64,000 bases of DNA from Acidobacteriota bacterium (GTDB lineage: Bacteria; Acidobacteriota; UBA4820; DSQY01), in assembly GCA_037444825.1 (NCBI GenBank), contig JBBILR010000004.1, forward strand, positions 55,536 to 119,535, given 5' to 3'. A model generated the notes under the pieces. That model saw only the letters and a list, made by a program, of their open reading frames with translations. It did no database searches and was not told the origin of the DNA. The position numbers and the translations under genes are program-made. Shown here in pieces: positions 1 to 64,000 of this stretch; positions within the stretch are counted from its first letter, which is position 1; the number at the start of each line of letters is the position of its first letter.

Positions 1-176
1 GGGCCAAGTCGGCGGTCACCAAGGATTTGCCCGACGGCGCCTTCGTCACCGGCCACCCGGCGGTGGACCACCGGCTCTGGCTGAAGGAGCGCGCCCTCGC
101 GGGGCGGATGGAGGAAATGTTCCGGCGCCTCAAGAATCTGGAACGGCGGCTCGAGGGAGCCGCCGGGGAGGAGTGA
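1..176 (+). CDS. lpxD: UDP-3-O-acylglucosamine N-acyltransferase LpxD, 3' end (partial)
   Basis: Frame 3 reads [29 protein letters not shown]...[17 protein letters not shown], typical of the LpxD C-terminus; lies directly upstream of fabZ-lpxA. Confidence 0.85.
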
Positions 177-178
177 GG

Positions 179-607
179 ATGGACGTCGTTGCGATCCAGC
201 AGATCCTGCCCCACCGGTACCCCTTTCTGTTGGTGGACCGGATCCTGGAGGTGGAACCCCAGCGGCGCATCGTGGGGATCAAGAACGTCACGGCGAACGA
301 GCCCTTTTTCCAGGGGCACTTCCCCGGAAAGCCGGTGATGCCCGGGGTCCTCATCGTGGAGGCCATGGCCCAGGTGGGCGGGGTTCTTCTCCTCTCCGAC
401 GTCCCCGACCGGGACAAGAAGCTGGTCCTCTTCGCCGGAATCGACGAGGCCCGCTTCCGCCGGCCGGTGGTCCCCGGCGACCAGGTGCGCTTCGAGGTGG
501 AGGTCCTCAGGCTCAAGGCCTCCACGTGCAAACTTCAAGGCAAGGCTTTCGTGGACGGGGCGCTGGCGGCCGAGGCGGTGATCCTCTCGGCCATGGTGGA
601 CCGGTAG
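179..607 (+). CDS. fabZ: 3-hydroxyacyl-ACP dehydratase FabZ
   Basis: [12 protein letters not shown] and [20 protein letters not shown] motifs. Confidence 0.97.
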
Positions 608-628
608 GCCCCGGGGGGAGCGGAAGAC

Positions 629-1414
629 ATGGCGATCACGATCCATCCGTCGGCGGTGGTGGAGGAGGGGGCCCGGCTGGGAGACGGCTGCGTCGTGGGT
701 CCCTTCGCGTACGTGGGCGCGGAGGTGACGCTGGGAGAGGGCACCCGGGTGGGGCCCCACTGCGTCCTCTCCGGGAAGGTGACCCTGGGGAAGGACAACG
801 TGCTCGTCTCCCACTGCGCCATCGGCGGCCCCCCCCAGGACGTCTCCTACCGCGGCGAGCCCAGCGAGGTGATCGTGGGGGACGGCAACGTCTTCCGGGA
901 GTTCGTCACCGTCAACCGGGCCACCACCAAGGAGCGCCGCGTCACCGAAATCGGGAGCCACGGCCTCTTCATGGCCTACACCCACATCGCCCACGACTGC
1001 GTGGTGGGGGACCACGTGATCTTCGCCAACAACGCCACCCTGGCGGGCCACGTGCACGTGGGGAAGCACGCCATGGTGGGGGCCCTCTCGGCCATCCACC
1101 AGTTCTGCGCCGTGGGGGACTACGCCTTCATCGGCGGCGGCTCCATCTGCACCCGGGACGTCCTCCCCTTCGTCAAGACCGTGGGGGCGCGGAGCGAGGG
1201 GAAGACGTACGGCATCAACACCATCGGCCTTCAGCGGAAGGGCTTCGCCCCAGAGACCATCGAGGCCTTGAAGTCGGCCTACCGGATTCTGTTCCATTCC
1301 AAGCTCCTCTTCACCGAGGCGGTGAAGGCCGCGGAGGAGAAGCTGGGCCATGTCCCGGAGGTGGCCTACCTCCTCCGCTTCATCCGGGAATCCAAGAGGG
1401 GGATCCAGCGCTGA
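629..1414 (+). CDS. lpxA: Acyl-ACP--UDP-GlcNAc O-acyltransferase LpxA
   Basis: Hexapeptide repeats; IGGPPQD, FREFVTVNRAT, HIAHDC, NNATLAGHV and AIHQF motifs. Confidence 0.96.
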   Translation: MAITIHPSAVVEEGARLGDGCVVGPFAYVGAEVTLGEGTRVGPHCVLSGKVTLGKDNVLVSHCAIGGPPQDVSYRGEPSEVIVGDGNVFREFVTVNRATTKERRVTEIGSHGLFMAYTHIAHDCVVGDHVIFANNATLAGHVHVGKHAMVGALSAIHQFCAVGDYAFIGGGSICTRDVLPFVKTVGARSEGKTYGINTIGLQRKGFAPETIEALKSAYRILFHSKLLFTEAVKAAEEKLGHVPEVAYLLRFIRESKRGIQR

Positions 1415-1439
1415 TCGCGCGGGGGAAGGGAGGGAGACC

Positions 1440-2381
1440 GTGGGGGCCACCCTGAAAGTCGCCGTGGTGGGAGTGGGCAGCCTGGGGCAGCACCACGCCC
1501 GGATCCTGTCGGATCTCCCGGGAGTGCGGCTGGAGGCGGTGGTGGACGCCGACGGGGCGCGGGCCCGGGAGATCGCCGAACGGTACGGCACACGGGCGCT
1601 CCTCCCCGGCGACCCGATGCCGCCGGTGGACGGGGTGGTCCTCGCCGCCCCCACCCGGCTCCACCGGGATCTGGCGGTCTCCTTCCTGGAGCGGGGCGTG
1701 GGGGTGCTCTGCGAAAAGCCCATGGCCACCACCGTGGAGGAGTGCGACGCCATCCTGGGGGCCCGCCATCGTTCGGGGGCGCCCCTGCTCGTGGGCCACA
1801 TCGAGCACTTCAACCCCGGCGTCCAGGCCCTCCGAACCCACGTGGCGGAGCCCGGCTTCCTGGAGGTCCATCGCCTGGGCGTTTTCGTCCCCCGCTCGCT
1901 GGACGTGGACGTGGTCCTGGACCTCATGATCCACGACATCGAAATCGCCCAGTCCCTGGTGAAGCGCCCCCTGGACCGGGTGGAGGCGGTGGGGGTCTCG
2001 GTCCTCACCCCCCACGTGGACCTGGCCAACGCCCGCTTGACCTTCGCCGGGGGGTGCGTCGCCAACCTCACCGCCAGCCGCGTCTCCCGGGAGAAGGTCC
2101 GGAAGCTCCGCGTCTTCCAGAAGGACGCCTACCTCAGCGTGGACTACGCCGAGCAGTCGGTGGAGTGCTACCGGGTGGAGGAGGGGGGGCAGGGGCGGAC
2201 CATCCGCAAGGTGGAGGTGCCCGTGGAGAAGCGGGAGCCCCTCCGGTGCGAGCTGGAGCACTTCGCCGCCGTCCTCCGGGGGGAGGCGCCGCCGGAGGTG
2301 GGCGGGGAGTCGGCCCGGGAGGCCGTCGCCGCCGCCCAGGCCATTTTGGCATGCATGGCAAGAACGGCACGGTCCGGGTGA
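1440..2381 (+). CDS. Gfo/Idh/MocA family oxidoreductase (GnnA-like)
   Basis: GVGSLG Rossmann motif, CEKP, VGHIEHFNP, DVVLDLMIHD; GTG start after a purine-rich RBS. Confidence 0.88.
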   Translation: MGATLKVAVVGVGSLGQHHARILSDLPGVRLEAVVDADGARAREIAERYGTRALLPGDPMPPVDGVVLAAPTRLHRDLAVSFLERGVGVLCEKPMATTVEECDAILGARHRSGAPLLVGHIEHFNPGVQALRTHVAEPGFLEVHRLGVFVPRSLDVDVVLDLMIHDIEIAQSLVKRPLDRVEAVGVSVLTPHVDLANARLTFAGGCVANLTASRVSREKVRKLRVFQKDAYLSVDYAEQSVECYRVEEGGQGRTIRKVEVPVEKREPLRCELEHFAAVLRGEAPPEVGGESAREAVAAAQAILACMARTARSG

Positions 2382-3427
2382 ACCGCCTCCTGGGGTCCCT
2401 GCCGGAACTGCGGCGGGCCGGTTGGGCCTGGTCGGTGACGGGAGGCCCCTCCGGCCCCCACCGGGGCTTCGGCGGGTGGGCCCTCTCCGAGCCCGAAGCC
2501 CTTCCGGTGGAGCCGGAGACCCTCTGGGACCTCGCCTCCCTCACCAAGCCGCTGGCCACGGCCCTCCTGGCCCTTCGGGCTTCCGACGCCGCAGGGTTGG
2601 ACCTCGAGGAGCCCATTCCGGGGCTCTCCCCCCCCGCCACCCTGCTGGCCCTCCTTCGCCACGAGGGAGGCTTCCCCCCGTGGCTCCCCCTGTACGCCTT
2701 CGCCCGGGACCGGGCCGGGACGCTCCGGTGGCTTCTGCGGGAGGCCCCCCGCCGGGCCGACGGGCTTCCGGAGTACTCCTGCCCGGGCTACATCCTGGCG
2801 GGCCTCCTGGTGGAGGAGCGGCTGGGGGCCCCCCTTCCGGAACTCTTCCGGCGCTTCGTCGCCGGTCCCCTGGGGCTCGGCGGGGAGGAAGCCCTCTTCG
2901 CCCCACCCCATTCCCTCCGGAAGCGGACGGCGGCCACGGAGCTCTTTGGGGAGAGGGAGGCGGAGATGGCCCGCCCCTATGGGGCGGCTCCTCCCCCCTT
3001 CCGGCGCGGCCTGGCCTGGGGGGAGGTCCACGACGGCAACGCCCGTTTCCTGGGGGGCGCCGCCGGCAACGCGGGCCTCTTCGCCACCCTCCGGGGGGTG
3101 GAGGTCCTCGCGTCGGCCTTTTTCCCTTCCAGGCGGTTCCTTTCCCCCCGAGCCCTGGCCTGGGCGTGGGAGAGTCCCCACCCCCGGGGGGGCGTCCGGA
3201 GGACCGCCGGCTGGAAGGGCGGAGGCTCGGAGGGATGGGCCGCCGGGGCCTTCCTTCCGGAGGGGGCCGTGGGCCACGAAGGCTTCACCGGGACGGCCGT
3301 GTACCTGGACCGCCGTGCGGAAAGGGCCTATATCTTGCTTACGAACCGGATCCACCCGGTGCACCCGGGCACCGATTTCGGCCCGGTTCGGGCGGCCTTC
3401 CTGGAGCGGGCGAGGACTCTTCCATGA
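2378..3427 (+). CDS. Serine hydrolase, beta-lactamase class C/PBP family
   Basis: DLASLTK (SxxK), YSC, GEVHDGNA, GNAGLF, GHEGFTGT, LTNRIHP; GTGA overlap with the upstream stop. Confidence 0.85.
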   Translation: MNRLLGSLPELRRAGWAWSVTGGPSGPHRGFGGWALSEPEALPVEPETLWDLASLTKPLATALLALRASDAAGLDLEEPIPGLSPPATLLALLRHEGGFPPWLPLYAFARDRAGTLRWLLREAPRRADGLPEYSCPGYILAGLLVEERLGAPLPELFRRFVAGPLGLGGEEALFAPPHSLRKRTAATELFGEREAEMARPYGAAPPPFRRGLAWGEVHDGNARFLGGAAGNAGLFATLRGVEVLASAFFPSRRFLSPRALAWAWESPHPRGGVRRTAGWKGGGSEGWAAGAFLPEGAVGHEGFTGTAVYLDRRAERAYILLTNRIHPVHPGTDFGPVRAAFLERARTLP

Positions 3428-4503
3428 GGGGACTTCAACGGAAGGGCTACGGAACGAGCGACCGGGCCACCCAGGGATGGGCCTTCGCGGCGGCCCTTCT
3501 CCTCCACGGCCTGGTTCTTCTGGTGGCGGGTCACCAGTACGTGGTCTCCGCCTCCGACCCCACCCGCATGAACCAGGCGGCCCGCCAGCTTCCCAAGGTC
3601 GTCAACGGCAAGCCCGTCCGCTACGTCTACGTCCGGGACATGGTGCCCTCCCCCGAGCCGCCCCAGGACCCCACGCGCCTGTCGGACATGAACCGGCGGG
3701 GGGCCAGCCCCGACCCCCGGAAGGGGGATTCCCCGGACCCCACCTCCTTCGGGCGGAGCCCCGTCCGCCAGACGGGGGGGCCGGGGGAGGCGCCGGTGAC
3801 CCGCCCCTCGGTGCCCCCTTCGCCGGGCTCCCTTCCCGCTGTCGTGCCGGTCCCCCCACCGGGAGGCGTCGTCGCCCGGCGCGAGGAGAGGGGCCGGCAA
3901 GGCCGGGAGAAGGGACCCGAGCGGAACACCGCCGCGAGGCCCCAGGCCGGAAAGGCCCAGGAAACCCAGATGGGGAAACCGGCCACGGCCCCCGAGGGCC
4001 TTCCCCTCTCCGGGCCGCCGGAGGGGGGGAGCCGGGGGGTGCCGGAGGTGGGGGGGAGTCCCCCCGCGCCCGGCGCCTCGCCCCGGGGTCCGGGAATCGC
4101 CTCCCAGCTCCAGAAGATGATGGTGGGCTCCCTCCAAGGGGGCTACGCCAACCCCAACGCCAGCCGCCTCAACTCCGGCGCCCTCTCCTTCGACACCGCC
4201 GCCTGGGACCTGGGGCCCTACGCGAGGCAGGTCCAGGAGAAGGTGGAGAGCAACTGGCGCATCCCCGGCGCCCAGGAGGTCCTCCGCCAGAAGGGCTGGG
4301 TGGCCATCCGCTTCACCATCCAGAAGAACGGCGCCATCACCGACCTGGCGCTGGAGCGCCCCTCGGGGATCCCCTCCTACGACCAGGCGGCCCTCAACGC
4401 CCTGATCTCCTCCAACCCCCTCCCCCCCCTCCCACCGGAGGTGACCGCCCCCTCCCTGGGGGCCCTCTTCCGCTTCTTCTACAACCTGCCCCCCGGGGAT
4501 TGA
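3424..4503 (+). CDS. TonB/TolA family protein (N-terminal TM helix, Pro-rich linker, TonB C-terminal domain)
   Basis: AALLLHGLVLL TM helix with His; C-terminal Y..QVQEKVESNW..., IRFTIQKNG, SGIPSYDQAALNAL, PLPPLP. Confidence 0.85.
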   Translation: MRGLQRKGYGTSDRATQGWAFAAALLLHGLVLLVAGHQYVVSASDPTRMNQAARQLPKVVNGKPVRYVYVRDMVPSPEPPQDPTRLSDMNRRGASPDPRKGDSPDPTSFGRSPVRQTGGPGEAPVTRPSVPPSPGSLPAVVPVPPPGGVVARREERGRQGREKGPERNTAARPQAGKAQETQMGKPATAPEGLPLSGPPEGGSRGVPEVGGSPPAPGASPRGPGIASQLQKMMVGSLQGGYANPNASRLNSGALSFDTAAWDLGPYARQVQEKVESNWRIPGAQEVLRQKGWVAIRFTIQKNGAITDLALERPSGIPSYDQAALNALISSNPLPPLPPEVTAPSLGALFRFFYNLPPGD

Positions 4504-4535
4504 CCGGGAGACGCCGGCGTCCCCCTCCCCGTTCC

Positions 4536-4551
4536 TGGCAAGATTCTTGCA
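4536..4551 (+). promoter_or_regulatory. Sigma54 -24/-12 promoter of sRNA candidate 1
   Basis: TGGCAAGATTCTTGCA has GG-N10-GC spacing and one mismatch to TGGCAC-N5-TTGCW. Confidence 0.8.
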
Positions 4552-4561
4552 AGTGGATCGG

Positions 4562-4617
4562 TGTCCTCATACCCCCCTCCATTCCTCTCGTGGCCCCGCA
4601 AGGGGCTCTTCTTTTTT
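4562..4617 (+). ncRNA. Candidate sigma54-dependent small RNA 1 (C-rich core plus terminator)
   Basis: Predicted +1 near 4562; single-stranded ACCCCCCTCCATTCC; hairpin GCCCC-GCAA-GGGGC at 4593-4606; T6 at 4612-4617. Confidence 0.65.
4592..4617 (+). terminator. Intrinsic terminator of sRNA candidate 1
   Basis: GNRA-capped GC stem followed by CTTCTTTTTT. Confidence 0.75.
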
Positions 4618-4827
4618 GAGGGGAGCCCGGGTTGTGTCCCATGGGTCTCACTGTGGCGGTCCGGGGTTACAGAGGGTGGGGAGCCCTCCGGTGCCGGACC
4701 CGGCCGAGGGACCCGGTCTCCGGCCTTTGGTTCCGTCCCCTCGCCTCCCGGACCGTGCCGGAAGGGGGGGCGTCGGCGAATCCTGCCATATCGGCGCGGT
4801 GAACCCCCGAAAAAGGGCCTCCGTGGC

Positions 4828-4843
4828 TGGCACGAGCCTTGCT
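4828..4843 (+). promoter_or_regulatory. Sigma54 -24/-12 promoter of sRNA candidate 2
   Basis: TGGCACGAGCCTTGCT is a perfect TGGCAC-N5-TTGCW match. Confidence 0.88.
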
Positions 4844-4853
4844 TGAATCTCGG

Positions 4854-4913
4854 CATTGCCTAACCCCCTCCCTTCCCTCCGCGGGGGCCCTTCGGGGCCC
4901 CCGCCCTTTCTTT
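4854..4913 (+). ncRNA. Candidate sigma54-dependent small RNA 2 (C-rich core plus terminator)
   Basis: Predicted +1 near 4854; ACCCCCTCCCTTCCCTCC; perfect 10-bp hairpin at 4881-4904 with a TTCG loop, followed by CCTTTCTTT. Confidence 0.68.
4881..4913 (+). terminator. Intrinsic terminator of sRNA candidate 2
   Basis: GCGGGGGCCC-TTCG-GGGCCCCCGC followed by a T-rich tail. Confidence 0.75.
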
Positions 4914-4983
4914 CCCTCCAAGGCGCAGGGGTGTACACTGTGCCGCCTCGCCGGCATGGCCCCGGCCCTTGGAAAGGCGGACC

Positions 4984-6213
4984 GTGAAGCCCAAGAACCC
5001 CCTCGTCCTGGTCTTCCTCATCACCTTCATCGACCTCATGGGCTTCGGCATCGTCATCCCGCTCCTGCCCCTCTACGGAAAGACCTACAACCCTTCCCCC
5101 TGGGCCTTTGGCCTCCTCATGGCCTCCTACTCGCTGATGCAGTTCCTTTTCGCGCCGGTCATGGGACGGATCTCCGACCACTTCGGCCGAAGGCCGGTTC
5201 TCCTGCTCTCCCTGGCGGGAACGGTGGCGGGGTACCTCCTCTTTGCCCTCCAGGACTCCCTCGCCGGGCTTTTCCTGTCGCGGACCGTGGGGGGCGTCAT
5301 GGGGGCCAACGTCTCCACCGCCCAGGCGGTCATCGCCGACGTCACCGGCCCCGAGGAACGGGCCCGGGGGATGGGGCTCGTGGGGGCCGCCTTCGGACTC
5401 GGCTTCATCCTGGGGCCGGCCATCGGAGGAGCCTCCTACCGGCTGGGGCCGAGGTTTCCCGGCCTCTTCGCCGCCGGGCTGTCGGGGGCGGCTCTCCTCT
5501 TGGCCCTGCTCACCCTCCCGGAGACCTGGACCCCCGAGCGGCGGGCGCAGGCCCCCGCCTCCCGGAGGGGGTGGTTTTCGCTGTCCGCCCTGAGGCGGGC
5601 CCTCGCCCACCGGGAGGTCGGCGCCATCCTTCTCCTCTTCTTCCTCGCCACCTTCGCCTTCTCCAATTTCGAAGCCACCTTCGCCCTCCTCCTGCAGGGG
5701 CGCTTCGGCCTTTCCATGGCCGGCGTGGCCTACCTCTTCGTTTTCTTGGGGATCCTCGCCGCCGTCGTCCAGGGGGGGCTGGTGGGGCGGCTGGCGCGCC
5801 GGTACGGGGAACGGAAGTTGGTGGTCGCCGGGGCCCTCCTCCTGCTCCCGGCCTACGCCGCCCTCACCCGCGTGGCCACGTTGCCCCGCCTGGCGGCTCT
5901 TCTGGCCTTCCTGGCCCTGGGGGCGGGGCTCACGGGCCCCTCCCTCTCCTCCCTCGTCTCCCGCCTCTCCGCGGAGGACGAGCAGGGGGGCGTCCTGGGG
6001 CTCTACCAGTCCATGGCGTCCCTGGCGCGGATTATCGGGCCCTTTTGGGGGGTCTTCGCCTTCGAGCGCTTCGGGCAGGAGGCGCCGTACTGGACCGCCG
6101 CCGCGACGGGGGCGGGGGTGGCGGCCCGGGCGCGTCGGCTGGCCGGGGGGGGGACCGCGGCGGCCGCCGGGGCGGACCCGGCGGGCGAGGCGGGGGTCAG
6201 CCGTCCTGGTTGA
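4984..6213 (+). CDS. MFS transporter, TetA/DHA1 drug:H+ antiporter family
   Basis: About 12 TM segments; motif A GRISDHFGRRP; motif C GFILGPAIGG. Confidence 0.9.
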   Translation: MKPKNPLVLVFLITFIDLMGFGIVIPLLPLYGKTYNPSPWAFGLLMASYSLMQFLFAPVMGRISDHFGRRPVLLLSLAGTVAGYLLFALQDSLAGLFLSRTVGGVMGANVSTAQAVIADVTGPEERARGMGLVGAAFGLGFILGPAIGGASYRLGPRFPGLFAAGLSGAALLLALLTLPETWTPERRAQAPASRRGWFSLSALRRALAHREVGAILLLFFLATFAFSNFEATFALLLQGRFGLSMAGVAYLFVFLGILAAVVQGGLVGRLARRYGERKLVVAGALLLLPAYAALTRVATLPRLAALLAFLALGAGLTGPSLSSLVSRLSAEDEQGGVLGLYQSMASLARIIGPFWGVFAFERFGQEAPYWTAAATGAGVAARARRLAGGGTAAAAGADPAGEAGVSRPG

Positions 6214-6706
6214 ACTCCTGGAAGTCGAAGAAGTAGCCGGTTCGGGTGACGGCGTCGGTCTCCGCCTGCACCAGGGCCGTGTGGCCGTCCTCGATGTCCA
6301 GGAAGCGCTGGAACATCTCCCGGGCCTCCCGCTCTTCCAGGGAGGCCACCAGGCTCCGGTAGAAGGCGGTCACCTCGTCTTCCAGCCGGAGGGCGGCGTG
6401 GAGGCGCCGCACGTCGTCCTCCGGGGCCCCCTTGGCCGAGCCTCCCCGAAGGAGGGCCATCCCCTTGGCCAGGAAGTCCTTGGAGGGGAGGACCGTTTCC
6501 AGGGGCTTCCCCGAGAGGGCCCCGGCGGTTTTCCACTCGGCCAGCCGGGACTTGAGGTAGTCCACGTGGCCCTGTTCCTCCCGGGCCAGCAGGGCGAAAA
6601 ACTCCTTCCCCTTGGCGTCGGCGCACTCCCGGGAGGCCAGGGCGTAGTGGTCCCGCACCTTTTGCTCGTACTCCAGCGCCGTGACGATGGCTTCCTCGAC
6701 GGTCAT
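6197..6706 (-). CDS. Ferritin-like / rubrerythrin-family diiron protein
   Basis: ALEYE...EEQGH and ALRLE...IEDGH (two ExxH motifs); C-terminal GYFFDFQEF. Confidence 0.82.
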   Translation of the reverse strand: MTVEEAIVTALEYEQKVRDHYALASRECADAKGKEFFALLAREEQGHVDYLKSRLAEWKTAGALSGKPLETVLPSKDFLAKGMALLRGGSAKGAPEDDVRRLHAALRLEDEVTAFYRSLVASLEEREAREMFQRFLDIEDGHTALVQAETDAVTRTGYFFDFQEFNQDG

Positions 6707-6775
6707 GGTCACCCCCCATCGGTGTCCGGCCGCCCCCCTCTGGAGGCGGCCTCCGCCTGTGCCGGCGAAGGCCCT

Positions 6776-6804
6776 ACCCTAGCCCACCGGGGGCCTCCTG
6801 TCAA
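6776..6804 (-). promoter_or_regulatory. Sigma70 promoter of the ferritin-like gene
   Basis: Minus strand TTGACA-N17-TAGGGT. Confidence 0.55.
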
Positions 6805-6830
6805 CGGCCGGGGCGCGGAAATCCTTCACC

Positions 6831-6859
6831 TTGACAGGCCGGGCCGGAGGTTGTATCAT
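6831..6859 (+). promoter_or_regulatory. Sigma70 promoter of rpsT
   Basis: TTGACA-N17-TATCAT. Confidence 0.8.
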
Positions 6860-6885
6860 CACCCTCTGTTTCGTTGGAGGAACGC

Positions 6886-7155
6886 GTGGCGAACCATGCA
6901 TCGGCGATCAAGCGAGCGAAGCAGAACGAAAAGCGGCGGCTCCGGAACCGCGTGGCCATGAGCGAGATGCGGACGGCCATCAAGAAGTTCCGGGCGCTGG
7001 TGGCGGAGAAGCGCCGGGACGACGCCCTCCACAGCCTTCCCCGGGTCTACGCCCTCATCGACCGCACCCGGAAGAAGGGGGTCATCCACGCCGGCACCGC
7101 CGCCCGGTACAAGTCCCGCCTCGCCCGCGTGCTGAACACCCTCGGCGGAAACTGA
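6886..7155 (+). CDS. rpsT: 30S ribosomal protein S20
   Basis: ANHASAIKRAKQNEKRRLRN and KKGVIH..AARYKSRL; GGAGG RBS before GTG. Confidence 0.97.
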   Translation: MANHASAIKRAKQNEKRRLRNRVAMSEMRTAIKKFRALVAEKRRDDALHSLPRVYALIDRTRKKGVIHAGTAARYKSRLARVLNTLGGN

Positions 7156-7177
7156 GCCGATTCCTCTCGTTCGTCCC

Positions 7178-7215
7178 CGCCGGGGAGGGCCTGAAGGCCC
7201 TCCCCGGCGTCTTGT
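7178..7215 (+). terminator. Hairpin or terminator after rpsT
   Basis: 14-bp stem CGCCGGGGAGGGCC-TGAA-GGCCCTCCCCGGCG with a weak T tail. Confidence 0.6.
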
Positions 7216-7276
7216 ATCCCCCCCGGGGGGAGCCCGGCCCGGAGCGGGGCGTTATATTTGCGAAAGGAGGCACCCC

Positions 7277-8242
7277 ATGGCCGAGTCGGCCCCACGGGAA
7301 ATCCAGCGGGAGATCCGGGAATGGGCCCGCCGTCGGAACGCGGTGATCCTGGCCCACAACTACCAGGTGGGCCCGGTGCAGGACGTGGCGGATTTCGTGG
7401 GGGATTCCCTGGGGCTCTCCCAGCAGGCCGCCGCCTCCTCGGCCGACGTCATCGTCTTCTGCGGGGTCCACTTCATGGCGGAGACGGCCAGCATCCTCTG
7501 CCCGAAGAAGACCGTCCTCCTCCCGGACCTGGAGGCCGGCTGTTCCCTCTCCGACACCCTCACCGCCGAACAGCTCCGCGTCTGGAAGGCGCGGTACCCC
7601 GACGCCGTGGTGGTGACCTACGTGAACACCTCCGCCGCCGTGAAGGCCCTCTCGGACTACTGCTGCACCTCCTCCAACGCCGTGGAGGTGGTGCGGAGCA
7701 TCCCCGCGGAGAAGGAGATCCTCTTCGGGCCCGACATGTTCCTGGGGGCCTACGTCTCCCGCGTCACCGGCCGGAAGAACCTCCGCCTCTGGGCCGGGGA
7801 GTGCCACGTCCACGCCGCCGTGCGCCCCGAGGACGTGGAAAAGGCCCGGGCGGCCCACCCGGGGGCGGATTTCCTCATCCACCCGGAGTGCGGGTGCGTC
7901 ACCTCCTGCATGGTCTACCTGAAGGACCGCGACGTCGAAGGGCGCGACGCCTACATCTTCTCCACCGAGGGGATGGTGGGCCACGTGAAGCGCTCGCCCA
8001 AGGGGGAGTTCGTGGTGGCCACGGAGACGGGGATCCTCCACCGGATGCGGAAGGAGGCCCCCGGCAAGACCTTTCACCCCGTCAGCGAGGCCATGGAGTG
8101 CAAATACATGAAGACCGTCACCCTGGAGAAGGTCTTGAGGTCCCTCCGGGACCTCGTCCACGAAGTGAAGGTGGACCCGGAGACGGCGGAACGGGCCCGC
8201 CTGCCCATCGAGCGGATGCTCGCCATCGGCCGCAAGGACTGA
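7277..8242 (+). CDS. nadA: Quinolinate synthase NadA
   Basis: LAHNYQ, FCGVHFMAET, AGCSL, YVNTSA, CTSSNA, HPEC and STEGM motifs. Confidence 0.97.
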   Translation: MAESAPREIQREIREWARRRNAVILAHNYQVGPVQDVADFVGDSLGLSQQAAASSADVIVFCGVHFMAETASILCPKKTVLLPDLEAGCSLSDTLTAEQLRVWKARYPDAVVVTYVNTSAAVKALSDYCCTSSNAVEVVRSIPAEKEILFGPDMFLGAYVSRVTGRKNLRLWAGECHVHAAVRPEDVEKARAAHPGADFLIHPECGCVTSCMVYLKDRDVEGRDAYIFSTEGMVGHVKRSPKGEFVVATETGILHRMRKEAPGKTFHPVSEAMECKYMKTVTLEKVLRSLRDLVHEVKVDPETAERARLPIERMLAIGRKD

Positions 8243-8247
8243 TTCCC

Positions 8248-8499
8248 GTGGCGGCGTCCCCCGGCGGCGCCGGCCGCCCCCTCCCCCTTCTCCCCTCCCC
8301 CTCCTGCTCCGCGCCGGTCCGGGGCGGCCTCACCGACCGGGAGGTCCGCCTGCTTCTCGAGATGCGCCGGCTCCAGGAGGCGTTGAAGGAGGCCCCGCCC
8401 CCCCTTCGGCGGGAACTCCTCGAACGCCGGGCCTCCCTGAAGCAAGAACGGGAGGAGGCCCGGCGGGAGCGGATGGCCCTCCTCGGCCACGAGGCCTGA
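8248..8499 (+). CDS. Small hypothetical coiled-coil protein
   Basis: ORF immediately after nadA; helical LTDREVRLLLEMRRLQE...ARRERMALLGHEA; start uncertain. Confidence 0.45.
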   Translation: MAASPGGAGRPLPLLPSPSCSAPVRGGLTDREVRLLLEMRRLQEALKEAPPPLRRELLERRASLKQEREEARRERMALLGHEA

Positions 8500-8528
8500 G
8501 GGGCCTCCCCGCCGGGACTCCGTTGCCA

Positions 8529-8690
8529 TCAGGATTTTCTGCTGGTCTTGGCGTAGACGGTGCCGAAGACCGGTTCGGTCTTCTTGCCGCACTTGGGGCA
8601 GGGGGGGGGACCGGCTTCCCGCTCCTTCACCGTCATCCGCCGTTCGAAGGTCTCGCCGCATTCGGTGCACTTGAAGACGTACAAGGGCAT
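8529..8690 (-). CDS. FmdB-family zinc ribbon protein
   Basis: MPLYVFKCTECGETFE...CPKCG; GGAGG RBS. Confidence 0.88.
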   Translation of the reverse strand: MPLYVFKCTECGETFERRMTVKEREAGPPPCPKCGKKTEPVFGTVYAKTSRKS

Positions 8691-8812
8691 CGAACCACCT
8701 CCCGGGGGCCCTTCCTCGGGCCCATCTCCTCCTTTCCGTCTCGAACCGCGGGCCCGGGGGGCACCCCCTCCATAACAATATAGCCGCGCGGCGGGCGGGG
8801 GAAAAGCGGGCG

Positions 8813-8839
8813 AAAAAAAGCGCGGGCGAGGGCCCGCGC
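8813..8839 (-). terminator. Intrinsic terminator of the fadN-fadA operon
   Basis: Minus strand GCGCGGGC-CCTC-GCCCGCGC followed by T7. Confidence 0.75.
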
Positions 8840-8951
8840 GAGAGAGAATGGGGATTTCCAAAAATCCGGCTCCGAACGCTTCCATCACCCCCGCGGGGGA
8901 GGCCGGCGGCTCTCTCCGGTGCGGCCTCTCCCCGAGAAACCGCGCTTCAAG

Positions 8952-10124
8952 TCACGGCCTTTCCAGCAGGTAGGCGAAGCCCATGCCGCCGCCGATGCAC
9001 ATGGTGACCACGCCCCGCTTGGCGTTGCGCCGCTTCAGTTCTCCGAGGATCTTGCAGGTGAGCACGGCGCCGGTGGCGCCCAGGGGGTGCCCCGTGGCGA
9101 TGGCCCCGCCGTTCACGTTGACCTTGGCCGGGTCGAGCCCCAGCTCCCCCAGGGCTTTGAGGCAGTACACCGACTGGCTGGCGAAGGCCTCGTTCAGCTC
9201 GAAGAGGTCGATGTCGTCGAAGGTCAGCTTGGCCTTCTTCAGGAGCTTGGGGACGGCCTTGGCGGGCCCGATGCCCATGATCTCCGGGGGGACGCCCGCC
9301 ACCGCCCACTGGCGGACGTAGGCGATGGGCTGGAGGCCCAGCTCGCCGGCCTTCTCCTCGGACATCACCACCACCGCCGCCGCGCCGTCGTTGATCTGCG
9401 AGGAGTTGCCGGCGGTGACGGTGCCGATGGGGTCGAAGACCGGCTTGAGCTTGGCCAGGGCCTCCACCGTGGTGTCGGCCCTCGGGCCCTCGTCGGTGTC
9501 GAAGGTGAACTCCTTCCACTGGCCGTCGTCCATGGTCCGCACCTTCAGGGGGACGATCTCCTCCTTGAACTTGCCGGCGGCGATGGCGGCGGCGGCCTTC
9601 TTGTGGGATTCGTAGGCGAACTGGTCCTGCTCCTCCCGCGTGATCTCGAACTTCCGGGCCACGATCTCCGCCGTGGTGCCCATGGCGGAGTAGATGTCGG
9701 GGTTGAACTGGAAGGCGGCGGGGTCGGCGATCATCTTGTTGCCGCCCATGGCCACCATGGACATGGACTCCACGCCGCCGGCGATGGCCACGTCGATGGA
9801 GCCGGACTTGATGAAGTCCGCCGCCATGGCGATGGCCATGCTCCCCGAGGAGCAGAAGCGGTTGATGGTCATGGCGGGGACGGTGTCGGGAAGGCCCGAC
9901 ATGAGGGAAATGATCCGGGCGATGTTCATGCCCTGCTCGCCCTCGGGCATGGCGCACCCGAAGATCACGTCCTCCACCTGCTCGGGCTCCAGGCCCTTGG
10001 TGCGTTTGAGAAGCTCCTTCACGACGGCGGAGGCGAACTCCTCCGGCCGGGTATCCTTGAGGCTGCCCTTCTTGGCCTTGCCGATGGGCGTCCGGGCCAG
10101 GCTAACGATCACGGCATTCCGCAT
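8952..10124 (-). CDS. fadA: Acetyl-CoA C-acyltransferase (3-ketoacyl-CoA thiolase)
   Basis: [21 protein letters not shown] and CIGGGMG motifs. Confidence 0.95.
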
Positions 10125-10205
10125 GGCTTTTCTCCTCCAGCTTGGACAGGCGGTGAAACCTGTCGTCGCGCCATTTTGCTCTCGCTCTCCGGCTCCAGGA
10201 CTCCT

Positions 10206-12623
10206 CTAGTTCCGGAGGGGCTTTCCCCGCTCCAGCATGTGCTGGATCCGGGCCTGGGTCTTCTCCTCGCCGCAGAGGGAGAGGAAGGCCTCCCGCTCGA
10301 GGTCGAGGATCTTCTGCTCGCTCACGGGGTTGTGGATGGTGGTGTCGCCGCCGCAGAGGATGTTGGCGATGTGGGTGGCGATTTTCACGTCGTGAGCGCT
10401 CACCCAGTGGGTGTGCTTCATGTTGTGGAGGATCATCTGGAAGGTGGCCACGCCCTCCTTGCCGGGGAGGTGGAAGGACATGGGCAGCGGTGGGACGTAG
10501 CCCTCCTCCGCCATGGCGATGGCCATGCGCTTGGCGGTGTAGAGCTGCTGCTCGCGGCAGATCTCCACCTTGTCGAAGGGGCGGAGGTACTTGAGGCTCC
10601 GCGCCTCCTCGGCGGAGGTGGAGACCTTGGCCATGGCGATGGTCTCGAAGGCCTTCTGGAGGAACGGCAGGTTGGAGAGGATGGGGGTGTCGATCCCCTG
10701 AAGGACCCGCTCCAGCATGAACAGGTGGCCGCCGCCGGCGGGCACGAGGCCCACCCCCACCTCGATGAGGCCCATGTACGTCTCGGCGTGGGCGCAGACC
10801 CGGTCGCCGCCCATGGTGATTTCGGCGCCGCCGCCGAAGGTGAAGCCGAAGGGGGCCGTCACCGTGGGGACCTTGCACTTGCGCAGACCCAGCGTCATGG
10901 CCTGGAAGTCCTTCACCATCTTGTCGATGGCGTCCCACATCTTGGCCTTGGAGGCTTCCAGCAGCATGGCGATGTTGGCGCCGGCGCAGAACTGGGCGGC
11001 CTGGTGGTGGACGACGAGCCCCCGGAACTCCTGTTCGGCGATCTCGATGCCCTTGAGCATCACCTCGATGATGGAGTCGTCGATGGGGTTCATGGCGGGC
11101 TGGGTGGCCGAGTGGAACTCCACGCAGGCGATGCCGTCGCCGAGGTCCACGAGGGAGGCGCCCATGGTCTCGTAGACCGGCGGCTTCTGGCGCTTGATGT
11201 CCGCGAGGATGAGGAAGGACCCCGGCTTGGGGATGGGGAGGTACTTTTTCTTACGGACGTCGTAGTACTCGCGGCAGGTGGCGCCGTCCCGGTAGAAGGA
11301 GGGGCACCCGGCCTGGAGCATCTCCTTGACCCACGGGGCCACCGCGACGCCCTCGGCCTCCATCCGGTCCACCGTCTCCTTCACGCCCAGGGCGTCCCAG
11401 GTCTCGAAGGGGCCCAGCTCCCAGTTGAAGCCCCACTTGATGGCCTGGTCGATGTCCACGATGGTGTCGGCGATCTCGCCCATGCGGTTGGCGGCGTAGG
11501 CCAGGGTGTCCTTGAGGATCGTCCAGGCGAAGATGCCGGCGCGGTCGGTGGCGTTGGCCACGATCTTGATCCGCTGGCCGGGGTCGTGGATGCCCTTGAC
11601 CTTCTTCAGGGACTCGATGTCCGGCTTCTCCTGGGGGACGTACTCGAAGGTCTTGGGGTCGAGGACGAAGGTCTCCTTCTTGCCCATGTCCTTCTTCTCG
11701 ACCTTGAAGAAGCCCTTCTTGGTCTTCCGCCCCAGCATCCCCTCCTTGACCATGCGCTGCAGGACCTCGGGGATCTCGAAGGCCCACTTGCCCTCGTCGT
11801 CGGGGCACCCCTCCTTCAGGGTGTTCACCACGTGGACGAAGGTGTCGAGGCCCACGAGGTCGGCGGTGCCGAAGGAGGCGCTCTTGGGACGCCCCAGGGC
11901 CGGTCCCGTGATGGCGTCCACCTCGTCGAAGCGGTAGCCCATCTGGAGGGTGGCGTGGAGGGTGGCCATCATCCCGAAGACCCCGATCCGGTTCCCGACG
12001 AAGTTGGGGGTGTCCTTCCCGTAGACGACGCCCTTGCCCAGGCGGAGGCGGCCGAAGTCGGCGATGAAGGCGAGGATGTCGGGGTCGGTCTTCTCGCCGG
12101 GCACCAGCTCCAGGAGGTGCATGTAGCGGACGGGGTTGAAGAAGTGGGTCACGAGGAAGTTCTTCTGGAAGTCCTCGGAGCGGCCCTTCACCATCTCCTT
12201 GATGGGCAGGCCGGAGGTGTTGGAGGAGACGATGGTCCCCGGGCGCACGGTCTTTTCCACGCGCTCGAAGAGCTTCTGCTTGATGTCCAGGCGCTCCACC
12301 ACCACCTCGATGACCCAGTCGCACTCCTCCAGCCGGTGGAAGTCGTCGTCGAAGTTGCCCACCTCGATGAGGGGGAGGTACTTCTTGTGGTAGAGGAGGG
12401 CCGGCTTGCTCTTCTGGATGGCCTCCAGCCCCTTGAGGGCGAACTTGTTGCGGAAGCGCTTGTCTTCCTTCGTGAGGCCCGCCTTCTGGTCCTCCGGGGC
12501 GAGTTCCGGCGGGACGATGTCCAGCATGAGGCACGGGATCCCGGCGCCGGCCAGCTGGGCGGCGATGCCGGAGCCCATGATCCCCGCGCCGAGGACCGCG
12601 ACCTTTTCGATCCTTCTTTGCAT
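10206..12623 (-). CDS. fadN: 3-hydroxyacyl-CoA dehydrogenase/enoyl-CoA hydratase (FadN type)
   Basis: N-terminal GAGIMG, SSNTSG and THFFNP; C-terminal crotonase motifs FCAGAN, GGGAE, EVGVGLVPAGGG; ends GKPLRN; GAGGAGG RBS. Confidence 0.93.
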   Translation of the reverse strand: MQRRIEKVAVLGAGIMGSGIAAQLAGAGIPCLMLDIVPPELAPEDQKAGLTKEDKRFRNKFALKGLEAIQKSKPALLYHKKYLPLIEVGNFDDDFHRLEECDWVIEVVVERLDIKQKLFERVEKTVRPGTIVSSNTSGLPIKEMVKGRSEDFQKNFLVTHFFNPVRYMHLLELVPGEKTDPDILAFIADFGRLRLGKGVVYGKDTPNFVGNRIGVFGMMATLHATLQMGYRFDEVDAITGPALGRPKSASFGTADLVGLDTFVHVVNTLKEGCPDDEGKWAFEIPEVLQRMVKEGMLGRKTKKGFFKVEKKDMGKKETFVLDPKTFEYVPQEKPDIESLKKVKGIHDPGQRIKIVANATDRAGIFAWTILKDTLAYAANRMGEIADTIVDIDQAIKWGFNWELGPFETWDALGVKETVDRMEAEGVAVAPWVKEMLQAGCPSFYRDGATCREYYDVRKKKYLPIPKPGSFLILADIKRQKPPVYETMGASLVDLGDGIACVEFHSATQPAMNPIDDSIIEVMLKGIEIAEQEFRGLVVHHQAAQFCAGANIAMLLEASKAKMWDAIDKMVKDFQAMTLGLRKCKVPTVTAPFGFTFGGGAEITMGGDRVCAHAETYMGLIEVGVGLVPAGGGHLFMLERVLQGIDTPILSNLPFLQKAFETIAMAKVSTSAEEARSLKYLRPFDKVEICREQQLYTAKRMAIAMAEEGYVPPLPMSFHLPGKEGVATFQMILHNMKHTHWVSAHDVKIATHIANILCGGDTTIHNPVSEQKILDLEREAFLSLCGEEKTQARIQHMLERGKPLRN

Positions 12624-12812
12624 CTTGCAACCTCCTCTTGAAAGCGCTTCAGCCTCCCCCACCCGTCTTGGGAGGGGGCACCGGGTCAGGTTTTTCGCAG
12701 TAGGTGCCCATTCACAATGCAAGTCTTTCACGGCTTTTTAGAAAAAGCAAGCCCCTTTGAAATCTAACGACTAGGAAAGTGGGGCGCCTTGGCTAAGACT
12801 GTGATTATTTAC

Positions 12813-13373
12813 TTACTTAGCCCCTTCCGGCCGGGCCGGCCGGAAGGAGAGGGCGGCGGAGTTGAGGCAGTAGCGGAGCCCCGTGGGAGGCGGGCCGTCG
12901 GGGAAGACGTGGCCCAGGTGGGCCCCGCACCGCGCGCAGAGGATCTCCGTGCGGATCATGCCGAAGGAGAGGTCCTCGGCGGTCTCCACGTTGCCCTCGA
13001 AGACCGGCGTGAAAAAGCTGGGCCAGCCGGTCCCCGAGTCGAACTTCGCCTCCGAGGAGAAGAGGGGAAGGCCGCAGCAGACGCAGAGGTAGAGGCCCGG
13101 CTCCTTTCGGGCGTGGAGGAGGCCGCAGAAGGCCCGCTCGGTGCCCCTGCCCCGGGTGATGCGGTACTGCTCCTGTGTGAGGAGAGCCCGCCACTCGGCG
13201 TCGGGGCGGACGATCCTCGCCTGGGGGGCGGGCGGCAGAAGCCTTCCGTCGGGGCCCAGGTCCGCCACCAGGACGGGACCGGTGCGGGGGGTTCCCGCTC
13301 GGGATGGGGCCATGGCGCATCCTCCCAGGAAAAGGAAAAGCAGGGCGGCGGGGCATGCCCTCGAGGGTTTCAC
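12813..13373 (-). CDS. msrB: Peptide-methionine (R)-S-oxide reductase with lipoprotein-like signal
   Basis: [33 protein letters not shown] and RYCLNS; GTG start after GGAGG gives an LLFLFLGGC lipobox. Confidence 0.92.
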
Positions 13374-13462
13374 GGATCCTCCAGCCCCGAAGAACGCCCT
13401 CGGCAAAAAAACCTTCCCGCGGGCAGCGCCCCTTCGCGTATCCTACGGGGGGAGGGACGACC

Positions 13463-14593
13463 ATGGACCGTGCGGACGTGGTGGTGATCGGGGCGGGGGT
13501 GGTGGGGCTGTCGGTGGCGGCGTCGGTGTCCCGGGAGGATCGGACGGTGCTGATCCTGGAGCGCCACCCCTCCTTCGGGCGGGAGACCTCCAGCCGCTCC
13601 AGCGAGGTGATCCACGCGGGGGTCTACTACCCTCAGGGCTCCCTCAAGGGGCGCCTCTGCCTGGAGGGCAACCGGCGGATGTACGCCCTCTGCCGGGAGT
13701 TCGGGGTCCCCCACGCCCGCACCGGCAAGGTGATCGTCGCCTGGACGCCGGCCCAGGCGGAGCGCCTTCCGGCCCTTTTGGAGACGGCCCGGAACAACGG
13801 GGCCGAGGGGGTCCGCCTCGTGGAGCGGGAGGAGCTCCTCCGCCTGGAGCCCCGGGTGGAGGGCCTGGCGGCGCTCTTTTGCCCCACCTCGGGCATCGTG
13901 GACTCCCACGCCCTCATGCGCCACTTCCTGGCCGTGGCCAAGGAAAGGGGCGCCGTCCCCGTCTTCGGGACGGAGGTCGTGGGGCTGGACCTCCTCCCCG
14001 AAGGCTGGCGCGTCACCGTGCGGGAAGCCGGCGGGGCCGAGTCCTCCCTCCTCGCGAGGGCCGTGGTCAACTGCGCGGGCCTCGAGTCGGGTCGCGTGGC
14101 CGCCTTGGCGGGGATCGACGTGGACGAGGCCCATTACCGCATCCACTACCGGAAGGGGATGTACGTGCGCGTCACCCGGAACCTCGCCGCCCTCCCCCGG
14201 ATGCTGGCCTACCCCTTCCCGCCCGAAGACGCCACCGTGGGGATCCACACCGTGCCGGACCTGGCCGGCGGGATGCGCCTCGGGCCCCTGGACGTCTGGA
14301 CCGACCGCGTCGAATACTCGGTGGAGGAGGGGCTGGTGGACCGCTTCTTCGAGGCCTGCGCCCCCTTCCTGCCGGGCCTGCGCCGGGAGGCCCTGGTCCC
14401 CGAGGGGGCGGGCATCCAGGCCAAGCGCTACGGCCCCGGCGAGAAGAGCCGCGACTTCGTCATCCGGGAGGAATCCGGCCGGGGCCTGCCCGGCCTCGTC
14501 AACCTCGTGGGCATCGAATCGCCGGGCCTCACCTCCTCCCCCGCCATCGGACCCTACGTGGACCGCCTGTTGTCCCCTATGTACCCGCGGTAG
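13463..14593 (+). CDS. FAD-dependent oxidoreductase, L-2-hydroxyglutarate oxidase (LhgO)-like
   Basis: GAGVVG, ETSSRSSEVIHAGVYY, SGIVDSH and GIESPGLTSS motifs. Confidence 0.87.
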   Translation: MDRADVVVIGAGVVGLSVAASVSREDRTVLILERHPSFGRETSSRSSEVIHAGVYYPQGSLKGRLCLEGNRRMYALCREFGVPHARTGKVIVAWTPAQAERLPALLETARNNGAEGVRLVEREELLRLEPRVEGLAALFCPTSGIVDSHALMRHFLAVAKERGAVPVFGTEVVGLDLLPEGWRVTVREAGGAESSLLARAVVNCAGLESGRVAALAGIDVDEAHYRIHYRKGMYVRVTRNLAALPRMLAYPFPPEDATVGIHTVPDLAGGMRLGPLDVWTDRVEYSVEEGLVDRFFEACAPFLPGLRREALVPEGAGIQAKRYGPGEKSRDFVIREESGRGLPGLVNLVGIESPGLTSSPAIGPYVDRLLSPMYPR

Positions 14594-14843
14594 AGGGGCC
14601 CCCGGCGTCCTCCCCGGGGACCCCCCGTCCTTTCTCCCTGCTCCCGCTTCGCCTACCCTCGCCCTCCGCTCCGGGGGAGAGACGGAACATGGGAAGACGA
14701 GGTTAGACAGGAGCACCCCCCGCGCTGTGGCCTCGGAAGGAACCCTTCCGGCCGCAAACCGGTGCCCACCCGGTTCGAAGTCCCCGCGATCGGGTCGAGG
14801 GGGGGCTTGATGGCCGTGGATTTGCCTAGGCCGGGTTTGGTTG

Positions 14844-16619
14844 CTAAGGTGCCCACCCCTCGGATCGGATGGAACCTTGAAAGCCGTCGTGCTCCGGCAG
14901 AAAGAGAAGCCGGAGAAAGACCTTTCGATGGGGCGCACGAGGGCCGCAGGCCTTCTCCAACGGCTCCACGGTCACGCGGAAAGCTTTGGGGGGAGGCGGG
15001 CCTTGCCTGCGGAGAGAGACGCGCGCCGGCACAACTTCGAGAAGGCCCCCCTGGCCCCACACCTCGAGAAAAGCAAAGACAGGGGCTTGGCTGAGGTCAA
15101 AAGAGACCTCGGAAGGCAGGACTAGATCGGCCTGCCAAGGGCCCGTGGGGCGCCAGAACCTCATGGGGTGTGCCCGTTCGAGGCGAAGCCCTTGAAGCGC
15201 TTTTTGCACGGTCAAGTAATGGCGAAGGTCTTTTTCCTCCCTCTCCCAGGGAGCATGGCGGCTGACTCCCGTGGCAGGGGAAAGGAGTTCCAGTTGGTTG
15301 GCCCTGGAAATGGCCTCCAAGGCTTTCGGAAAATCACGCGTACCCTCCGGTCCGTAGGCGTCGTAGAGCCTTTTCAGCGCATGGCGCTCAATTTCCGGGT
15401 GTCCGGGAAAGGCTCTCAAAACCCGTTCCCAATAGGCGGCTCTCCGCTCCGGCGGAGCCTTCGCCGCCGCGTCCGGGCTGCGCGCGAGAAAGGGGAGGAT
15501 GGAGGAGTCGGGGGCCGAAGGGAGCAGCTCACCGGCCTCCTCCTGCAGCCAATCCAGCACGTCGCGGCCCTCCAAGACGACCCGCCGGCCGGGCTCCTCC
15601 AGGCACCAAAGGTACTGCATGGCCACGTAAGCCCTATCCGTGGCCTGCTGGGGCACAGGATGGTAGGCCCGGAGGAAGGCGCGGTACCGCTCGCACCCAA
15701 CGGTTCTCAGGGAGTAGAGCATCCCCCTCAGAAGCCTTTCTTTGAGGCCGGGATGGCCCAGAAGGAATTCGGCGATCTGGTCAAAATGTTCTTCGTCGGC
15801 CAAGGCAGAGGCCAGGGTGTCTAAGGTGTGGGGGAGAGGTTCGGCTTGGGCGAACCGGGAGAATGCCGCGCTCAGGCAGGAGCGGCCTTCGGGGCCGGGC
15901 GAATGGCGAACCAAGGCCATGATGAGCCCTGACCCGTAACTCGGGTTCTGGAACCGGAGGGAAAGCCCGCAGAGGGCCTGGAAGACACGGGAATCGGGCG
16001 CAAGAATCAGAGTCGTATCAATGTCCTTATTCAGAACTTCGGGGGGGGCCTCGGGGTTTCCGAGGGCTTCGAGGAGAAAAGGGAGGCACTTTGCCCTGTG
16101 AAAACGATAGATCAGGGTGTACCGTATCCAAGCCCGGCCGAGGGTTCCATCGTTGCGCCTCTGCAGGAGGCGTTCCAATCCAGGAACGTCCCTCTCCTCG
16201 ACGATCTTGTCCAGTAACGATTCAGCCTCTACGCGAACCCGCCAGCAGTCCGTGGAGAGGGCTTTCAAGAGAAAAGGCACGTAAATCCGCATCCGCCCTC
16301 TCCAGGCCTCTAGCTGGGATTCAGGAGGAAAACCGGGGTCGCGGAGCAGGGGTTCCACGTTCACCTGGTAGCCGGGAAGGTCGCAAAGAGTCAGGAGCGC
16401 CACAGACCATGGATTGAAGCCGCGGCCGTCCCCCCATTCAACATCCGGTAGCTCACATTGGAGCGGGGTGGAGAACCTGGGATTTAACAGAAATTGGGTG
16501 TCTCCGGCGGGAAGCGCCTTCGGGGGGACTCGAGAATGCGGGGAAATTTGCGCCGGATGCGGGATCGGAGAAAACTGCAGAAGAAGACCGAGAAGAGCCC
16601 CGCGAAGCGCCCTCTTCAT
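14844..16619 (-). CDS. Hypothetical exported HEAT/TPR-like helical repeat protein
   Basis: Long ORF with a signal-peptide-like MKRALRGALLGLLL and HEAT-like LLKALSTDCWRVRVEAESLL; lower GC; ATGA coupling with the upstream gene. Confidence 0.6.
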   Translation of the reverse strand: MKRALRGALLGLLLQFSPIPHPAQISPHSRVPPKALPAGDTQFLLNPRFSTPLQCELPDVEWGDGRGFNPWSVALLTLCDLPGYQVNVEPLLRDPGFPPESQLEAWRGRMRIYVPFLLKALSTDCWRVRVEAESLLDKIVEERDVPGLERLLQRRNDGTLGRAWIRYTLIYRFHRAKCLPFLLEALGNPEAPPEVLNKDIDTTLILAPDSRVFQALCGLSLRFQNPSYGSGLIMALVRHSPGPEGRSCLSAAFSRFAQAEPLPHTLDTLASALADEEHFDQIAEFLLGHPGLKERLLRGMLYSLRTVGCERYRAFLRAYHPVPQQATDRAYVAMQYLWCLEEPGRRVVLEGRDVLDWLQEEAGELLPSAPDSSILPFLARSPDAAAKAPPERRAAYWERVLRAFPGHPEIERHALKRLYDAYGPEGTRDFPKALEAISRANQLELLSPATGVSRHAPWEREEKDLRHYLTVQKALQGLRLERAHPMRFWRPTGPWQADLVLPSEVSFDLSQAPVFAFLEVWGQGGLLEVVPARVSLRRQGPPPPKAFRVTVEPLEKACGPRAPHRKVFLRLLFLPEHDGFQGSIRSEGWAP

Positions 16620-18064
16620 GGCCAAATCCCCTCCCTGCGGGCCCAGGCCCGCCATTGCTCCAGGATGCGCTCCCGAGGTTCTCCTTTTGACATGGCCGGG
16701 TCCCCGAAGTCCACGCCCGCCCTCTCCACGAGCAGGTCGTGCAGGGACGGGGTCCCGCTATCCCAGGCCGGCCAGCTTTGGGGAGGATACCTCCGCCACA
16801 TTGCGTCGAAGGCCGCGAAAACCTCCCGCTTGCATTGAAGCGGATCCAAGTCGTCGAGAAGGTCGACGTTGGCCCGGATTGTGGCCGGTTCGGAGGTCAG
16901 GATCTCCCAAACCGGGAGATTTTGAATCGAAGCCCACCAGGAGAGGGTCCGTTCGCGGCAAGTGGGGCTCAGGTACGTGGCATCGAAACAGCTGGAGCCC
17001 GGAAATCTCCTGTGGAGAATCGAGCCGGCGTAATGCCAGCGGGGCTCCTGATGCCGCACGTAGGTCTGAACCAGTTCTTCCAACGACGCGCGAATACGGA
17101 CGGCGGGAGGGTCCAGCCGGTGTTTCTTCCACCACCGTTTCCAGTCCGCAAGGGTCTGTGGGGAGACAGGAGGCGAGGAGGCCGCGGGACCCGAAATCCT
17201 GAGCCCCACCAATTCGGGACCTTCCCGGAGGGTCACCGAAGAGAGAACACCCAGGAGGCGCTTCTTCCCCACCTCGGTCGCCCTCGGGTCTTCGAGGGCG
17301 GCCAGCAAAGCATCCAAGTCTTCTCGAGAGCGGTAGCGGAGGAGCGCGTAGCCCGCCTCCTCCGCCAGCGGTCCGTCACGAACCGCCAAGGTCAGAAGCA
17401 GGGGGAGCGCCTCCGCCGGATGCCACTCGGCGAGTGCCGCCACCGCCAAGGAGGCTGTGGTGGGGTCCAGATCGGTGACGCGGGACAGAAGGTCCGGGAG
17501 GTGGGACCTCAGCCGGAACCTTCCCACCCCAAGCACGCCGATCTGACGGAGGAGGGGATTTTCGTCTTGGAGAAGGGGGGGAAAAAGGTCTGCGCTCGGT
17601 ACGTCCCGAATGCGAGCCAGAAACCGTAGCACCCCTGCCCGCAAGGGGCCGGGGGCCTCTCGGGCTTCCCCTCGCAAGACCTCCAGCGCTTCTTCGTCCC
17701 GAAACATCTCGACGAGGGCCCGCGCCGCCGCCTGACGGACCCGCGGATCGTCGGAACGAAGGCAATTGCGAATTTCAGGTTCGAAGTCGGGTCCCGCCTT
17801 CCGAAGAAAGACGTCGGAAGGTTCTTTGACCCGGGGCTCCGGAGGAAGATGGCCGATAACAAGGCATCCCCATGAAAAAGCGCCCGTTTCGGACGGGTTG
17901 CCGCGCAGGATCGTCGCCACCACCTCCCTCCAGCGGGCCTCTTGCTCCTCGGTCAAATGCCGCACCGGTGGGGAGCACGGCTGGCACGCCGGGGGCGTCG
18001 CGGCGCAGAAAACCAGAAGCAACCCACAAACGGAAGGTTGAATCGTTTTCCACAAGGTGCCCAC
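16616..18064 (-). CDS. Exported HEAT repeat protein
   Basis: LRSDDPRVRQAAARAL, LLQDENPLLRQIGVLGVG and WKRWW motifs; hydrophobic N-terminus; AAGGGAGG RBS. Confidence 0.7.
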   Translation of the reverse strand: MGTLWKTIQPSVCGLLLVFCAATPPACQPCSPPVRHLTEEQEARWREVVATILRGNPSETGAFSWGCLVIGHLPPEPRVKEPSDVFLRKAGPDFEPEIRNCLRSDDPRVRQAAARALVEMFRDEEALEVLRGEAREAPGPLRAGVLRFLARIRDVPSADLFPPLLQDENPLLRQIGVLGVGRFRLRSHLPDLLSRVTDLDPTTASLAVAALAEWHPAEALPLLLTLAVRDGPLAEEAGYALLRYRSREDLDALLAALEDPRATEVGKKRLLGVLSSVTLREGPELVGLRISGPAASSPPVSPQTLADWKRWWKKHRLDPPAVRIRASLEELVQTYVRHQEPRWHYAGSILHRRFPGSSCFDATYLSPTCRERTLSWWASIQNLPVWEILTSEPATIRANVDLLDDLDPLQCKREVFAAFDAMWRRYPPQSWPAWDSGTPSLHDLLVERAGVDFGDPAMSKGEPRERILEQWRAWARREGIWP

Positions 18065-18094
18065 GCACCTCCCTTGAAATCAACTCTGGGGACC

Positions 18095-18123
18095 AATTTA
18101 CGCTCCGCCGAGGCTTACGGCAA
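18095..18123 (-). promoter_or_regulatory. Sigma70-like promoter of the HEAT gene pair
   Basis: Minus strand TTGCCG-N17-TAAATT. Confidence 0.5.
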
Positions 18124-18308
18124 GATGCGGGACCCTTCCGAAGGCCTCCCTTCTTTCCGGGCCCTGGACGTTGGCCGCGCGGGCTTTTCGGCCTTATCGC
18201 CTCAGGTGAAGGAACGCGCCGGCCCGCGAGCAACCCACTTCTCCGGCCACCGCCTAGCTCTGGTTGAGGGGGTTGAAGCTGGGCGGGGGGCCGCTCAAGA
18301 GCGCCCCC

Positions 18309-19142
18309 TCACCGTCCCCAGTCGCGGGGGTAGCGGAAGTCGATGCCGACGGTGCGGTGGGTGAGCTTGGGGATGACGGGGAGGCGCCGCTTGAACTGGC
18401 TGGCCTCCACCCGGCCGAGGATGCGCAGCACCCGGTCCCGGGCAAGGCCCGAGAGGGCGGCGGCCTCCTCCACGGTGTGGCGTTCGTCCACGAGAAGATA
18501 AAGGACGGCGTCGGCCTCCGCGTAGGAAAACCCCATCTCCCCCTCGTCGGTCTGGCCCTGCCAGAGGTCGGCGGAGGGCGGCTTCTCCAGGACCTCCCGC
18601 GGAAGGCCCAGGTGGGCCCCCAGCTGCCAGACGTGGCTCTTGTACAGGTCCCCGATGGGGTTCAACGAGGAGGCCATGTCCCCGTACCAGGTCCCGTAGC
18701 CGAGAAGCAGCTCGGTCTTGTTGGAGGTGCCCAGGACCAGGGCGCCCTCCCGCGCCGAGAGGTCAAAGAGGACCGCCATGCGCACCCGCGCCATGAAGTT
18801 CCCCCGCCGGAGGGGACTGGCCTCCCGCCCGCCCTCGAAGTAGGCGTCCACCATGGGGCTGATGTCCACCCGCTCCAGGGAGACCCCCAGAAGGGAGACC
18901 ACGGTCTCGGCGTCCCGCTCGGAGCGGGGGTCGCTGAGCCGGTAGGGCATCTTCACGGCCAGCACCCGCTCGGGGCCCACGGCGCGGGCGGCCAGGGCGC
19001 AGGAGAGGGCGGAGTCCACGCCGCCGGAGAGGCCCACCACGAAGCGCCCGAAGCCGGTCTTCCGGAGTTCGGCTTCGAGGAAGCGGGTGATGAGGGAGAC
19101 GGCCAGGTCCGGCTGGAGGGGGGGAGGGTAGCTCTTGGCCAC
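18309..19142 (-). CDS. nadE: NAD+ synthetase, synthetase subunit
   Basis: GLSGGVDS, GNFMARVRM, GTSNKTE, NPIGDLYK and PSADLW..QTDE motifs. Confidence 0.95.
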   Translation of the reverse strand: MAKSYPPPLQPDLAVSLITRFLEAELRKTGFGRFVVGLSGGVDSALSCALAARAVGPERVLAVKMPYRLSDPRSERDAETVVSLLGVSLERVDISPMVDAYFEGGREASPLRRGNFMARVRMAVLFDLSAREGALVLGTSNKTELLLGYGTWYGDMASSLNPIGDLYKSHVWQLGAHLGLPREVLEKPPSADLWQGQTDEGEMGFSYAEADAVLYLLVDERHTVEEAAALSGLARDRVLRILGRVEASQFKRRLPVIPKLTHRTVGIDFRYPRDWGR

Positions 19143-19152
19143 GGGGGCGCTC

Positions 19153-20025
19153 CTATTCCAGAAGGCCCCCCCTCCGGTGGTGGAGGAGGGCCTGGAGTTC
19201 TCCAAGAACGAGGTGGGGCTTCTCGTCCCGGAGGAGGGGGGTGAGGGTCCGGGCCCGGCGGACGTCGGAGGGGCGGATCTCCACCCCGTAGGCGGCCTCT
19301 TCGTTCTCCGCGCCGTCGAGGAGCAGGTTCCCGAAGGGGTCGGCCGCGAAGGAGCCCCCGGCGAAGGCCAGCCCGTCCTCGTACCCGGTGCGGTTCACGT
19401 AGACCCAGTGGACGGTGAGGAACTGGGCCAGGGTCTGGCCCACCCGCTCCCACGCCTGGACGGAGGCGGCCTCGGGCTCCCGGGCCCGCAGCCCCCGGCC
19501 GGGACTCCCCGAGAGGACGAGGAGGGTGTGGACCCCCTGGAGGGCGTAGAGGTAGGAGGACGAAAGGTGCCAGGCGTCCTCGCAGACGAGGATCCCCATC
19601 CGTCCGAGGCGGCTCTCGAAGGCCCGGAAGGCCTCCCCCGGCGCGAAGTACCTCCCCTCGTCGAACATGCCGTAGGTGGGGAGGTAGACCTTGCGGTGGA
19701 CGTGGAGGATCCGCCCCCCGGAGAGGTAGAGGGCGGCGTTGTGGAAGAGGAAGTCCGGCCCCTCGAGGACCAGCCCCACCACCAGGTCCCGTTCCCGGCT
19801 GGCCTGAAGGAGGGGCCCCAGGGCCCCTTCGGGGTCCGAAACGGCCACCTCGGCCACCAGGTCCTTCAGGAGGTAGCCGGTGAGGGAGAGTTCGGGAAAG
19901 ACCACCAGGTCCGCCTCCCGGGCCTCGGGACGCCGGAGCCAGGCGAGGTGGCGCTCCAGGTTCTCCCGGAAGAGGCCGAGGGCGGGGGTCATCTGGATCA
20001 AGGCGCAACGGAAGGGACGGCTCAC
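19153..20025 (-). CDS. Nitrilase-family carbon-nitrogen hydrolase (likely glutaminase subunit of NadE)
   Basis: E-K-C triad (FPELSLTGY, HRKVYLPTYGMFDEGRYF, VCEDAW); directly upstream of nadE. Confidence 0.9.
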   Translation of the reverse strand: MSRPFRCALIQMTPALGLFRENLERHLAWLRRPEAREADLVVFPELSLTGYLLKDLVAEVAVSDPEGALGPLLQASRERDLVVGLVLEGPDFLFHNAALYLSGGRILHVHRKVYLPTYGMFDEGRYFAPGEAFRAFESRLGRMGILVCEDAWHLSSSYLYALQGVHTLLVLSGSPGRGLRAREPEAASVQAWERVGQTLAQFLTVHWVYVNRTGYEDGLAFAGGSFAADPFGNLLLDGAENEEAAYGVEIRPSDVRRARTLTPLLRDEKPHLVLGELQALLHHRRGGLLE

Positions 20026-20102
20026 GGTTTCCTCCGGGGACAGTATAGGGGCGGGGCGCCCCGGCGGACAACGGCCCCTCTCCGAAGAAAGGCTAAGGAT
20101 AC

Positions 20103-20131
20103 TTGACAAGCAGGCAAGCAGATTTTATAAT
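20103..20131 (+). promoter_or_regulatory. Consensus sigma70 promoter of groESL
   Basis: TTGACA-N17-TATAAT. Confidence 0.92.
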
Positions 20132-20157
20132 TAGCAACCTGAGGCATTCGTTGCTAA
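20131..20157 (+). promoter_or_regulatory. CIRCE-like HrcA operator (variant)
   Basis: TTAGCAACC-N9-CGTTGCTAA covering the predicted TSS of groES; canonical CIRCE is TTAGCACTC-N9-GAGTGCTAA. Confidence 0.8.
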
Positions 20158-20188
20158 TCGCGTTCGGACCCACTGAGGAGGTTGAAAG

Positions 20189-20476
20189 ATGACGGTGAAA
20201 CCACTGCACGACCGGGTTCTGATCAAGCGTCTGGAGGCCAAGGAGACGGTCCGGGGCGGGATCATCATTCCCGACACGGCCAAGGAAAAGCCCCTGGAGG
20301 GAGAGGTCATCGCCGTCGGCCCCGGCCGCCTCGACGACGCGGGCAAGCGCATGCCCATGTCGGTGAAGCCCGGCGACAAGGTCCTCGTCGGCAAGTACGC
20401 CGGGACGGAGATCAAGATCGACGACGTGGAGCACGTGATCGTCCGCGAGGACGAGATCATGGGCATCGTGGAATAA
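20189..20476 (+). CDS. groES: Co-chaperonin GroES
   Basis: [20 protein letters not shown] and KYAGTE motifs. Confidence 0.98.
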
Positions 20477-20498
20477 CCGAAGGAACGGAGGCACTCCG

Positions 20499-22121
<1,623 letters not shown>

Positions 22122-22154
22122 GAAGCGCATTCAACGGGATCCTGCACCCGGCGA

Positions 22155-22185
22155 GGGGCGGGCTTCGGCCCGCCCCCTTTGTTTT
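22155..22185 (+). terminator. groESL intrinsic terminator
   Basis: GGGGCGGGC-TTCG-GCCCGCCCC followed by CTTTGTTTT. Confidence 0.85.
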
Positions 22186-22285
22186 CAGGGCCCACCGTCA
22201 GCCTCTCCACGGCGGGGTACCCACGGCATTCGCCCTTGCGAAGGAGTCCCCCCTGGGAGTAGCTTTTCTTTCAGGGGTCCTTCCG

Positions 22286-23692
22286 GTGAAGAAGCTGCCG
22301 CTCCTCCTCGCCCTCGCGCTGGCGGCGCCGGCCGTCGCCGCCCGTACGCCCCCGCCGGCCGAGGGCCCGGCGGCGCGGCTTCTGAATTCGGTGCTCCGTG
22401 TTCCCTGGTCTCAGAGGCTCGAAGAGTTCCGGAAGGCCAGTCCCGACGCCTCCGTGGAACCCTTTCACGGAGATGGGTCCGTGACCTTCTTCCACGACTA
22501 TTGGTCCCACCGGGCGCGGAGGGAGAGCTCGGGAATCCGGAGGGAGTATTACTTTAACATGCCACCGGCGCTCGGCGAATCGGCGCCTGTACTGCTTCGC
22601 GCGAAGTTCACGTACGGCGTGCCCGGCCCAGGCGCTCCCCGGCCCGCGGAGGTCTGGGATGCCCTGCACGCCGCGCTCACCCGGAGGTACGGTGCCTGCC
22701 GCCCCGACCCGGAAGACGTGCCGGTCTTCGGGGTGCTGACGCTTTGGCAGCGCGAACTGTGGCACGCTTCGTCCGGCGAGATCCTGCTCTACCAGGAGGA
22801 CGGCTCCGTGGGCCTTCTCGCCTGGTCCCCCGACGTGGTGCGCCTCGAGAAGGCCTACCAGGACCAGCGCGCGATGGACCGGGCGGTGGCGCCCGAATGG
22901 GCCGTTCACAAACGGGCGGTGCTTCAGCAGGCCTTAACCAGAATACGCCAGGACGGCACACCCCAGTGGATCGCCTTGCTCGACCGGTGGCCCGACGACC
23001 CCGGCAAGGCCGACACCGCGATGCGCTTTCGAATCGGCATCGAGCCGCTTCGAGAGGCGGCGAACCCGGAGAGGCGGGACCCCGACCTCCAAGGGGCGCT
23101 ATATTGGGCCGCGAATGGGGTTCTTCCCGGGTGGATCGATCTCCCCCGTTGTGACGGCCAGACGGTACCCGTGGAGGTATCCGTATTGAGCGGTCTGGGC
23201 GTTCCCTACTACGAAGCCTCCTTGAATTGCGCACGGATGAGGGGCCTGGAAATCGAGCAGAGGCTTGTGGCAGAAGTCCCGGACTCCCCTTGGGGCCAGG
23301 CCGCGATGGTTGAATTGCTTCTTCAGGGCTTTTCGCGGGTTACCTGCGATCAAACGGCGGAAACCTTTCGTCTGGTGATCCAGAAGGCACCCGAGTGGAT
23401 TCCTCGTCTGAAGGACCCCGTTCTCCAGAGGACCGCCCGCCTCTGCCTTGGAAGGGCCTACGAGACGTGGTGGTCCCTCGCTCAAGCCAGAGGAGATTGC
23501 TACGCGGGAGATGGAGCATGGGCCCGCTCCGCCGGATGGAAGGAGGCCCGGACCCAGGCACTTTCCATCTGCGAGTCCTTGGTCAAGGAGGATCCCAACG
23601 GTTTCGAGGCCAGGCAGTTGCGCTTCACTCTGCCACGCCTGCTTGCGGGCGTCGATACGAACTGCCGCCACGACTATTGCATCTACGATTGA
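22286..23692 (+). CDS. Hypothetical secreted protein with Cys-rich helical C-terminal half
   Basis: Clear signal peptide (M)KKLPLLLALALAAPAVAA; long ORF ending NCRHDYCIYD. Confidence 0.7.
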   Translation: MKKLPLLLALALAAPAVAARTPPPAEGPAARLLNSVLRVPWSQRLEEFRKASPDASVEPFHGDGSVTFFHDYWSHRARRESSGIRREYYFNMPPALGESAPVLLRAKFTYGVPGPGAPRPAEVWDALHAALTRRYGACRPDPEDVPVFGVLTLWQRELWHASSGEILLYQEDGSVGLLAWSPDVVRLEKAYQDQRAMDRAVAPEWAVHKRAVLQQALTRIRQDGTPQWIALLDRWPDDPGKADTAMRFRIGIEPLREAANPERRDPDLQGALYWAANGVLPGWIDLPRCDGQTVPVEVSVLSGLGVPYYEASLNCARMRGLEIEQRLVAEVPDSPWGQAAMVELLLQGFSRVTCDQTAETFRLVIQKAPEWIPRLKDPVLQRTARLCLGRAYETWWSLAQARGDCYAGDGAWARSAGWKEARTQALSICESLVKEDPNGFEARQLRFTLPRLLAGVDTNCRHDYCIYD

Positions 23693-23746
23693 CCCCCCCT
23701 TCCCGGCGCCTGGGGGAGGTCGCGCCCACCCCCCGGCGAACGCCTC

Positions 23747-24571
23747 TCAGCAGAAGTAGCCCGCGGGCCGGAGGAGCGGGGAGCCGTCCCGGTGGCGGCT
23801 GGGAAGCCACCCCTCCGTTACCCCGGACAGCCCGCCCGCGGTCTCCCCGTGCCAGAGAAAGACGCGCCCGAAACCGTTCCTTTGCAGGCCCATGTTGAAC
23901 CCCCAGGAAGCCGCGCCCCGCTTCTCCAGCTCCTCGCCGCCCAGGAACGGGGCGTCGTCCAGAAAGGGAACCCAGGGGGCTCGGGGGTCGGGGGCCACGT
24001 ACAACCGAAGGGCGTAGTGGGGGTTGAGCACGGTCCAGTGGGGGTGCCCCGACCCCTCCTCGGCCTCGGCGCACGCGCCCGCGGGGCAAGTGCAGGCGAT
24101 GGAGGGTTCCTCGGGATACACCCGCGCTTCCCGAAGCCTCAGCCAGCCCCGCTCTCCCGCTCGGGTGTGGAGGACCGCCTCCACGAACTCCCCTTTTCGG
24201 ACGGTGGCGAAGAAGGCGAGGGAGGCCCCTTCGTTCCAGCGGGCGAAGCCGAAAGGACCGAGCCGGGTGGCGGGGACCTCCTCCTTCGACCGGAAGCCCG
24301 CGGGGCCTTCTTCGAAAAGGGGCACCGGCATGGGTTTCCAGGTGGTGAAATCCTTGTGGTCGGCGGACTGGACGGCCATCTCGCTGCCGAGCCAACCCCA
24401 TTCGACCTCGACCTTCCCGATGACCTGCCGGAGAAGCCCCTCGGGAATCTCCTCCCTCTCGCAGCCGTACTCCTCCAGGCCCTTCGTGGGGACCATCCTC
24501 GCGGGCTTCTCGCCCGTCTCCCGGCATCCCGTGTCCACGGAGGGCAAGGGGGCCGGGCTGTCGTGCCCCAA
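23747..24571 (-). CDS. Hypothetical protein, N-terminus probably disrupted
   Basis: Protein-like 274-aa ORF with a poor TTG start; a degenerate signal-like segment lies upstream in another frame. Confidence 0.4.
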   Translation of the reverse strand: MGHDSPAPLPSVDTGCRETGEKPARMVPTKGLEEYGCEREEIPEGLLRQVIGKVEVEWGWLGSEMAVQSADHKDFTTWKPMPVPLFEEGPAGFRSKEEVPATRLGPFGFARWNEGASLAFFATVRKGEFVEAVLHTRAGERGWLRLREARVYPEEPSIACTCPAGACAEAEEGSGHPHWTVLNPHYALRLYVAPDPRAPWVPFLDDAPFLGGEELEKRGAASWGFNMGLQRNGFGRVFLWHGETAGGLSGVTEGWLPSRHRDGSPLLRPAGYFC

Positions 24572-24579
24572 GGAACCCG

Positions 24580-25660
24580 TCAGCGTCCTTCCAGCCGCGC
24601 CACCGTTCCGGCGGGGGGCGGCGGGGCCGCGGGGCGAACCCGCGTCACGCCGGAAGGCCGCCGGGAGCGCTCCTCTCCCTCGGGTTGCCCTCCGGGCGGG
24701 GTAACGGGCTGGACCAGGGGAACCGAGAGAGGACCCATCCCGGGCTCGGGAACGGGACCCGTGCAGGGCGTGAAGCGGTCGTCTCCCTCCTCCGTTTCCG
24801 CCGCCTCTCCCCGGGCGTCGGCCTCCGCTTTAAGGAGGGACTCCCCAGGGGGGATTCCGGCGGGGATCCCGAGACCGGCTCCGTCGAGGCAGCGGTGTGG
24901 GTCGGGGGCCAGCGCCGGGACGGGTCTGCGGGCGGGCAGGGTCCGCTCGGAATTTCCTCCGGCGGGCCGCAGGAAGAAGTGGGTCTGAGAAGGCGGAGCG
25001 GCGATGTCCCCGGCGTTGGCCGTGCATGCGAAGATCCGGGTCCGCCCTCCCGGTCGCGCGTGAAACCTCCCCGGAGAGAGGGCGTAAACCCTCGGTTTGG
25101 CCCCGGGGGCCCAGGCCAGAACCGCCTTGGCTTCGAAGGCGGCCTCAGGCTCGGTCCCCTGGGACGGGAGGCGGACTCGGATCTCCTCCCGTCCCTCGGA
25201 GGTTCCCCTCTGGGGAAAGAAGACCTCCCCCCGCTCGCCGGTGACGACGGTTTCGCGCCGGCCCTCGCGGGGGCCCTCCACCACTTCCGGGAGAACCGTC
25301 CGGGTGGGAAGGGGGGTGCGGGTGGCCTCGTCCCAAAGTCTCGCCCGAAGGGGGATCGCTTCCCCCAGGGAGGCTTCGGCGGAAGGGAGGGAGAGGGCCC
25401 GGGGGTTACCGAAATCGCCTCCGCGGGAAAGGGAAGGAACCGCACCGACCCGGAGGCCTCTCGCGTGGAGAGGTTTCCCAGGAGGTACCGGTACCGGAAG
25501 AGGCCGTCCCGCCCCTTGTCCACCCCCGCCCGGAGGCGGATTCCCGCCGCCTCCTGGTGAAAGGGGGGTGCCTCACCCCCCCGGTTCCGGCCCGCGGTTC
25601 CGTGCCCCCGAGGAGCCAAAGACCCGCCAAGAGAAGTGCCGCCGGCGCCCTCTTCCCTCT
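24580..25660 (-). pseudogene. Frameshifted or degenerate Ig-like plus CARDB surface protein gene
   Basis: CARDB-like segments ANAGDIAAPPSQTHFFL, VPALAP and IPPGESLLKAEADARGEAAETEEGDD in 24580..25284; upstream protein-like segments fall in other frames. Confidence 0.45.
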
Positions 25661-25700
25661 GAGGGGAGGCCCCCCTCCGGAAAGTCCCCGCGGCGCGGCT

Positions 25701-26957
25701 CTATTCGTAGACCTTTTCGCCGGGGGCGCCGGCGTTCACGGCGTCCTGCTCCACGTCCCGCGAATCCGAGGGGGTTTTCAGGAACTCCTTGTAGAACTCG
25801 TGCTGGATGACCAGGTCCATGATCTCGTTGGTCCCGGTCCAGATCATGATGAGGCGCACGTCCCTCAGGAGGCGCTCCACGGGGTAGACGTCGGTGTAGC
25901 CGATCCCGCCCAGGATCTGCATGGCGTGGTTGACCACCGTCCAGGCCATCTCCGTGGCGAACTTCTTGGACTCGGAGACCATGCGCCGGACCCGGCCGGG
26001 GTCCACCTTGCCGTTGTCCACCGCCCGGCAGGTCTCCCGGCAGAGGCCCCGGGCCGCGTCCAGCAGGGTCAGGGAGTCGGCGATCTTGAAGGAGACCGCC
26101 TCGAAACGGCGGATCTCCTGGCCGAAGGCCTTCCGCCGGGCGGCGTACCGGGCGGCGATCTCCAGGGCCGCCCGGGCCATCCCCAGGGCGCCGCAGGCGC
26201 TGGTCATCCGCTCGGGGATCATCATCTGGTCGAAGACCGCCGCCCCCCGGCCGATCCCCGCCTCCCCCCCCAGCACGTTGGAGAGGGGGACGCGGCACTT
26301 CCGGAACCGGATCCGCCCGGTCCCTCCCCCCCGGGTGCCCATGAGGCCGTAGACGTGCTCCACCTCCACCCCCTCCCCCCGGTCCACCAGGAAGGCGGTG
26401 ATGGCCTTCCGGGGGTCGCCGCCCTCGGCGGTCCGGGCGTAGACGAGGAAGAAGTCCGCCCCCTCGGAGCCCACCACGAACCGCTTCTGGCCGTCGAGGA
26501 CGAAGGCGTCGCCGTCCCGCACGGCGGTGGTGGTGGCGCCGAAGAAGTCCGACCCGCCCCGGGGCTCGGTGAGGGCCTCGGCCGGCGCCAGTTCTCCCCG
26601 GAGCATGGGGGCCAGGTACCGCCGCTTCTGCTCCTCCGTCCCGAAGTGGTGGAGGGCCTCCCCCACGATGGAGACCAGGGAGTAGAGGCAGGCCAGGGAG
26701 GTGCCCAGCACCCCCACCTCCTCCAGCGCCACCATCTCCGAGGTCCAGGGGAGGCCGCGGCCGCCGTACTCTCTCGGGAAGCGCAGGCCCAGGATTCCCC
26801 GCCGGCCCGCCTCCGCGAGGTAGTGCTTGGGGTACCGAACCCGTTCCTGGTCCATGTCCAGGATGAGGGAGCGGGGGACGGACTTCACGAAGGCCCGGAC
26901 CTCGTCCCTCAGGGCCCGGGTCTTTTCATGCAGGAGCGCGTCGGGGTGTGCGGTCAT
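25701..26957 (-). CDS. Acyl-CoA dehydrogenase
   Basis: [31 protein letters not shown] and IWTGTNEI motifs. Confidence 0.94.
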
Positions 26958-27069
26958 GGTTCCCTCCTCTCAGGGGATTCTAGTCCTTCCGGAAAATCCG
27001 GGAAGAGACGGCAGGCCCCCGCCCTTTCGGGAAGGTGGCGCACCGGGGCCGAGGGCCCTATATTTGGGA

Positions 27070-27125
27070 CAAAGACCGGCGTACGGAAGCGCCGTGGCGG
27101 AGGGGGGGCGGATCCCCCCTTTTTT
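27070..27125 (+). ncRNA. Candidate short RNA or attenuator leader with GGA-loop hairpins
   Basis: TATATT -10 box at 27059-27064; hairpin CGGCGT-ACGGAA-GCGCCG; terminator AGGGGGGG-CGGA-TCCCCCCT plus T run; no plus-strand gene upstream for it to terminate. Confidence 0.35.
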
Positions 27126-27144
27126 CTCGGGCGGGAGGTGCGCG

Positions 27145-27321
27145 ATGGAACTCACGCTCACGGCGGAGGAGGCGGAATTCCTGCGGGCCCTCCTTCAGCG
27201 GGAGCTCGGAGAGCTCCGCGAGGAGGTCTACCACGCGGAGGTCACGGAGTACAAGAAGGGCCTGAAGGAGGAGGAAAAAATCCTGAGGGGCCTCCTGGAC
27301 CGGATGGCGGTGGCCGTCTGA
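27145..27321 (+). CDS. Small hypothetical helical protein (58 aa)
   Basis: GGGAGG RBS; MELTLTAEEAEFLRALLQRELGELREEVYHAE...; host-like codon usage. Confidence 0.7.
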   Translation: MELTLTAEEAEFLRALLQRELGELREEVYHAEVTEYKKGLKEEEKILRGLLDRMAVAV

Positions 27322-27436
27322 CCCTCCAGAGGCCCCGCTCCCGAGGACCGACCGGCAGGGGCTCTTCCTTTTCCCCCGGATCCGGGGATACACTGTTCCC
27401 TGTCGCCGGGCACTCCGCCCGGAGGGGAGGTTCTGC

Positions 27437-28117
27437 ATGAAAGCCCGTCCGTTCCTGGCCGCCCTGGCGGCCTCGCTCCTCGGCGCCGCCCTCCTGGCCC
27501 AGGAGGCCAAGCCCGCCGAGACCCCCAAAACCGAAACCAAGGCCCCCGCCGCCGCCAAGCCCCAGACCCGGCCGGTGGCGGTCCTGGAGACCACCGCCGG
27601 CAAGATCGTCATCGAGTTTTTCCCCGACAAGGCCCCCAACCACGTGAAGAACTTCCTGAACCTGTGCAAGTCGGGCTTCTACAACGGGACGAAGTTCCAC
27701 CGCGTGATCCCCGGCTTCGTCATCCAAGGGGGGGACCCCAACACCAAGAAGGACGACACCTCCCTCTGGGGGACCGGCGGCAACGTGGGGCCCGACGGCA
27801 AGGAAAGGACCCTGAAGGCCGAGTTCAACGACGTCCACCACGGCCGGGGAATCGTCTCCATGGCCCGGGCGGCCGATCCCGATTCGGCCTCTTCCCAGTT
27901 CTTCATCTGCGTGGGCGACGCCGGGGCGTTGGACCGGAAGTACACGGCCTTCGGCCGGGTGGTCGAGGGGATGGACGTGGTGGACAAGATCGTCTCCGCG
28001 CCGACGGTGGGCGGCCCCACGGATCCGGAAGGGTCCCGGCCCAGGAACCCCGTGACCATCACCAAGGCGCGGGTGGAGCAGCGCCCGGTGGAGGCGCCGG
28101 CGGCGCCGGCACCCTAG
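27437..28117 (+). CDS. Periplasmic cyclophilin-type peptidyl-prolyl isomerase
   Basis: Signal peptide; FHRVIPGFVIQGGD, SMAR, SASSQFFI and YTAFGRV motifs. Confidence 0.93.
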   Translation: MKARPFLAALAASLLGAALLAQEAKPAETPKTETKAPAAAKPQTRPVAVLETTAGKIVIEFFPDKAPNHVKNFLNLCKSGFYNGTKFHRVIPGFVIQGGDPNTKKDDTSLWGTGGNVGPDGKERTLKAEFNDVHHGRGIVSMARAADPDSASSQFFICVGDAGALDRKYTAFGRVVEGMDVVDKIVSAPTVGGPTDPEGSRPRNPVTITKARVEQRPVEAPAAPAP

Positions 28118-28157
28118 TTTCCGGGCCCCTCGCGGGCCCTCTTCGGGGGAGGTTCCC

Positions 28158-29312
28158 ATGCGGAAGAAAACGAGGATTCGGTTCGGGGCCTTGGGGGTCT
28201 TGGTCCTCTTGCTGGCGTTGCTCGCCTGCGCCGACAAGCAGGTGACCCTGGGTGTGGCGGCGCCCCTGAGCGGCGAGCAGGCCAAGAGCGGCCAGGACGT
28301 GGTGAACGGCGTGCAGCTGGCCGTGGACCAGTGGAACGCCAAGGGCGGGCTCCGCGGCAAGAAGATCGTGGTGATCACCGGGGACGACAAGGGGGACCCC
28401 GACCAGGCTCTCCTGGTGGCCCGGAACTTCACCAAGAAGGTCAAGGCGGTGATCGGCCACTACAACAGCCCCTGCACCCTGGCGGCCATCGAGCTCTACA
28501 GCAAGGACAAGGTCCCCATGATCACCCCCTCCTCCACCAACCCCGACGTCACCGACCGGGGCTACCTCACCGTCTTCCGGGTCTGCGGCCGGGACGACCA
28601 GCAGGGGAGGAGCGCCGCCAAGTACGTGGTGGACCACTTCCCCGGCGCCAAGGTGGCGGTGATCCACGACAAATCCTCCTACGGTCAGGACCTGGCCAAC
28701 GAGTTCCTCAAGAACTTCGAGTTCCTCACCAAGACCCAGTCGGTCTTTTACGGCTCCATCGAGAGGACGGGGGTGGACATCCCGTCGGTGGTGGACAAGG
28801 TCAAGGAGAGCGGGGCCACCGTCGTCTACTTCGGCGGCCTCTGGCCCCAGGGGGCGGACCTGGTGAAGGAGATGCGCCAGAAGGGGCTCACGGCCACCTT
28901 CGTGAGCGGCGACGGTTGCTTCGACCCCCAGTTCCTCACCGCCGCGGGGCAGGCCGGGGAAGGCACCCTCGTCACCTTCATCCCCGACCAGGAGAAGCTC
29001 CCCACGGCCAAGGCGGCGGTGGATGCCTACAAGGCCAAGTACGGAAGCCTCGGCCCCTACTCGCTCTACGCCTACACCGCCGCGGTGGTGGCGCTCACCG
29101 GCATGGAGAAGGCCGGGTCTACCGACGGCGTGGAGGTGGCCCGGACCCTCCACAAGATCGAGGTGGACACCCCCTTCGGAAGGCTCAAGTTCGACGAGAA
29201 GGGGGACCCCCAGCAGTCGCCCTACGTCATGTGGAAGGTAGAAGGCGGCAAGTACCACGAGGTCCCCATGGATGCCCCGGCGGCCCCCGCTCCGGCGGGT
29301 CCCACGGGTTGA
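28158..29312 (+). CDS. Branched-chain amino acid ABC substrate-binding lipoprotein (LivK/LivJ-like)
   Basis: LLAC lipobox; PLSG, DDKGDP, IGHYNS, GRDDQQG and FDEKGD motifs. Confidence 0.9.
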   Translation: MRKKTRIRFGALGVLVLLLALLACADKQVTLGVAAPLSGEQAKSGQDVVNGVQLAVDQWNAKGGLRGKKIVVITGDDKGDPDQALLVARNFTKKVKAVIGHYNSPCTLAAIELYSKDKVPMITPSSTNPDVTDRGYLTVFRVCGRDDQQGRSAAKYVVDHFPGAKVAVIHDKSSYGQDLANEFLKNFEFLTKTQSVFYGSIERTGVDIPSVVDKVKESGATVVYFGGLWPQGADLVKEMRQKGLTATFVSGDGCFDPQFLTAAGQAGEGTLVTFIPDQEKLPTAKAAVDAYKAKYGSLGPYSLYAYTAAVVALTGMEKAGSTDGVEVARTLHKIEVDTPFGRLKFDEKGDPQQSPYVMWKVEGGKYHEVPMDAPAAPAPAGPTG

Positions 29313-29333
29313 CCCGCCCCATCCGGAGGATGG

Positions 29334-29364
29334 AAGGGCCGGGGTGCGCTCCCCGGCCCTTTTT
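29334..29364 (+). terminator. Intrinsic terminator between convergent genes
   Basis: AAGGGCCGGGG-TGCGCT-CCCCGGCCCTT followed by TTT. Confidence 0.75.
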
Positions 29365-29376
29365 CGTGGGCGGGCC

Positions 29377-29757
29377 TCACCCCGCTCCCAGGAGAAGGAC
29401 GGCGGCGGCGGCGGTGTCCTTCTCGTGGGTGAGGCTGACGAGGGCCCCGCGGACACCCAAGGCCTCCGCCCGGACGAGGGCCCGGCCGTGAAAGCGGAGC
29501 CCGGGGGGATGTCCGGCCCCACCGGTCACCTCCACGTCCCGCCACCCGATCCCCCCGCTCCAGCCCGTGCCGAGGGCCTTGAGGGCCGCCTCCTTGGCGG
29601 CGAAGCGGGCGGCGAGGGAGGGCCAGGGGTCCTTTCGGCGAAGGGCGGCGCCCCGCTCGGCTTCGGTAAAGACCCGTTCCAGTAGGCGCGGGTGGCGGGC
29701 GGCGGCGGTCCGGAGCCGGGAGACGGTGCAGAGGTCCAGGCCGAGGGCGAGGATCAC
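29377..29757 (-). CDS. acpS: Holo-ACP synthase
   Basis: GLDL, RVFTEAE, LAARFAAKEAALKALGTG and SLTHE motifs. Confidence 0.93.
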   Translation of the reverse strand: MILALGLDLCTVSRLRTAAARHPRLLERVFTEAERGAALRRKDPWPSLAARFAAKEAALKALGTGWSGGIGWRDVEVTGGAGHPPGLRFHGRALVRAEALGVRGALVSLTHEKDTAAAAVLLLGAG

Positions 29758-31295
29758 GCGGGGGCGGCGGAGCCCGCCGGGGGCTCCTTCTCCAGCCAGC
29801 GGCGGAGGGTGGAGGCGGGGACGCCCAGCCGCTTCAGGTGGTTGAGGGCTCCCCGCATGGAGGACCCCATGTCGCGGCAGATGATGAGGCGCTGCTTCCA
29901 CGCCTCCACGGCGGCGTTCTTGTACGCCGGGTCCACCTTCATGATCTTTTCCCGGAGGTAGCCCAGGTTGTTGGCCGCCCAGCGGTGGCGGGGGTCCAGC
30001 TCCAGCGCCCGGAGATAGGCCCTTTCCGCCTCGAAGTACCGCCGGTTGGTCTCCAGGGCGATGCCCAGCGCGTTGTGGACGTCGGCGTCCTCGGGGGCGA
30101 GGCGGAGGGCGGCCCGGGCCTCCTCCAGCGCCCCCACGGGGTTCCGGGTCTTCCGGTGGTACTCGGAGAGCCCCAGGTGGGCCCAGGGGTCGGAGGGGTC
30201 CAGGTGGAGGGCCCGCTCCAGCGGTTCCCGGGCCCGGTCCAGGATGCCCTGGTCCAGGTAGGTGAGGCCCAGCTGGCAGGCGGCGGAGGCCATCCGGGGG
30301 TCCTCCTCCAGCGCCTTCCGAAAGCACTCCACCGCCTCGTCGGGACGCCGCGTGCGGGCGTAGAGGTTGCCCAGGTTGAACCACGCCACCGCCAGGGAGG
30401 GGTTCAGCTCCAGGGCCTTGCGGAAGGAGGGCAGGGCCTCGGCGTAACGCCCCTGGAGGTAGGAGAGGTACCCCAGGTAGTTGTGGACCTCCGCGGCGAT
30501 CACCTCCCGCGGGTGGAGGTCCAGGATGGACAGGAGGCAGGCGCGGGCCATGTCGTGGCGGTTCTCCGCCAGGTAGTGGTCGGCGAAGGTGAAGTAGATG
30601 CCCCAGTCCCGGGGGTTCACGGAGAGGGACATGCCGAAGGCCTGGACGGCCAGGTGGCGGTCCCCCGTCTCCAGGTGGATCTTGGCCACGGCGTCCCAGG
30701 CGGTGACGTAGTGCCGCTCCCGGCTCACCACGCGGTAGAGCCAGGCCAGGGCCCGGGCCGGCCTGCCCATGGCGTGGTGGACCCGCGCCACGTGGAAGGT
30801 GTGGCGGAGGTCCCGGGGGGCGAGGCGCCGGGCCGCCTGGAAGGCCTTCAGCGCCGCGGCGAAGTCCTGGCGGGCCATGGCGAAGAAGCCGTACACCTCG
30901 TAAAAGAGGGCCCCCCGGTCCTTCTCCCGGACGGCGTGGAGGCGGTCCAGCCCTTCCCGGTCCCGCTCCAGGTAGTAGTCCACCAGCGCCGAAAGGACCT
31001 CCCGGTCGGCGGCGGAGAGGGCCTTTTCGGCGGCCAGGGTTTGGCGGGTCTCCTCCAGGCCCTTGGGGGAGAGGGCCCCCGCCTGGATGCGGATCCTCCA
31101 CAGGTCGGCCTCCCCCGCGTGGTGGCGGAGCCCCTCCTCGGCCACGGAGTCGGCCAGGTGCTGGAGGGAGCGGATGCGGAGGGCCTCGGCGGTCCTGCAC
31201 CAGGCCTCCGCCGGGGAGGAGGCGTTGAGGGCCGCCATGTCGCGCCGAAGGCCCCGGTCCAGGAGGAGGTTCCGTTCGAAGTCCAGGGAAGGCAT
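29754..31295 (-). CDS. Tetratricopeptide repeat protein
   Basis: Multiple TPRs (AWFNLGNLY, ALELNP, VHNALGIAL). Confidence 0.85.
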   Translation of the reverse strand: MPSLDFERNLLLDRGLRRDMAALNASSPAEAWCRTAEALRIRSLQHLADSVAEEGLRHHAGEADLWRIRIQAGALSPKGLEETRQTLAAEKALSAADREVLSALVDYYLERDREGLDRLHAVREKDRGALFYEVYGFFAMARQDFAAALKAFQAARRLAPRDLRHTFHVARVHHAMGRPARALAWLYRVVSRERHYVTAWDAVAKIHLETGDRHLAVQAFGMSLSVNPRDWGIYFTFADHYLAENRHDMARACLLSILDLHPREVIAAEVHNYLGYLSYLQGRYAEALPSFRKALELNPSLAVAWFNLGNLYARTRRPDEAVECFRKALEEDPRMASAACQLGLTYLDQGILDRAREPLERALHLDPSDPWAHLGLSEYHRKTRNPVGALEEARAALRLAPEDADVHNALGIALETNRRYFEAERAYLRALELDPRHRWAANNLGYLREKIMKVDPAYKNAAVEAWKQRLIICRDMGSSMRGALNHLKRLGVPASTLRRWLEKEPPAGSAAPA

Positions 31296-31300
31296 GGCCG

Positions 31301-31777
31301 TCACCTCCGGTAGACCCCCGACTTGCCGCCGGACTTCCGGAGCAGGCGGATGGGTCCCACTTCCGCTCCCTTGTCCACGCCCTTTACCATGTCGTAGAGG
31401 GTGAGGCAGGCCACGGCGCACGCCGTCATGGCCTCCATCTCCACCCCGGTCACGTCCAGGGCCGCCGCTTCCGCAACGACCCGCACCGTGTTCCGGGCGT
31501 CGTCCCACGCGAAGTCTACCGAAAGGTGGGCGAGGGCCACAACGTGGCAGAGGGGGATGAGGGAGGGCACCGCTTTGGCCGCCAGGATTCCCGCGATGCG
31601 GGCGGTGGCCAGGAGGTCCCCCTTGGGGAGGTCGCCGGCCCGGGCCAGGGCGTAGGCCCGCGGGCCCAGGGTGACGAAGCCTTCGGCCACGGCGCGCCTG
31701 CGGGTCTTTCTCTTCCCGCCCACGTCCACCATGCGGGCCTGTCCTCGTGGGTCCAGGTGGGTCAGTCCCTCCGTCAC
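31301..31777 (-). CDS. moaC: Cyclic pyranopterin monophosphate synthase MoaC
   Basis: LTHLD..G.ARMVDV, LIPLCH, TGVEMEA, YDMVK and KSGGKSG motifs. Confidence 0.96.
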   Translation of the reverse strand: MTEGLTHLDPRGQARMVDVGGKRKTRRRAVAEGFVTLGPRAYALARAGDLPKGDLLATARIAGILAAKAVPSLIPLCHVVALAHLSVDFAWDDARNTVRVVAEAAALDVTGVEMEAMTACAVACLTLYDMVKGVDKGAEVGPIRLLRKSGGKSGVYRR

Positions 31778-32469
31778 CGAAACCTCCCGATGAGGGCGGC
31801 CATTCGGCCGGCTCCCTCTCCGTCCCGACGGTAGGAGCAGAATAGCAGGGGGTGGCAGGCGGTACAACGGCCGTCCCGAAAGACCCGGTCCTTTGGGACG
31901 CCCGCCTCCTCCAGGAGCCGGGCGTTGAGGTCCGCGAGGTCCAGGACGGTGCGCGGGCCCTCCTCGGGAACCCACCCGGGAAACTCCCGGAGGAAGGCGA
32001 GGTGGCGTTCGGCGTCCACCGCGTAACAGCAGGGGCCCACCGACGGCCCGATCCAGGCGGTGAGCTTCTCCGGCGAAGGAAACCGCCGGGCGGCGGTCTG
32101 GGCGATGCGAAGGAGGGTCCCTTTCCACCCGGCGTGGACGGCCGCCACGGCGGAGCCGTCCTCCGAGGCCATCAGGACCGGCACGCAGTCGGCGGTCACC
32201 ACCCGGACGAAGTGCCCCGGCCGGCGGGAGAGGAGGGCGTCGGCCTCGCAGGGGCTCTCGGAGAGCTCCACCACCCGCCCCGAGTGAACCTGCTCCACCC
32301 GGTGGACGACGGCCCCTTCGTGACCCAGGCCGGCGAGGAAGGCGGCAAGGCCCTCGGGGGATACGGCGGCGAAGCCCCGGAGGGTCAGCGCCGCGAAGAC
32401 CCCCCGCGGAAAGAGGGCGGAGAGGTCGAGGTAGGGGCCCTGGGGGGAGCGGCGGGGAACGGCGCTCAC
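31774..32469 (-). CDS. pgeF: YfiH/PgeF family protein (purine nucleoside phosphorylase-like)
   Basis: QVHS, TADCVPV, HAGWKG, IGPSVGPCCY and SYRRDG motifs. Confidence 0.9.
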   Translation of the reverse strand: MSAVPRRSPQGPYLDLSALFPRGVFAALTLRGFAAVSPEGLAAFLAGLGHEGAVVHRVEQVHSGRVVELSESPCEADALLSRRPGHFVRVVTADCVPVLMASEDGSAVAAVHAGWKGTLLRIAQTAARRFPSPEKLTAWIGPSVGPCCYAVDAERHLAFLREFPGWVPEEGPRTVLDLADLNARLLEEAGVPKDRVFRDGRCTACHPLLFCSYRRDGEGAGRMAALIGRFR

Positions 32470-32954
32470 GCCCCGCCGCGGCTCCATGCCCGCTCCAGGC
32501 GCAGAAGCCGCTTCTTGACCGCCAGACCCCCTCCGAACCCGCCCAGGCCGCCCTTGGCCACCGCCCGGTGGCAGGGGATGAGGAGGGGGATCCGGTTGGC
32601 GCCGCAGGCGGAGCCCGCGGCCCGGGCGGCGCCCTTCCTCCCGGCCCAGGCGGCCAGGTCGGAGTAGGAGAGCACCTGTCCCGGGGGGATCCGCCGGAGG
32701 GCCTCCCAGACGGCCTCCTGGAAGGGGGTCCCCGGAGGGTCGGGGGCCAGGGGGAGGTCGAAGTTCCCGCGGGTACCCTCGAAGTACTCCTGGAGCTGCT
32801 TCCGGAGTTCCTTCCAGAGGGGGGCCACGGCCGAGGGCACGGGGCCGTCGGCGGCCTTCCCCCCGAAGTCGATCCGGTGGACCCCGGCGGGGGAGAGGGT
32901 CACGTCCAGCCGCCCCAGGGGGGTCTCCAGGCCCAGCGTCGACGGAATGCTCAT
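32466..32954 (-). CDS. ogt: Methylated-DNA--protein-cysteine S-methyltransferase
   Basis: GTPFQEAVW, ARAAGSAC and the IPCHR active site. Confidence 0.93.
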   Translation of the reverse strand: MSIPSTLGLETPLGRLDVTLSPAGVHRIDFGGKAADGPVPSAVAPLWKELRKQLQEYFEGTRGNFDLPLAPDPPGTPFQEAVWEALRRIPPGQVLSYSDLAAWAGRKGAARAAGSACGANRIPLLIPCHRAVAKGGLGGFGGGLAVKKRLLRLERAWSRGGA

Positions 32955-33349
32955 GTCCCGAAGCCTCCCTTCTTCGTGTAGGTGGCCACCACCGAGGCGC
33001 TCATCCCCCCGCGCGCGTTGAAGACCCCCGTGACCGAAGCCCGGACGGGGTTGCAGGCCTTCACCACGTCCCGGAGCACGCGGTTCACCACGTTCTCGTA
33101 AAAGATGCCCAGGTTTCGGTAGGCGAGGAGGTACTCCTTGTAAGACTTGAGCTCCAGACAGGCCTTGTCGGGCTCGTACCGGAGGACCAGGAGGCCGAAG
33201 TCGGGCAGGCCCGTCTTGGGGCAGACGGAGGTGAACTCCGGCGCCTCCACGGTGATCTCGTAGCCGGGAAACTGGTTGGGCCAGGTCTCGATGGCCGGCA
33301 AGGCCGCGTCGAGGCCGCTCTTCGCGTGAGCCTGGGTGTATCCCGCCAT
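32951..33349 (-). CDS. queF: NADPH-dependent preQ0 reductase (type I QueF)
   Basis: PEFTSVCPKTGLPDFG, ELKSYKEYL and FNARGG motifs. Confidence 0.95.
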   Translation of the reverse strand: MAGYTQAHAKSGLDAALPAIETWPNQFPGYEITVEAPEFTSVCPKTGLPDFGLLVLRYEPDKACLELKSYKEYLLAYRNLGIFYENVVNRVLRDVVKACNPVRASVTGVFNARGGMSASVVATYTKKGGFGT

Positions 33350-33391
33350 GGCCGCCTCCCCGGGGAGGGAAGTTCCTCCCCCAAGGGGCCA

Positions 33392-33655
33392 TCATGGCAG
33401 AGAGGAGAGGATCCTGTCGAGTTCCCCGCTCCGGTCCAGGGCCTGCAGGTCGTCGGCCCCTCCGAGGTGGCGGTCGCCGACGAAGACCTGGGGGACGGTC
33501 TGGCGGCCCGACCGCCGCTCGCACTCCTCCCACCGGTGGGGCTCGCGGTCGAGGTTGACCTCCTCGAAGGCCACGCCTTTCTTCGTCAGGAGGTTCTTGG
33601 CGGCGGTGCAGTAAGGGCAGAAGGTCATGGTGTAGATGACGACGGGCGTCTTCAC
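33392..33655 (-). CDS. grxC: Glutaredoxin 3
   Basis: CPYC, TVPQVF and GGADDL motifs. Confidence 0.92.
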   Translation of the reverse strand: MKTPVVIYTMTFCPYCTAAKNLLTKKGVAFEEVNLDREPHRWEECERRSGRQTVPQVFVGDRHLGGADDLQALDRSGELDRILSSLP

Positions 33656-33692
33656 GGCAACGCTCCTTTTCGATCCCTTTCGGCACGTTTCC

Positions 33693-34013
33693 TCAACGCC
33701 GGATCCCCTCCCCTTCATCCCCCGGAGGGCGGAGGACCACGAAGCTGGCCCCCCACCCCCCCTCCGAGGAGCCGGCGGGGGAGACGGCGGCCACGCCGGG
33801 CAGGCGCTCCAGCAGGGCGAGGACCGTCCGGCGGAGGGCCCCCGTCCCCTTGCCGTGGATGATCTTGACGTCGAGGATGCCGAGGCGGCGGCACTCGGCG
33901 AGGTACGCCTCCACCACGTCGGGGACCTCCCGCGGCGGGATAGGGTGGAGGTCCAGCACGCCGTCCACGGGGAGGGGCACCGGCTCCGGAAAGGGGGCCT
34001 CGTCTTCGGTCAC
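33693..34013 (-). CDS. Stand-alone Smr domain protein
   Basis: LDLH, IIHGKGTGALR and GGWGAS motifs. Confidence 0.88.
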   Translation of the reverse strand: MTEDEAPFPEPVPLPVDGVLDLHPIPPREVPDVVEAYLAECRRLGILDVKIIHGKGTGALRRTVLALLERLPGVAAVSPAGSSEGGWGASFVVLRPPGDEGEGIRR

Positions 34014-34573
34014 GGCTTCTCTCCGACGATCCAGGCGGAAAAGCGCCCCCCCTCCTCCACCCGGGCTCGGAAGCCCGCCTCCTCGAGAAGGGCGGCCCAG
34101 ACCTCCGGCGGCCTCATGCGGCTCGTCATGCCGAGAAGGCGCTCCAGACGCCCCACGGCCCGCACCGGGGCCCTCCGGTGGTCCGGCTCCTCCACCACCA
34201 GGCGCCCCCCCGGGGAGAGGACCCGGTGGAGCTCCCGGAGGGCACCCTCGGCGTCCGCGAAGTGGTGGAAGGCGTCCACCACCAGCGCCCGCTCGAAGGA
34301 GGCCCCCAGGAAGGGGAGATGGAAGGAGGAGGCGGCCACGGCCTTCAGGCCCGGCTTCCGGGCGGCCCTGCGCACCATGGGGCGGGAGAGGTCGGCCACC
34401 ACCGCGCCCCCCGTCAGGGGCGCGAGGCTCCGAGAGACGCGTCCCGTCCCCCCGCCGGCGTCCAGAAGGAGGCCGGGGCAGGGGAGGTGGAGGACGCGGG
34501 CCAGCGCCGCGGGGTCCCGGTGGCCTCCCGCCGCGTCGAAGAAGGGGGCGAGGAGGTCGAAGTGAAGGTTCAT
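34010..34573 (-). CDS. Class I SAM-dependent methyltransferase (UbiE-like)
   Basis: LLDAGGGTG, DAFHHF and ELHRVLSPGG motifs. Confidence 0.88.
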   Translation of the reverse strand: MNLHFDLLAPFFDAAGGHRDPAALARVLHLPCPGLLLDAGGGTGRVSRSLAPLTGGAVVADLSRPMVRRAARKPGLKAVAASSFHLPFLGASFERALVVDAFHHFADAEGALRELHRVLSPGGRLVVEEPDHRRAPVRAVGRLERLLGMTSRMRPPEVWAALLEEAGFRARVEEGGRFSAWIVGEKP

Positions 34574-35241
34574 GGGGGGGACCCGGCGGACGCGCCGAGG
34601 CGCTCCGCCCCCGCCGCCACCAGAAGGAAGGCCGGGAGCTGGAGGAGGTGGAAGACTCCGTTGTGGTCGAAGGGCAGGCCGGCCCGCAGGACGAAGGGCC
34701 CCGAAGCCTGCACGGCGCCGGCCGCCAGGAGGAGCCCGAGGCCCGAAAAGCAGAGCCCGGCGCCGGCCCGCCCCTTTCGGGCGAGGCCGAGAAGGAGGGC
34801 CAGGGACAGCCCCAGCCCCGCCGCCTCGTACGCCACGAAGAGGGAAAAGGAAGAGGACCAGAAGGCCGTGAGGATCCAGAAAAAGGCGGCCCCTCCCGCC
34901 AGGGCCGCAAAGAACACGCGGGCCGCCCCCCCGCCCAGGGCCTCCCGGCCGGCGGCGGCGGCGGTGAGGGCCACGGCGGCCGCCAGGAGGGCGTAGATCC
35001 CCCTCCAGAGCCCGTGAAAGACCGGCGGAGGCAGGATGAGCCCGTGGGCCGCCGCACCGAGCAGGGCGGCCGCGGCGGCGGCGCCCAGGGCCGAGGCCCA
35101 GAGCCCCGATCGTTTCGCTCCGGCCTGGAGGAGGCGAAGGGCCGCCCCCCCGGCGGCGGCGGCCACCAGAAGGTCGGTGAGGGCGGTGGTCCGCTCGGTG
35201 AGGAGGGGGTGCAGGGCCGGAGAGAGCGCCCCGGCCGTCAC
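34570..35241 (-). CDS. Hypothetical integral membrane protein (DUF6962-like)
   Basis: Multiple TM segments; TERTTALTD N-terminus and FDHNGVFHLLQ C-terminal motif. Confidence 0.65.
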   Translation of the reverse strand: MTAGALSPALHPLLTERTTALTDLLVAAAAGGAALRLLQAGAKRSGLWASALGAAAAAALLGAAAHGLILPPPVFHGLWRGIYALLAAAVALTAAAAGREALGGGAARVFFAALAGGAAFFWILTAFWSSSFSLFVAYEAAGLGLSLALLLGLARKGRAGAGLCFSGLGLLLAAGAVQASGPFVLRAGLPFDHNGVFHLLQLPAFLLVAAGAERLGASAGSPP

Positions 35242-35840
35242 TTCCTTCCCCCAAGGCCGAGGATGAGGGCGGCCGTGGCCGAGCCGAGGAGGTTGAAGAC
35301 CAGGTCCCAGCCGGTGTTTTCGTACCCCCCGACGTTGGTGTCGGGGAGGAGCCGCGTGGCGGCGAACTCCACCACTTCGTTGAGGGCTCCGAAGCCCATG
35401 CCCGCCGCGGCGCAGAGCACCAGGGGGCCAGGGGTGGGGCGGGGGACGCCTCCGCCGGTTCGGACGGCCGCCGCGTACCCCTGCCAGCAGACCCACGTGG
35501 TGACCCCGAAGCCGAAGGCGTGGACCACCATGTCGTACTTGAGAAGGTCGGGCACGATCCACCAGGAGTAGAAGACCGCGTGGGCCCCTTCGTAGGGCCA
35601 CCCCGGCGGCAGGGGGACCAGCCCCCCCACCATGTGGAGCAGGCCCCAGAGGCTGAGGCACGCGAGGGAGGCCGTGGTGAGGCCGATCCGCAGGTGCAGG
35701 GCCCCCACGAGGACCACGAAGACCCCCATCACCCCCAGATAGATCAGGAACTCCCCGTTGCCCGAGCGGAGGACCAAAGCCGCCGCGGCGGCCATGTACA
35801 GGAGGGTGAAGGCCAGGACCCCGAGGTCGCGTCGTGGCAT
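35238..35840 (-). CDS. Integral membrane protein (DUF2238-like)
   Basis: TM-rich; YDMVVHAFGFG, GALNEVVEF and DLVFN motifs. Confidence 0.7.
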   Translation of the reverse strand: MPRRDLGVLAFTLLYMAAAAALVLRSGNGEFLIYLGVMGVFVVLVGALHLRIGLTTASLACLSLWGLLHMVGGLVPLPPGWPYEGAHAVFYSWWIVPDLLKYDMVVHAFGFGVTTWVCWQGYAAAVRTGGGVPRPTPGPLVLCAAAGMGFGALNEVVEFAATRLLPDTNVGGYENTGWDLVFNLLGSATAALILGLGGRK

Positions 35841-35844
35841 CCCG

Positions 35845-37152
35845 TTACCCCCCCGTCTCGGGCCGGCCCGCCCGGATGGTCTCCAGGCCGTGGGCGCGGG
35901 GGCCCTTCTCCACCTGCCAGAGGAGCCAGGCGAAGAGGAGGGCCACGAAGCCGAGGCCGGAGAAGATCCACATCCCCGGGACGTACCCCGCCGGGTTCTG
36001 GGGCCCGGCGTGGCCCAGGTCGTTGGCGTACCCCACCAGGGTGTTGAGGCCCGCCACGCCCACCTGCTGGACCAGCGTCATGAGGGCGTAGGCCGTTCCC
36101 AGCCGGTTCTGCTCCACGATGTACGCCACGCTGGGCCACATGATGGCCGGAACCAGGGAGAAGGCCACCCCCATCAGGGCGATGGGGACCCACAGGGGGA
36201 GGGCGTGGTAGGCCATGATGGCGTACACCGGCATGAGCAGAAAGGCCCCCAGGAACATCATGGAGGCCCGCCGCCCGATGCGGTCCACCAGGAGGCCGAA
36301 GAGGGGGGTGGCCACCATGGCCGCCACGGGCAGGCTGCTGTTGAGCTGGCCCGCCGCCTCGCGGCTGAGCCCGTAGCTCTCGATGAAGAACTTGATGGAG
36401 AAGGTCCGGAAGGGGAAGATGGCCGAGTAGAAGGTTACGCAGAGGGCCACGCAGTACCAGAACGAGGCGTCGAAGCGAAAGAGGTCCTTGAGGACCAGCT
36501 TGTCGGGCTCCCCCGCCTCCCCCAGGGAGAAGCGCCGCAGGGCGGCGGCCTCCAGGGCCCAGTAGGCCAGCGCCGCCGCGGTGCACAGGAGGCCCAGCCC
36601 CGCCGCCAGCACCAGGGGCCCCCGCCACCCCGTGTAGGACCACTTGGCCCAGGTGGGGGACCAGTCCACCGCCACCTGCCCCAGCCGGGCGATGGTCAGG
36701 TTGATCCCAAAGGCGAAGGAGAGCTCCTTCCCCTTGAACCACTTGGCCAGGGCCGCCGTGATGGCCACGATGAGCGGCTCCGCCCCCACCCCCAACAGGA
36801 AGCGGGAGGCGATCATCACCCACGGCTCCCGGGTGAGGACCATGGTGACCCCGGAGACGGTGCAGAGGGCGCCGAAGAGGACGGTGGTCCGCGTGGTCCC
36901 CAGCCGGTCGATGAGGACCCCTCCCACGAGGAGCACCAGCACCGCGGCGATGCTGTAGCTGGTGTTGAGCTGGCCGATGACGGTGTCGCTAAAGCCCAGC
37001 TCGGCCTTCATCAGGTCGGTGATGGGGTTGATGGAGTCGTAGAGGTAGTAGTTGCCGAACATGGCGAGGCTGATGACCACCAGCACCGCCCACCGCAGGA
37101 GGGACGGCGGTTCGGGCCGCCCCGCCCCCACGCTCTTCTTCTCGCCGGCCAT
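35845..37152 (-). CDS. MFS transporter (MFSD1-like)
   Basis: About 12 TM segments; FGNYYLYD, GVLIDRLG, KWFKGKEL and GLLVDRIGRR motifs. Confidence 0.87.
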   Translation of the reverse strand: MAGEKKSVGAGRPEPPSLLRWAVLVVISLAMFGNYYLYDSINPITDLMKAELGFSDTVIGQLNTSYSIAAVLVLLVGGVLIDRLGTTRTTVLFGALCTVSGVTMVLTREPWVMIASRFLLGVGAEPLIVAITAALAKWFKGKELSFAFGINLTIARLGQVAVDWSPTWAKWSYTGWRGPLVLAAGLGLLCTAAALAYWALEAAALRRFSLGEAGEPDKLVLKDLFRFDASFWYCVALCVTFYSAIFPFRTFSIKFFIESYGLSREAAGQLNSSLPVAAMVATPLFGLLVDRIGRRASMMFLGAFLLMPVYAIMAYHALPLWVPIALMGVAFSLVPAIMWPSVAYIVEQNRLGTAYALMTLVQQVGVAGLNTLVGYANDLGHAGPQNPAGYVPGMWIFSGLGFVALLFAWLLWQVEKGPRAHGLETIRAGRPETGG

Positions 37153-37312
37153 GGGTCCTCCCCCGAAACAAGGCTGCCGCAAGGTGCGCCAGTATAGCCG
37201 CCCCCCCGTTCCGCCGCCAGCGCGCCGGCGGCGGCACGGGGGAAGGCCCCGTCGGCTCCGGCCTTGAAAGGGGAGGCGCCTTCGCCTATCCTGCCCACCA
37301 CCGGAGGGCGGG

Positions 37313-37879
37313 ATGCGGGCCTTTCTGGCGGTGGAGATTCCAGAGGACGTCCGGCAGGCCCTGAGCGAGGTCATTCGACATCTGCGCGGGGAGGCCCTGG
37401 GGGTCAAGTGGGTCCGGCCGGAGCAGATCCACCTCACCCTGGAGTTTTTCGCCGGTCTGCCCCCGGAGGGTCTTCCTTCCCTGGAAGCGGCCGTCTCGGA
37501 GGCGGCGGCGGCCTTCGCCCCGGCCCCGCTCCGGGTCCGGGGGGTGGGCGCCTTCCGGTCGGGGGCGAAGATCCGGGTCCTCTGGGCGGGGATCGAGGAT
37601 CCGGAAGGCCGGCTTGCGGCCTTCGCCGGCGGCCTAAGGGAGGCCCTGCGGGCCCGGGGAATCCAGGGGGACGACAAGCCCTTCCGCCCCCACCTGACGC
37701 TGGGGCGCCTGAGGGAGCCTTCCCGGAACCCGGCCCTGGAGCGGGCCCTCTCGGCCCTGGGGGCCTTCGAGGCCGGGCCCTTCGTTCCTCCCCGCCTCGC
37801 GCTCTTCGAGAGCACCCTCACCCCGGAGGGCCCCATCCACCGGGCCCTCCGGCAATGGCCTTTGGGAGGAGCGGCATGA
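37313..37879 (+). CDS. thpR: RNA 2',3'-cyclic phosphodiesterase (2H family)
   Basis: Two HxT motifs (IHLTL, PHLTL); MRAFLAVE start. Confidence 0.92.
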   Translation: MRAFLAVEIPEDVRQALSEVIRHLRGEALGVKWVRPEQIHLTLEFFAGLPPEGLPSLEAAVSEAAAAFAPAPLRVRGVGAFRSGAKIRVLWAGIEDPEGRLAAFAGGLREALRARGIQGDDKPFRPHLTLGRLREPSRNPALERALSALGAFEAGPFVPPRLALFESTLTPEGPIHRALRQWPLGGAA

Positions 37880-38508
37880 CGGGCGCGGACGCGGGAATCC
37901 TGGCGGCGGCGTACTTCCTGGGGGCCGTCCCCTTCGGCTGGCTTCTCACCCGGGCCGCGGGGGGAGGCGACATCCGGACCCTGGGCTCGGGGAACATCGG
38001 GGCCACCAACGTCCTGAGGACCCAGGGAAAGGCGCTGGCCCTGCTCACCCTCCTCCTGGACTTCGGGAAGGCGGCCCTCTCGGTCTACGTCGGCCGGCGC
38101 TTCGGCTCCGCCCCCTTCGTGGGCGCCGCCGCCGGAGCCGCGGCGGTGGTGGGCCACTGCTTCCCGGTCTACCTCCGGTTCAAGGGCGGCAAGGGGATCG
38201 CGTCGGGGCTGGGGACCTTCCTGCTGGTGGCCCCGGCGGCCACCCTGGCGGCCTTCGCGGTCTTCCTCGCGGAAATTCTCACGTTGCGGTACGTCTCCCT
38301 GGGGTCGGTGCTGGCGTCCCTGGCCTTCTCCGCATTCCTCCTCCTCTCCCACTTGGCCTGGGGCTGGTACGACCTGCCCACGGCCCTCCTCGGGGCCGCC
38401 ACCGGCCTTCTCCTCGTCAGCCGCCACCGGGCCAACCTCCAACGCCTGAGGCGGGGCACCGAACCCCGCCTCTGGGGGAACCCGCCCAAGGAAGGAGGCC
38501 GGCCGTGA
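37876..38508 (+). CDS. plsY: Glycerol-3-phosphate acyltransferase PlsY
   Basis: GSGNIGATN, GHCFPV, FKGGKGIAS and HRANLQRL motifs. Confidence 0.95.
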   Translation: MTGADAGILAAAYFLGAVPFGWLLTRAAGGGDIRTLGSGNIGATNVLRTQGKALALLTLLLDFGKAALSVYVGRRFGSAPFVGAAAGAAAVVGHCFPVYLRFKGGKGIASGLGTFLLVAPAATLAAFAVFLAEILTLRYVSLGSVLASLAFSAFLLLSHLAWGWYDLPTALLGAATGLLLVSRHRANLQRLRRGTEPRLWGNPPKEGGRP

Positions 38509-39512
38509 AGGCCGACGCGGTGGTGTGGGGGGCCGGGGCCTGGGGGACGGCCCTGGCCCGGCACCTGGCCGGCGGCGGGGCGCGGGTGGCCCTGTGGGTC
38601 TACGAGCGGGAGCAGTACGAGGCCATGGCGATCAGCCGCGAGAACGCGGACTTCCTCCCCGGGTTCCCCCTCCCCCCGGAGGTGGACCTCTTCCACGACC
38701 CCGCCTCGCCGCCGGAGGGGGCCGCCCTCTGGCTCTCCGTGGCCCCGGCCCAGGCCACGCGCGCCCTGTGGAGGACCATCGGCCCCCTCTGCCCCGAGGG
38801 GACGCTGGTGGTCTCCGCCTCCAAGGGGGTGGAGGAGGGGTCCCTCCGGCCGGTGAGCGCCCTCATCGAGGAGTTTCTTCCCCCCTCCTGCCGCCCGGTG
38901 GTGGTCCTGTCGGGCCCCTCCTTCGCGGTGGGGCTGGCCCAGGGGGACCCCACGGCGGTGGTCCTGGCCTGCCCCGACCTGAAGCGGGCGGAGGCGGTCC
39001 AGCGGATCCTCTCCCGCCCGCCCCTTCGGGCCTACAGCAGCTCCGACCGGACCGGCGTGGAGCTGGGGGGCGCCGTCAAGAACGTCATCGCCCTGGCCTG
39101 CGGCATGGCGGCGGGGCTGGGGATGGGCCCCAACACCGTGGCGGCCCTCATCACCCGGGGCCTTCGGGAGATCGTCCGGCTGGGCGCGGCCATGGGGGCC
39201 GACCCCCACACCTTTTCGGGGCTCTCGGGGGTGGGGGACCTGGTGCTCACCTGCACGGGGGGGGAGAGCCGGAACCGGACGGTGGGGCTTCGACTGGGGC
39301 GGGGGGAGCCGGTGGAGGCGATCCTGGGCTCCATGAAGTCCGTGGCCGAGGGGGTCCCCTCCACCCGATCGGTGGCCGAGCTGGCCCGCCGGCACGGCGT
39401 GGAGATGCCCATCACCTTCGTGGTGGAGCGGATCCTGAAGGGAGAGCTGACCCCCGCCCAGGGGGTGCGGGAACTCCTCTCCCGGGACCTCAAGCGGGAA
39501 ATGGCCGACTGA
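38505..39512 (+). CDS. gpsA: NAD(P)H-dependent glycerol-3-phosphate dehydrogenase
   Basis: GAGAWGTALA, SGPSFA, GGAVKNVIA, GDLVLTC and SRNR motifs. Confidence 0.96.
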   Translation: MKADAVVWGAGAWGTALARHLAGGGARVALWVYEREQYEAMAISRENADFLPGFPLPPEVDLFHDPASPPEGAALWLSVAPAQATRALWRTIGPLCPEGTLVVSASKGVEEGSLRPVSALIEEFLPPSCRPVVVLSGPSFAVGLAQGDPTAVVLACPDLKRAEAVQRILSRPPLRAYSSSDRTGVELGGAVKNVIALACGMAAGLGMGPNTVAALITRGLREIVRLGAAMGADPHTFSGLSGVGDLVLTCTGGESRNRTVGLRLGRGEPVEAILGSMKSVAEGVPSTRSVAELARRHGVEMPITFVVERILKGELTPAQGVRELLSRDLKREMAD

Positions 39513-39515
39513 GCG

Positions 39516-40433
39516 TCAGGAGCGGCCCTTTTCCTCCACCTCTTGGAGGAGGGTCAGGTAGCTCTCGTAGCGGGGCAGGGCGATGCGGCCCGCCTCCACG
39601 GCCTCCCGCACGGCGCACCGGGGCTCCTCCCGGTGGCGGCAGTCCGGGAAGCGGCAGGCGGCGCCGGCCTCGTGGATCTCCCGGAAGGCCCCCTCCAGAA
39701 CCCGGAAGTCCACCCCCGAAAGGCCGAACTCCCGGATCCCTGCCGTGTCCACGAGGAAGGTCCCGTCGGCGAGCCGGTGGGCGTAGGCGCCGGTGGTGGT
39801 GTGGCGGCCCTTGCCGCGGGAGGGGTCCACCTCCCCCACGGGACGCCTCAGGCCGGGGGCGGCCCGGTTCACCAGCGTGGTCTTGCCCACGCCGGAGTGT
39901 CCCAGCAGGAGGACCCACCTCCCGGCCACCGCCACGAGGAAGTCGGCCACCCCCTCGCCGGTGCGGGCCGCCATGGGGAAGACCGGATAACCCAGGGCCC
40001 GGTACGGGGCCAGGGCCTCCTCCACCTCCCGAGGGTCCAAAAGGTCCATCTTGTTGACCACCACCGCCGCCGGGATGGAGTTCCCCTCCGCCTCCACCAG
40101 CGTCCGGTCGAGAAAGGCGGTGTTGAGGGCCGGGTTGGGCCCCAGAACCACGCACAACAGGTCCAGGTTGGCGGCGATGACGTGCTCGGCCCCGGAGAAG
40201 GTCAGGCGACGGCTCACGGCGTTGCGGCGGGGCTCCACCCCCTCGATGAGGGCCGACCCGTCCCCCTCCCGCCGGATCCGGACGAGGTCCCCCACGGCCA
40301 CGCGGTTCCGGCTCCGCCCCCCCGGCCGGGGGAGGGCCAGCCGCCCCCCGGGGAAGGCCTTCAGAAGCTCCCGCCCGTCCCACACCCAGTGGAACTTCCC
40401 GTGGGTCTCCACCACCCGGCCGACGTCTTGCAC
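39516..40433 (-). CDS. rsgA: Ribosome small subunit-dependent GTPase A
   Basis: NKMD, GHSGVGKT, GRHTTT, DTAGIR and the CRFPDCRHREEPRC zinc finger. Confidence 0.95.
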   Translation of the reverse strand: MQDVGRVVETHGKFHWVWDGRELLKAFPGGRLALPRPGGRSRNRVAVGDLVRIRREGDGSALIEGVEPRRNAVSRRLTFSGAEHVIAANLDLLCVVLGPNPALNTAFLDRTLVEAEGNSIPAAVVVNKMDLLDPREVEEALAPYRALGYPVFPMAARTGEGVADFLVAVAGRWVLLLGHSGVGKTTLVNRAAPGLRRPVGEVDPSRGKGRHTTTGAYAHRLADGTFLVDTAGIREFGLSGVDFRVLEGAFREIHEAGAACRFPDCRHREEPRCAVREAVEAGRIALPRYESYLTLLQEVEEKGRS

Positions 40434-40524
40434 CGCCCGCGCCTCCCACCGTATAATCGCACACCCGGAACGGGGGGATAGTGTCTTCGGTTTCGGCGCG
40501 TCCTTCGCGGAGAAAGGGAAGGCC

Positions 40525-41379
40525 ATGTACCCAATCACGTACAAGAAGGTCCTCGCCACGGGCGTGGTGGAGATGCGCATCCTGGCCCCGCGCGTCGCCA
40601 AGGCCCACAAGCCCGGCCAGTTCCTCATGGTGATGAACGACGAGAACTCCGAGCGCATCCCCCTCACCATCGCCGACTCCGACCCCGCCACGGGGGAGGT
40701 GACCATCGTCTTTCTGGAGGTGGGGCGCTCCACCATCGACCTGGGCCAGAACTACCAGGAGGGGGACGCCCTCTTCGCCGTTCTGGGGCCGCTGGGCACC
40801 CCCACCCACATCGAGCGGTTCGGGGAGGTGGTGGTCATCGGCGGCGGCCTCGGCGTGGCCCCCATCTACCCCATCTGCAAGGGGATGCGGGCCGCCGGGA
40901 ACCGGGTGACCACCATCATCGGGTACCGGAGAAAGGACCTCATGTTCTGGCAGGACCGGCTGGCCTCCGTCTCCGACGAGCTCGTCGTCACCACCGACGA
41001 CGGCTCCTACGGCATGAAGGGCTTCGTCACCACCGCCCTCGAAAAGCTCCGCGGCGAGGGGCGACAGATGGACCGCATCGTGGCCATCGGGCCGCCCGTC
41101 ATGATGCGGGTGGTGTCGGACCTCACCCGCCCCTGGGGCGTGCCCACCGTCGTCTCCCTCAACACCATCATGATCGACGGGACGGGGATGTGCGGGGGGT
41201 GCCGCGTCTCGGTGGGGGACGAGACCAAGTTCGTCTGCGTGGACGGCCCCGACTTCGACGGCCACAAGGTGGACTGGGACCAGATGTTCGCGCGGATGAA
41301 GGTGTACGTGGAGGAGGAGCACAAAGCCATCGCCGCGAGCCCCTCCTGCAAGCTCTACTTCGAGACCCTGAAGCGCTGA
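40525..41379 (+). CDS. nfnA: Ferredoxin:NADP+ transhydrogenase small subunit (NfnA/SudB-like)
   Basis: ERIPLTIAD, GPLG, GGGLG and MIDGTGMCGGCRV...CVDGPDF (Asp/Cys3 [2Fe-2S]). Confidence 0.85.
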   Translation: MYPITYKKVLATGVVEMRILAPRVAKAHKPGQFLMVMNDENSERIPLTIADSDPATGEVTIVFLEVGRSTIDLGQNYQEGDALFAVLGPLGTPTHIERFGEVVVIGGGLGVAPIYPICKGMRAAGNRVTTIIGYRRKDLMFWQDRLASVSDELVVTTDDGSYGMKGFVTTALEKLRGEGRQMDRIVAIGPPVMMRVVSDLTRPWGVPTVVSLNTIMIDGTGMCGGCRVSVGDETKFVCVDGPDFDGHKVDWDQMFARMKVYVEEEHKAIAASPSCKLYFETLKR

Positions 41380-41389
41380 GGGGGGAGCC

Positions 41390-42868
41390 ATGGCCGAAAC
41401 CGTCGACATCGCCGCCCTGGGGGGGGTGAAGGAGGGGGAACGGAAGAAGCCCCGTTCCAAGGAGCCCCGCCGGGAGATCGCCTGCCAAACCGTGGCGGAG
41501 CGGATCCGCAACTACAACGAGGTGGCCCTGGGGTACACGCCCGAGGACGCGGTCTACGAGGCCATGCGATGCCTGGAGTGCCCCAAGCCCCGCTGCGTGG
41601 TGGCCTGCCCGGTCCACATCGACATCCCCACCTTCATCGGCCTCATCGCCCGGGGGAAGTTCGCTCAGGCCGCCGAAGACATCCGCCAGTACAACAACCT
41701 CCCCGCCGTCTGCGGGCGCGTCTGCCCCCAGGAGAACCTCTGCGAGGCCGCCTGCATCCTCAACGACACCAACAAGGGGAACCCCATCGCCATCGGGCGT
41801 CTGGAGCGCTTCGCCGCCGACTGGCAGCTCCTCCACACCGAGCGGCGGGACGTCCACAGGCGCCCCGCCACCGGCTTCAAGGTGGCGGTTCTGGGGTCGG
41901 GCCCCGCGGGGCTCTCCTGCGCCGCCGACCTGGCCAAGATGGGCCACACGGTCCACCTCTTCGAGGCCCTCCACAAGCCCGGCGGGGTGCTCATGTACGG
42001 CATCCCCGAGTTCCGCCTCCCCAAGGCCATCGTCCAGAAGGAGGTGGAGTACGTCCGCTCCCTGGGGGTGGAGATCGAGTGCAACGTGGTGGTGGGGCGG
42101 ACCATGCCGGTCCAGGAGGTGCTGGACGACTTCGACGCCGTCTTCGTCGCCACCGGCGCCGGCTATCCGAACATGATGGGGATCCCCGGCGAGAACCTCA
42201 ACGGCATCTACTCCGCCAACGAATTCCTGACCCGGGTGAACCTCATGAAGGCCTGGGGCCACCCGGAAACGGGGACCCCCATCAAAAAGCCCAGGCGGGC
42301 GGTGGTGGTGGGGGCCGGCTTCACCGCCTTCGACGTGGTCCGCATCTGCCTGCGGCTGGGGGCGGAGGAGGCCCGCATCGTCTATCGCCGGACCCGGGAG
42401 GAGATGCCGGGGCGCGGCGAGGAGATCGAGCACGCCGAGGAGGAGGGGGCCATCTTCACCCTCCTGTCGGCCCCCGTGCGCTACATCGGCGACGAGAAGG
42501 GCTTCGTGAAGGCGGTGGAGGTCCAGCGCATGGAGCTGGGCGAACCCGACGCCTCGGGCCGCCGGCGCCCCGTGCCCATCCCGGGCAGCAACTACATCCT
42601 CGAGTGCGACCTCGTGGTGGTGGCCATCGGGCAGACCCCCAACGTCCTCATCCCCTCCAGCCTCCCGGGGCTGGCCACCAAGTGGGGGTCGGTCATCAAG
42701 GTGAACCGGGAGACCTACATGACCACGGTGCCCAAGGTCTTCGCCGGCGGCGACGCCATCACCGGGGCCGCCACCGTCATCCTGGCCACCCGCGCCGGCC
42801 GCGAGGCGGCGAGGTCCATCGACGCCTACGTGCGGGACCCGTTCCGCACCTGGCAGCCGCCCGTCTGA
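41390..42868 (+). CDS. nfnB: Ferredoxin:NADP+ transhydrogenase large subunit (NfnB, GltD-like)
   Basis: RCLECPKPRCVVACP, CGRVCPQE, GSGPAGL, YGIPEFRL and GAATVILA motifs; directly follows nfnA. Confidence 0.85.
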   Translation: MAETVDIAALGGVKEGERKKPRSKEPRREIACQTVAERIRNYNEVALGYTPEDAVYEAMRCLECPKPRCVVACPVHIDIPTFIGLIARGKFAQAAEDIRQYNNLPAVCGRVCPQENLCEAACILNDTNKGNPIAIGRLERFAADWQLLHTERRDVHRRPATGFKVAVLGSGPAGLSCAADLAKMGHTVHLFEALHKPGGVLMYGIPEFRLPKAIVQKEVEYVRSLGVEIECNVVVGRTMPVQEVLDDFDAVFVATGAGYPNMMGIPGENLNGIYSANEFLTRVNLMKAWGHPETGTPIKKPRRAVVVGAGFTAFDVVRICLRLGAEEARIVYRRTREEMPGRGEEIEHAEEEGAIFTLLSAPVRYIGDEKGFVKAVEVQRMELGEPDASGRRRPVPIPGSNYILECDLVVVAIGQTPNVLIPSSLPGLATKWGSVIKVNRETYMTTVPKVFAGGDAITGAATVILATRAGREAARSIDAYVRDPFRTWQPPV

Positions 42869-42887
42869 GGCAGGGAAGGGGGAGACC

Positions 42888-43673
42888 ATGTCCGTACGCG
42901 AAACCTTCGCCGCCTACCTGAACAGCCCCTTCGCCGAGAACCTGGCCAAGGACTTCGAGGGCGCCCGGACCGCCCTGGCCGGCGGTCTCGAGGGGGCCGC
43001 CTCCCTCCAGGAGGTGCTGGAAGCCATCGCCCCCGAGAGCAACCACCCCGCCTTCGCCAAGAAAGCCGGCCTCTTCCTCTCCGCCGCCTTCCCGCTCCTG
43101 AAGGCCGATCAAACGGTGGACCTTGCGGTCCTCCCGGAGGTGCGCCTCGTGGGCCTGGGAACGGGGCTGAGCCGCTTCGACCTCCACGTCCGCGGCGATC
43201 TGGGGGACTACGCCGGGGCTTACATGGAGTCGGGCACCCTCACCGTGGAGGGGAACGTGGCCGACTACGCCGGCCTCGGCATGAGGGGCGGCGAGCTCAT
43301 CGTGAAGGGCCTCGCCGAGAACCACCTCGGGCACTCCATGACGGGCGGGCGAATCCTGGTGGAAAAGAACTGTCACGACTTCGCCGGCAACCGGATGGTG
43401 GGGGGAACCCTGGTGATCCGGGGCAACGCCGGGTACTCCACCGGCTACCGCATGGTGGGGGGCTCCATCGAGGTGCGGGACCTCACCTGGGACCTCTGCG
43501 GGGAGGAGATGGTGGGCGGGCGCATCCAGGTGGGGGGGCACCTGGGGCGGGACCTGGGCTTCTCCATGGCCGGAGGCGAACTGCTCATCAGCGAAACCCA
43601 CAAGGACCGGCCCCGGGTGAAGGCCCAGGGGGGGCGCCTCACCGTCGTCGCCAAGGGGAAGAAGGCCTCCTGA
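42888..43673 (+). CDS. Stand-alone GXGXG beta-helix protein (GltB C-terminal/FwdC-like)
   Basis: About six 19-aa repeats of the G..M.GG.L.V.G type. Confidence 0.8.
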   Translation: MSVRETFAAYLNSPFAENLAKDFEGARTALAGGLEGAASLQEVLEAIAPESNHPAFAKKAGLFLSAAFPLLKADQTVDLAVLPEVRLVGLGTGLSRFDLHVRGDLGDYAGAYMESGTLTVEGNVADYAGLGMRGGELIVKGLAENHLGHSMTGGRILVEKNCHDFAGNRMVGGTLVIRGNAGYSTGYRMVGGSIEVRDLTWDLCGEEMVGGRIQVGGHLGRDLGFSMAGGELLISETHKDRPRVKAQGGRLTVVAKGKKAS

Positions 43674-43691
43674 CGCCGTTCCCGCGCCGCC

Positions 43692-44261
43692 TCACCGGAA
43701 GGTGACGGCGTAAACGCAGGTCCGGTCCGGCCCCGCCGCCTCCGCCCGGCAGAGGGGGTGGGTCACCACCGGGTCCCGGGCCCCCGTGATCCGCAACCCT
43801 TCGTAGATGTACCCCACGCCGGTGGAGCACTCCATCCGGCTCGCCTGGGGAACGTCGGTGTTGTCGATATGCACTTCGAAACGGCCGGGGGCCTTCTCCA
43901 CCACCCGGCTCTTCTCGGCGAAGGCGTTCTTCCACGATTCCCCGTCGGCGTACCAGGGCCTCTCCGGCCTCGTCGTCGGCGGAGAGCTTCTGGCCCCCCC
44001 CTCCCCTTCCCACCCGTACCCCCGGAGGGGGCAACCCCTTTCCTCCAGGGGGGAGGCGGTGAGGCCCAAGAGGGGTCGGCGCCGGTGCCGGCCGGCGAGC
44101 CAGGCGAGGAGCCCGGCGGCGGGTCGGCGGTGCAGCAGGGCCGGCCAGGCTTCCACCGAGAGTACTTGCGGGACGAAGGGGGCCACGGCGTCCCCCAGGG
44201 CCGGGGAAAACGACACGCCGTCAAGCAAGAGGCCGAGAACCGGTTTCACCGACCCTCCCAT
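43692..44261 (-). CDS. Hypothetical protein with V4R-like C-terminus, possibly degenerate
   Basis: C-terminal GYIYEGLRITGARDPVVTHPLCRA...CVYAVTF resembles V4R ligand-binding folds; N-terminal half is unconvincing. Confidence 0.35.
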   Translation of the reverse strand: MGGSVKPVLGLLLDGVSFSPALGDAVAPFVPQVLSVEAWPALLHRRPAAGLLAWLAGRHRRRPLLGLTASPLEERGCPLRGYGWEGEGGARSSPPTTRPERPWYADGESWKNAFAEKSRVVEKAPGRFEVHIDNTDVPQASRMECSTGVGYIYEGLRITGARDPVVTHPLCRAEAAGPDRTCVYAVTFR

Positions 44262-44354
44262 TCCGGTGTGGCTCGATTTTCAAGATAGGGTGCCGAAAAG
44301 CCGCGGGTCAAGACGCCCGCCCCGGACGGTCCTCCCCTCCGGCATCTGCCCCAC

Positions 44355-44383
44355 TTGGCACGGGACCGGCCTTCGCGTAGACT
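44355..44383 (+). promoter_or_regulatory. Sigma70 promoter of dgt
   Basis: TTGGCA-N17-TAGACT. Confidence 0.55.
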
Positions 44384-44398
44384 CGCCGGAGGATGGCC

Positions 44399-45706
44399 AT
44401 GGACCCCGAAGCCCTTTCCTGCTCCCCCGCGTGCGGGCCCCGAAACGCGCTCCTCGCCCCCTGGGCGACGCCCTGCGCTCCGGAGGTTCCCCACGAGTAC
44501 CCCCACCGCCACCCGGCCCACCGGACCTTCTTCCAGCAGGACCGGGACCGCCTCCTCCACTCGGAGGCCTTCCGCCGCCTCGGCTACAAGACCCAGGTCT
44601 TCGTCGTCCACGAGGGGGACTTCTACCGGACCCGCCTCACCCACACCCTGGAGGTGGCCCAGGTCTCCCGGGGCCTCGCCTGCGCGCTGGGGGCCAACGA
44701 GGACCTCTGCGAGGCGGTGGCCTACGCCCACGACCTCGGCCACCCCCCCTTCGGCCACCGGGGGGAGGACGCCCTGGACCACCTCTTCGCGGACCTCCTG
44801 GAGCGGCGGCTGGGGGTGAAGCGCCCGGCGGGGCGGCGGGCCTTCGAGCAGAACTTCCAGTCCTACCGCATCGTGAGCCGCCTGGAGAAGCGGTACGCCG
44901 CCTTCCCCGGACTCAACCTCAGCGTCCCCGCCCTCCACGCCGTGCTCAAGCATCACACGGCCTTCGACGCGCCGGCCCTGCCCTACCCCCTGGAACTCTC
45001 CGACCAGGCCGAGGCGGAGCGCATCCGGAGGACCTACCTCCTCTCCCCCGGCTGTTCCGCCGAGGCGCAGATCGTGAACGCCGCCGACCAGATCGCCTGG
45101 GTGACCCACGACCTGGAGGACGCCCTCCGGGTTCGCTTTCTCAAGGTGGAGGAGCTCCGGGCCCTGAAAAACCCCCTGCTGGAGGCCGCCTGGGAGCGCG
45201 CCCACGGCGGGGCGCCGGACTGGGAGCGGGACCCCATCCTCTGGGCCCGTCTCCTCATCCGGAACATGATCGACCTCCTCATCGGCGACGTCATCTCCCA
45301 TTCGACGCCGCATCTGGCGGCCTTCTCCTCGCCGGCGGAGGTGATGGCGGACCCGATGCCGGCGGTGGACTTCTCCCCCGGAATGGCGGGGGCGGTGAAG
45401 GCCGTGCGGGAGATGCTCTTCGCGAGGGTCTACACCCACCCCGTGGTGGAGCGGATGTCGGCCAAGGCCGCCGCCATCCTCGAACGCCTCTTTTGCAGCC
45501 TGACGAAGGACCTGTTGGAGCCGGGCTCCTTCTCCATCCGCCTCCTGCCCCTCTCCACGCGGGCCCGGGTGGAGGAGGCGAAGGGGGAGATCGCCAAGTA
45601 CGGGGTGGTGGTGGACTTCCTGGCGGGGATGACCGACCGCTTCGCCGAGGAGTTCTACCGGGTCCTCTACGAGCCGGAGGAACGGGGGATCACGTCCCTC
45701 TATTGA
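44399..45706 (+). CDS. dgt: dNTP triphosphohydrolase (HD domain, dGTPase)
   Basis: FQQDRDR, RRLGYKTQV, RTRLTHTLEV, HDLGHPPFGH and AGMTD motifs. Confidence 0.93.
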   Translation: MDPEALSCSPACGPRNALLAPWATPCAPEVPHEYPHRHPAHRTFFQQDRDRLLHSEAFRRLGYKTQVFVVHEGDFYRTRLTHTLEVAQVSRGLACALGANEDLCEAVAYAHDLGHPPFGHRGEDALDHLFADLLERRLGVKRPAGRRAFEQNFQSYRIVSRLEKRYAAFPGLNLSVPALHAVLKHHTAFDAPALPYPLELSDQAEAERIRRTYLLSPGCSAEAQIVNAADQIAWVTHDLEDALRVRFLKVEELRALKNPLLEAAWERAHGGAPDWERDPILWARLLIRNMIDLLIGDVISHSTPHLAAFSSPAEVMADPMPAVDFSPGMAGAVKAVREMLFARVYTHPVVERMSAKAAAILERLFCSLTKDLLEPGSFSIRLLPLSTRARVEEAKGEIAKYGVVVDFLAGMTDRFAEEFYRVLYEPEERGITSLY

Positions 45707-45779
45707 CGGGAGGGCGCCGGGGCTTGCCCCCTCCCGGCGGCCAAGGTACAGTGGGGACAGGTCAGCGAAGGAGGATGCC

Positions 45780-46346
45780 ATGCGGAAATGGGTGGTGGGA
45801 CTTCTGGCGGTGGCGGTTCTCGTGGCCGCGGCGGCGGCGGAACTGGAGGGGGTGAGCCTTCCCAACACGGTGACGGCGGGCGGGGCGACCCTGCACCTCA
45901 ACGGCATGGGCGTCCGCGTGAAGAAGGTGGCCTTCATCGGCGTGAAGGTCTACGTGGCCGGCCTGTACCTCGCCGAGAAGTCCTCCGATCCGGCCAAGAT
46001 CCTGGCGGCGGACGCCCCCCGCCAGCTGGTCATGCACTTCCTCTACAAGGAGGTGGGGAAGGCCAAGCTGGTGGAGGCTTGGAACGAGGGCTTCGAGAAG
46101 AACACCGGGGACAAGGCCGGCGCGCTGAAGGCCCGCATCGAGAAGTTCAACGGCTTCTGGTCCGACATGAAGAGCGGGGACCGGGCCGTCCTCACGTACA
46201 TCCCCGGGACGGGGGTGGAGGTGGAGATCAAGGGCCAGAAGGTGGGGACCATCGAGGGCAAGGACTTCGCCGACGCCCTCTTCTCCATCTGGCTGGGGCC
46301 CAACCCGCCCAACGAGGACCTCAAGAACGGCCTTCTGGGCAAGTAA
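45780..46346 (+). CDS. Exported chalcone isomerase-like protein
   Basis: Signal peptide; LNGMGVR, VYVAGLYL and FSIWLG motifs. Confidence 0.85.
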   Translation: MRKWVVGLLAVAVLVAAAAAELEGVSLPNTVTAGGATLHLNGMGVRVKKVAFIGVKVYVAGLYLAEKSSDPAKILAADAPRQLVMHFLYKEVGKAKLVEAWNEGFEKNTGDKAGALKARIEKFNGFWSDMKSGDRAVLTYIPGTGVEVEIKGQKVGTIEGKDFADALFSIWLGPNPPNEDLKNGLLGK

Positions 46347-46368
46347 GGGTCGGCCGGCGGGGCTTCCC

Positions 46369-46398
46369 AGGCGGGCGGGGTCTTCCCGCCCGCCTTTT
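46369..46398 (+). terminator. Intrinsic terminator
   Basis: AGGCGGGCGGG-GTCTT-CCCGCCCGCCT followed by TTT. Confidence 0.75.
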
Positions 46399-46411
46399 GC
46401 TGGGCGCGGGA

Positions 46412-47125
46412 TCAGTCCAGCTCCACGGGGTCCCAGACCATGGGACGGAGGGGGGCCGAAAGGTCCGAGCCCGTCTTGGGCCCCGGTTGCGTCCAGAGGG
46501 AGGCGAGGAGAGGGTGGCGCAGGGCGAAGGTCCCCCCCTCCCGCCGGGCCAGCGCCGCGTCCTCCATCCAGGAGAGGTAGGACCGGGCGGCCCCGGCGCT
46601 GACGCCGAGCCCCTTCGCCACCTCCGGCGCCTTGTGGGGGCGGAGGGCCAGGAGGGCGCCGGTCCGGAGCAAGGCCACGCCCCCCCGCGCGGCCCCGAGG
46701 CCCGTCCGCCACTCCAGCTCCAGATGAAGCCGAATCAGGGGGCTGCCCGGGGGCAAGCGGGCGTAGAGGGGGGGCACGGAGCCGTCCGGGGGGAGGTCGT
46801 CCCACTCCGGAGCGGCCCCCGCCCGCGTCAAGGCCTCCTGGAGGGCCCGGGCCGGTCGGGGGAAGCGGCACTCCAAGACGAGGCCGTGGCGGCGGGCGAA
46901 GCGGGCGAGGTCGTCGAAGAGGGATCCCGCGGCGCGGCTCCGGGCCCATCCGAGGAGCACTTCGGCGTTCCGGAGGACGAGCCCCGGCTCGGACCCGGCG
47001 AAATCCGGCAACGGTTCCCACAGCAGGTCCCGCACCGGCCAGCCGCAGGGGGGAAAGAAGGGGTAGCCGTAGTCCCGGCGGCGCAGGAGGCACCGGCGGA
47101 CAGGTGGGAGGGCGTCTCGGTTCAT
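46412..47125 (-). CDS. Hypothetical protein with C-terminal winged helix
   Basis: EVAKGLGVSAGAARSYLSWMEDAAL...RHPLLASLW resembles a wHTH. Confidence 0.55.
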   Translation of the reverse strand: MNRDALPPVRRCLLRRRDYGYPFFPPCGWPVRDLLWEPLPDFAGSEPGLVLRNAEVLLGWARSRAAGSLFDDLARFARRHGLVLECRFPRPARALQEALTRAGAAPEWDDLPPDGSVPPLYARLPPGSPLIRLHLELEWRTGLGAARGGVALLRTGALLALRPHKAPEVAKGLGVSAGAARSYLSWMEDAALARREGGTFALRHPLLASLWTQPGPKTGSDLSAPLRPMVWDPVELD

Positions 47126-47218
47126 GGGGTCACCCTAGGCCCCGTTCAACCAAATGTCAAGTGACAAAGCCTGGGCGCCCTGTCCGCCGGGGTGGTATCC
47201 TCGTCGGGGAGGCGGGCC

Positions 47219-48010
47219 ATGCGGGTGACCTTTCTGGGCACGGGCACGTCGGTGGGCGTCCCCATCCTCACCTGCCGGTGCGCCGTCTGCTCCTCCGGGA
47301 ACCCGAAAAACCGGCGGCTCCGGCAGTCCATCTGGGTGGAAGGGGGACCCCTCTCGGTGGTGGTGGACCCGGGGACGGACTTTCGGGAGCAGGCCCTCCG
47401 TGCGGGCATCGCCCGGCTGGACGCCGTCCTTCTCACCCATCCCCACGCCGACCACATCTTCGGCCTCGACGACACCCGGGTCTTCTCCTTCCGGCAGAAG
47501 GCCCCCATCCCCGTCTACGGCTCCCCCCACACCCTGGAGGGGGTCCGGAGGACCTTCTGGTACGCCTTCGCCGACCTTCCGGAGGGAGGCGGACGCCCTC
47601 GGCTGGAGTTGAGAACCCTCGAGGGGCCCCTGGACCTCGGCGGGCTCCGCGTCCTCCCCCTCCCCGGGGACCACGGGTCCATGCCGGTGACGGTCTTCCG
47701 CTTCGGCCCCTTCGCCTACGCCACCGACCTCAAGCGCGTGCCCGAGGAGACCGTGGGGGCGCTGCGGGGGGTTCACACGCTGGCCATCGACGCCCTCCGT
47801 TTCGAACCCGAACACCCCACCCACATGACCGTCCGGGAGGCCCTGGAGACGGCGGAGCGGATCGGGCCCCGGCGGGTTTTTCTGATCCACATGGGCCACG
47901 AACTCAGCCACGAAGACCTCTCCCGTTCCCTGCCCTCCGGGGTGGAGCCGGCCTGGGACGGGCTGGTCCTCGATTTCGACGGGGAGGCCGTCCGAATGGA
48001 GGTCGAATGA
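47219..48010 (+). CDS. MBL-fold metallo-hydrolase (PhnP-like)
   Basis: LGTGTSVGVP, CRCAVC, THPHADH and IHMGH motifs. Confidence 0.92.
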   Translation: MRVTFLGTGTSVGVPILTCRCAVCSSGNPKNRRLRQSIWVEGGPLSVVVDPGTDFREQALRAGIARLDAVLLTHPHADHIFGLDDTRVFSFRQKAPIPVYGSPHTLEGVRRTFWYAFADLPEGGGRPRLELRTLEGPLDLGGLRVLPLPGDHGSMPVTVFRFGPFAYATDLKRVPEETVGALRGVHTLAIDALRFEPEHPTHMTVREALETAERIGPRRVFLIHMGHELSHEDLSRSLPSGVEPAWDGLVLDFDGEAVRMEVE

Positions 48011-48765
48011 CATCTGTTTGCGTGTACCCCGATCTCGAAGGGAAACGGGTGCTGGTGACGGGGGCCTCCTCCGGCATCGGGCTCGCCTGTGCCGAGGCCT
48101 TCCTCGGACAGGGCTCCCGGGTGGTCCTGCACTACCGCAACGGCCGCGGGGCGGCGGAGCGCGCGGCGGCCGCCTTCCCCGGCCGCGCCTTCGCCGCCGG
48201 AGCGGACCTGGCCACGGAGGAGGGGTGCGTGGCCCTGGTGAAGGAGGCGGCGGAGCTCCTCCACGGCCTGGACGTCCTCGTCCATTCGGCGGGGATCTGG
48301 ACCCCGGGGCCCATCCGGGAGCTGAGCCGGGAGACCCTGGAGACCATGTTCCGCACCAACGCCTTCTCTTCCTACTACTTGGCCAGGGAGTGCGCGCGGA
48401 TCCTGGAGAGGGGGAGCCTGATTTTTATCGGTTCCACCGCCGGGCAGCGGGGGGAGCCGGGCCACAGCCACTACGCCGGCAGCAAGGGGGCGGTCCAGTC
48501 CCTGGTGATGAGCCTGGCCCAGGAGCTGGCCCCCGCCATCCGGGTGAACCTCGTCTCCCCCGGCTGGGTGAGGACCCCCATGAGCGGGGAGGCCCTCGCC
48601 GCCCGGGAGCGGGCCATCGTCTCCGTGGTTCCCCTCCGGCGGGTGGCCGAGGCGGAGGACGTGGCGGCGGCGGTCCTCTTCCTCGCCTCCGACGCCTCGC
48701 GCCACTTCACCGGCGCCGACCTCTGCTGCTCCGGCGGGGCGCTCCTTCCCATGCCCCGGGGCTAG
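48007..48765 (+). CDS. SDR family oxidoreductase
   Basis: TGASSGIG, YAGSK and VSPGWV motifs. Confidence 0.92.
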   Translation: MTSVCVYPDLEGKRVLVTGASSGIGLACAEAFLGQGSRVVLHYRNGRGAAERAAAAFPGRAFAAGADLATEEGCVALVKEAAELLHGLDVLVHSAGIWTPGPIRELSRETLETMFRTNAFSSYYLARECARILERGSLIFIGSTAGQRGEPGHSHYAGSKGAVQSLVMSLAQELAPAIRVNLVSPGWVRTPMSGEALAARERAIVSVVPLRRVAEAEDVAAAVLFLASDASRHFTGADLCCSGGALLPMPRG

Positions 48766-50789
48766 GGGGCCGGGGGGCCCTCCGGGCCCAGGGCCGACTC
48801 CAAGTCCCGGACGATCTGCTCCACGTGCCGCCGTTCGGCGGGGTCCAGGTCGGTCTTCAGGGCCCGCCGGAAGGCCTCCAGGGCCTCCCGGGGCCGGTCG
48901 GCCTGCAGGAAGACGGCGCCCAGGGTGAGGGCGGCGGGGGCGTAGGCGGGGTAGCGGGAGAGGACCTCCCGGTAGATCCGGACCGCCTCCTCCGGCCGGT
49001 TCCGCATGAGGTAGACGTCCCCCTCCCGCTTCAGGGTGGCGGCGGGGTCCCGGCTGAGGCGCAGGGCCGCCTGGAAGTCCGCCCGGGCGGCCTCCTCCTT
49101 GCCCTGGATGAGGTGGATCCGGCCTTGGAGGAGGTGGGTCTCCTCGTCGGCGAAGCCCTCGGAAAAGGCCCGCTCCAGCAAGGGGAAGGCCTTGTCCGGT
49201 TCGTTCCGGTCCAGGTAGGCCGCCGCCAGGGCGTTGAGGGCGGTGACGAGCCGGGGGGAGAGGCGAAGGGCCTTCTCGTAGGCGGTGATGGCCTCCGGGA
49301 GCCGCTCCCGGGAGGCCAGGATGTGGCCCTTGGCGGTGTAGGCCTCGGCCAGGCGGGGGGCCAGGGCCAGGGCCCGGTCCAGGGCGGCCAGGGCTTCGTC
49401 GGCGCGCCCCGCCCTCCGAAGGGTCTCCCCGTGCTCGAAGGCCAGGGAGGGGTTTTCCCGGTCCTTCTGGACGAGGGCGCTCAGGATCTTGAGCGCCCCC
49501 TGGAGGTCTCCGGTCTCCCGCAGGAGCCTCGCCCGCGCGGTTTCCCGGAGGACCTCCGTCCGGTCGTGGGGGTCGGGGAGCCCCTGGCGGATGAAACCCT
49601 CGGCGGGGACGGGGGCGTAGCCCAGGCCCCGCAGGGACTCGGAAACCGCCGTTTGGGGGGCCTTTGCCGGGAATGAGGGGAGGGCCTCCTTCAGGCGCCG
49701 CGCCTCGGCGGGGGGCCGGGCGGAGAGGTCCACCGTCTCCCCCGGGTCCGTCTGGAGGTCGAAGAGACGGTCGGCCTGCTGGGACCGCACCCACTTGTAC
49801 CGGCCGTCGGTGACGCCCAGGAGGGGGCTCCACCGGAAGGCGTCGAAGGGGAGCCACGACTCCAATGGCAGGGTCCGAGAAGGGGGCGCCGGGCCGAAGA
49901 GGTCCACTCCGTCGGGGAAGGCGCCCGGGGGGACGGGAAGGCCCAGCCTCCCCAGGACCGACGGGGGGACGTCGGCCAGGGAGCAGGGGCGGCCGTCGCG
50001 CCGCCCCGAAGGAACCCCCGGCCCGGCGAACAAGAGCACCGTCCGCAGCGTGGGCTCGAAGAGGAGGACGCCGTGGGTGGGTTCCCCGTGGTCCCCCAGG
50101 GCCTCCCCGTGGTCGGAGGCCACCACCACCAGGGTGCCGGCGGGCAAGGCGCGAAGCAGCCTCGCCACCTCGGCGTCCACGTAGGCCGCCGCGGCGTCGT
50201 AGGGCTTCCCGGGGAATCGGGCGCCGTAGGCTTCAGGGCTGGAATACGGCTCGTGGGTGTCGAAGTAGTGGACCCAGAGGAAGAGGGGAGATTCTTCCTT
50301 CCCGCGGAGGAGGGAGAGGGCCCGGTCGGTGATTTCCGTAGCGCTCCGGGTCCGGTCGAGGCCCATGGCGTCGTCGTAGACGGCGAAGCCCCGGCTCAGG
50401 CCGTAGCGGCCTTCCAGGACGGCGCTGGCCACCACCGCCTCGCAGCGCCACCCCTCCGCCGCCAGGACCTCCGCCAGGGCCCGCACGCCGGTAGCGAGGC
50501 TCCCCGTGCCGTTGTCGTGGAGGCCCGTCCGAGTTGGAAAGGCCCCCGTCAGCAGCGTCCCGTGGGAGGGGAGGGTCAGAGGCGCCGGGGCGGTGCAGGC
50601 GGTGAAGGCGGTTCCCTTCGCCGCCAGGGCGTTCAGGTTCGGCGCCAGCGGCGCGGGGCCTTTCCAGGCCTCCAGCCGGTCGGCCCGGAAGGTGTCCAAG
50701 GTGACGAGCACCACGTCGGGGCCCTTGGACCACGACAGGGTGCCGGAAAGGGCCAGGAGAACCGCCACAACGACCTTCGGGAGCCTCAC
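48762..50789 (-). CDS. Exported sulfatase-like hydrolase fused to TPR repeats
   Basis: LVTLDTFRAD, TLPSHGTLLTG, SDHGE and HG motifs; C-terminal TPRs; signal peptide. Confidence 0.9.
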   Translation of the reverse strand: MRLPKVVVAVLLALSGTLSWSKGPDVVLVTLDTFRADRLEAWKGPAPLAPNLNALAAKGTAFTACTAPAPLTLPSHGTLLTGAFPTRTGLHDNGTGSLATGVRALAEVLAAEGWRCEAVVASAVLEGRYGLSRGFAVYDDAMGLDRTRSATEITDRALSLLRGKEESPLFLWVHYFDTHEPYSSPEAYGARFPGKPYDAAAAYVDAEVARLLRALPAGTLVVVASDHGEALGDHGEPTHGVLLFEPTLRTVLLFAGPGVPSGRRDGRPCSLADVPPSVLGRLGLPVPPGAFPDGVDLFGPAPPSRTLPLESWLPFDAFRWSPLLGVTDGRYKWVRSQQADRLFDLQTDPGETVDLSARPPAEARRLKEALPSFPAKAPQTAVSESLRGLGYAPVPAEGFIRQGLPDPHDRTEVLRETARARLLRETGDLQGALKILSALVQKDRENPSLAFEHGETLRRAGRADEALAALDRALALAPRLAEAYTAKGHILASRERLPEAITAYEKALRLSPRLVTALNALAAAYLDRNEPDKAFPLLERAFSEGFADEETHLLQGRIHLIQGKEEAARADFQAALRLSRDPAATLKREGDVYLMRNRPEEAVRIYREVLSRYPAYAPAALTLGAVFLQADRPREALEAFRRALKTDLDPAERRHVEQIVRDLESALGPEGPPAP

Positions 50790-50929
50790 GGTGCACCTCC
50801 GCGGCACAGTGTAGCAGAGGGGGAGACGGGGGACGGACAGGAGGCCCCCCGGCGGCCCGGGAGGCGCCCATCGTCTCACGGCCTTCAGTTTCTTGACGTT
50901 AGGGGGACTCGGGAGTAGAATGGACCTTC

Positions 50930-52081
50930 ATGCCGAAGGGCCGCTTCTTCCTGGGGACGTTGGCCGCGGCCGCGGCGGGGCTCCTTGCCGCCTGCCGCGT
51001 CCCCGAGGTGCGCCTCCTCGTCCTCCTGCCCCTCTCGGGACCCCAGGCCGCCTACGGGCGGAGCCTTCTCGCCGGGGCCCGCCTGGGGGAGGAGGCGGTG
51101 AACGCCGCCGGGGGGGTGCGGGGCCGGAAGCTCGTGCTCGCCGTGGAGGACTCGGGGGGCGACGGCCGCCGGGCCCAGGAGGCCCTTCGGGAATGGGCCC
51201 GCACCTCGGGGTGCCGGCTGGTGGTGGGCGGCGCCACCAGCGAGGAGGCGCTGGCCCTGGCTCCGGAGGCGGAGCGCCTGGGCCTTCTGCTTCTCTCCCC
51301 CTCCGCCTCCTCGCCGCTTCTGTCGGACCGCTTTCCCCACTTCTTCCGGACGTGGCCTTCCGACGCCGGGGAGGCCCAGGCGGCGGCGGAGTTTCTGGCC
51401 TACTCCCTCCACGCCACCGAGGTCTTGGTGGTCGCCGAGCCCGGTCCTTACGGGGAAGGGCTCGCGGAGGCCTTTCGGCGGGCCTTCGACGGCGGCCCGC
51501 GCCGGGCGGAGGCCCTGGCCGCGGGAGGGGACCTTGGCCCAAAAGACCCCCTGCCTCCCGGCCCCCAGGCCCTCTTCCTGGCGGGGACGCCGGAGGCGCT
51601 CCTGCCCTACCTGGAAGGGGCCCGCGCCCGGGGGGACGACCGGGTGGCGGTGGCTTCCGGCGCCTTCGCCCGTTCGGGGGCGGAGGCCGGGAACCCTCGG
51701 GGGTGCGACGGACTTTGCGTGGTGGCACCGGGCACGCCCGCAGGGGCCGAGGCCGTGGCCTTCGAGGAGGCCTTCCTGAAGCGCTTTGGCCGCCGCACCG
51801 ACCGGTACGCCCGGAGCGCCTACGATGCCGTGCGGGTGGCGGCGGAAGGGGCGGGGGCGGGAAAAACCGCCGACGAACTCCGGCAGGCCCTTCTGGGGCT
51901 GAAGCAGTTTCCCGGGGCCTCGGGCCCCATCACCTTCGGCCCGGGGGGAGACCTCCACAGGCCGGCGGAGGTCCTCGTCCGCCGGGGGGGGAGCCTGGTC
52001 CCCCTCCGGGAGGTCTCGACGGAGGTCCTTCCCGCGCTCCAGGAAGGGGTGGCCCGACGCCGGCTGGGAGGGAAAGGGTGA
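50930..52081 (+). CDS. LivK-like periplasmic binding lipoprotein
   Basis: LAAC lipobox; [23 protein letters not shown] and GASGPITF motifs. Confidence 0.83.
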
Positions 52082-52557
52082 GAGGGCGGGTCCTTTGCCT
52101 CGAGGAAGCCGTGGCCTTCCGGCGGGAGCTGCGGGCGAGGGGGGAGCGCCTGGTCTTCACCAACGGGTGCTTCGACCTGCTTCACGCCGGCCACGTCCGC
52201 TACCTTAACGCCGCCCGCGGCCTCGGGGACCGCCTCCTCGTGGGCCTCAACGACGACGCTTCCGTCCGCCGGCTCAAGGGCCCCGGACGCCCCGTGGTTC
52301 CGGAGGCGGAGCGGGCGGAGGTCCTGTGCGCCCTCGAAGCGGTGGACGGCGTGGTGCTCTTTTCGGAGGAGACGCCGCTGGCCCTCATCGAGGCCCTCCT
52401 GCCCGATATCCTGGTGAAGGGGGCCGACTGGCCCCTGGAGGCCATCGTGGGGAGGCGGGAGGTGGAGGCGGCCGGGGGGCGGGTCCTCACCCTGCCGCTC
52501 CTCTCGGGGAGGTCCACCACCGCCCTCCTGGAACGGATCGGGGGCCGCCGGCCGTGA
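52078..52557 (+). CDS. rfaE2: D-glycero-beta-D-manno-heptose 1-phosphate adenylyltransferase
   Basis: [30 protein letters not shown] and STT motifs. Confidence 0.93.
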
Positions 52558-55500
52558 ATCCCCTCCTCCACGCCTTCCTGGCGGATCTTTACGAAAAGAC
52601 CGGCGGGGAAACAGGGCTCCCCCGGGCCCGGGGGGGGGCGCTCCCCTTCGTGGCGGCGGCCCACGTCCTCCTCCGCAAGACCCCCCTCGTCCTCCTGGTC
52701 CCCACCGAGGCGCAGGCCCGGAGCCTCCACGGGACGCTGGAAGCCCTCCTGGGGGAGGCCGCGGCGCCGGTCCTCCTGCCCGCCCCCGACGCCGATCCCT
52801 ACGAGGGCCTGCCCAGCCACCCGGGGATCCTTCTCCAGAGGGCCTCCGCCCTGACCCGCCTCCTCCTGGAGGCTCGGCCGGCGGTCCTCCTCTCCGCGGA
52901 ATCGCTTCTGAACCGGGTTCCCCGGCGGGGATGGTGGCGGAACCATCTGCTTCTCTTGGACCGCGGCCTGGAGATGGACCGGCGGGAGCTCCGAATCCGC
53001 CTGTGGACGCTGGGCTACCGGACCGTGGACCTGGTGGGGGAGGCCGGGGAGGCGGCCTTCCGCGGCGGCATCGTGGACCTCTTCCCTCCGTCGGAAAACC
53101 TGCCCGTCCGGCTGGAATTCTTCGGGGACGAGGTGGAGTCCCTCCGCTTCTTCGACCCCGTCTCCCAGCAGTCCCTGGGGGAGGTGGGCCGGGAGGTGGC
53201 GGTCCACCCCCTTTCGGAGGCGGTGCGGGACGAGGCGGTCCTCCTGCCGCTGCGGCGGAAGCTGGAAGAGGAGGGGGAGTTCGGCCGGGTCCGCCTGGAG
53301 GGCTTGGACCGGGTGGGCACCTACCCCTCCTTGGAGGCGGAGGTCCGAGGGGAGGAGGAGTTCTTCGGCCCCTTCCCGGACTTTCTCCCCGGCGCCCGGT
53401 GGGTGGTGGCGGAGCCGGCCCGGATCCTGCACGAGGCGGGGCGGAAGCTTCAGGAGTGGCACGACAGCTTCGTCCGCCGGAGGCGTCCGGCCTTTCTCGA
53501 CCCCGGCCGTCTCTTCCTTTCCCTGAGGGAGGTGGCGGAGGCGGTGCAGGACCCCTCGGTGGTGGAGGCGGGGTCCGCGGAGCCCCCCCTCGCCGTCCAG
53601 CGGCCCGCGGTGAGAATCGGGGAGGTCCACCGGGCTCTGGAGGAGGCGGCGGAAGCGGTGGGGAAAGGCTTCCGGTGCCTCTTCGCGGTGGAGGGACAGG
53701 GGACCCTCCGGCGCCTTCGAGAGCTTTGCGCCGAGGCGGGCCTCACCCTGCTGGATTCCCCCCCCGTGGGAGGAGGCCTGCCCCCCGGCCTGTACGGGGT
53801 CCAGTCCCCCCTTCCCGAGGGGATCGTCTTTCCCGACCAGAAATGGGAAGTCCTCACCGGCCGCGAAATCTTCGGGAGGGGCCGCGCCGCCGCCGAGGGG
53901 CGGGTCCGCAAGCAGGAGGCCTTCTCCACGGGGCTGAGGGACCTGAAGCCCGGGGACCCGGTGGTCCACGTCGAGTACGGCGTGGCCCTCTTCCGCGGGA
54001 TCGAAACGGTGGAGCGGGAGGGGGTGCGGGAGGACTTCCTGGCGCTGGAGTACGCCGGGGGCAGCCGCCTCCTGCTCCCCGTCCAGCGGATGGACCTGGT
54101 GCAGAAGTACGTGGGGCCGGAGGGCTACCGGCCGCCCCTGGACCGTCTGGGCGGAACGGCCTGGAAAAAGAACAAGGAGCGGGCCCGGAAGGCGGTGAAG
54201 GCCGTGGCCGTGGACCTCCTGAGGCTCTACGCCACCCGCCGGACGGTGGAGGTCCCCGCCTGCGGGGAGGACACGGAGTGGCAGGCGGAGTTCGAGGCCC
54301 AGTTCCCCTTCGAGCTGACCCCCGACCAGCAGCGGGCGGTGGAGGAGGTGAAAAGAGACCTCATGCGGAACCGCCCCATGGACCGCCTGGTCTGCGGCGA
54401 CGTGGGCTACGGCAAGACCGAGGTGGCCATGCGGGCCGCCTTCAAGGCCGTCTCCGAGGGGTACCAGGTGGCGGTCCTCTGTCCCACCACGGTCCTGGCC
54501 CTCCAGCACCTGGAGCGCTTTCGGGAGCGCTTCGCCCCCTTCCCCGTCCGGGTGGAGATGCTCTCCCGCTTCGTGCCCCCTCCGCAGGCGCGGGAGGTGG
54601 TCCGCGCGGCGGCCACGGGGGAGGTGGACATCCTCATCGGCACCCACCGCCTTCTCTCCAAGGACGTGCGCCTTCCCCGCCTCATGCTCCTCGTCGTGGA
54701 CGAGGAGCAGCGCTTCGGCGTGAACCACAAGGAGAAGATCAAGGCGCTGAAAGCGCGCGTCCACGTCCTCACCCTCACGGCCACCCCCATTCCCCGCACG
54801 CTACAGATGGGCCTCTCGGGGATTCTGGACATGTCCCTCATCCAGACGGCGCCCAAGGACCGGCTCGCCATCCAGACCTCCGTCCGCCCCTTCGACCCCG
54901 ACCTCGTGGCCGCGGCCCTTCGGAAGGAGCTCCAGCGCGGAGGGCAGGCCTTCTACGTCCACAACCGGGTGGAGACCATCGCCGTGCGGGCGCGGAAGGT
55001 GCAGGAGTGGGTCCCGGAGGCGCGGGTCACCGTGGCCCACGGCCAGATGGGGGAACGGGAGCTGGAGGAGGTGATGGTGGCGTTTTTCCGGGGGGACTAC
55101 GACGTCCTGGTCTGCACCACCCTCATCGAGAACGGCGTGGACCTTCCCCGGGTGAACACCCTGGTGGTGGAGGACGCCCACGCCCTGGGGCTCACCCAGC
55201 TCTACCAGCTCCGGGGGCGCATCGGCCGCTCGGACGTCCCCGCCTACGCCTACCTGTTGACCCCGCCGGGCCACGACCTCAAGGGGGACGCCGCGCGGCG
55301 GCTGGAGACCCTCCAGGAGTTCTCCGAGCTGGGGGCCGGCTTCCGCATCGCCGCGGTGGACCTGGAGCTGAGGGGCGCGGGGAATCTCCTGGGGGCGGAG
55401 CAGTCGGGCCACCTGGCCGCCGTGGGGTTCGAGCTCTACCAGCGCCTCCTGGAGGAGGCGGTGGCGGAGGCCCGCGGGGAAGAGCGGCCGGCGGAAGCCC

Positions 55501-55943
55501 GCTGCGAAATGGCCCTGGGCCTGGACCTCTCCGTTCCCGTGGAGTATATGGAGGAGATGAACCACCGGCTCGCCTTCTACCGGGACCTGGCCCTGGCCGG
55601 GTCCGCCGAGGAGGTGGCCCGGGCGGCGGCCAGGGCCGAGGACCGGTTCGGCCCCATGCCGGAGGTGGTGCGGAGGATGGTGGAAGCGGCTCGGATCCGC
55701 CTGCGGGCGGAGGGGTTGGGGGTGCGGACCCTGGTCCGCCGGCAGGGGCGCCTGTCCCTGACCTTCGATCCGGAGGCGCGGATCCACGCCGCCTCCCTGG
55801 CGGCCTTCCTCTCCAGGAGGCCCGGGGCGCGGATCGCCGCCTCGGGGCTGGTGGAGGTCCCGCTGGCGCCGGGCGAGGAGGTCCTCCCCCTGGTGGAACG
55901 CCTGCTGGCCGCCGCCGCCCCTCCTTCGGAGGCGGCCCCATGA
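52554..55943 (+). CDS. mfd: Transcription-repair coupling factor
   Basis: UvrB-homology RGGIVD, RID domain, [22 protein letters not shown] and TRG motif [12 protein letters not shown]. Confidence 0.96.
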
Positions 55944-56800
55944 ACCGCCGCTTCGCCGGTCTGGTCGTGGGGATCTGTCTCCTTTCCCTGGCGGCCTGCA
56001 AGGGGGCTGGGTGGGAGACCCTCCGGAAGCATCCCGACGTTCTGGCGCTGGTGGGCCGCTACCGCATCGAGCGGGCGGATTTCTCGGCCGCGGCCCGGTA
56101 CCGCCAGGCGGGGGAGGGAAGCGACCCCGGCCTCCTAAGCCGCATCTTCGACGGGCTTCTGGAGGAGGTCTTGGTCCTCAACGACGCGGTGAACGGCGCT
56201 TCGCCCCAGCGCCCGGAACCGCTGGGGCCCTACGCCGACCCGGCCCGGCGGGAAGCCTTCGTCGCCACGGTTCTCCAGCAGCGGGTCTACTCCCAGGTCC
56301 GCGTCACCGACGAGGAGGTGGCCGCCCACTACCGGGAACACCTCGCGGAGTACGAAAGGGGACCGGGCATCCTCTTTCGGGAAATCCTCCTTTCGGGGGA
56401 GGCGCAGGCCCGGGAGGCCCGCGCCCTGCTCCGGGGGGGGCACTCCTTCGAGGACGTGGCGCGCCTCTACTCCCTCTCGCCGGAGCGGGGGGCGGCCCAG
56501 TACTTCACCTACGAGGAGCTTCCCGACTACCTCCGGGAGGTGCTCCGGCGGGCCCCCCCGGGGGTGCCCACCGAGCCGGTCCGGGCCTCCGCCGACACCC
56601 TGCAGATCTTTCTCGTGGAACGGCGCTTCCTCCACTACACCCCTCCCCTGGAGGAGGTGGCGCCCCAGATCCGCCTCACCCTCTCCGACGCCGCGGGGGA
56701 GCGCCTCTACGCCGAGTACCTGGAGGGGCTCCGCCGCCGCTTCCCCCCGGAGGTCTTCTGGGGTAAACTGCCCTTCGCCTACCGGAAGGAGACCCCATGA
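55940..56800 (+). CDS. Parvulin-type (PrsA/SurA-like) peptidylprolyl isomerase lipoprotein
   Basis: LAAC lipobox; VTDEEVAAHY and SFEDVARLYS motifs. Confidence 0.75.
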   Translation: MNRRFAGLVVGICLLSLAACKGAGWETLRKHPDVLALVGRYRIERADFSAAARYRQAGEGSDPGLLSRIFDGLLEEVLVLNDAVNGASPQRPEPLGPYADPARREAFVATVLQQRVYSQVRVTDEEVAAHYREHLAEYERGPGILFREILLSGEAQAREARALLRGGHSFEDVARLYSLSPERGAAQYFTYEELPDYLREVLRRAPPGVPTEPVRASADTLQIFLVERRFLHYTPPLEEVAPQIRLTLSDAAGERLYAEYLEGLRRRFPPEVFWGKLPFAYRKETP

Positions 56801-57753
56801 ACCGGTCCGTCCCCGTCCTGCTCCTCGCCGCCGCCCTCGCCGCCCCCGGCCTCCGCGCCGCCGTGCTGGAGGAGGTGGTTCTCAAGGTCAACGACGCCAT
56901 CGTCACCAAGAGCGAGTACGAGGCCCGCCTCCAGAGAACGCTGGAGGGCCTCAAGCGGGAGTACAAGGGCCCCGACCTGGAGGAGCGCCTCCGGGAGGTC
57001 CCCCAACGGCTCCTGGAGCAGATGGAGGAGGAGCTCCTCCTCGTGGAGAAGGCCCGCCAGCTCTACCAGGTGGACCTCATCGTGGACAACCAGCTGGACC
57101 TCTTCATGAAGGAGAACCACCTGGCCACCAAGGCCGACCTGGCCAAGGAGCTGGAAAAGGAGGGGATGACGCTGGAGGAGTTCAAGAAGCAGATGCTCTA
57201 CATCTACGTCCCCGAGTTCATGAAAAGCCGGGAGATCCGCAGCAAGATCGCCGTCTCGGGGGAGGAGGTGAAGACCTTTTACGAGGCCCACAAGGCCGAA
57301 CTGGCCGCCAAGCCCTCGGTCCGGCTCCAGGAGATCCTCCTGCCCCGGGAGCGGTACGACGAGGCGGCGGCCCGGGCGGAGCGGGACCGCATCGCCGCCG
57401 CGGTGAAAGGGGGGCGGGACTTCGGCGAGCTGGCGGAAACCCTCTCCGCCGCCTACTCCCGGAGCGCCCGGGGGGACGCCGGGTGGTTCACCCCGGAGGA
57501 CCTCAGCGCCGACATTTCCCGGGCGGTCTTCTCCCTCAAGGCGGGCGAGGTCTCCCAGGCGGTGCCCACCGTGGCCGGCTGGTACGTCTTCCGGGTGGCC
57601 GAGCGGCGGGAGGCCCGCACGCCCACGCTGGACGAGGCGCGGGAGATGGTGGTGGAGGCCCTCAAGGAGCAGAAGTTCGCCGAAGCCTACAAGGCCTACA
57701 TCGCCGACCTCAAGGCCCAGAGCTTCGTCCGGATCAACCCCCGGTACGTCTGA
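56797..57753 (+). CDS. SurA-like periplasmic chaperone/parvulin PPIase
   Basis: Signal peptide; VVLKVNDAIVT (SurA_N), DFGELA, GDAGWF and LKAGEVS motifs. Confidence 0.82.
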   Translation: MNRSVPVLLLAAALAAPGLRAAVLEEVVLKVNDAIVTKSEYEARLQRTLEGLKREYKGPDLEERLREVPQRLLEQMEEELLLVEKARQLYQVDLIVDNQLDLFMKENHLATKADLAKELEKEGMTLEEFKKQMLYIYVPEFMKSREIRSKIAVSGEEVKTFYEAHKAELAAKPSVRLQEILLPRERYDEAAARAERDRIAAAVKGGRDFGELAETLSAAYSRSARGDAGWFTPEDLSADISRAVFSLKAGEVSQAVPTVAGWYVFRVAERREARTPTLDEAREMVVEALKEQKFAEAYKAYIADLKAQSFVRINPRYV

Positions 57754-57798
57754 TCTTTCCTCGGGAGCGCGCGGAGTGGCGGCGTAGCGCGTGCCCAC

Positions 57799-58074
57799 AT
57801 GCGCCTGGACCTCTTTCTCAAGCACGCGAGGATCCTCAAGCGCCGCGCCGGCGCCAAGGAGGCGGCGGAGGCCGGTCTTCTCACGGTGAACGGCCGCCCC
57901 GCCAAGGCCTCCCGCGAGGTGCGGCCGGGCGACGTGGTGGTGGTTTCGGAGGGGGGGCGCCCCGTCCTGGAGGTGACCCTCCTGAAGGAGCCCCTCCGGC
58001 CCGTTCCCCGAGGCCGGGAAGGGGACTTCTTTCGAGTCCGCCGCCTTCAAGAGCCCGAGGAGGAGCGGTGGTGA
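57799..58074 (+). CDS. S4-domain RNA-binding protein (YabO/RqcP/Hsp15-like)
   Basis: MRLDLFLKHARILKRR...VNGRPAKASREVRPGD. Confidence 0.87.
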   Translation: MRLDLFLKHARILKRRAGAKEAAEAGLLTVNGRPAKASREVRPGDVVVVSEGGRPVLEVTLLKEPLRPVPRGREGDFFRVRRLQEPEEERW

Positions 58075-59072
58075 ACGCCGTCGCCCTGCGCCCCCTCCGC
58101 CTCGGGGACCTGGAGGTGTGGCCGCCGCTGGTCCTGGCCCCCATGGCGGGCCTCACCGACTCCACGTTTCGTGCGCTCGTCCGCCGCATCGGCGGGGTGG
58201 GGCTGGTGGTCTCGGAGATCGTCTCCTCCGAGGGGCTGGTCCGAGGGGGGGAAGCTTCCCGGCGCCTGTTGCGGACGACGGCGGGGGAGCACCCGGTGGC
58301 CCTCCAGATCTCCGGGGCCGACCCGGAGGTTCTGGCCCGGGCCGCCCGCGTTTGCGAGGAGGCCGGGGCCGACGTGGTGGACATCAACATGGGCTGTCCC
58401 GCCCCCAAGGTGACCAAAGGCTGGTGCGGCGCGGCGCTGCTGAGGGAGCCGGTCCTGGCCGCCGCGGCGGCCCGCGCGGTGGTGCGGGCCGTCTCCGTCC
58501 CCGTCACCGCCAAGCTCCGGCTCGGCTGGTCGGAGACCTCCCGCACCTACCTGGAGGTGGGCCGGAGGCTGGAGGACGCGGGGGTCCGCGGCGTGACGCT
58601 CCACGGGAGAACCCGGGAGCAGGGCTACGGAGGCCGCGCCGACTGGGAGGCGGTGGCCTCCCTCAAGGCCGCCCTCTCCATTCCCGTGGTGGGGAACGGG
58701 GACGTGGCCACCCCGGAGGAGGCCCTCCGTCGGCTCCGGGAAACGGGGTGCGACGGGGTCATGATCGGCCGGGCGGCGGTGAAGAACCCCTGGATCTTCC
58801 GCCAGACGCTGGAACTCGCCCGGACCGGGACCTGCCGCCCCGTCCCCCCCTCCGAGCGCCTGGCGGTGCTCCTGGGCCACTTCGAGGAGGTGGTGGCGGG
58901 GGAGCCCCCCCTCGCGGCCCTCCACCGCATGAAGAGCTTCCTGGGGAAGTACACGCTGGGGGTCCCCGGGGCCGCCGCCCTGCGCCGCTCCCTGGAGGGG
59001 ACCCGCGACCCCCGCGTCCTCCTGGAGACCTTCCGGCGGTGGGCCGGCGAAGCCGCGGCCGCCCAACCTTGA
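58071..59072 (+). CDS. dusB: tRNA-dihydrouridine synthase B
   Basis: LAPMAG, DINMGCP, HGRT, GNGD and MIGR motifs. Confidence 0.9.
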
Positions 59073-59097
59073 GGGACGCCCCCTCCCGTTCTATACT
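59069..59097 (+). promoter_or_regulatory. Sigma70 promoter of guaA
   Basis: TTGAGG-N17-TATACT. Confidence 0.55.
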
Positions 59098-59127
59098 CGT
59101 CGCGCCCGAGAGGGACCGGAAGGGGCC

Positions 59128-60669
59128 ATGCACGGCAACCAGCGCGTTCTCATCCTCGATTTCGGCTCCCAGTACACCCGTCTCATCGCCCGGCGGGTGC
59201 GGGAGCTCCAGGTCTACAGCGAGGTGGTGCCCCACCACCTGGCGGCGGAGGAGATCGCCCGGCTCGCCCCGTTGGGCCTCATCCTCTCCGGAGGCCCCGC
59301 CTCGGTCTTCGAGGAGGGGGCCCCCCGCCCCGACCCGGCCATCGTTCGGCTCGGCATCCCCGTCCTGGGCATCTGCTACGGCATGCAGTGGCTGGCCCAC
59401 GCCCTGGGGGGCCGGGTGGCGCCCTCCCCCGAAAGGGAATACGGTCCGGCGGACCTGCACCCCTCCCCGGGGAGCGCGCTTCTCGAGGGCCTCGGCGACC
59501 CCTCCCCCGTCTGGATGAGCCACACCGACCGGGTGGAAACCCTGCCCCCGGGCTTCTCGGTCTCCGGCCGCACCGACTCGGTGCCGGTGGCGGCCATGGA
59601 GGACCGGGGGCGGCGGCTCTTCGGCCTCCAGTTCCACCCGGAGGTGACCCACACCCGGGAGGGGCGGGAGATCCTGCGGCGCTTCCTCTACGGCGTCTGC
59701 GGGGCCAAGGGGGACTGGACCCTCGCCTCCTTCGCCGACCGGGCCGTGGAGGAGATCCGCCGGAGGGTGGGCCACGGTCGGGCCCTCTGCGCCCTCTCCG
59801 GCGGGGTGGATTCGGCGGTGGCCGCCCTCCTCGTCCACCGGGCGCTGGGGCCGCGCCTCTCCTGCCTGTTCCTGGACCACGGCCTTCTCCGGAAGGGGGA
59901 GGCGGAGCGGGTGGGGAGGGACCTCCGGGAGGGGCTCGGGCTTCCCGTCCGGACCGTGGACGCCTCGGCGCGCTTCTTCGCGGCCTTGAAGGGGCTGTCC
60001 GACCCCGAGGACAAGCGAAAGGCGGTGGGGAGGACTTTCGTGGAGGTCTTCGAGGAGGAGGCCCGGGCCCTGGGGGAGGTGAAGTTCCTCGTCCAGGGGA
60101 CCATCTACCCCGACCGCATCGAGTCGGCGGCGGCCTCCGGCGCCTCGGCGGTGATCAAGAGCCACCACAACGTGGGAGGGCTCCCCGAACGGATGCGGAT
60201 GGAGGTGGTGGAGCCCATCGGCGACCTCTTCAAGGACGAGGTGCGGGCCGTGGGGCGCCTCCTCGGCCTTCCGCCCGCCTTCGTGGACCGCCACCCCTTC
60301 CCGGGGCCGGGGCTGGCCGTCCGGATCCTGGGGGAGGTGACCCCCGAGGACGCCGCCCTCCTCCGGGAGGCCGACGCCGTCTTTCTGGAGGAGATCCGGG
60401 CCGCGGGCCTCTACGGCGCCGTCTCCCAGGCCTTCGCGGTCCTCCTCCCCGTGCGGACGGTGGGGGTCATGGGCGACGCCCGGACCTACGAGCGGGTGGC
60501 GGCCCTGAGGGCCGTGGTCACCGAGGACTTCATGACCGCCGACTGGTACCGCTTCCCTCCCGATTTCCTGGCCCGGGTCTCGGCGCGGATCGTCAACGAG
60601 GTGAAGGGGATCAACCGGGTGGTCTACGACATCACCTCCAAGCCTCCGGGGACCATCGAATGGGAGTGA
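59128..60669 (+). CDS. guaA: GMP synthase (glutamine-hydrolysing)
   Basis: DFGSQY, GICYGMQ, QFHPEV, SGGVDS and KPPGTIEWE motifs. Confidence 0.98.
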
Positions 60670-60742
60670 GGGGCCCGGGGATCACGGAAGGGAAGGGGGG
60701 TGTCCCGCCGGGGCGCCGCCCTTTCATCTCGGAAGGCCGCCC

Positions 60743-63700
60743 ATGACCGAAAAGCCCTTCGTCCACCTGCACGTCCACACCCAGTACTCCCTCCTGGACG
60801 GCGCCTGCCGCCTGGACGAGCTCTTCCAGCGGACGCGGGAGCAGGGCTCGGAGGCGGTGGCTCTCACCGACCACGGCAACCTCTTCGGCGCGGTGAAGTT
60901 CTATAAGAAGGCCCTCAAGAGCGGCGTGCGGCCCGTCATCGGGTGCGAGGCCTACCTGGCCCCCGGATCCCGCTTCGACGAGGACGTCATGGGGGAGGGC
61001 CGGCGCCCCTACTCCCACCTGTTGCTGCTCTGCGAGGACGCCGAGGGGTACCGGAACCTCTGCGCCCTCACCTCCAAGGCCTTCCTCGAGGGCTTCCAGT
61101 ACAAGCCCCGGGTGGACCGGGAGCTGCTGCGCCGGCACCACCGGGGGCTCATCGCCACCTCCGCCTGCCTGGGGGGGGAGATTCCCCAGAAGCTCCGCAA
61201 AGGGCAGGAGGAGGAGGCCCTCCGCACCGCCCTGGAGTTCCGGGAGATCTTCGGGCCCGAGAACTTCTTCCTCGAGATCCAGGACCACGGCCTGCCCGAA
61301 CAGGGTCCGGTGAACGAGAAGATCCTCGAAATCCACCGGGAGACGGGCATCCCGCTGGTGGCCACCAACGACGTCCACTTCCTGCGCCGGGAGGACTTCG
61401 GCGCCCACGACATCCTCCTCTGCATCCAGACCAAGACCACCCGAAAGGAGCGCCAGGCCTCCGGCAAGCTGGCCTACTCCACCGAACACTACCTCAAGTC
61501 CCCCGCGGAGATGTGGGAGCGTTTCGGCCGGTGGCCCGAGGCCCTGCTCAACACCCAGCGCATCGCCCAGCGGTGCCACTTCGCCTTCGACACCGAAACG
61601 CGCCACTACCCCCGCTTCCAGGTTCCCGAGGGGGAGACGGTGGCCTCGTACTTCGAGAAGGTGGCGCGGCAGGGCTTCGAGCGCCGCAAGGCCGAGGGCC
61701 TCTACCGCCAGCCGGGGGCGAGGGAGCCCGAGGAGTACGAGCAGCGCCTGGAGATGGAGCTCGCCGTCATCCGCCGGATGGATCTGGCGGGGTACTTCCT
61801 CGTGGTGTGGGACTTCATCCGCCACGCCCGGGAACGGGGCATCCCCGTGGGGCCCGGACGGGGGAGCGCCGCCGGCTCCTTCGTCTCGTACTGCATGGGC
61901 ATCACCAACCTGGACCCCCTGAAGTACGACCTCCTCTTCGAGCGCTTCCTGAACCCCGAGCGGATCTCCATGCCGGACATCGACATCGACTTCTGCATGC
62001 GGGGCCGGGGGGAGGTCATCGAGTACGTGCGGGAGAAGTACGGCCGCGAGAACGTGGCCCAGATCATCACCTTCGGGGAGATGAAGGCCCGGCTGGCCCT
62101 CCGTGACGCCGGGCGGGCCCTCGGCGTGGCCCTGGACAAGGTGGACCGCGTGGCCAAGCTGGTGCCCGAGGAGCTGGGGGTGAAGCTGGATGCGGCCCTG
62201 GAGGATTCGCCGGCCCTCAAGGAGCAGTACGAGAAGGACCCGGAGGTGCGGGAGATGGTGGACATCGCCCGGCGCCTGGAGGGGCTGGTGCGCCACGCCT
62301 CCACCCACGCCGCCGGCGTGGTCATCGCCCCGGGGCCCATCACCGAGTTCCTTCCGCTCCACAAAGGTTCCGGCACCGGGATGGAGGTCACCACCCAGTT
62401 CGGGAAAGACGAGATCGAGGCCCTGGGTCTTCTCAAGATGGATTTCCTGGGGCTGAGGACCCTCACCATCCTCCACGACACGCTGGAACTCATCCGAAGA
62501 TCCGGGGGGACGCCGCCGGACCTGGACGCCCTCCCCCTGGACGACCCCGACACCTTCGCCCTCTTCGGCCGGGGGGAAACGGACGGCGTCTTCCAGTTCG
62601 AATCGGCGGGCATGAAGGACATCCTGAGGCGCCTGGGCCCCACCCGCTTCGAGGACCTGGTGGTCCTGAACGCCCTGTACCGGCCGGGCCCCCTGGGGGC
62701 GGGGGTCATCGACTCCTACATCCTGAGGGCCAAGGGAAAGGAGCCGGTCACCTACTACGTCCCCCAGCTGGAGCCCATCCTCAAGGAGACGCTGGGCGTC
62801 ATCGTCTACCAGGAACAGGTCATGCGCATCGCCCACCAGGTGGGGGGCTTCACCCTGGGGGAAGCCGACACCCTTCGGAAGGCCATCGCCAAGAAGGACC
62901 GGGAGGCGATGGAGAAGCTGGGGCGCAAGTTCGTCGAGGGGGCCAAGGGGTCCATCGGGGAGACGAAGGCCAAAGAACTCTTCGAGATCATGGACAAGTT
63001 CGGAAGCTACGGCTTCAACAAGTCCCACTCCGCCGCCTACGCCCTGGTGGCCTACCAGACGGCCTACCTCAAGGCCCACTTCCCCGTCCACTTCATGGCG
63101 GCCACCCTCTCCAACTGGGCGGAGCACACCGACGAGGTCCTCAAGTACATGACCTCCTGCCGGGAGATGGGGATCGCCCTCCTGCCCCCGGACCTCAACC
63201 GAAGCGACGAGGGCTTCACCATCGAAGGGGGGGGCATTCGCTACGGCCTCTCGGCCATCAAGAACGTGGGGCTCTCGGCGGTCCACGCCATTCTGGAGGC
63301 CCGTCGGCGGGTGGGGCGGTTCCGGAGCCTCTTCCACTTCTGCCGGGAGGTGGACCGCTTCGCCGTGAACCGGCGGGTTTTGGAGAACCTCGTCTTCTCC
63401 GGCGCCATGGACGGCTTCGGCCAGCCGCGGTGGGACCTCTTCGCCTCCCTCGACGGGGCCATGGCGGCGGCGGCCCGGCGCCAGGAGGACCTCCAGCGGG
63501 GCCAGCGGGGGCTCTTCGGGGAGACGGAGGAGCGGGAGGAGGACTTCGACGAGCCCTACGTCCGGGCCGCCCCCTGGTCCATGCCCGAGACCTTCGCCCG
63601 GGAGAAGGAGAGCCTGGGCTTCTACCTGAGCGGCCACCCCCTGGTGGAGAAGGAGGAGATCCTCCGGCGCTTCACCACCCACACGCTGGCCGAGTTGAGC

Positions 63701-64000
63701 CAGTGCGCGGGGGAGACGGAGGTCACCGTGGGGGGCATGGTGGCCGCCCTGGCCCAGAAGAAGAACCGGGCCAAGGAACCCTTCGGCCAGCTCATCCTGG
63801 AGGACATGGAGACCCGCGTGGAGGCCTTTCTCTACGGGGAGACCTTCCGCCGGTACCAGGGCACCCTGCAGAAGGACATGGCCGTCCTGGTGGTGGGGAG
63901 GTTTCGGCGCGAAAGCGAGGGGAAGGCCCGCCTCATCGCCGACGCCGTGGTCCCCATGGACCGGGCGGAGGAGGAGCTGGAGCCCAAGGCGGCGGGGGTG
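60743..64000 (+). CDS. dnaE: DNA polymerase III alpha subunit (runs off the window)
   Basis: HLHVHTQYSLLDG PHP domain; [22 protein letters not shown] and YGFNKSH motifs; no stop before the window end. Confidence 0.97.
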   Translation, partial: MTEKPFVHLHVHTQYSLLDGACRLDELFQRTREQGSEAVALTDHGNLFGAVKFYKKALKSGVRPVIGCEAYLAPGSRFDEDVMGEGRRPYSHLLLLCEDAEGYRNLCALTSKAFLEGFQYKPRVDRELLRRHHRGLIATSACLGGEIPQKLRKGQEEEALRTALEFREIFGPENFFLEIQDHGLPEQGPVNEKILEIHRETGIPLVATNDVHFLRREDFGAHDILLCIQTKTTRKERQASGKLAYSTEHYLKSPAEMWERFGRWPEALLNTQRIAQRCHFAFDTETRHYPRFQVPEGETVASYFEKVARQGFERRKAEGLYRQPGAREPEEYEQRLEMELAVIRRMDLAGYFLVVWDFIRHARERGIPVGPGRGSAAGSFVSYCMGITNLDPLKYDLLFERFLNPERISMPDIDIDFCMRGRGEVIEYVREKYGRENVAQIITFGEMKARLALRDAGRALGVALDKVDRVAKLVPEELGVKLDAALEDSPALKEQYEKDPEVREMVDIARRLEGLVRHASTHAAGVVIAPGPITEFLPLHKGSGTGMEVTTQFGKDEIEALGLLKMDFLGLRTLTILHDTLELIRRSGGTPPDLDALPLDDPDTFALFGRGETDGVFQFESAGMKDILRRLGPTRFEDLVVLNALYRPGPLGAGVIDSYILRAKGKEPVTYYVPQLEPILKETLGVIVYQEQVMRIAHQVGGFTLGEADTLRKAIAKKDREAMEKLGRKFVEGAKGSIGETKAKELFEIMDKFGSYGFNKSHSAAYALVAYQTAYLKAHFPVHFMAATLSNWAEHTDEVLKYMTSCREMGIALLPPDLNRSDEGFTIEGGGIRYGLSAIKNVGLSAVHAILEARRRVGRFRSLFHFCREVDRFAVNRRVLENLVFSGAMDGFGQPRWDLFASLDGAMAAAARRQEDLQRGQRGLFGETEEREEDFDEPYVRAAPWSMPETFAREKESLGFYLSGHPLVEKEEILRRFTTHTLAELSQCAGETEVTVGGMVAALAQKKNRAKEPFGQLILEDMETRVEAFLYGETFRRYQGTLQKDMAVLVVGRFRRESEGKARLIADAVVPMDRAEEELEPKAAGV

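Follow-up and report, generated by a model that had tools for sequence, protein, structure and literature searches.

Sigma-54 recognises promoters of the GG-N10-GC type (consensus TGGCAC-N5-TTGCW, with GG at -24 and GC at -12) and requires an enhancer-binding protein; its holoenzyme can also occupy promoters without firing. Myxococcus Pxr and P. stutzeri NfiS are small RNAs (sRNAs) that depend on this factor, and the Qrr RNAs, about 100 nt long with multiple stem-loops, possess a conserved single-stranded seed and an intrinsic terminator. Hfq-associated base-pairing sRNAs typically carry a 5' seed, then a terminator hairpin, then a U-tail. In Firmicutes, the unpaired C-rich motifs of RsaE/RoxS and of LhrC1-5, the latter being sibling copies, pair with G-rich Shine-Dalgarno (SD) regions. 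The CcsR RNAs are dependent on a heat-shock sigma factor, and MicA, RybB and MicL of enterobacteria on sigma-E. The Vibrio sRNAs Qrr1-5 are presented as sigma-54 siblings activated by a dedicated enhancer-binding protein, LuxO (bioRxiv 10.1101/2021.07.01.450815), and Pseudomonas NrsZ as induced by NtrB/C (PMC4253122). The cuckoo/CcsR1-4 RNAs of Alphaproteobacteria (CcsR1, RF02791) are described as multi-copy, often clustered sRNAs with 2-4 adjacent hairpins; each loop harbors the C-rich, anti-SD-like CCUCCUCCC, their sole conserved sequence according to this account, which is thought to occlude ribosome-binding sites (PMC4615179). Acido-1 and Acido-Lenti-1 are listed as Rfam RF01686 and RF01687 (PMC2864571). 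Within the limited collection of literature that was searched, neither a sigma-54-dependent or C-rich-seed sRNA of Acidobacteriota nor the motif reported below is described.

The window analysed here is a 64-kb stretch of an Acidobacteriota genome assembled from a metagenome. Two short tandem units in it are, as judged from sequence comparison, a new RNA family of predicted sigma-54-dependent sibling sRNAs with C-rich seeds. Their resemblance to Qrr1-5 lies in the presence of several siblings, each under a separate sigma-54 promoter, in a conserved unpaired seed and in a predicted intrinsic terminator, whereas their size is about half (56-62 nt), they exhibit one hairpin instead of several, their seed is C-rich and 5'-terminal, the two genes stand in tandem and the lineage is Acidobacteriota. 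With the cuckoo/CcsR RNAs, as these are described, they have in common a multi-copy, clustered organisation and a C-rich anti-SD-like motif, but here the motif is located in an unpaired 5' tract, the lone hairpin of each RNA is capped by a GCAA or UUCG loop, and the promoters are of the sigma-54 and not of the heat-shock type. NrsZ, NfiS and Pxr are likewise sRNA genes under sigma-54 and an NtrC-type activator; unlike the present pair, which has no Rfam match, they are single, longer RNAs with an established link to a nitrogen or developmental signal. RsaE/RoxS and LhrC1-5 differ in phylum, promoters and architecture, and again no Rfam match links the locus to them. Indeed, cmscan of positions 3500-6000 at E <= 10 returned no relevant match, so the units belong to no named family, as a sequence-only reading of the same DNA had suspected; the Qrr, Acido-1 and Acido-Lenti-1 models gave no match in this interval. 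A CcsR1 match inside the MFS gene stays below the threshold (13.1 bits, E = 9.2; cut-off 65.3 bits) and was rejected.

The two units are encoded in the gap between a gene with a TonB C-terminal domain and an MFS transporter gene. This gap, given as 480 bp by the sequence-only reading, measures 465 bp (4504-4968); the elements which that reading had described for both units were all found in place. The features are as follows:

2422-4503, + strand: TonB-C-domain gene 5' of the units (Pfam TonB_2, 54.9 bits)
4536-4551, + strand: predicted sigma-54 promoter P1, TGGCAA-N5-TTGCA, GG at -24 and GC at -12 (TGGCAAGATTCTTGCA)
4562-4617, + strand: predicted sRNA 1, ~56 nt (model R1, 72.4 bits; the -12 element gives the predicted 5' end and the U-tract the predicted 3' end)
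4565-4587, + strand: C-rich seed of sRNA 1, CCUCAUACCCCCCUCCAUUCCUC, left unpaired both by the single-sequence fold and by the consensus fold
4592-4617, + strand: predicted intrinsic terminator 1, a 6-bp hairpin with a GCAA loop (4592-4607) followed by CUUCUUUUUU (fold and terminator scan)
4632-4656, no strand: candidate regulator site A of the TGTGTC...GTCTCAC type, picked by eye, low confidence
4783-4797, no strand: candidate enhancer (UAS), a relaxed form of the palindromic motif, CTGCC-ATATC-GGCGC, 45 nt 5' of P2
4828-4843, + strand: predicted sigma-54 promoter P2, TGGCAC-N5-TTGCT, perfect consensus (TGGCACGAGCCTTGCT)
4854-4915, + strand: predicted sRNA 2, ~58-62 nt (model R2, 66.1 bits; ends likewise predicted)
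4858-4880, + strand: C-rich unpaired seed of sRNA 2, GCCUAACCCCCUCCCUUCCCUCC (folds and conservation)
4881-4915, + strand: predicted intrinsic terminator 2, a 10-bp hairpin with a UUCG loop (4881-4904) followed by CCUUUCUUUCC (fold and terminator scan)
4969-6213, + strand: downstream MFS transporter gene (Pfam MFS_1, 229.5 bits)

The stop codon of the TonB-C-domain gene is at 4503; its longest ORF partly coincides with an ORF of the Beta-lactamase family (1742-3427), which makes the actual start uncertain. The gap had been called free of ORFs, which does not hold to the letter: mechanical ORFs of 56-125 amino acids span it, in DNA with a G+C content of 70%. None of the five tested (0/5) has a Pfam match at E <= 0.01. 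A tRNA/tmRNA search of 4200-5200 found none, and conservation of the spacer between the units is confined to the nearest relative.

The motif TGGCA-N6-TTGC occurs at two sites in the window, both in the gap and on one strand, for an expectation of 0.17 +/- 0.47; two matches were reached in 2 of 100 window shuffles. P2 follows the consensus throughout, and P1 carries an A instead of a C at the sixth promoter position. The whole 2.55-Mb genome holds 24 such sites, both strands counted, most of them directly 5' of a ribosome-binding site and start codon. Among related genomes, TGG(C/T)A and TTGC are found at the same position in all 25 unit-1 copies (TGGTA in one), and the unit-2 copies display TGGCA in 24/24 and TTGC in 23/24. 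The promoter boxes and the seed hardly change; variation falls in the 6-nt promoter spacer, around the start and in the flanks. This retention of the GG-N10-GC boxes in 25 unit-1 and 24 unit-2 copies, with spacer and flanks free to change, is what the proposal of sigma-54 promoters predicts. That proposal also presupposes an rpoN gene, and the genome encodes one (Sigma54_DBD match, 210.8 bits) together with many enhancer-binding proteins: Sigma54_activat has 24 matches, of which 19 are strong, at 126.9 bits or more.

Both predicted transcripts fold into the hairpin alone, leaving the 5' 27-30 nt unpaired; the terminator scan detects both hairpins, and the consensus fold of each unit is a single terminator hairpin with the seed unpaired. 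In unit 1, the hairpin GGCCCC-GCAA-GGGGCU spans 4592-4607, the previously described 4593-4606 stem-loop being extended by a closing G.U pair, and T6 follows at 4612-4617. Its fold (-12.1 kcal/mol, z = -0.67) is equalled by 44 of 200 shuffles and is therefore not unusual taken alone. Across 25 copies, 94.7% of the cells of this stem are paired and its core GCCCC/GGGGC is invariant; no compensatory change was found in these copies, and 135 of 500 shuffle controls were as good. The unit-2 fold is more stable (-26.4 kcal/mol, z = -3.69, 0/200 shuffles as good), its stem is paired at 98.6%, and compensatory changes occur in four of nine pairs, a result matched by 0/500 shuffles. Its tail, CCTTTCTTTCC at 4905-4915, forms a weak, interrupted U-tract in the source genome, with 6 U in 11 nt.

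In both units, the conserved stretch opens no more than a few bases from the predicted +1, and the U-tract closes it. From +4/+5 onward, a strand-specific block of 23 C-rich nucleotides is the same in all six genera, and a hairpin and a U-tract always stand 3' of it; the seed core CCCTCCAT is unchanged in 25/25 unit-1 copies. Together with the compensatory pairs of unit 2, this pattern agrees with the short, self-terminating RNA design that had been proposed. The two units also exhibit the shared core announced by the sequence-only reading, ACCCCCCTCCATTCC in unit 1 and ACCCCCTCCCTTCC in unit 2. The claim that they are siblings is upheld by this CCCUCC...UUCC core next to hairpins that differ in sequence, and by model R2, which also matches unit 1, with 22.9 bits (genome-wide E = 0.008; 24.7 bits in G002). 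Only 6 of 224 predicted terminators of the genome have a 28-nt upstream tract with at least 12 C and at most 2 G, and two of the six are these units, so the C-rich tract is specific and not an effect of composition.

The search of relatives that had been suggested was performed with covariance models R1 and R2, built from the transcripts alone with the promoter excluded. R1 finds one strong match per genome (45.1-77 bits) in 25/25 species genomes of one Acidobacteriota family, and R2 matches 24 of these 25 at E <= 7.7e-6, unit 2 being absent from G013. All eight strong R1 matches outside the training set (8/8) are preceded by TGG(C/T)A-N6-TTGC, with 5-8 nt between the end of this element and the start of the model. 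The pair is in tandem on one strand in 23/25 genomes; P1 and P2 lie 216-315 nt apart in 22 of these, and the remaining genome has a distance of 557 nt. All parts of the proposal of sigma-54-controlled sibling RNAs that comparison could address have passed.

The same models found no true copy in five sister genomes of the class and 140 other genomes of the phylum. Two out-of-family matches (G026, G028) proved to be a tRNA 3' end with a terminator, another (G027) is without a sigma-54 promoter, and TGGCA-N6-TTGC was present in 0/6 of the phylum matches examined. Several blastn matches were also set aside, L011 and L014 of genus g3 as the C/U-rich 3' end and terminator of another gene, and L020 as devoid of a sigma-54 promoter; the covariance model recovered the true g3 copies, beyond blastn. 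In a pattern scan of genome contigs, 11/25 matches were due to chance, with neither promoter nor hairpin, and in a scan of metagenome contigs 69 of the 80 matches listed (84 in all) had no sigma-54 promoter. A search of sequencing runs for the locus found it in no RNA run; the DNA runs that contain it had only small shares (<=0.20).

The genes around the pair vary. A homologue of the TonB-C gene lies upstream of unit 1 in 19 of the 25 family loci, a divergent oxidoreductase gene taking this place in genera g5 and g2. The MFS gene is 3' of the pair in 8/25 loci, all from g1 and g6; the gene after unit 2 is kinase-like in g4 and g5 and a convergent ferritin-like gene in g3. Since both neighbors change between genera, the pair is not bound to any single one. 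It is located at the end of a conserved bamA-lpxD-lpxA-...-tonB-like cluster.

The pair most likely represents regulatory RNAs, and probably two separate small regulatory RNA genes, with a sigma-54 promoter and a terminator apiece, whose seeds pair with mRNAs in trans. The comparative data support the predicted gene structure, promoter type, terminators, sibling relation and family-wide conservation; expression, the exact RNA ends, action in trans, SD targeting and the use of Hfq are what we infer only. In this mechanism, sigma-54 RNA polymerase would transcribe each unit from P1 or P2, firing would require an enhancer-binding protein whose gene lies in another part of the genome, and each transcript would stop some 56-62 nt on, at its own intrinsic terminator. 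Each RNA would consist of an unstructured, C-rich and almost G-free 5' seed, a terminator hairpin and a U-tail, and the two would be diverged siblings with the common core CCCUCC(C)(A)UUCC. Once the activator is on, the RNAs would build up and, through their seeds, base-pair in trans with G-rich segments of mRNAs, most plausibly GGAGG-type SD regions, lowering translation or stability. Hfq family matches of 63.6 and 37.1 bits are found in the genome.

Searches for targets gave no specific site. Seed-complement 13-mers with up to one mismatch are about as frequent as those of the reversed control in 25 genomes (8 and 7 in the own genome), and the best duplex energies over 2119 crudely called start regions show no gain (-42.1 and -39.5 for the true seeds, -39.6 and -40.9 for the reversed ones). 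In a duplex scan of the whole genome, G-rich DNA drowned any signal, the 5' regions of the neighbor genes displayed nothing notable, and a comparative scan of the +/-10 kb neighbourhoods of 11 genomes found no orthologous target site. These searches being crude (one genome, home-made gene calls), their failure says little. It is in keeping with a distinctly improbable alternative, in which the RNAs are made and bind a protein or the ribosome, titrating a C-rich-RNA-binding protein or Hfq or acting as a general anti-SD-like decoy. The long, extremely conserved and low-complexity seed would suit such a role, and four further C-rich, G-poor tracts that precede terminators in the genome could indicate a common binding partner; against it, no candidate protein was identified, and SD pairing by C-rich seeds is well described, at least for the RNAs treated in PMC4615179.

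The units might instead be cis-acting parts, unit 1 serving as the 3'UTR and terminator of the TonB-C gene and unit 2 as a sigma-54-dependent leader with an attenuator-type terminator gating the downstream gene, here MFS. Some of the layout speaks for this: the TonB-C gene, the upstream neighbor in most loci, ends 33 nt before P1 (only a few nt in G001, G003 and G004), and its mRNA must run through unit 1 because no other terminator stands in between. Read-through into the MFS gene is possible as well, given the weak U-tract of unit 2, an MFS start 54 nt beyond it and a simple scan before this gene that predicted no sigma-70-like promoter; in genus g6, the downstream ATG is about 25 nt past the unit-2 hairpin. 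We consider the cis explanation improbable nevertheless, as the seeds stay nearly invariant while the downstream gene switches between MFS, kinase-like and convergent ferritin-like types and a divergent oxidoreductase replaces the upstream one in g5 and g2; a plain 3'UTR, moreover, would have no need of the sigma-54 promoter that unit 1 possesses in 25/25 genomes. Cis and sRNA roles are not exclusive, since an sRNA can also be released from an mRNA 3' end, or read-through be allowed. The idea that no functional RNA exists and that the locus comprises DNA-level binding sites for the sigma-54 holoenzyme, as poised or silent promoters beside ordinary terminators, is barely credible: the transcripts are so far predicted and holoenzyme occupancy without firing does occur, but this would leave unexplained both the strand-specific C-rich block with its hairpin and U-tract in six genera and the compensatory changes of the unit-2 stem.

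Upstream of P2, a strict GYGCC-N5-GGCRY palindrome is positioned at -57 to -60 and/or -76 to -80 in 15 of the 23 genomes with both units; in the source genome, the relaxed form is found upstream of P2 only, among the 24 sigma-54 sites. Such a palindrome at a fixed position fits a candidate enhancer site. A search for an enhancer-like site 5' of P1 came up empty, and tblastn with the genome's own AAA+ domain revealed no enhancer-binding protein gene within +/-10 kb of the pair in 11 genomes. A wider reading, speculative and on balance unlikely, would make the pair the dedicated output of one enhancer-binding protein, as Qrr is of LuxO. It would also give a sigma-54 envelope programme of this lineage its post-transcriptional arm, with the anti-SD-like seeds silencing strong-SD mRNAs such as those of outer-membrane proteins. 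The P2 palindrome, unique among the sigma-54 promoters of the genome, would then mark the circuit; the envelope part draws on the place of the pair after the bamA-to-tonB-like cluster and on lpxC and two pilin-like genes of the source genome, which have sigma-54-type promoters. If true, the pair would be the counterpart of enterobacterial MicA/RybB/MicL, wired through sigma-54.

The predicted promoter type, start, seed and terminator are all readable from the sequence at this locus, and conservation across 25 species-level genomes confirms them, which makes the pair an unusually clean case for one based on genomes alone. The finding supplies a covariance model ready for annotating these genomes, a handle on sigma-54 control in this lineage, where a 2.5-Mb genome holds 19 strong matches to the enhancer-binding-protein domain, and a candidate Qrr-like circuit of one activator and sibling sRNAs outside Proteobacteria. 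Taken with the other C-rich RNAs discussed here, the pair suggests that anti-SD-like occlusion of ribosome-binding sites may recur in this group.

Two other sigma-54 ncRNA loci and the lpxC locus gave no match in Rfam. Strings resembling TGTGTC-N6-GACACA or GACTCA(C), the type to which site A belongs, were noticed by visual inspection where the inter-unit spacer begins, in sequences of genera g1, g3, g4 and g6.

The two units occupy a gap between a gene with a TonB C-terminal domain and a gene of an MFS transporter. The sequence-only reading had claimed a promoter-like site of the sigma-54 type before each of them (P1 and P2), and both positions prove exact when checked in the sequence. The locus comprises:

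stop at 4503: upstream ORF with a C-terminal Pfam TonB_2 domain (54.9 bits)
4504-4968: gap holding both units, from that stop to the MFS transporter gene
4536-4551: promoter-like site P1, TGGCAAGATTCTTGCA
4592-4607: unit-1 hairpin, GCAA loop
4828-4843: promoter-like site P2, TGGCACGAGCCTTGCT
4881-4904: unit-2 hairpin, UUCG loop
4969-6213: MFS transporter gene, downstream of the gap (Pfam MFS_1, 229.5 bits)

The pattern TGGCA-N6-TTGC occurs in the 64-kb window at P1 and P2 only (0.17 expected; at least two matches in 2 of 100 shuffles). The whole genome (2.55 Mb, 69.9% G+C) contains 24 such sites, P1 and P2 included, and most of the other 22 directly precede a ribosome-binding site and a start codon, as expected of real sigma-54 promoters. 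The genome encodes rpoN, the absence of which had been named as refuting the proposal, as well as Hfq, and the sigma-54 activator domain gives 24 matches in it (19 strong). The longest TonB-C-domain ORF (2422-4503) is only putative at its 5' end, because an ORF with a Beta-lactamase-family domain (1742-3427, 98.2 bits) overlaps it in a different frame. The stretch GGTGTACACTGTGCC (4931-4945), past unit 2 and ahead of the MFS start, carries the palindrome TGTACA, and GGTGTACACT is found at the equivalent place in the nearest relative, G002; this element may be an operator of the MFS gene.

If the C of the GC element is counted as -12, transcription is predicted to start at 4562 (unit 1) and 4854 (unit 2). 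Folding of both transcripts leaves the first 27-30 nt unpaired, followed by a single hairpin and a U-rich tail. The unit-2 fold is far better than those of shuffled sequences (z = -3.69); that of unit 1 shows no clear excess (z = -0.67). The consensus folds of both RNA families contain the terminator hairpin only, the C-rich part being unpaired. In the unit-2 stem, 98.6% of cells are paired, four of nine pairs exhibit two-sided changes, none of 500 shuffles is equally good, and sliding the register causes a sharp drop. In the unit-1 stem, 94.7% of cells are paired and no covariation support is found across 25 copies, because the core never varies; the seed block CCCTCCAT is identical in all 25. 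The C-rich tract is not a general terminator property in this genome: six of 224 predicted terminators have a C-rich, G-poor tract upstream, two of them being units 1 and 2. The two units share a core, and R2, the covariance model of the unit-2 transcript, cross-matches unit 1 at 22.9 bits (E = 0.008 genome-wide). They are related, as the sequence-only reading had supposed in calling them siblings.

Conservation was followed in metagenome-assembled genomes labelled Acidobacteriota or Thermoanaerobaculia, among which the host's family counts 25 genomes in six genera (g1-g6). By blastn against 40 relatives, the units are conserved separately, with little else of the gap, in 20 of 24 family genomes and in none of 16 outside; a few weak matches counted as unit copies later proved unrelated. 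In promoter-inclusive alignments (17 unit-1 and 16 unit-2 sequences), TGGCA and TTGC are invariant, and the six-base spacer, the bases from promoter to +1 and the upstream flank vary. R1, the unit-1 model, was trained, like R2, on transcripts only, with promoters left out. It gives one strong match per genome in 25 of 25 family genomes, covering all six genera (45.1-77 bits, E <= 1.7e-13), and TGG(C/T)A-N6-TTGC stands at the right distance upstream in 8 of 8 matches from genomes outside the training set. This recovery of the promoter by a promoter-blind RNA search is the strongest single argument for the cassettes. R2 finds unit 2 in 24 of 25 family genomes; the only one with no R2 match is G013 (genus g6, 97% complete). 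To note, the unit-1 promoter of G013 reads TGGTA for TGGCA, unique among the family copies. The promoter tally is T25 G25 G25 C24 A25 ... T25 T25 G25 C25 for unit 1; for unit 2 it is TGGCA 24/24 and TTGC 23/24, in a table that also includes one cross-match row, unit 1 of G002. Both units are in tandem in 23 of 25 genomes, with P1 and P2 216-315 nt apart in 22 and 557 nt apart in one; in G016 they lie on separate contigs. The covariance-model search of relatives proposed from the sequence alone thus recovers both units, and the expected conservation of promoter and core holds family-wide, with near-invariant boxes.

The class is represented by 30 genomes, and the model search finds no true copy in the five outside the family; three matches there were rejected, two as tRNA ends and one for want of a promoter. 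In an even phylum sample of 151 genomes, 11 of 11 family members score at least 45 bits and the best of the 140 others 29.4 bits; of the full-length matches outside the family that were fetched, 0 of 6 have the promoter. A pattern scan of 185,579 species genomes returned 25 matches, of which 14 are complete cassettes, all labelled Acidobacteria, and 11 are bare chance matches. Among the 80 stretches listed by a metagenome scan, 10 further contigs have the strict promoter and one more has a TGGCAC-N5-ATGC variant. Eleven near-identical metagenome contigs (L145, L147, L159, L167, L171, L175, L180, L183, L198, L205, L209) carry GGAGCGTGTTTTGCT, a GG-N10-GC site with TTGCT, then a C-rich tract ending CCCUCCAUCCCCUCC and a hairpin, perhaps a related cassette from another lineage. 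In an Acidobacteriota genome of another family, L127 (G033:C1:2082396-2082459) combines AUCCCCUUUACCUCCAUCCAUUCCUUC with a terminator, resembling the seed design, at 22.6 bits and with no sigma-54 promoter.

At 19 of 25 loci (g1, g3, g4, g6), the gene before unit 1 is homologous to the TonB-C-domain gene, and the MFS gene follows the pair at only eight of 25 (g1, g6). The downstream place is taken by a kinase-like gene in g4 and g5 and by a convergent ferritin-like one in g3, and upstream of the pair g5 and g2 have a divergent oxidoreductase gene. Given these changing neighbours, the pair behaves as an independent module. Farther upstream, gene order is preserved over ~10 kb in four genera, with genes for a ClpB-like ATPase, BamA (Omp85 with POTRA domains), LpxD, LpxA and a Gfo/Idh/MocA oxidoreductase. 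This places the pair at the end of a cluster for outer-membrane biogenesis. A search of 10 kb to either side of the pair in 11 genomes revealed no activator gene. Fifteen of 23 genomes have a palindrome GYGCC-N5-GGCRY before P2, at -57 to -60 and/or -76 to -80 relative to it, and a relaxed form stands at -45/-44 in the host genome and G002. In the former, the relaxed palindrome is upstream of one of the 24 sigma-54 sites, P2. It is a candidate enhancer for a dedicated activator; no comparable site was found upstream of P1.

As judged from sequence, the paired cassettes are real and well conserved. Their design and conservation support two predicted RNAs, transcribed by sigma-54 and intrinsically terminated, with accessible, near-invariant C-rich seeds. 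The seeds would act in trans by pairing with G-rich stretches of mRNA, of which GGAGG-type ribosome-binding sites are the most plausible; PMC4615179 proposes this mode of action for other C-rich-motif sRNAs. Three target searches found nothing above controls, which is weak evidence since they covered a single whole genome with home-made gene calls. Action in cis on the neighbouring genes is kept as a live alternative. No terminator separates the TonB-C gene from unit 1, so the 3' end of that gene's mRNA must carry the unit-1 sequence, and no promoter is predicted for the MFS gene itself, so some read-through of unit 2 into it is possible; both points, however, are compatible with the sRNA reading.

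As sRNAs, the units find their closest functional analogue in the Vibrio Qrr set, siblings with a sigma-54 promoter each and one activator driving all. The closest analogue of the seed is the cuckoo/CcsR family. The units differ in having a single hairpin and a motif outside loops. Membership in either fails on these grounds and because no Qrr or cuckoo/CcsR model of Rfam matches the units, which agrees with the sequence-only reading, where they could be matched to no named family. No published account of such RNAs in Acidobacteria was found in the literature searched. The units are predicted sRNAs forming a new family within a known kind of RNA.

Similar elements occur elsewhere in the host genome (G000). 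A third ORF-less sigma-54-type promoter, TGGCACGCTCCTTGCG, lies outside the window (L128:1501-1771 = G000:C2:51940-52210, minus strand); the gene just upstream of it, a 107-aa Fe-S_biosyn (IscA/HesB) gene, has a sigma-54-type promoter as well. The RNA behind TGGCACGCTCCTTGCG (~230 nt) has two modules of GAGGAUCCCCCCUCCUC plus a GC hairpin and a T6 end; its C-rich loops resemble the cuckoo design. This locus has no Rfam match; 17 of 25 family genomes (four of six genera) keep it, the promoter being clear in g1 and variant in g6. A fourth, TGGCAGAAAGTTTGCT (L140:~990-1152 = G000:C12, promoter 5451, minus strand), is followed ~130 nt on by CCCUAACCCCUCUA, a hairpin and T7, also with no Rfam match; directly after it, a further sigma-54-type promoter drives a gene. 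The lpxC gene (Pfam LpxC, 349 bits; L141:588-1516 = G000:C19:31387-32315, minus strand) stands behind the sigma-54 consensus TGGCACGGGCTTTGCT, and two pilin-like genes (N-termini judged by eye) also have sigma-54-type promoters. The lpxC 3'UTR, near C19:31352, holds a C/U-rich, G-poor tract with a terminator and a weak R1 match (16.9 bits). It is one of the six C-rich-tract terminators, completed by G000:C7:93924(+), C7:13813(-) and C15:47602(-); one of these last three follows a putative Hsp20-like gene, recognised by eye, and one resembles a free-standing intergenic RNA of ~110 nt. In genus g4, L087, L089 and L091 show R1 matches of 30-34 bits with no sigma-54 promoter, directly past a stop codon; they consist of CCAAUCCUCCAUCCCUCC, a hairpin and a U-tract, and may represent a relative of the seed carried in 3'UTRs.
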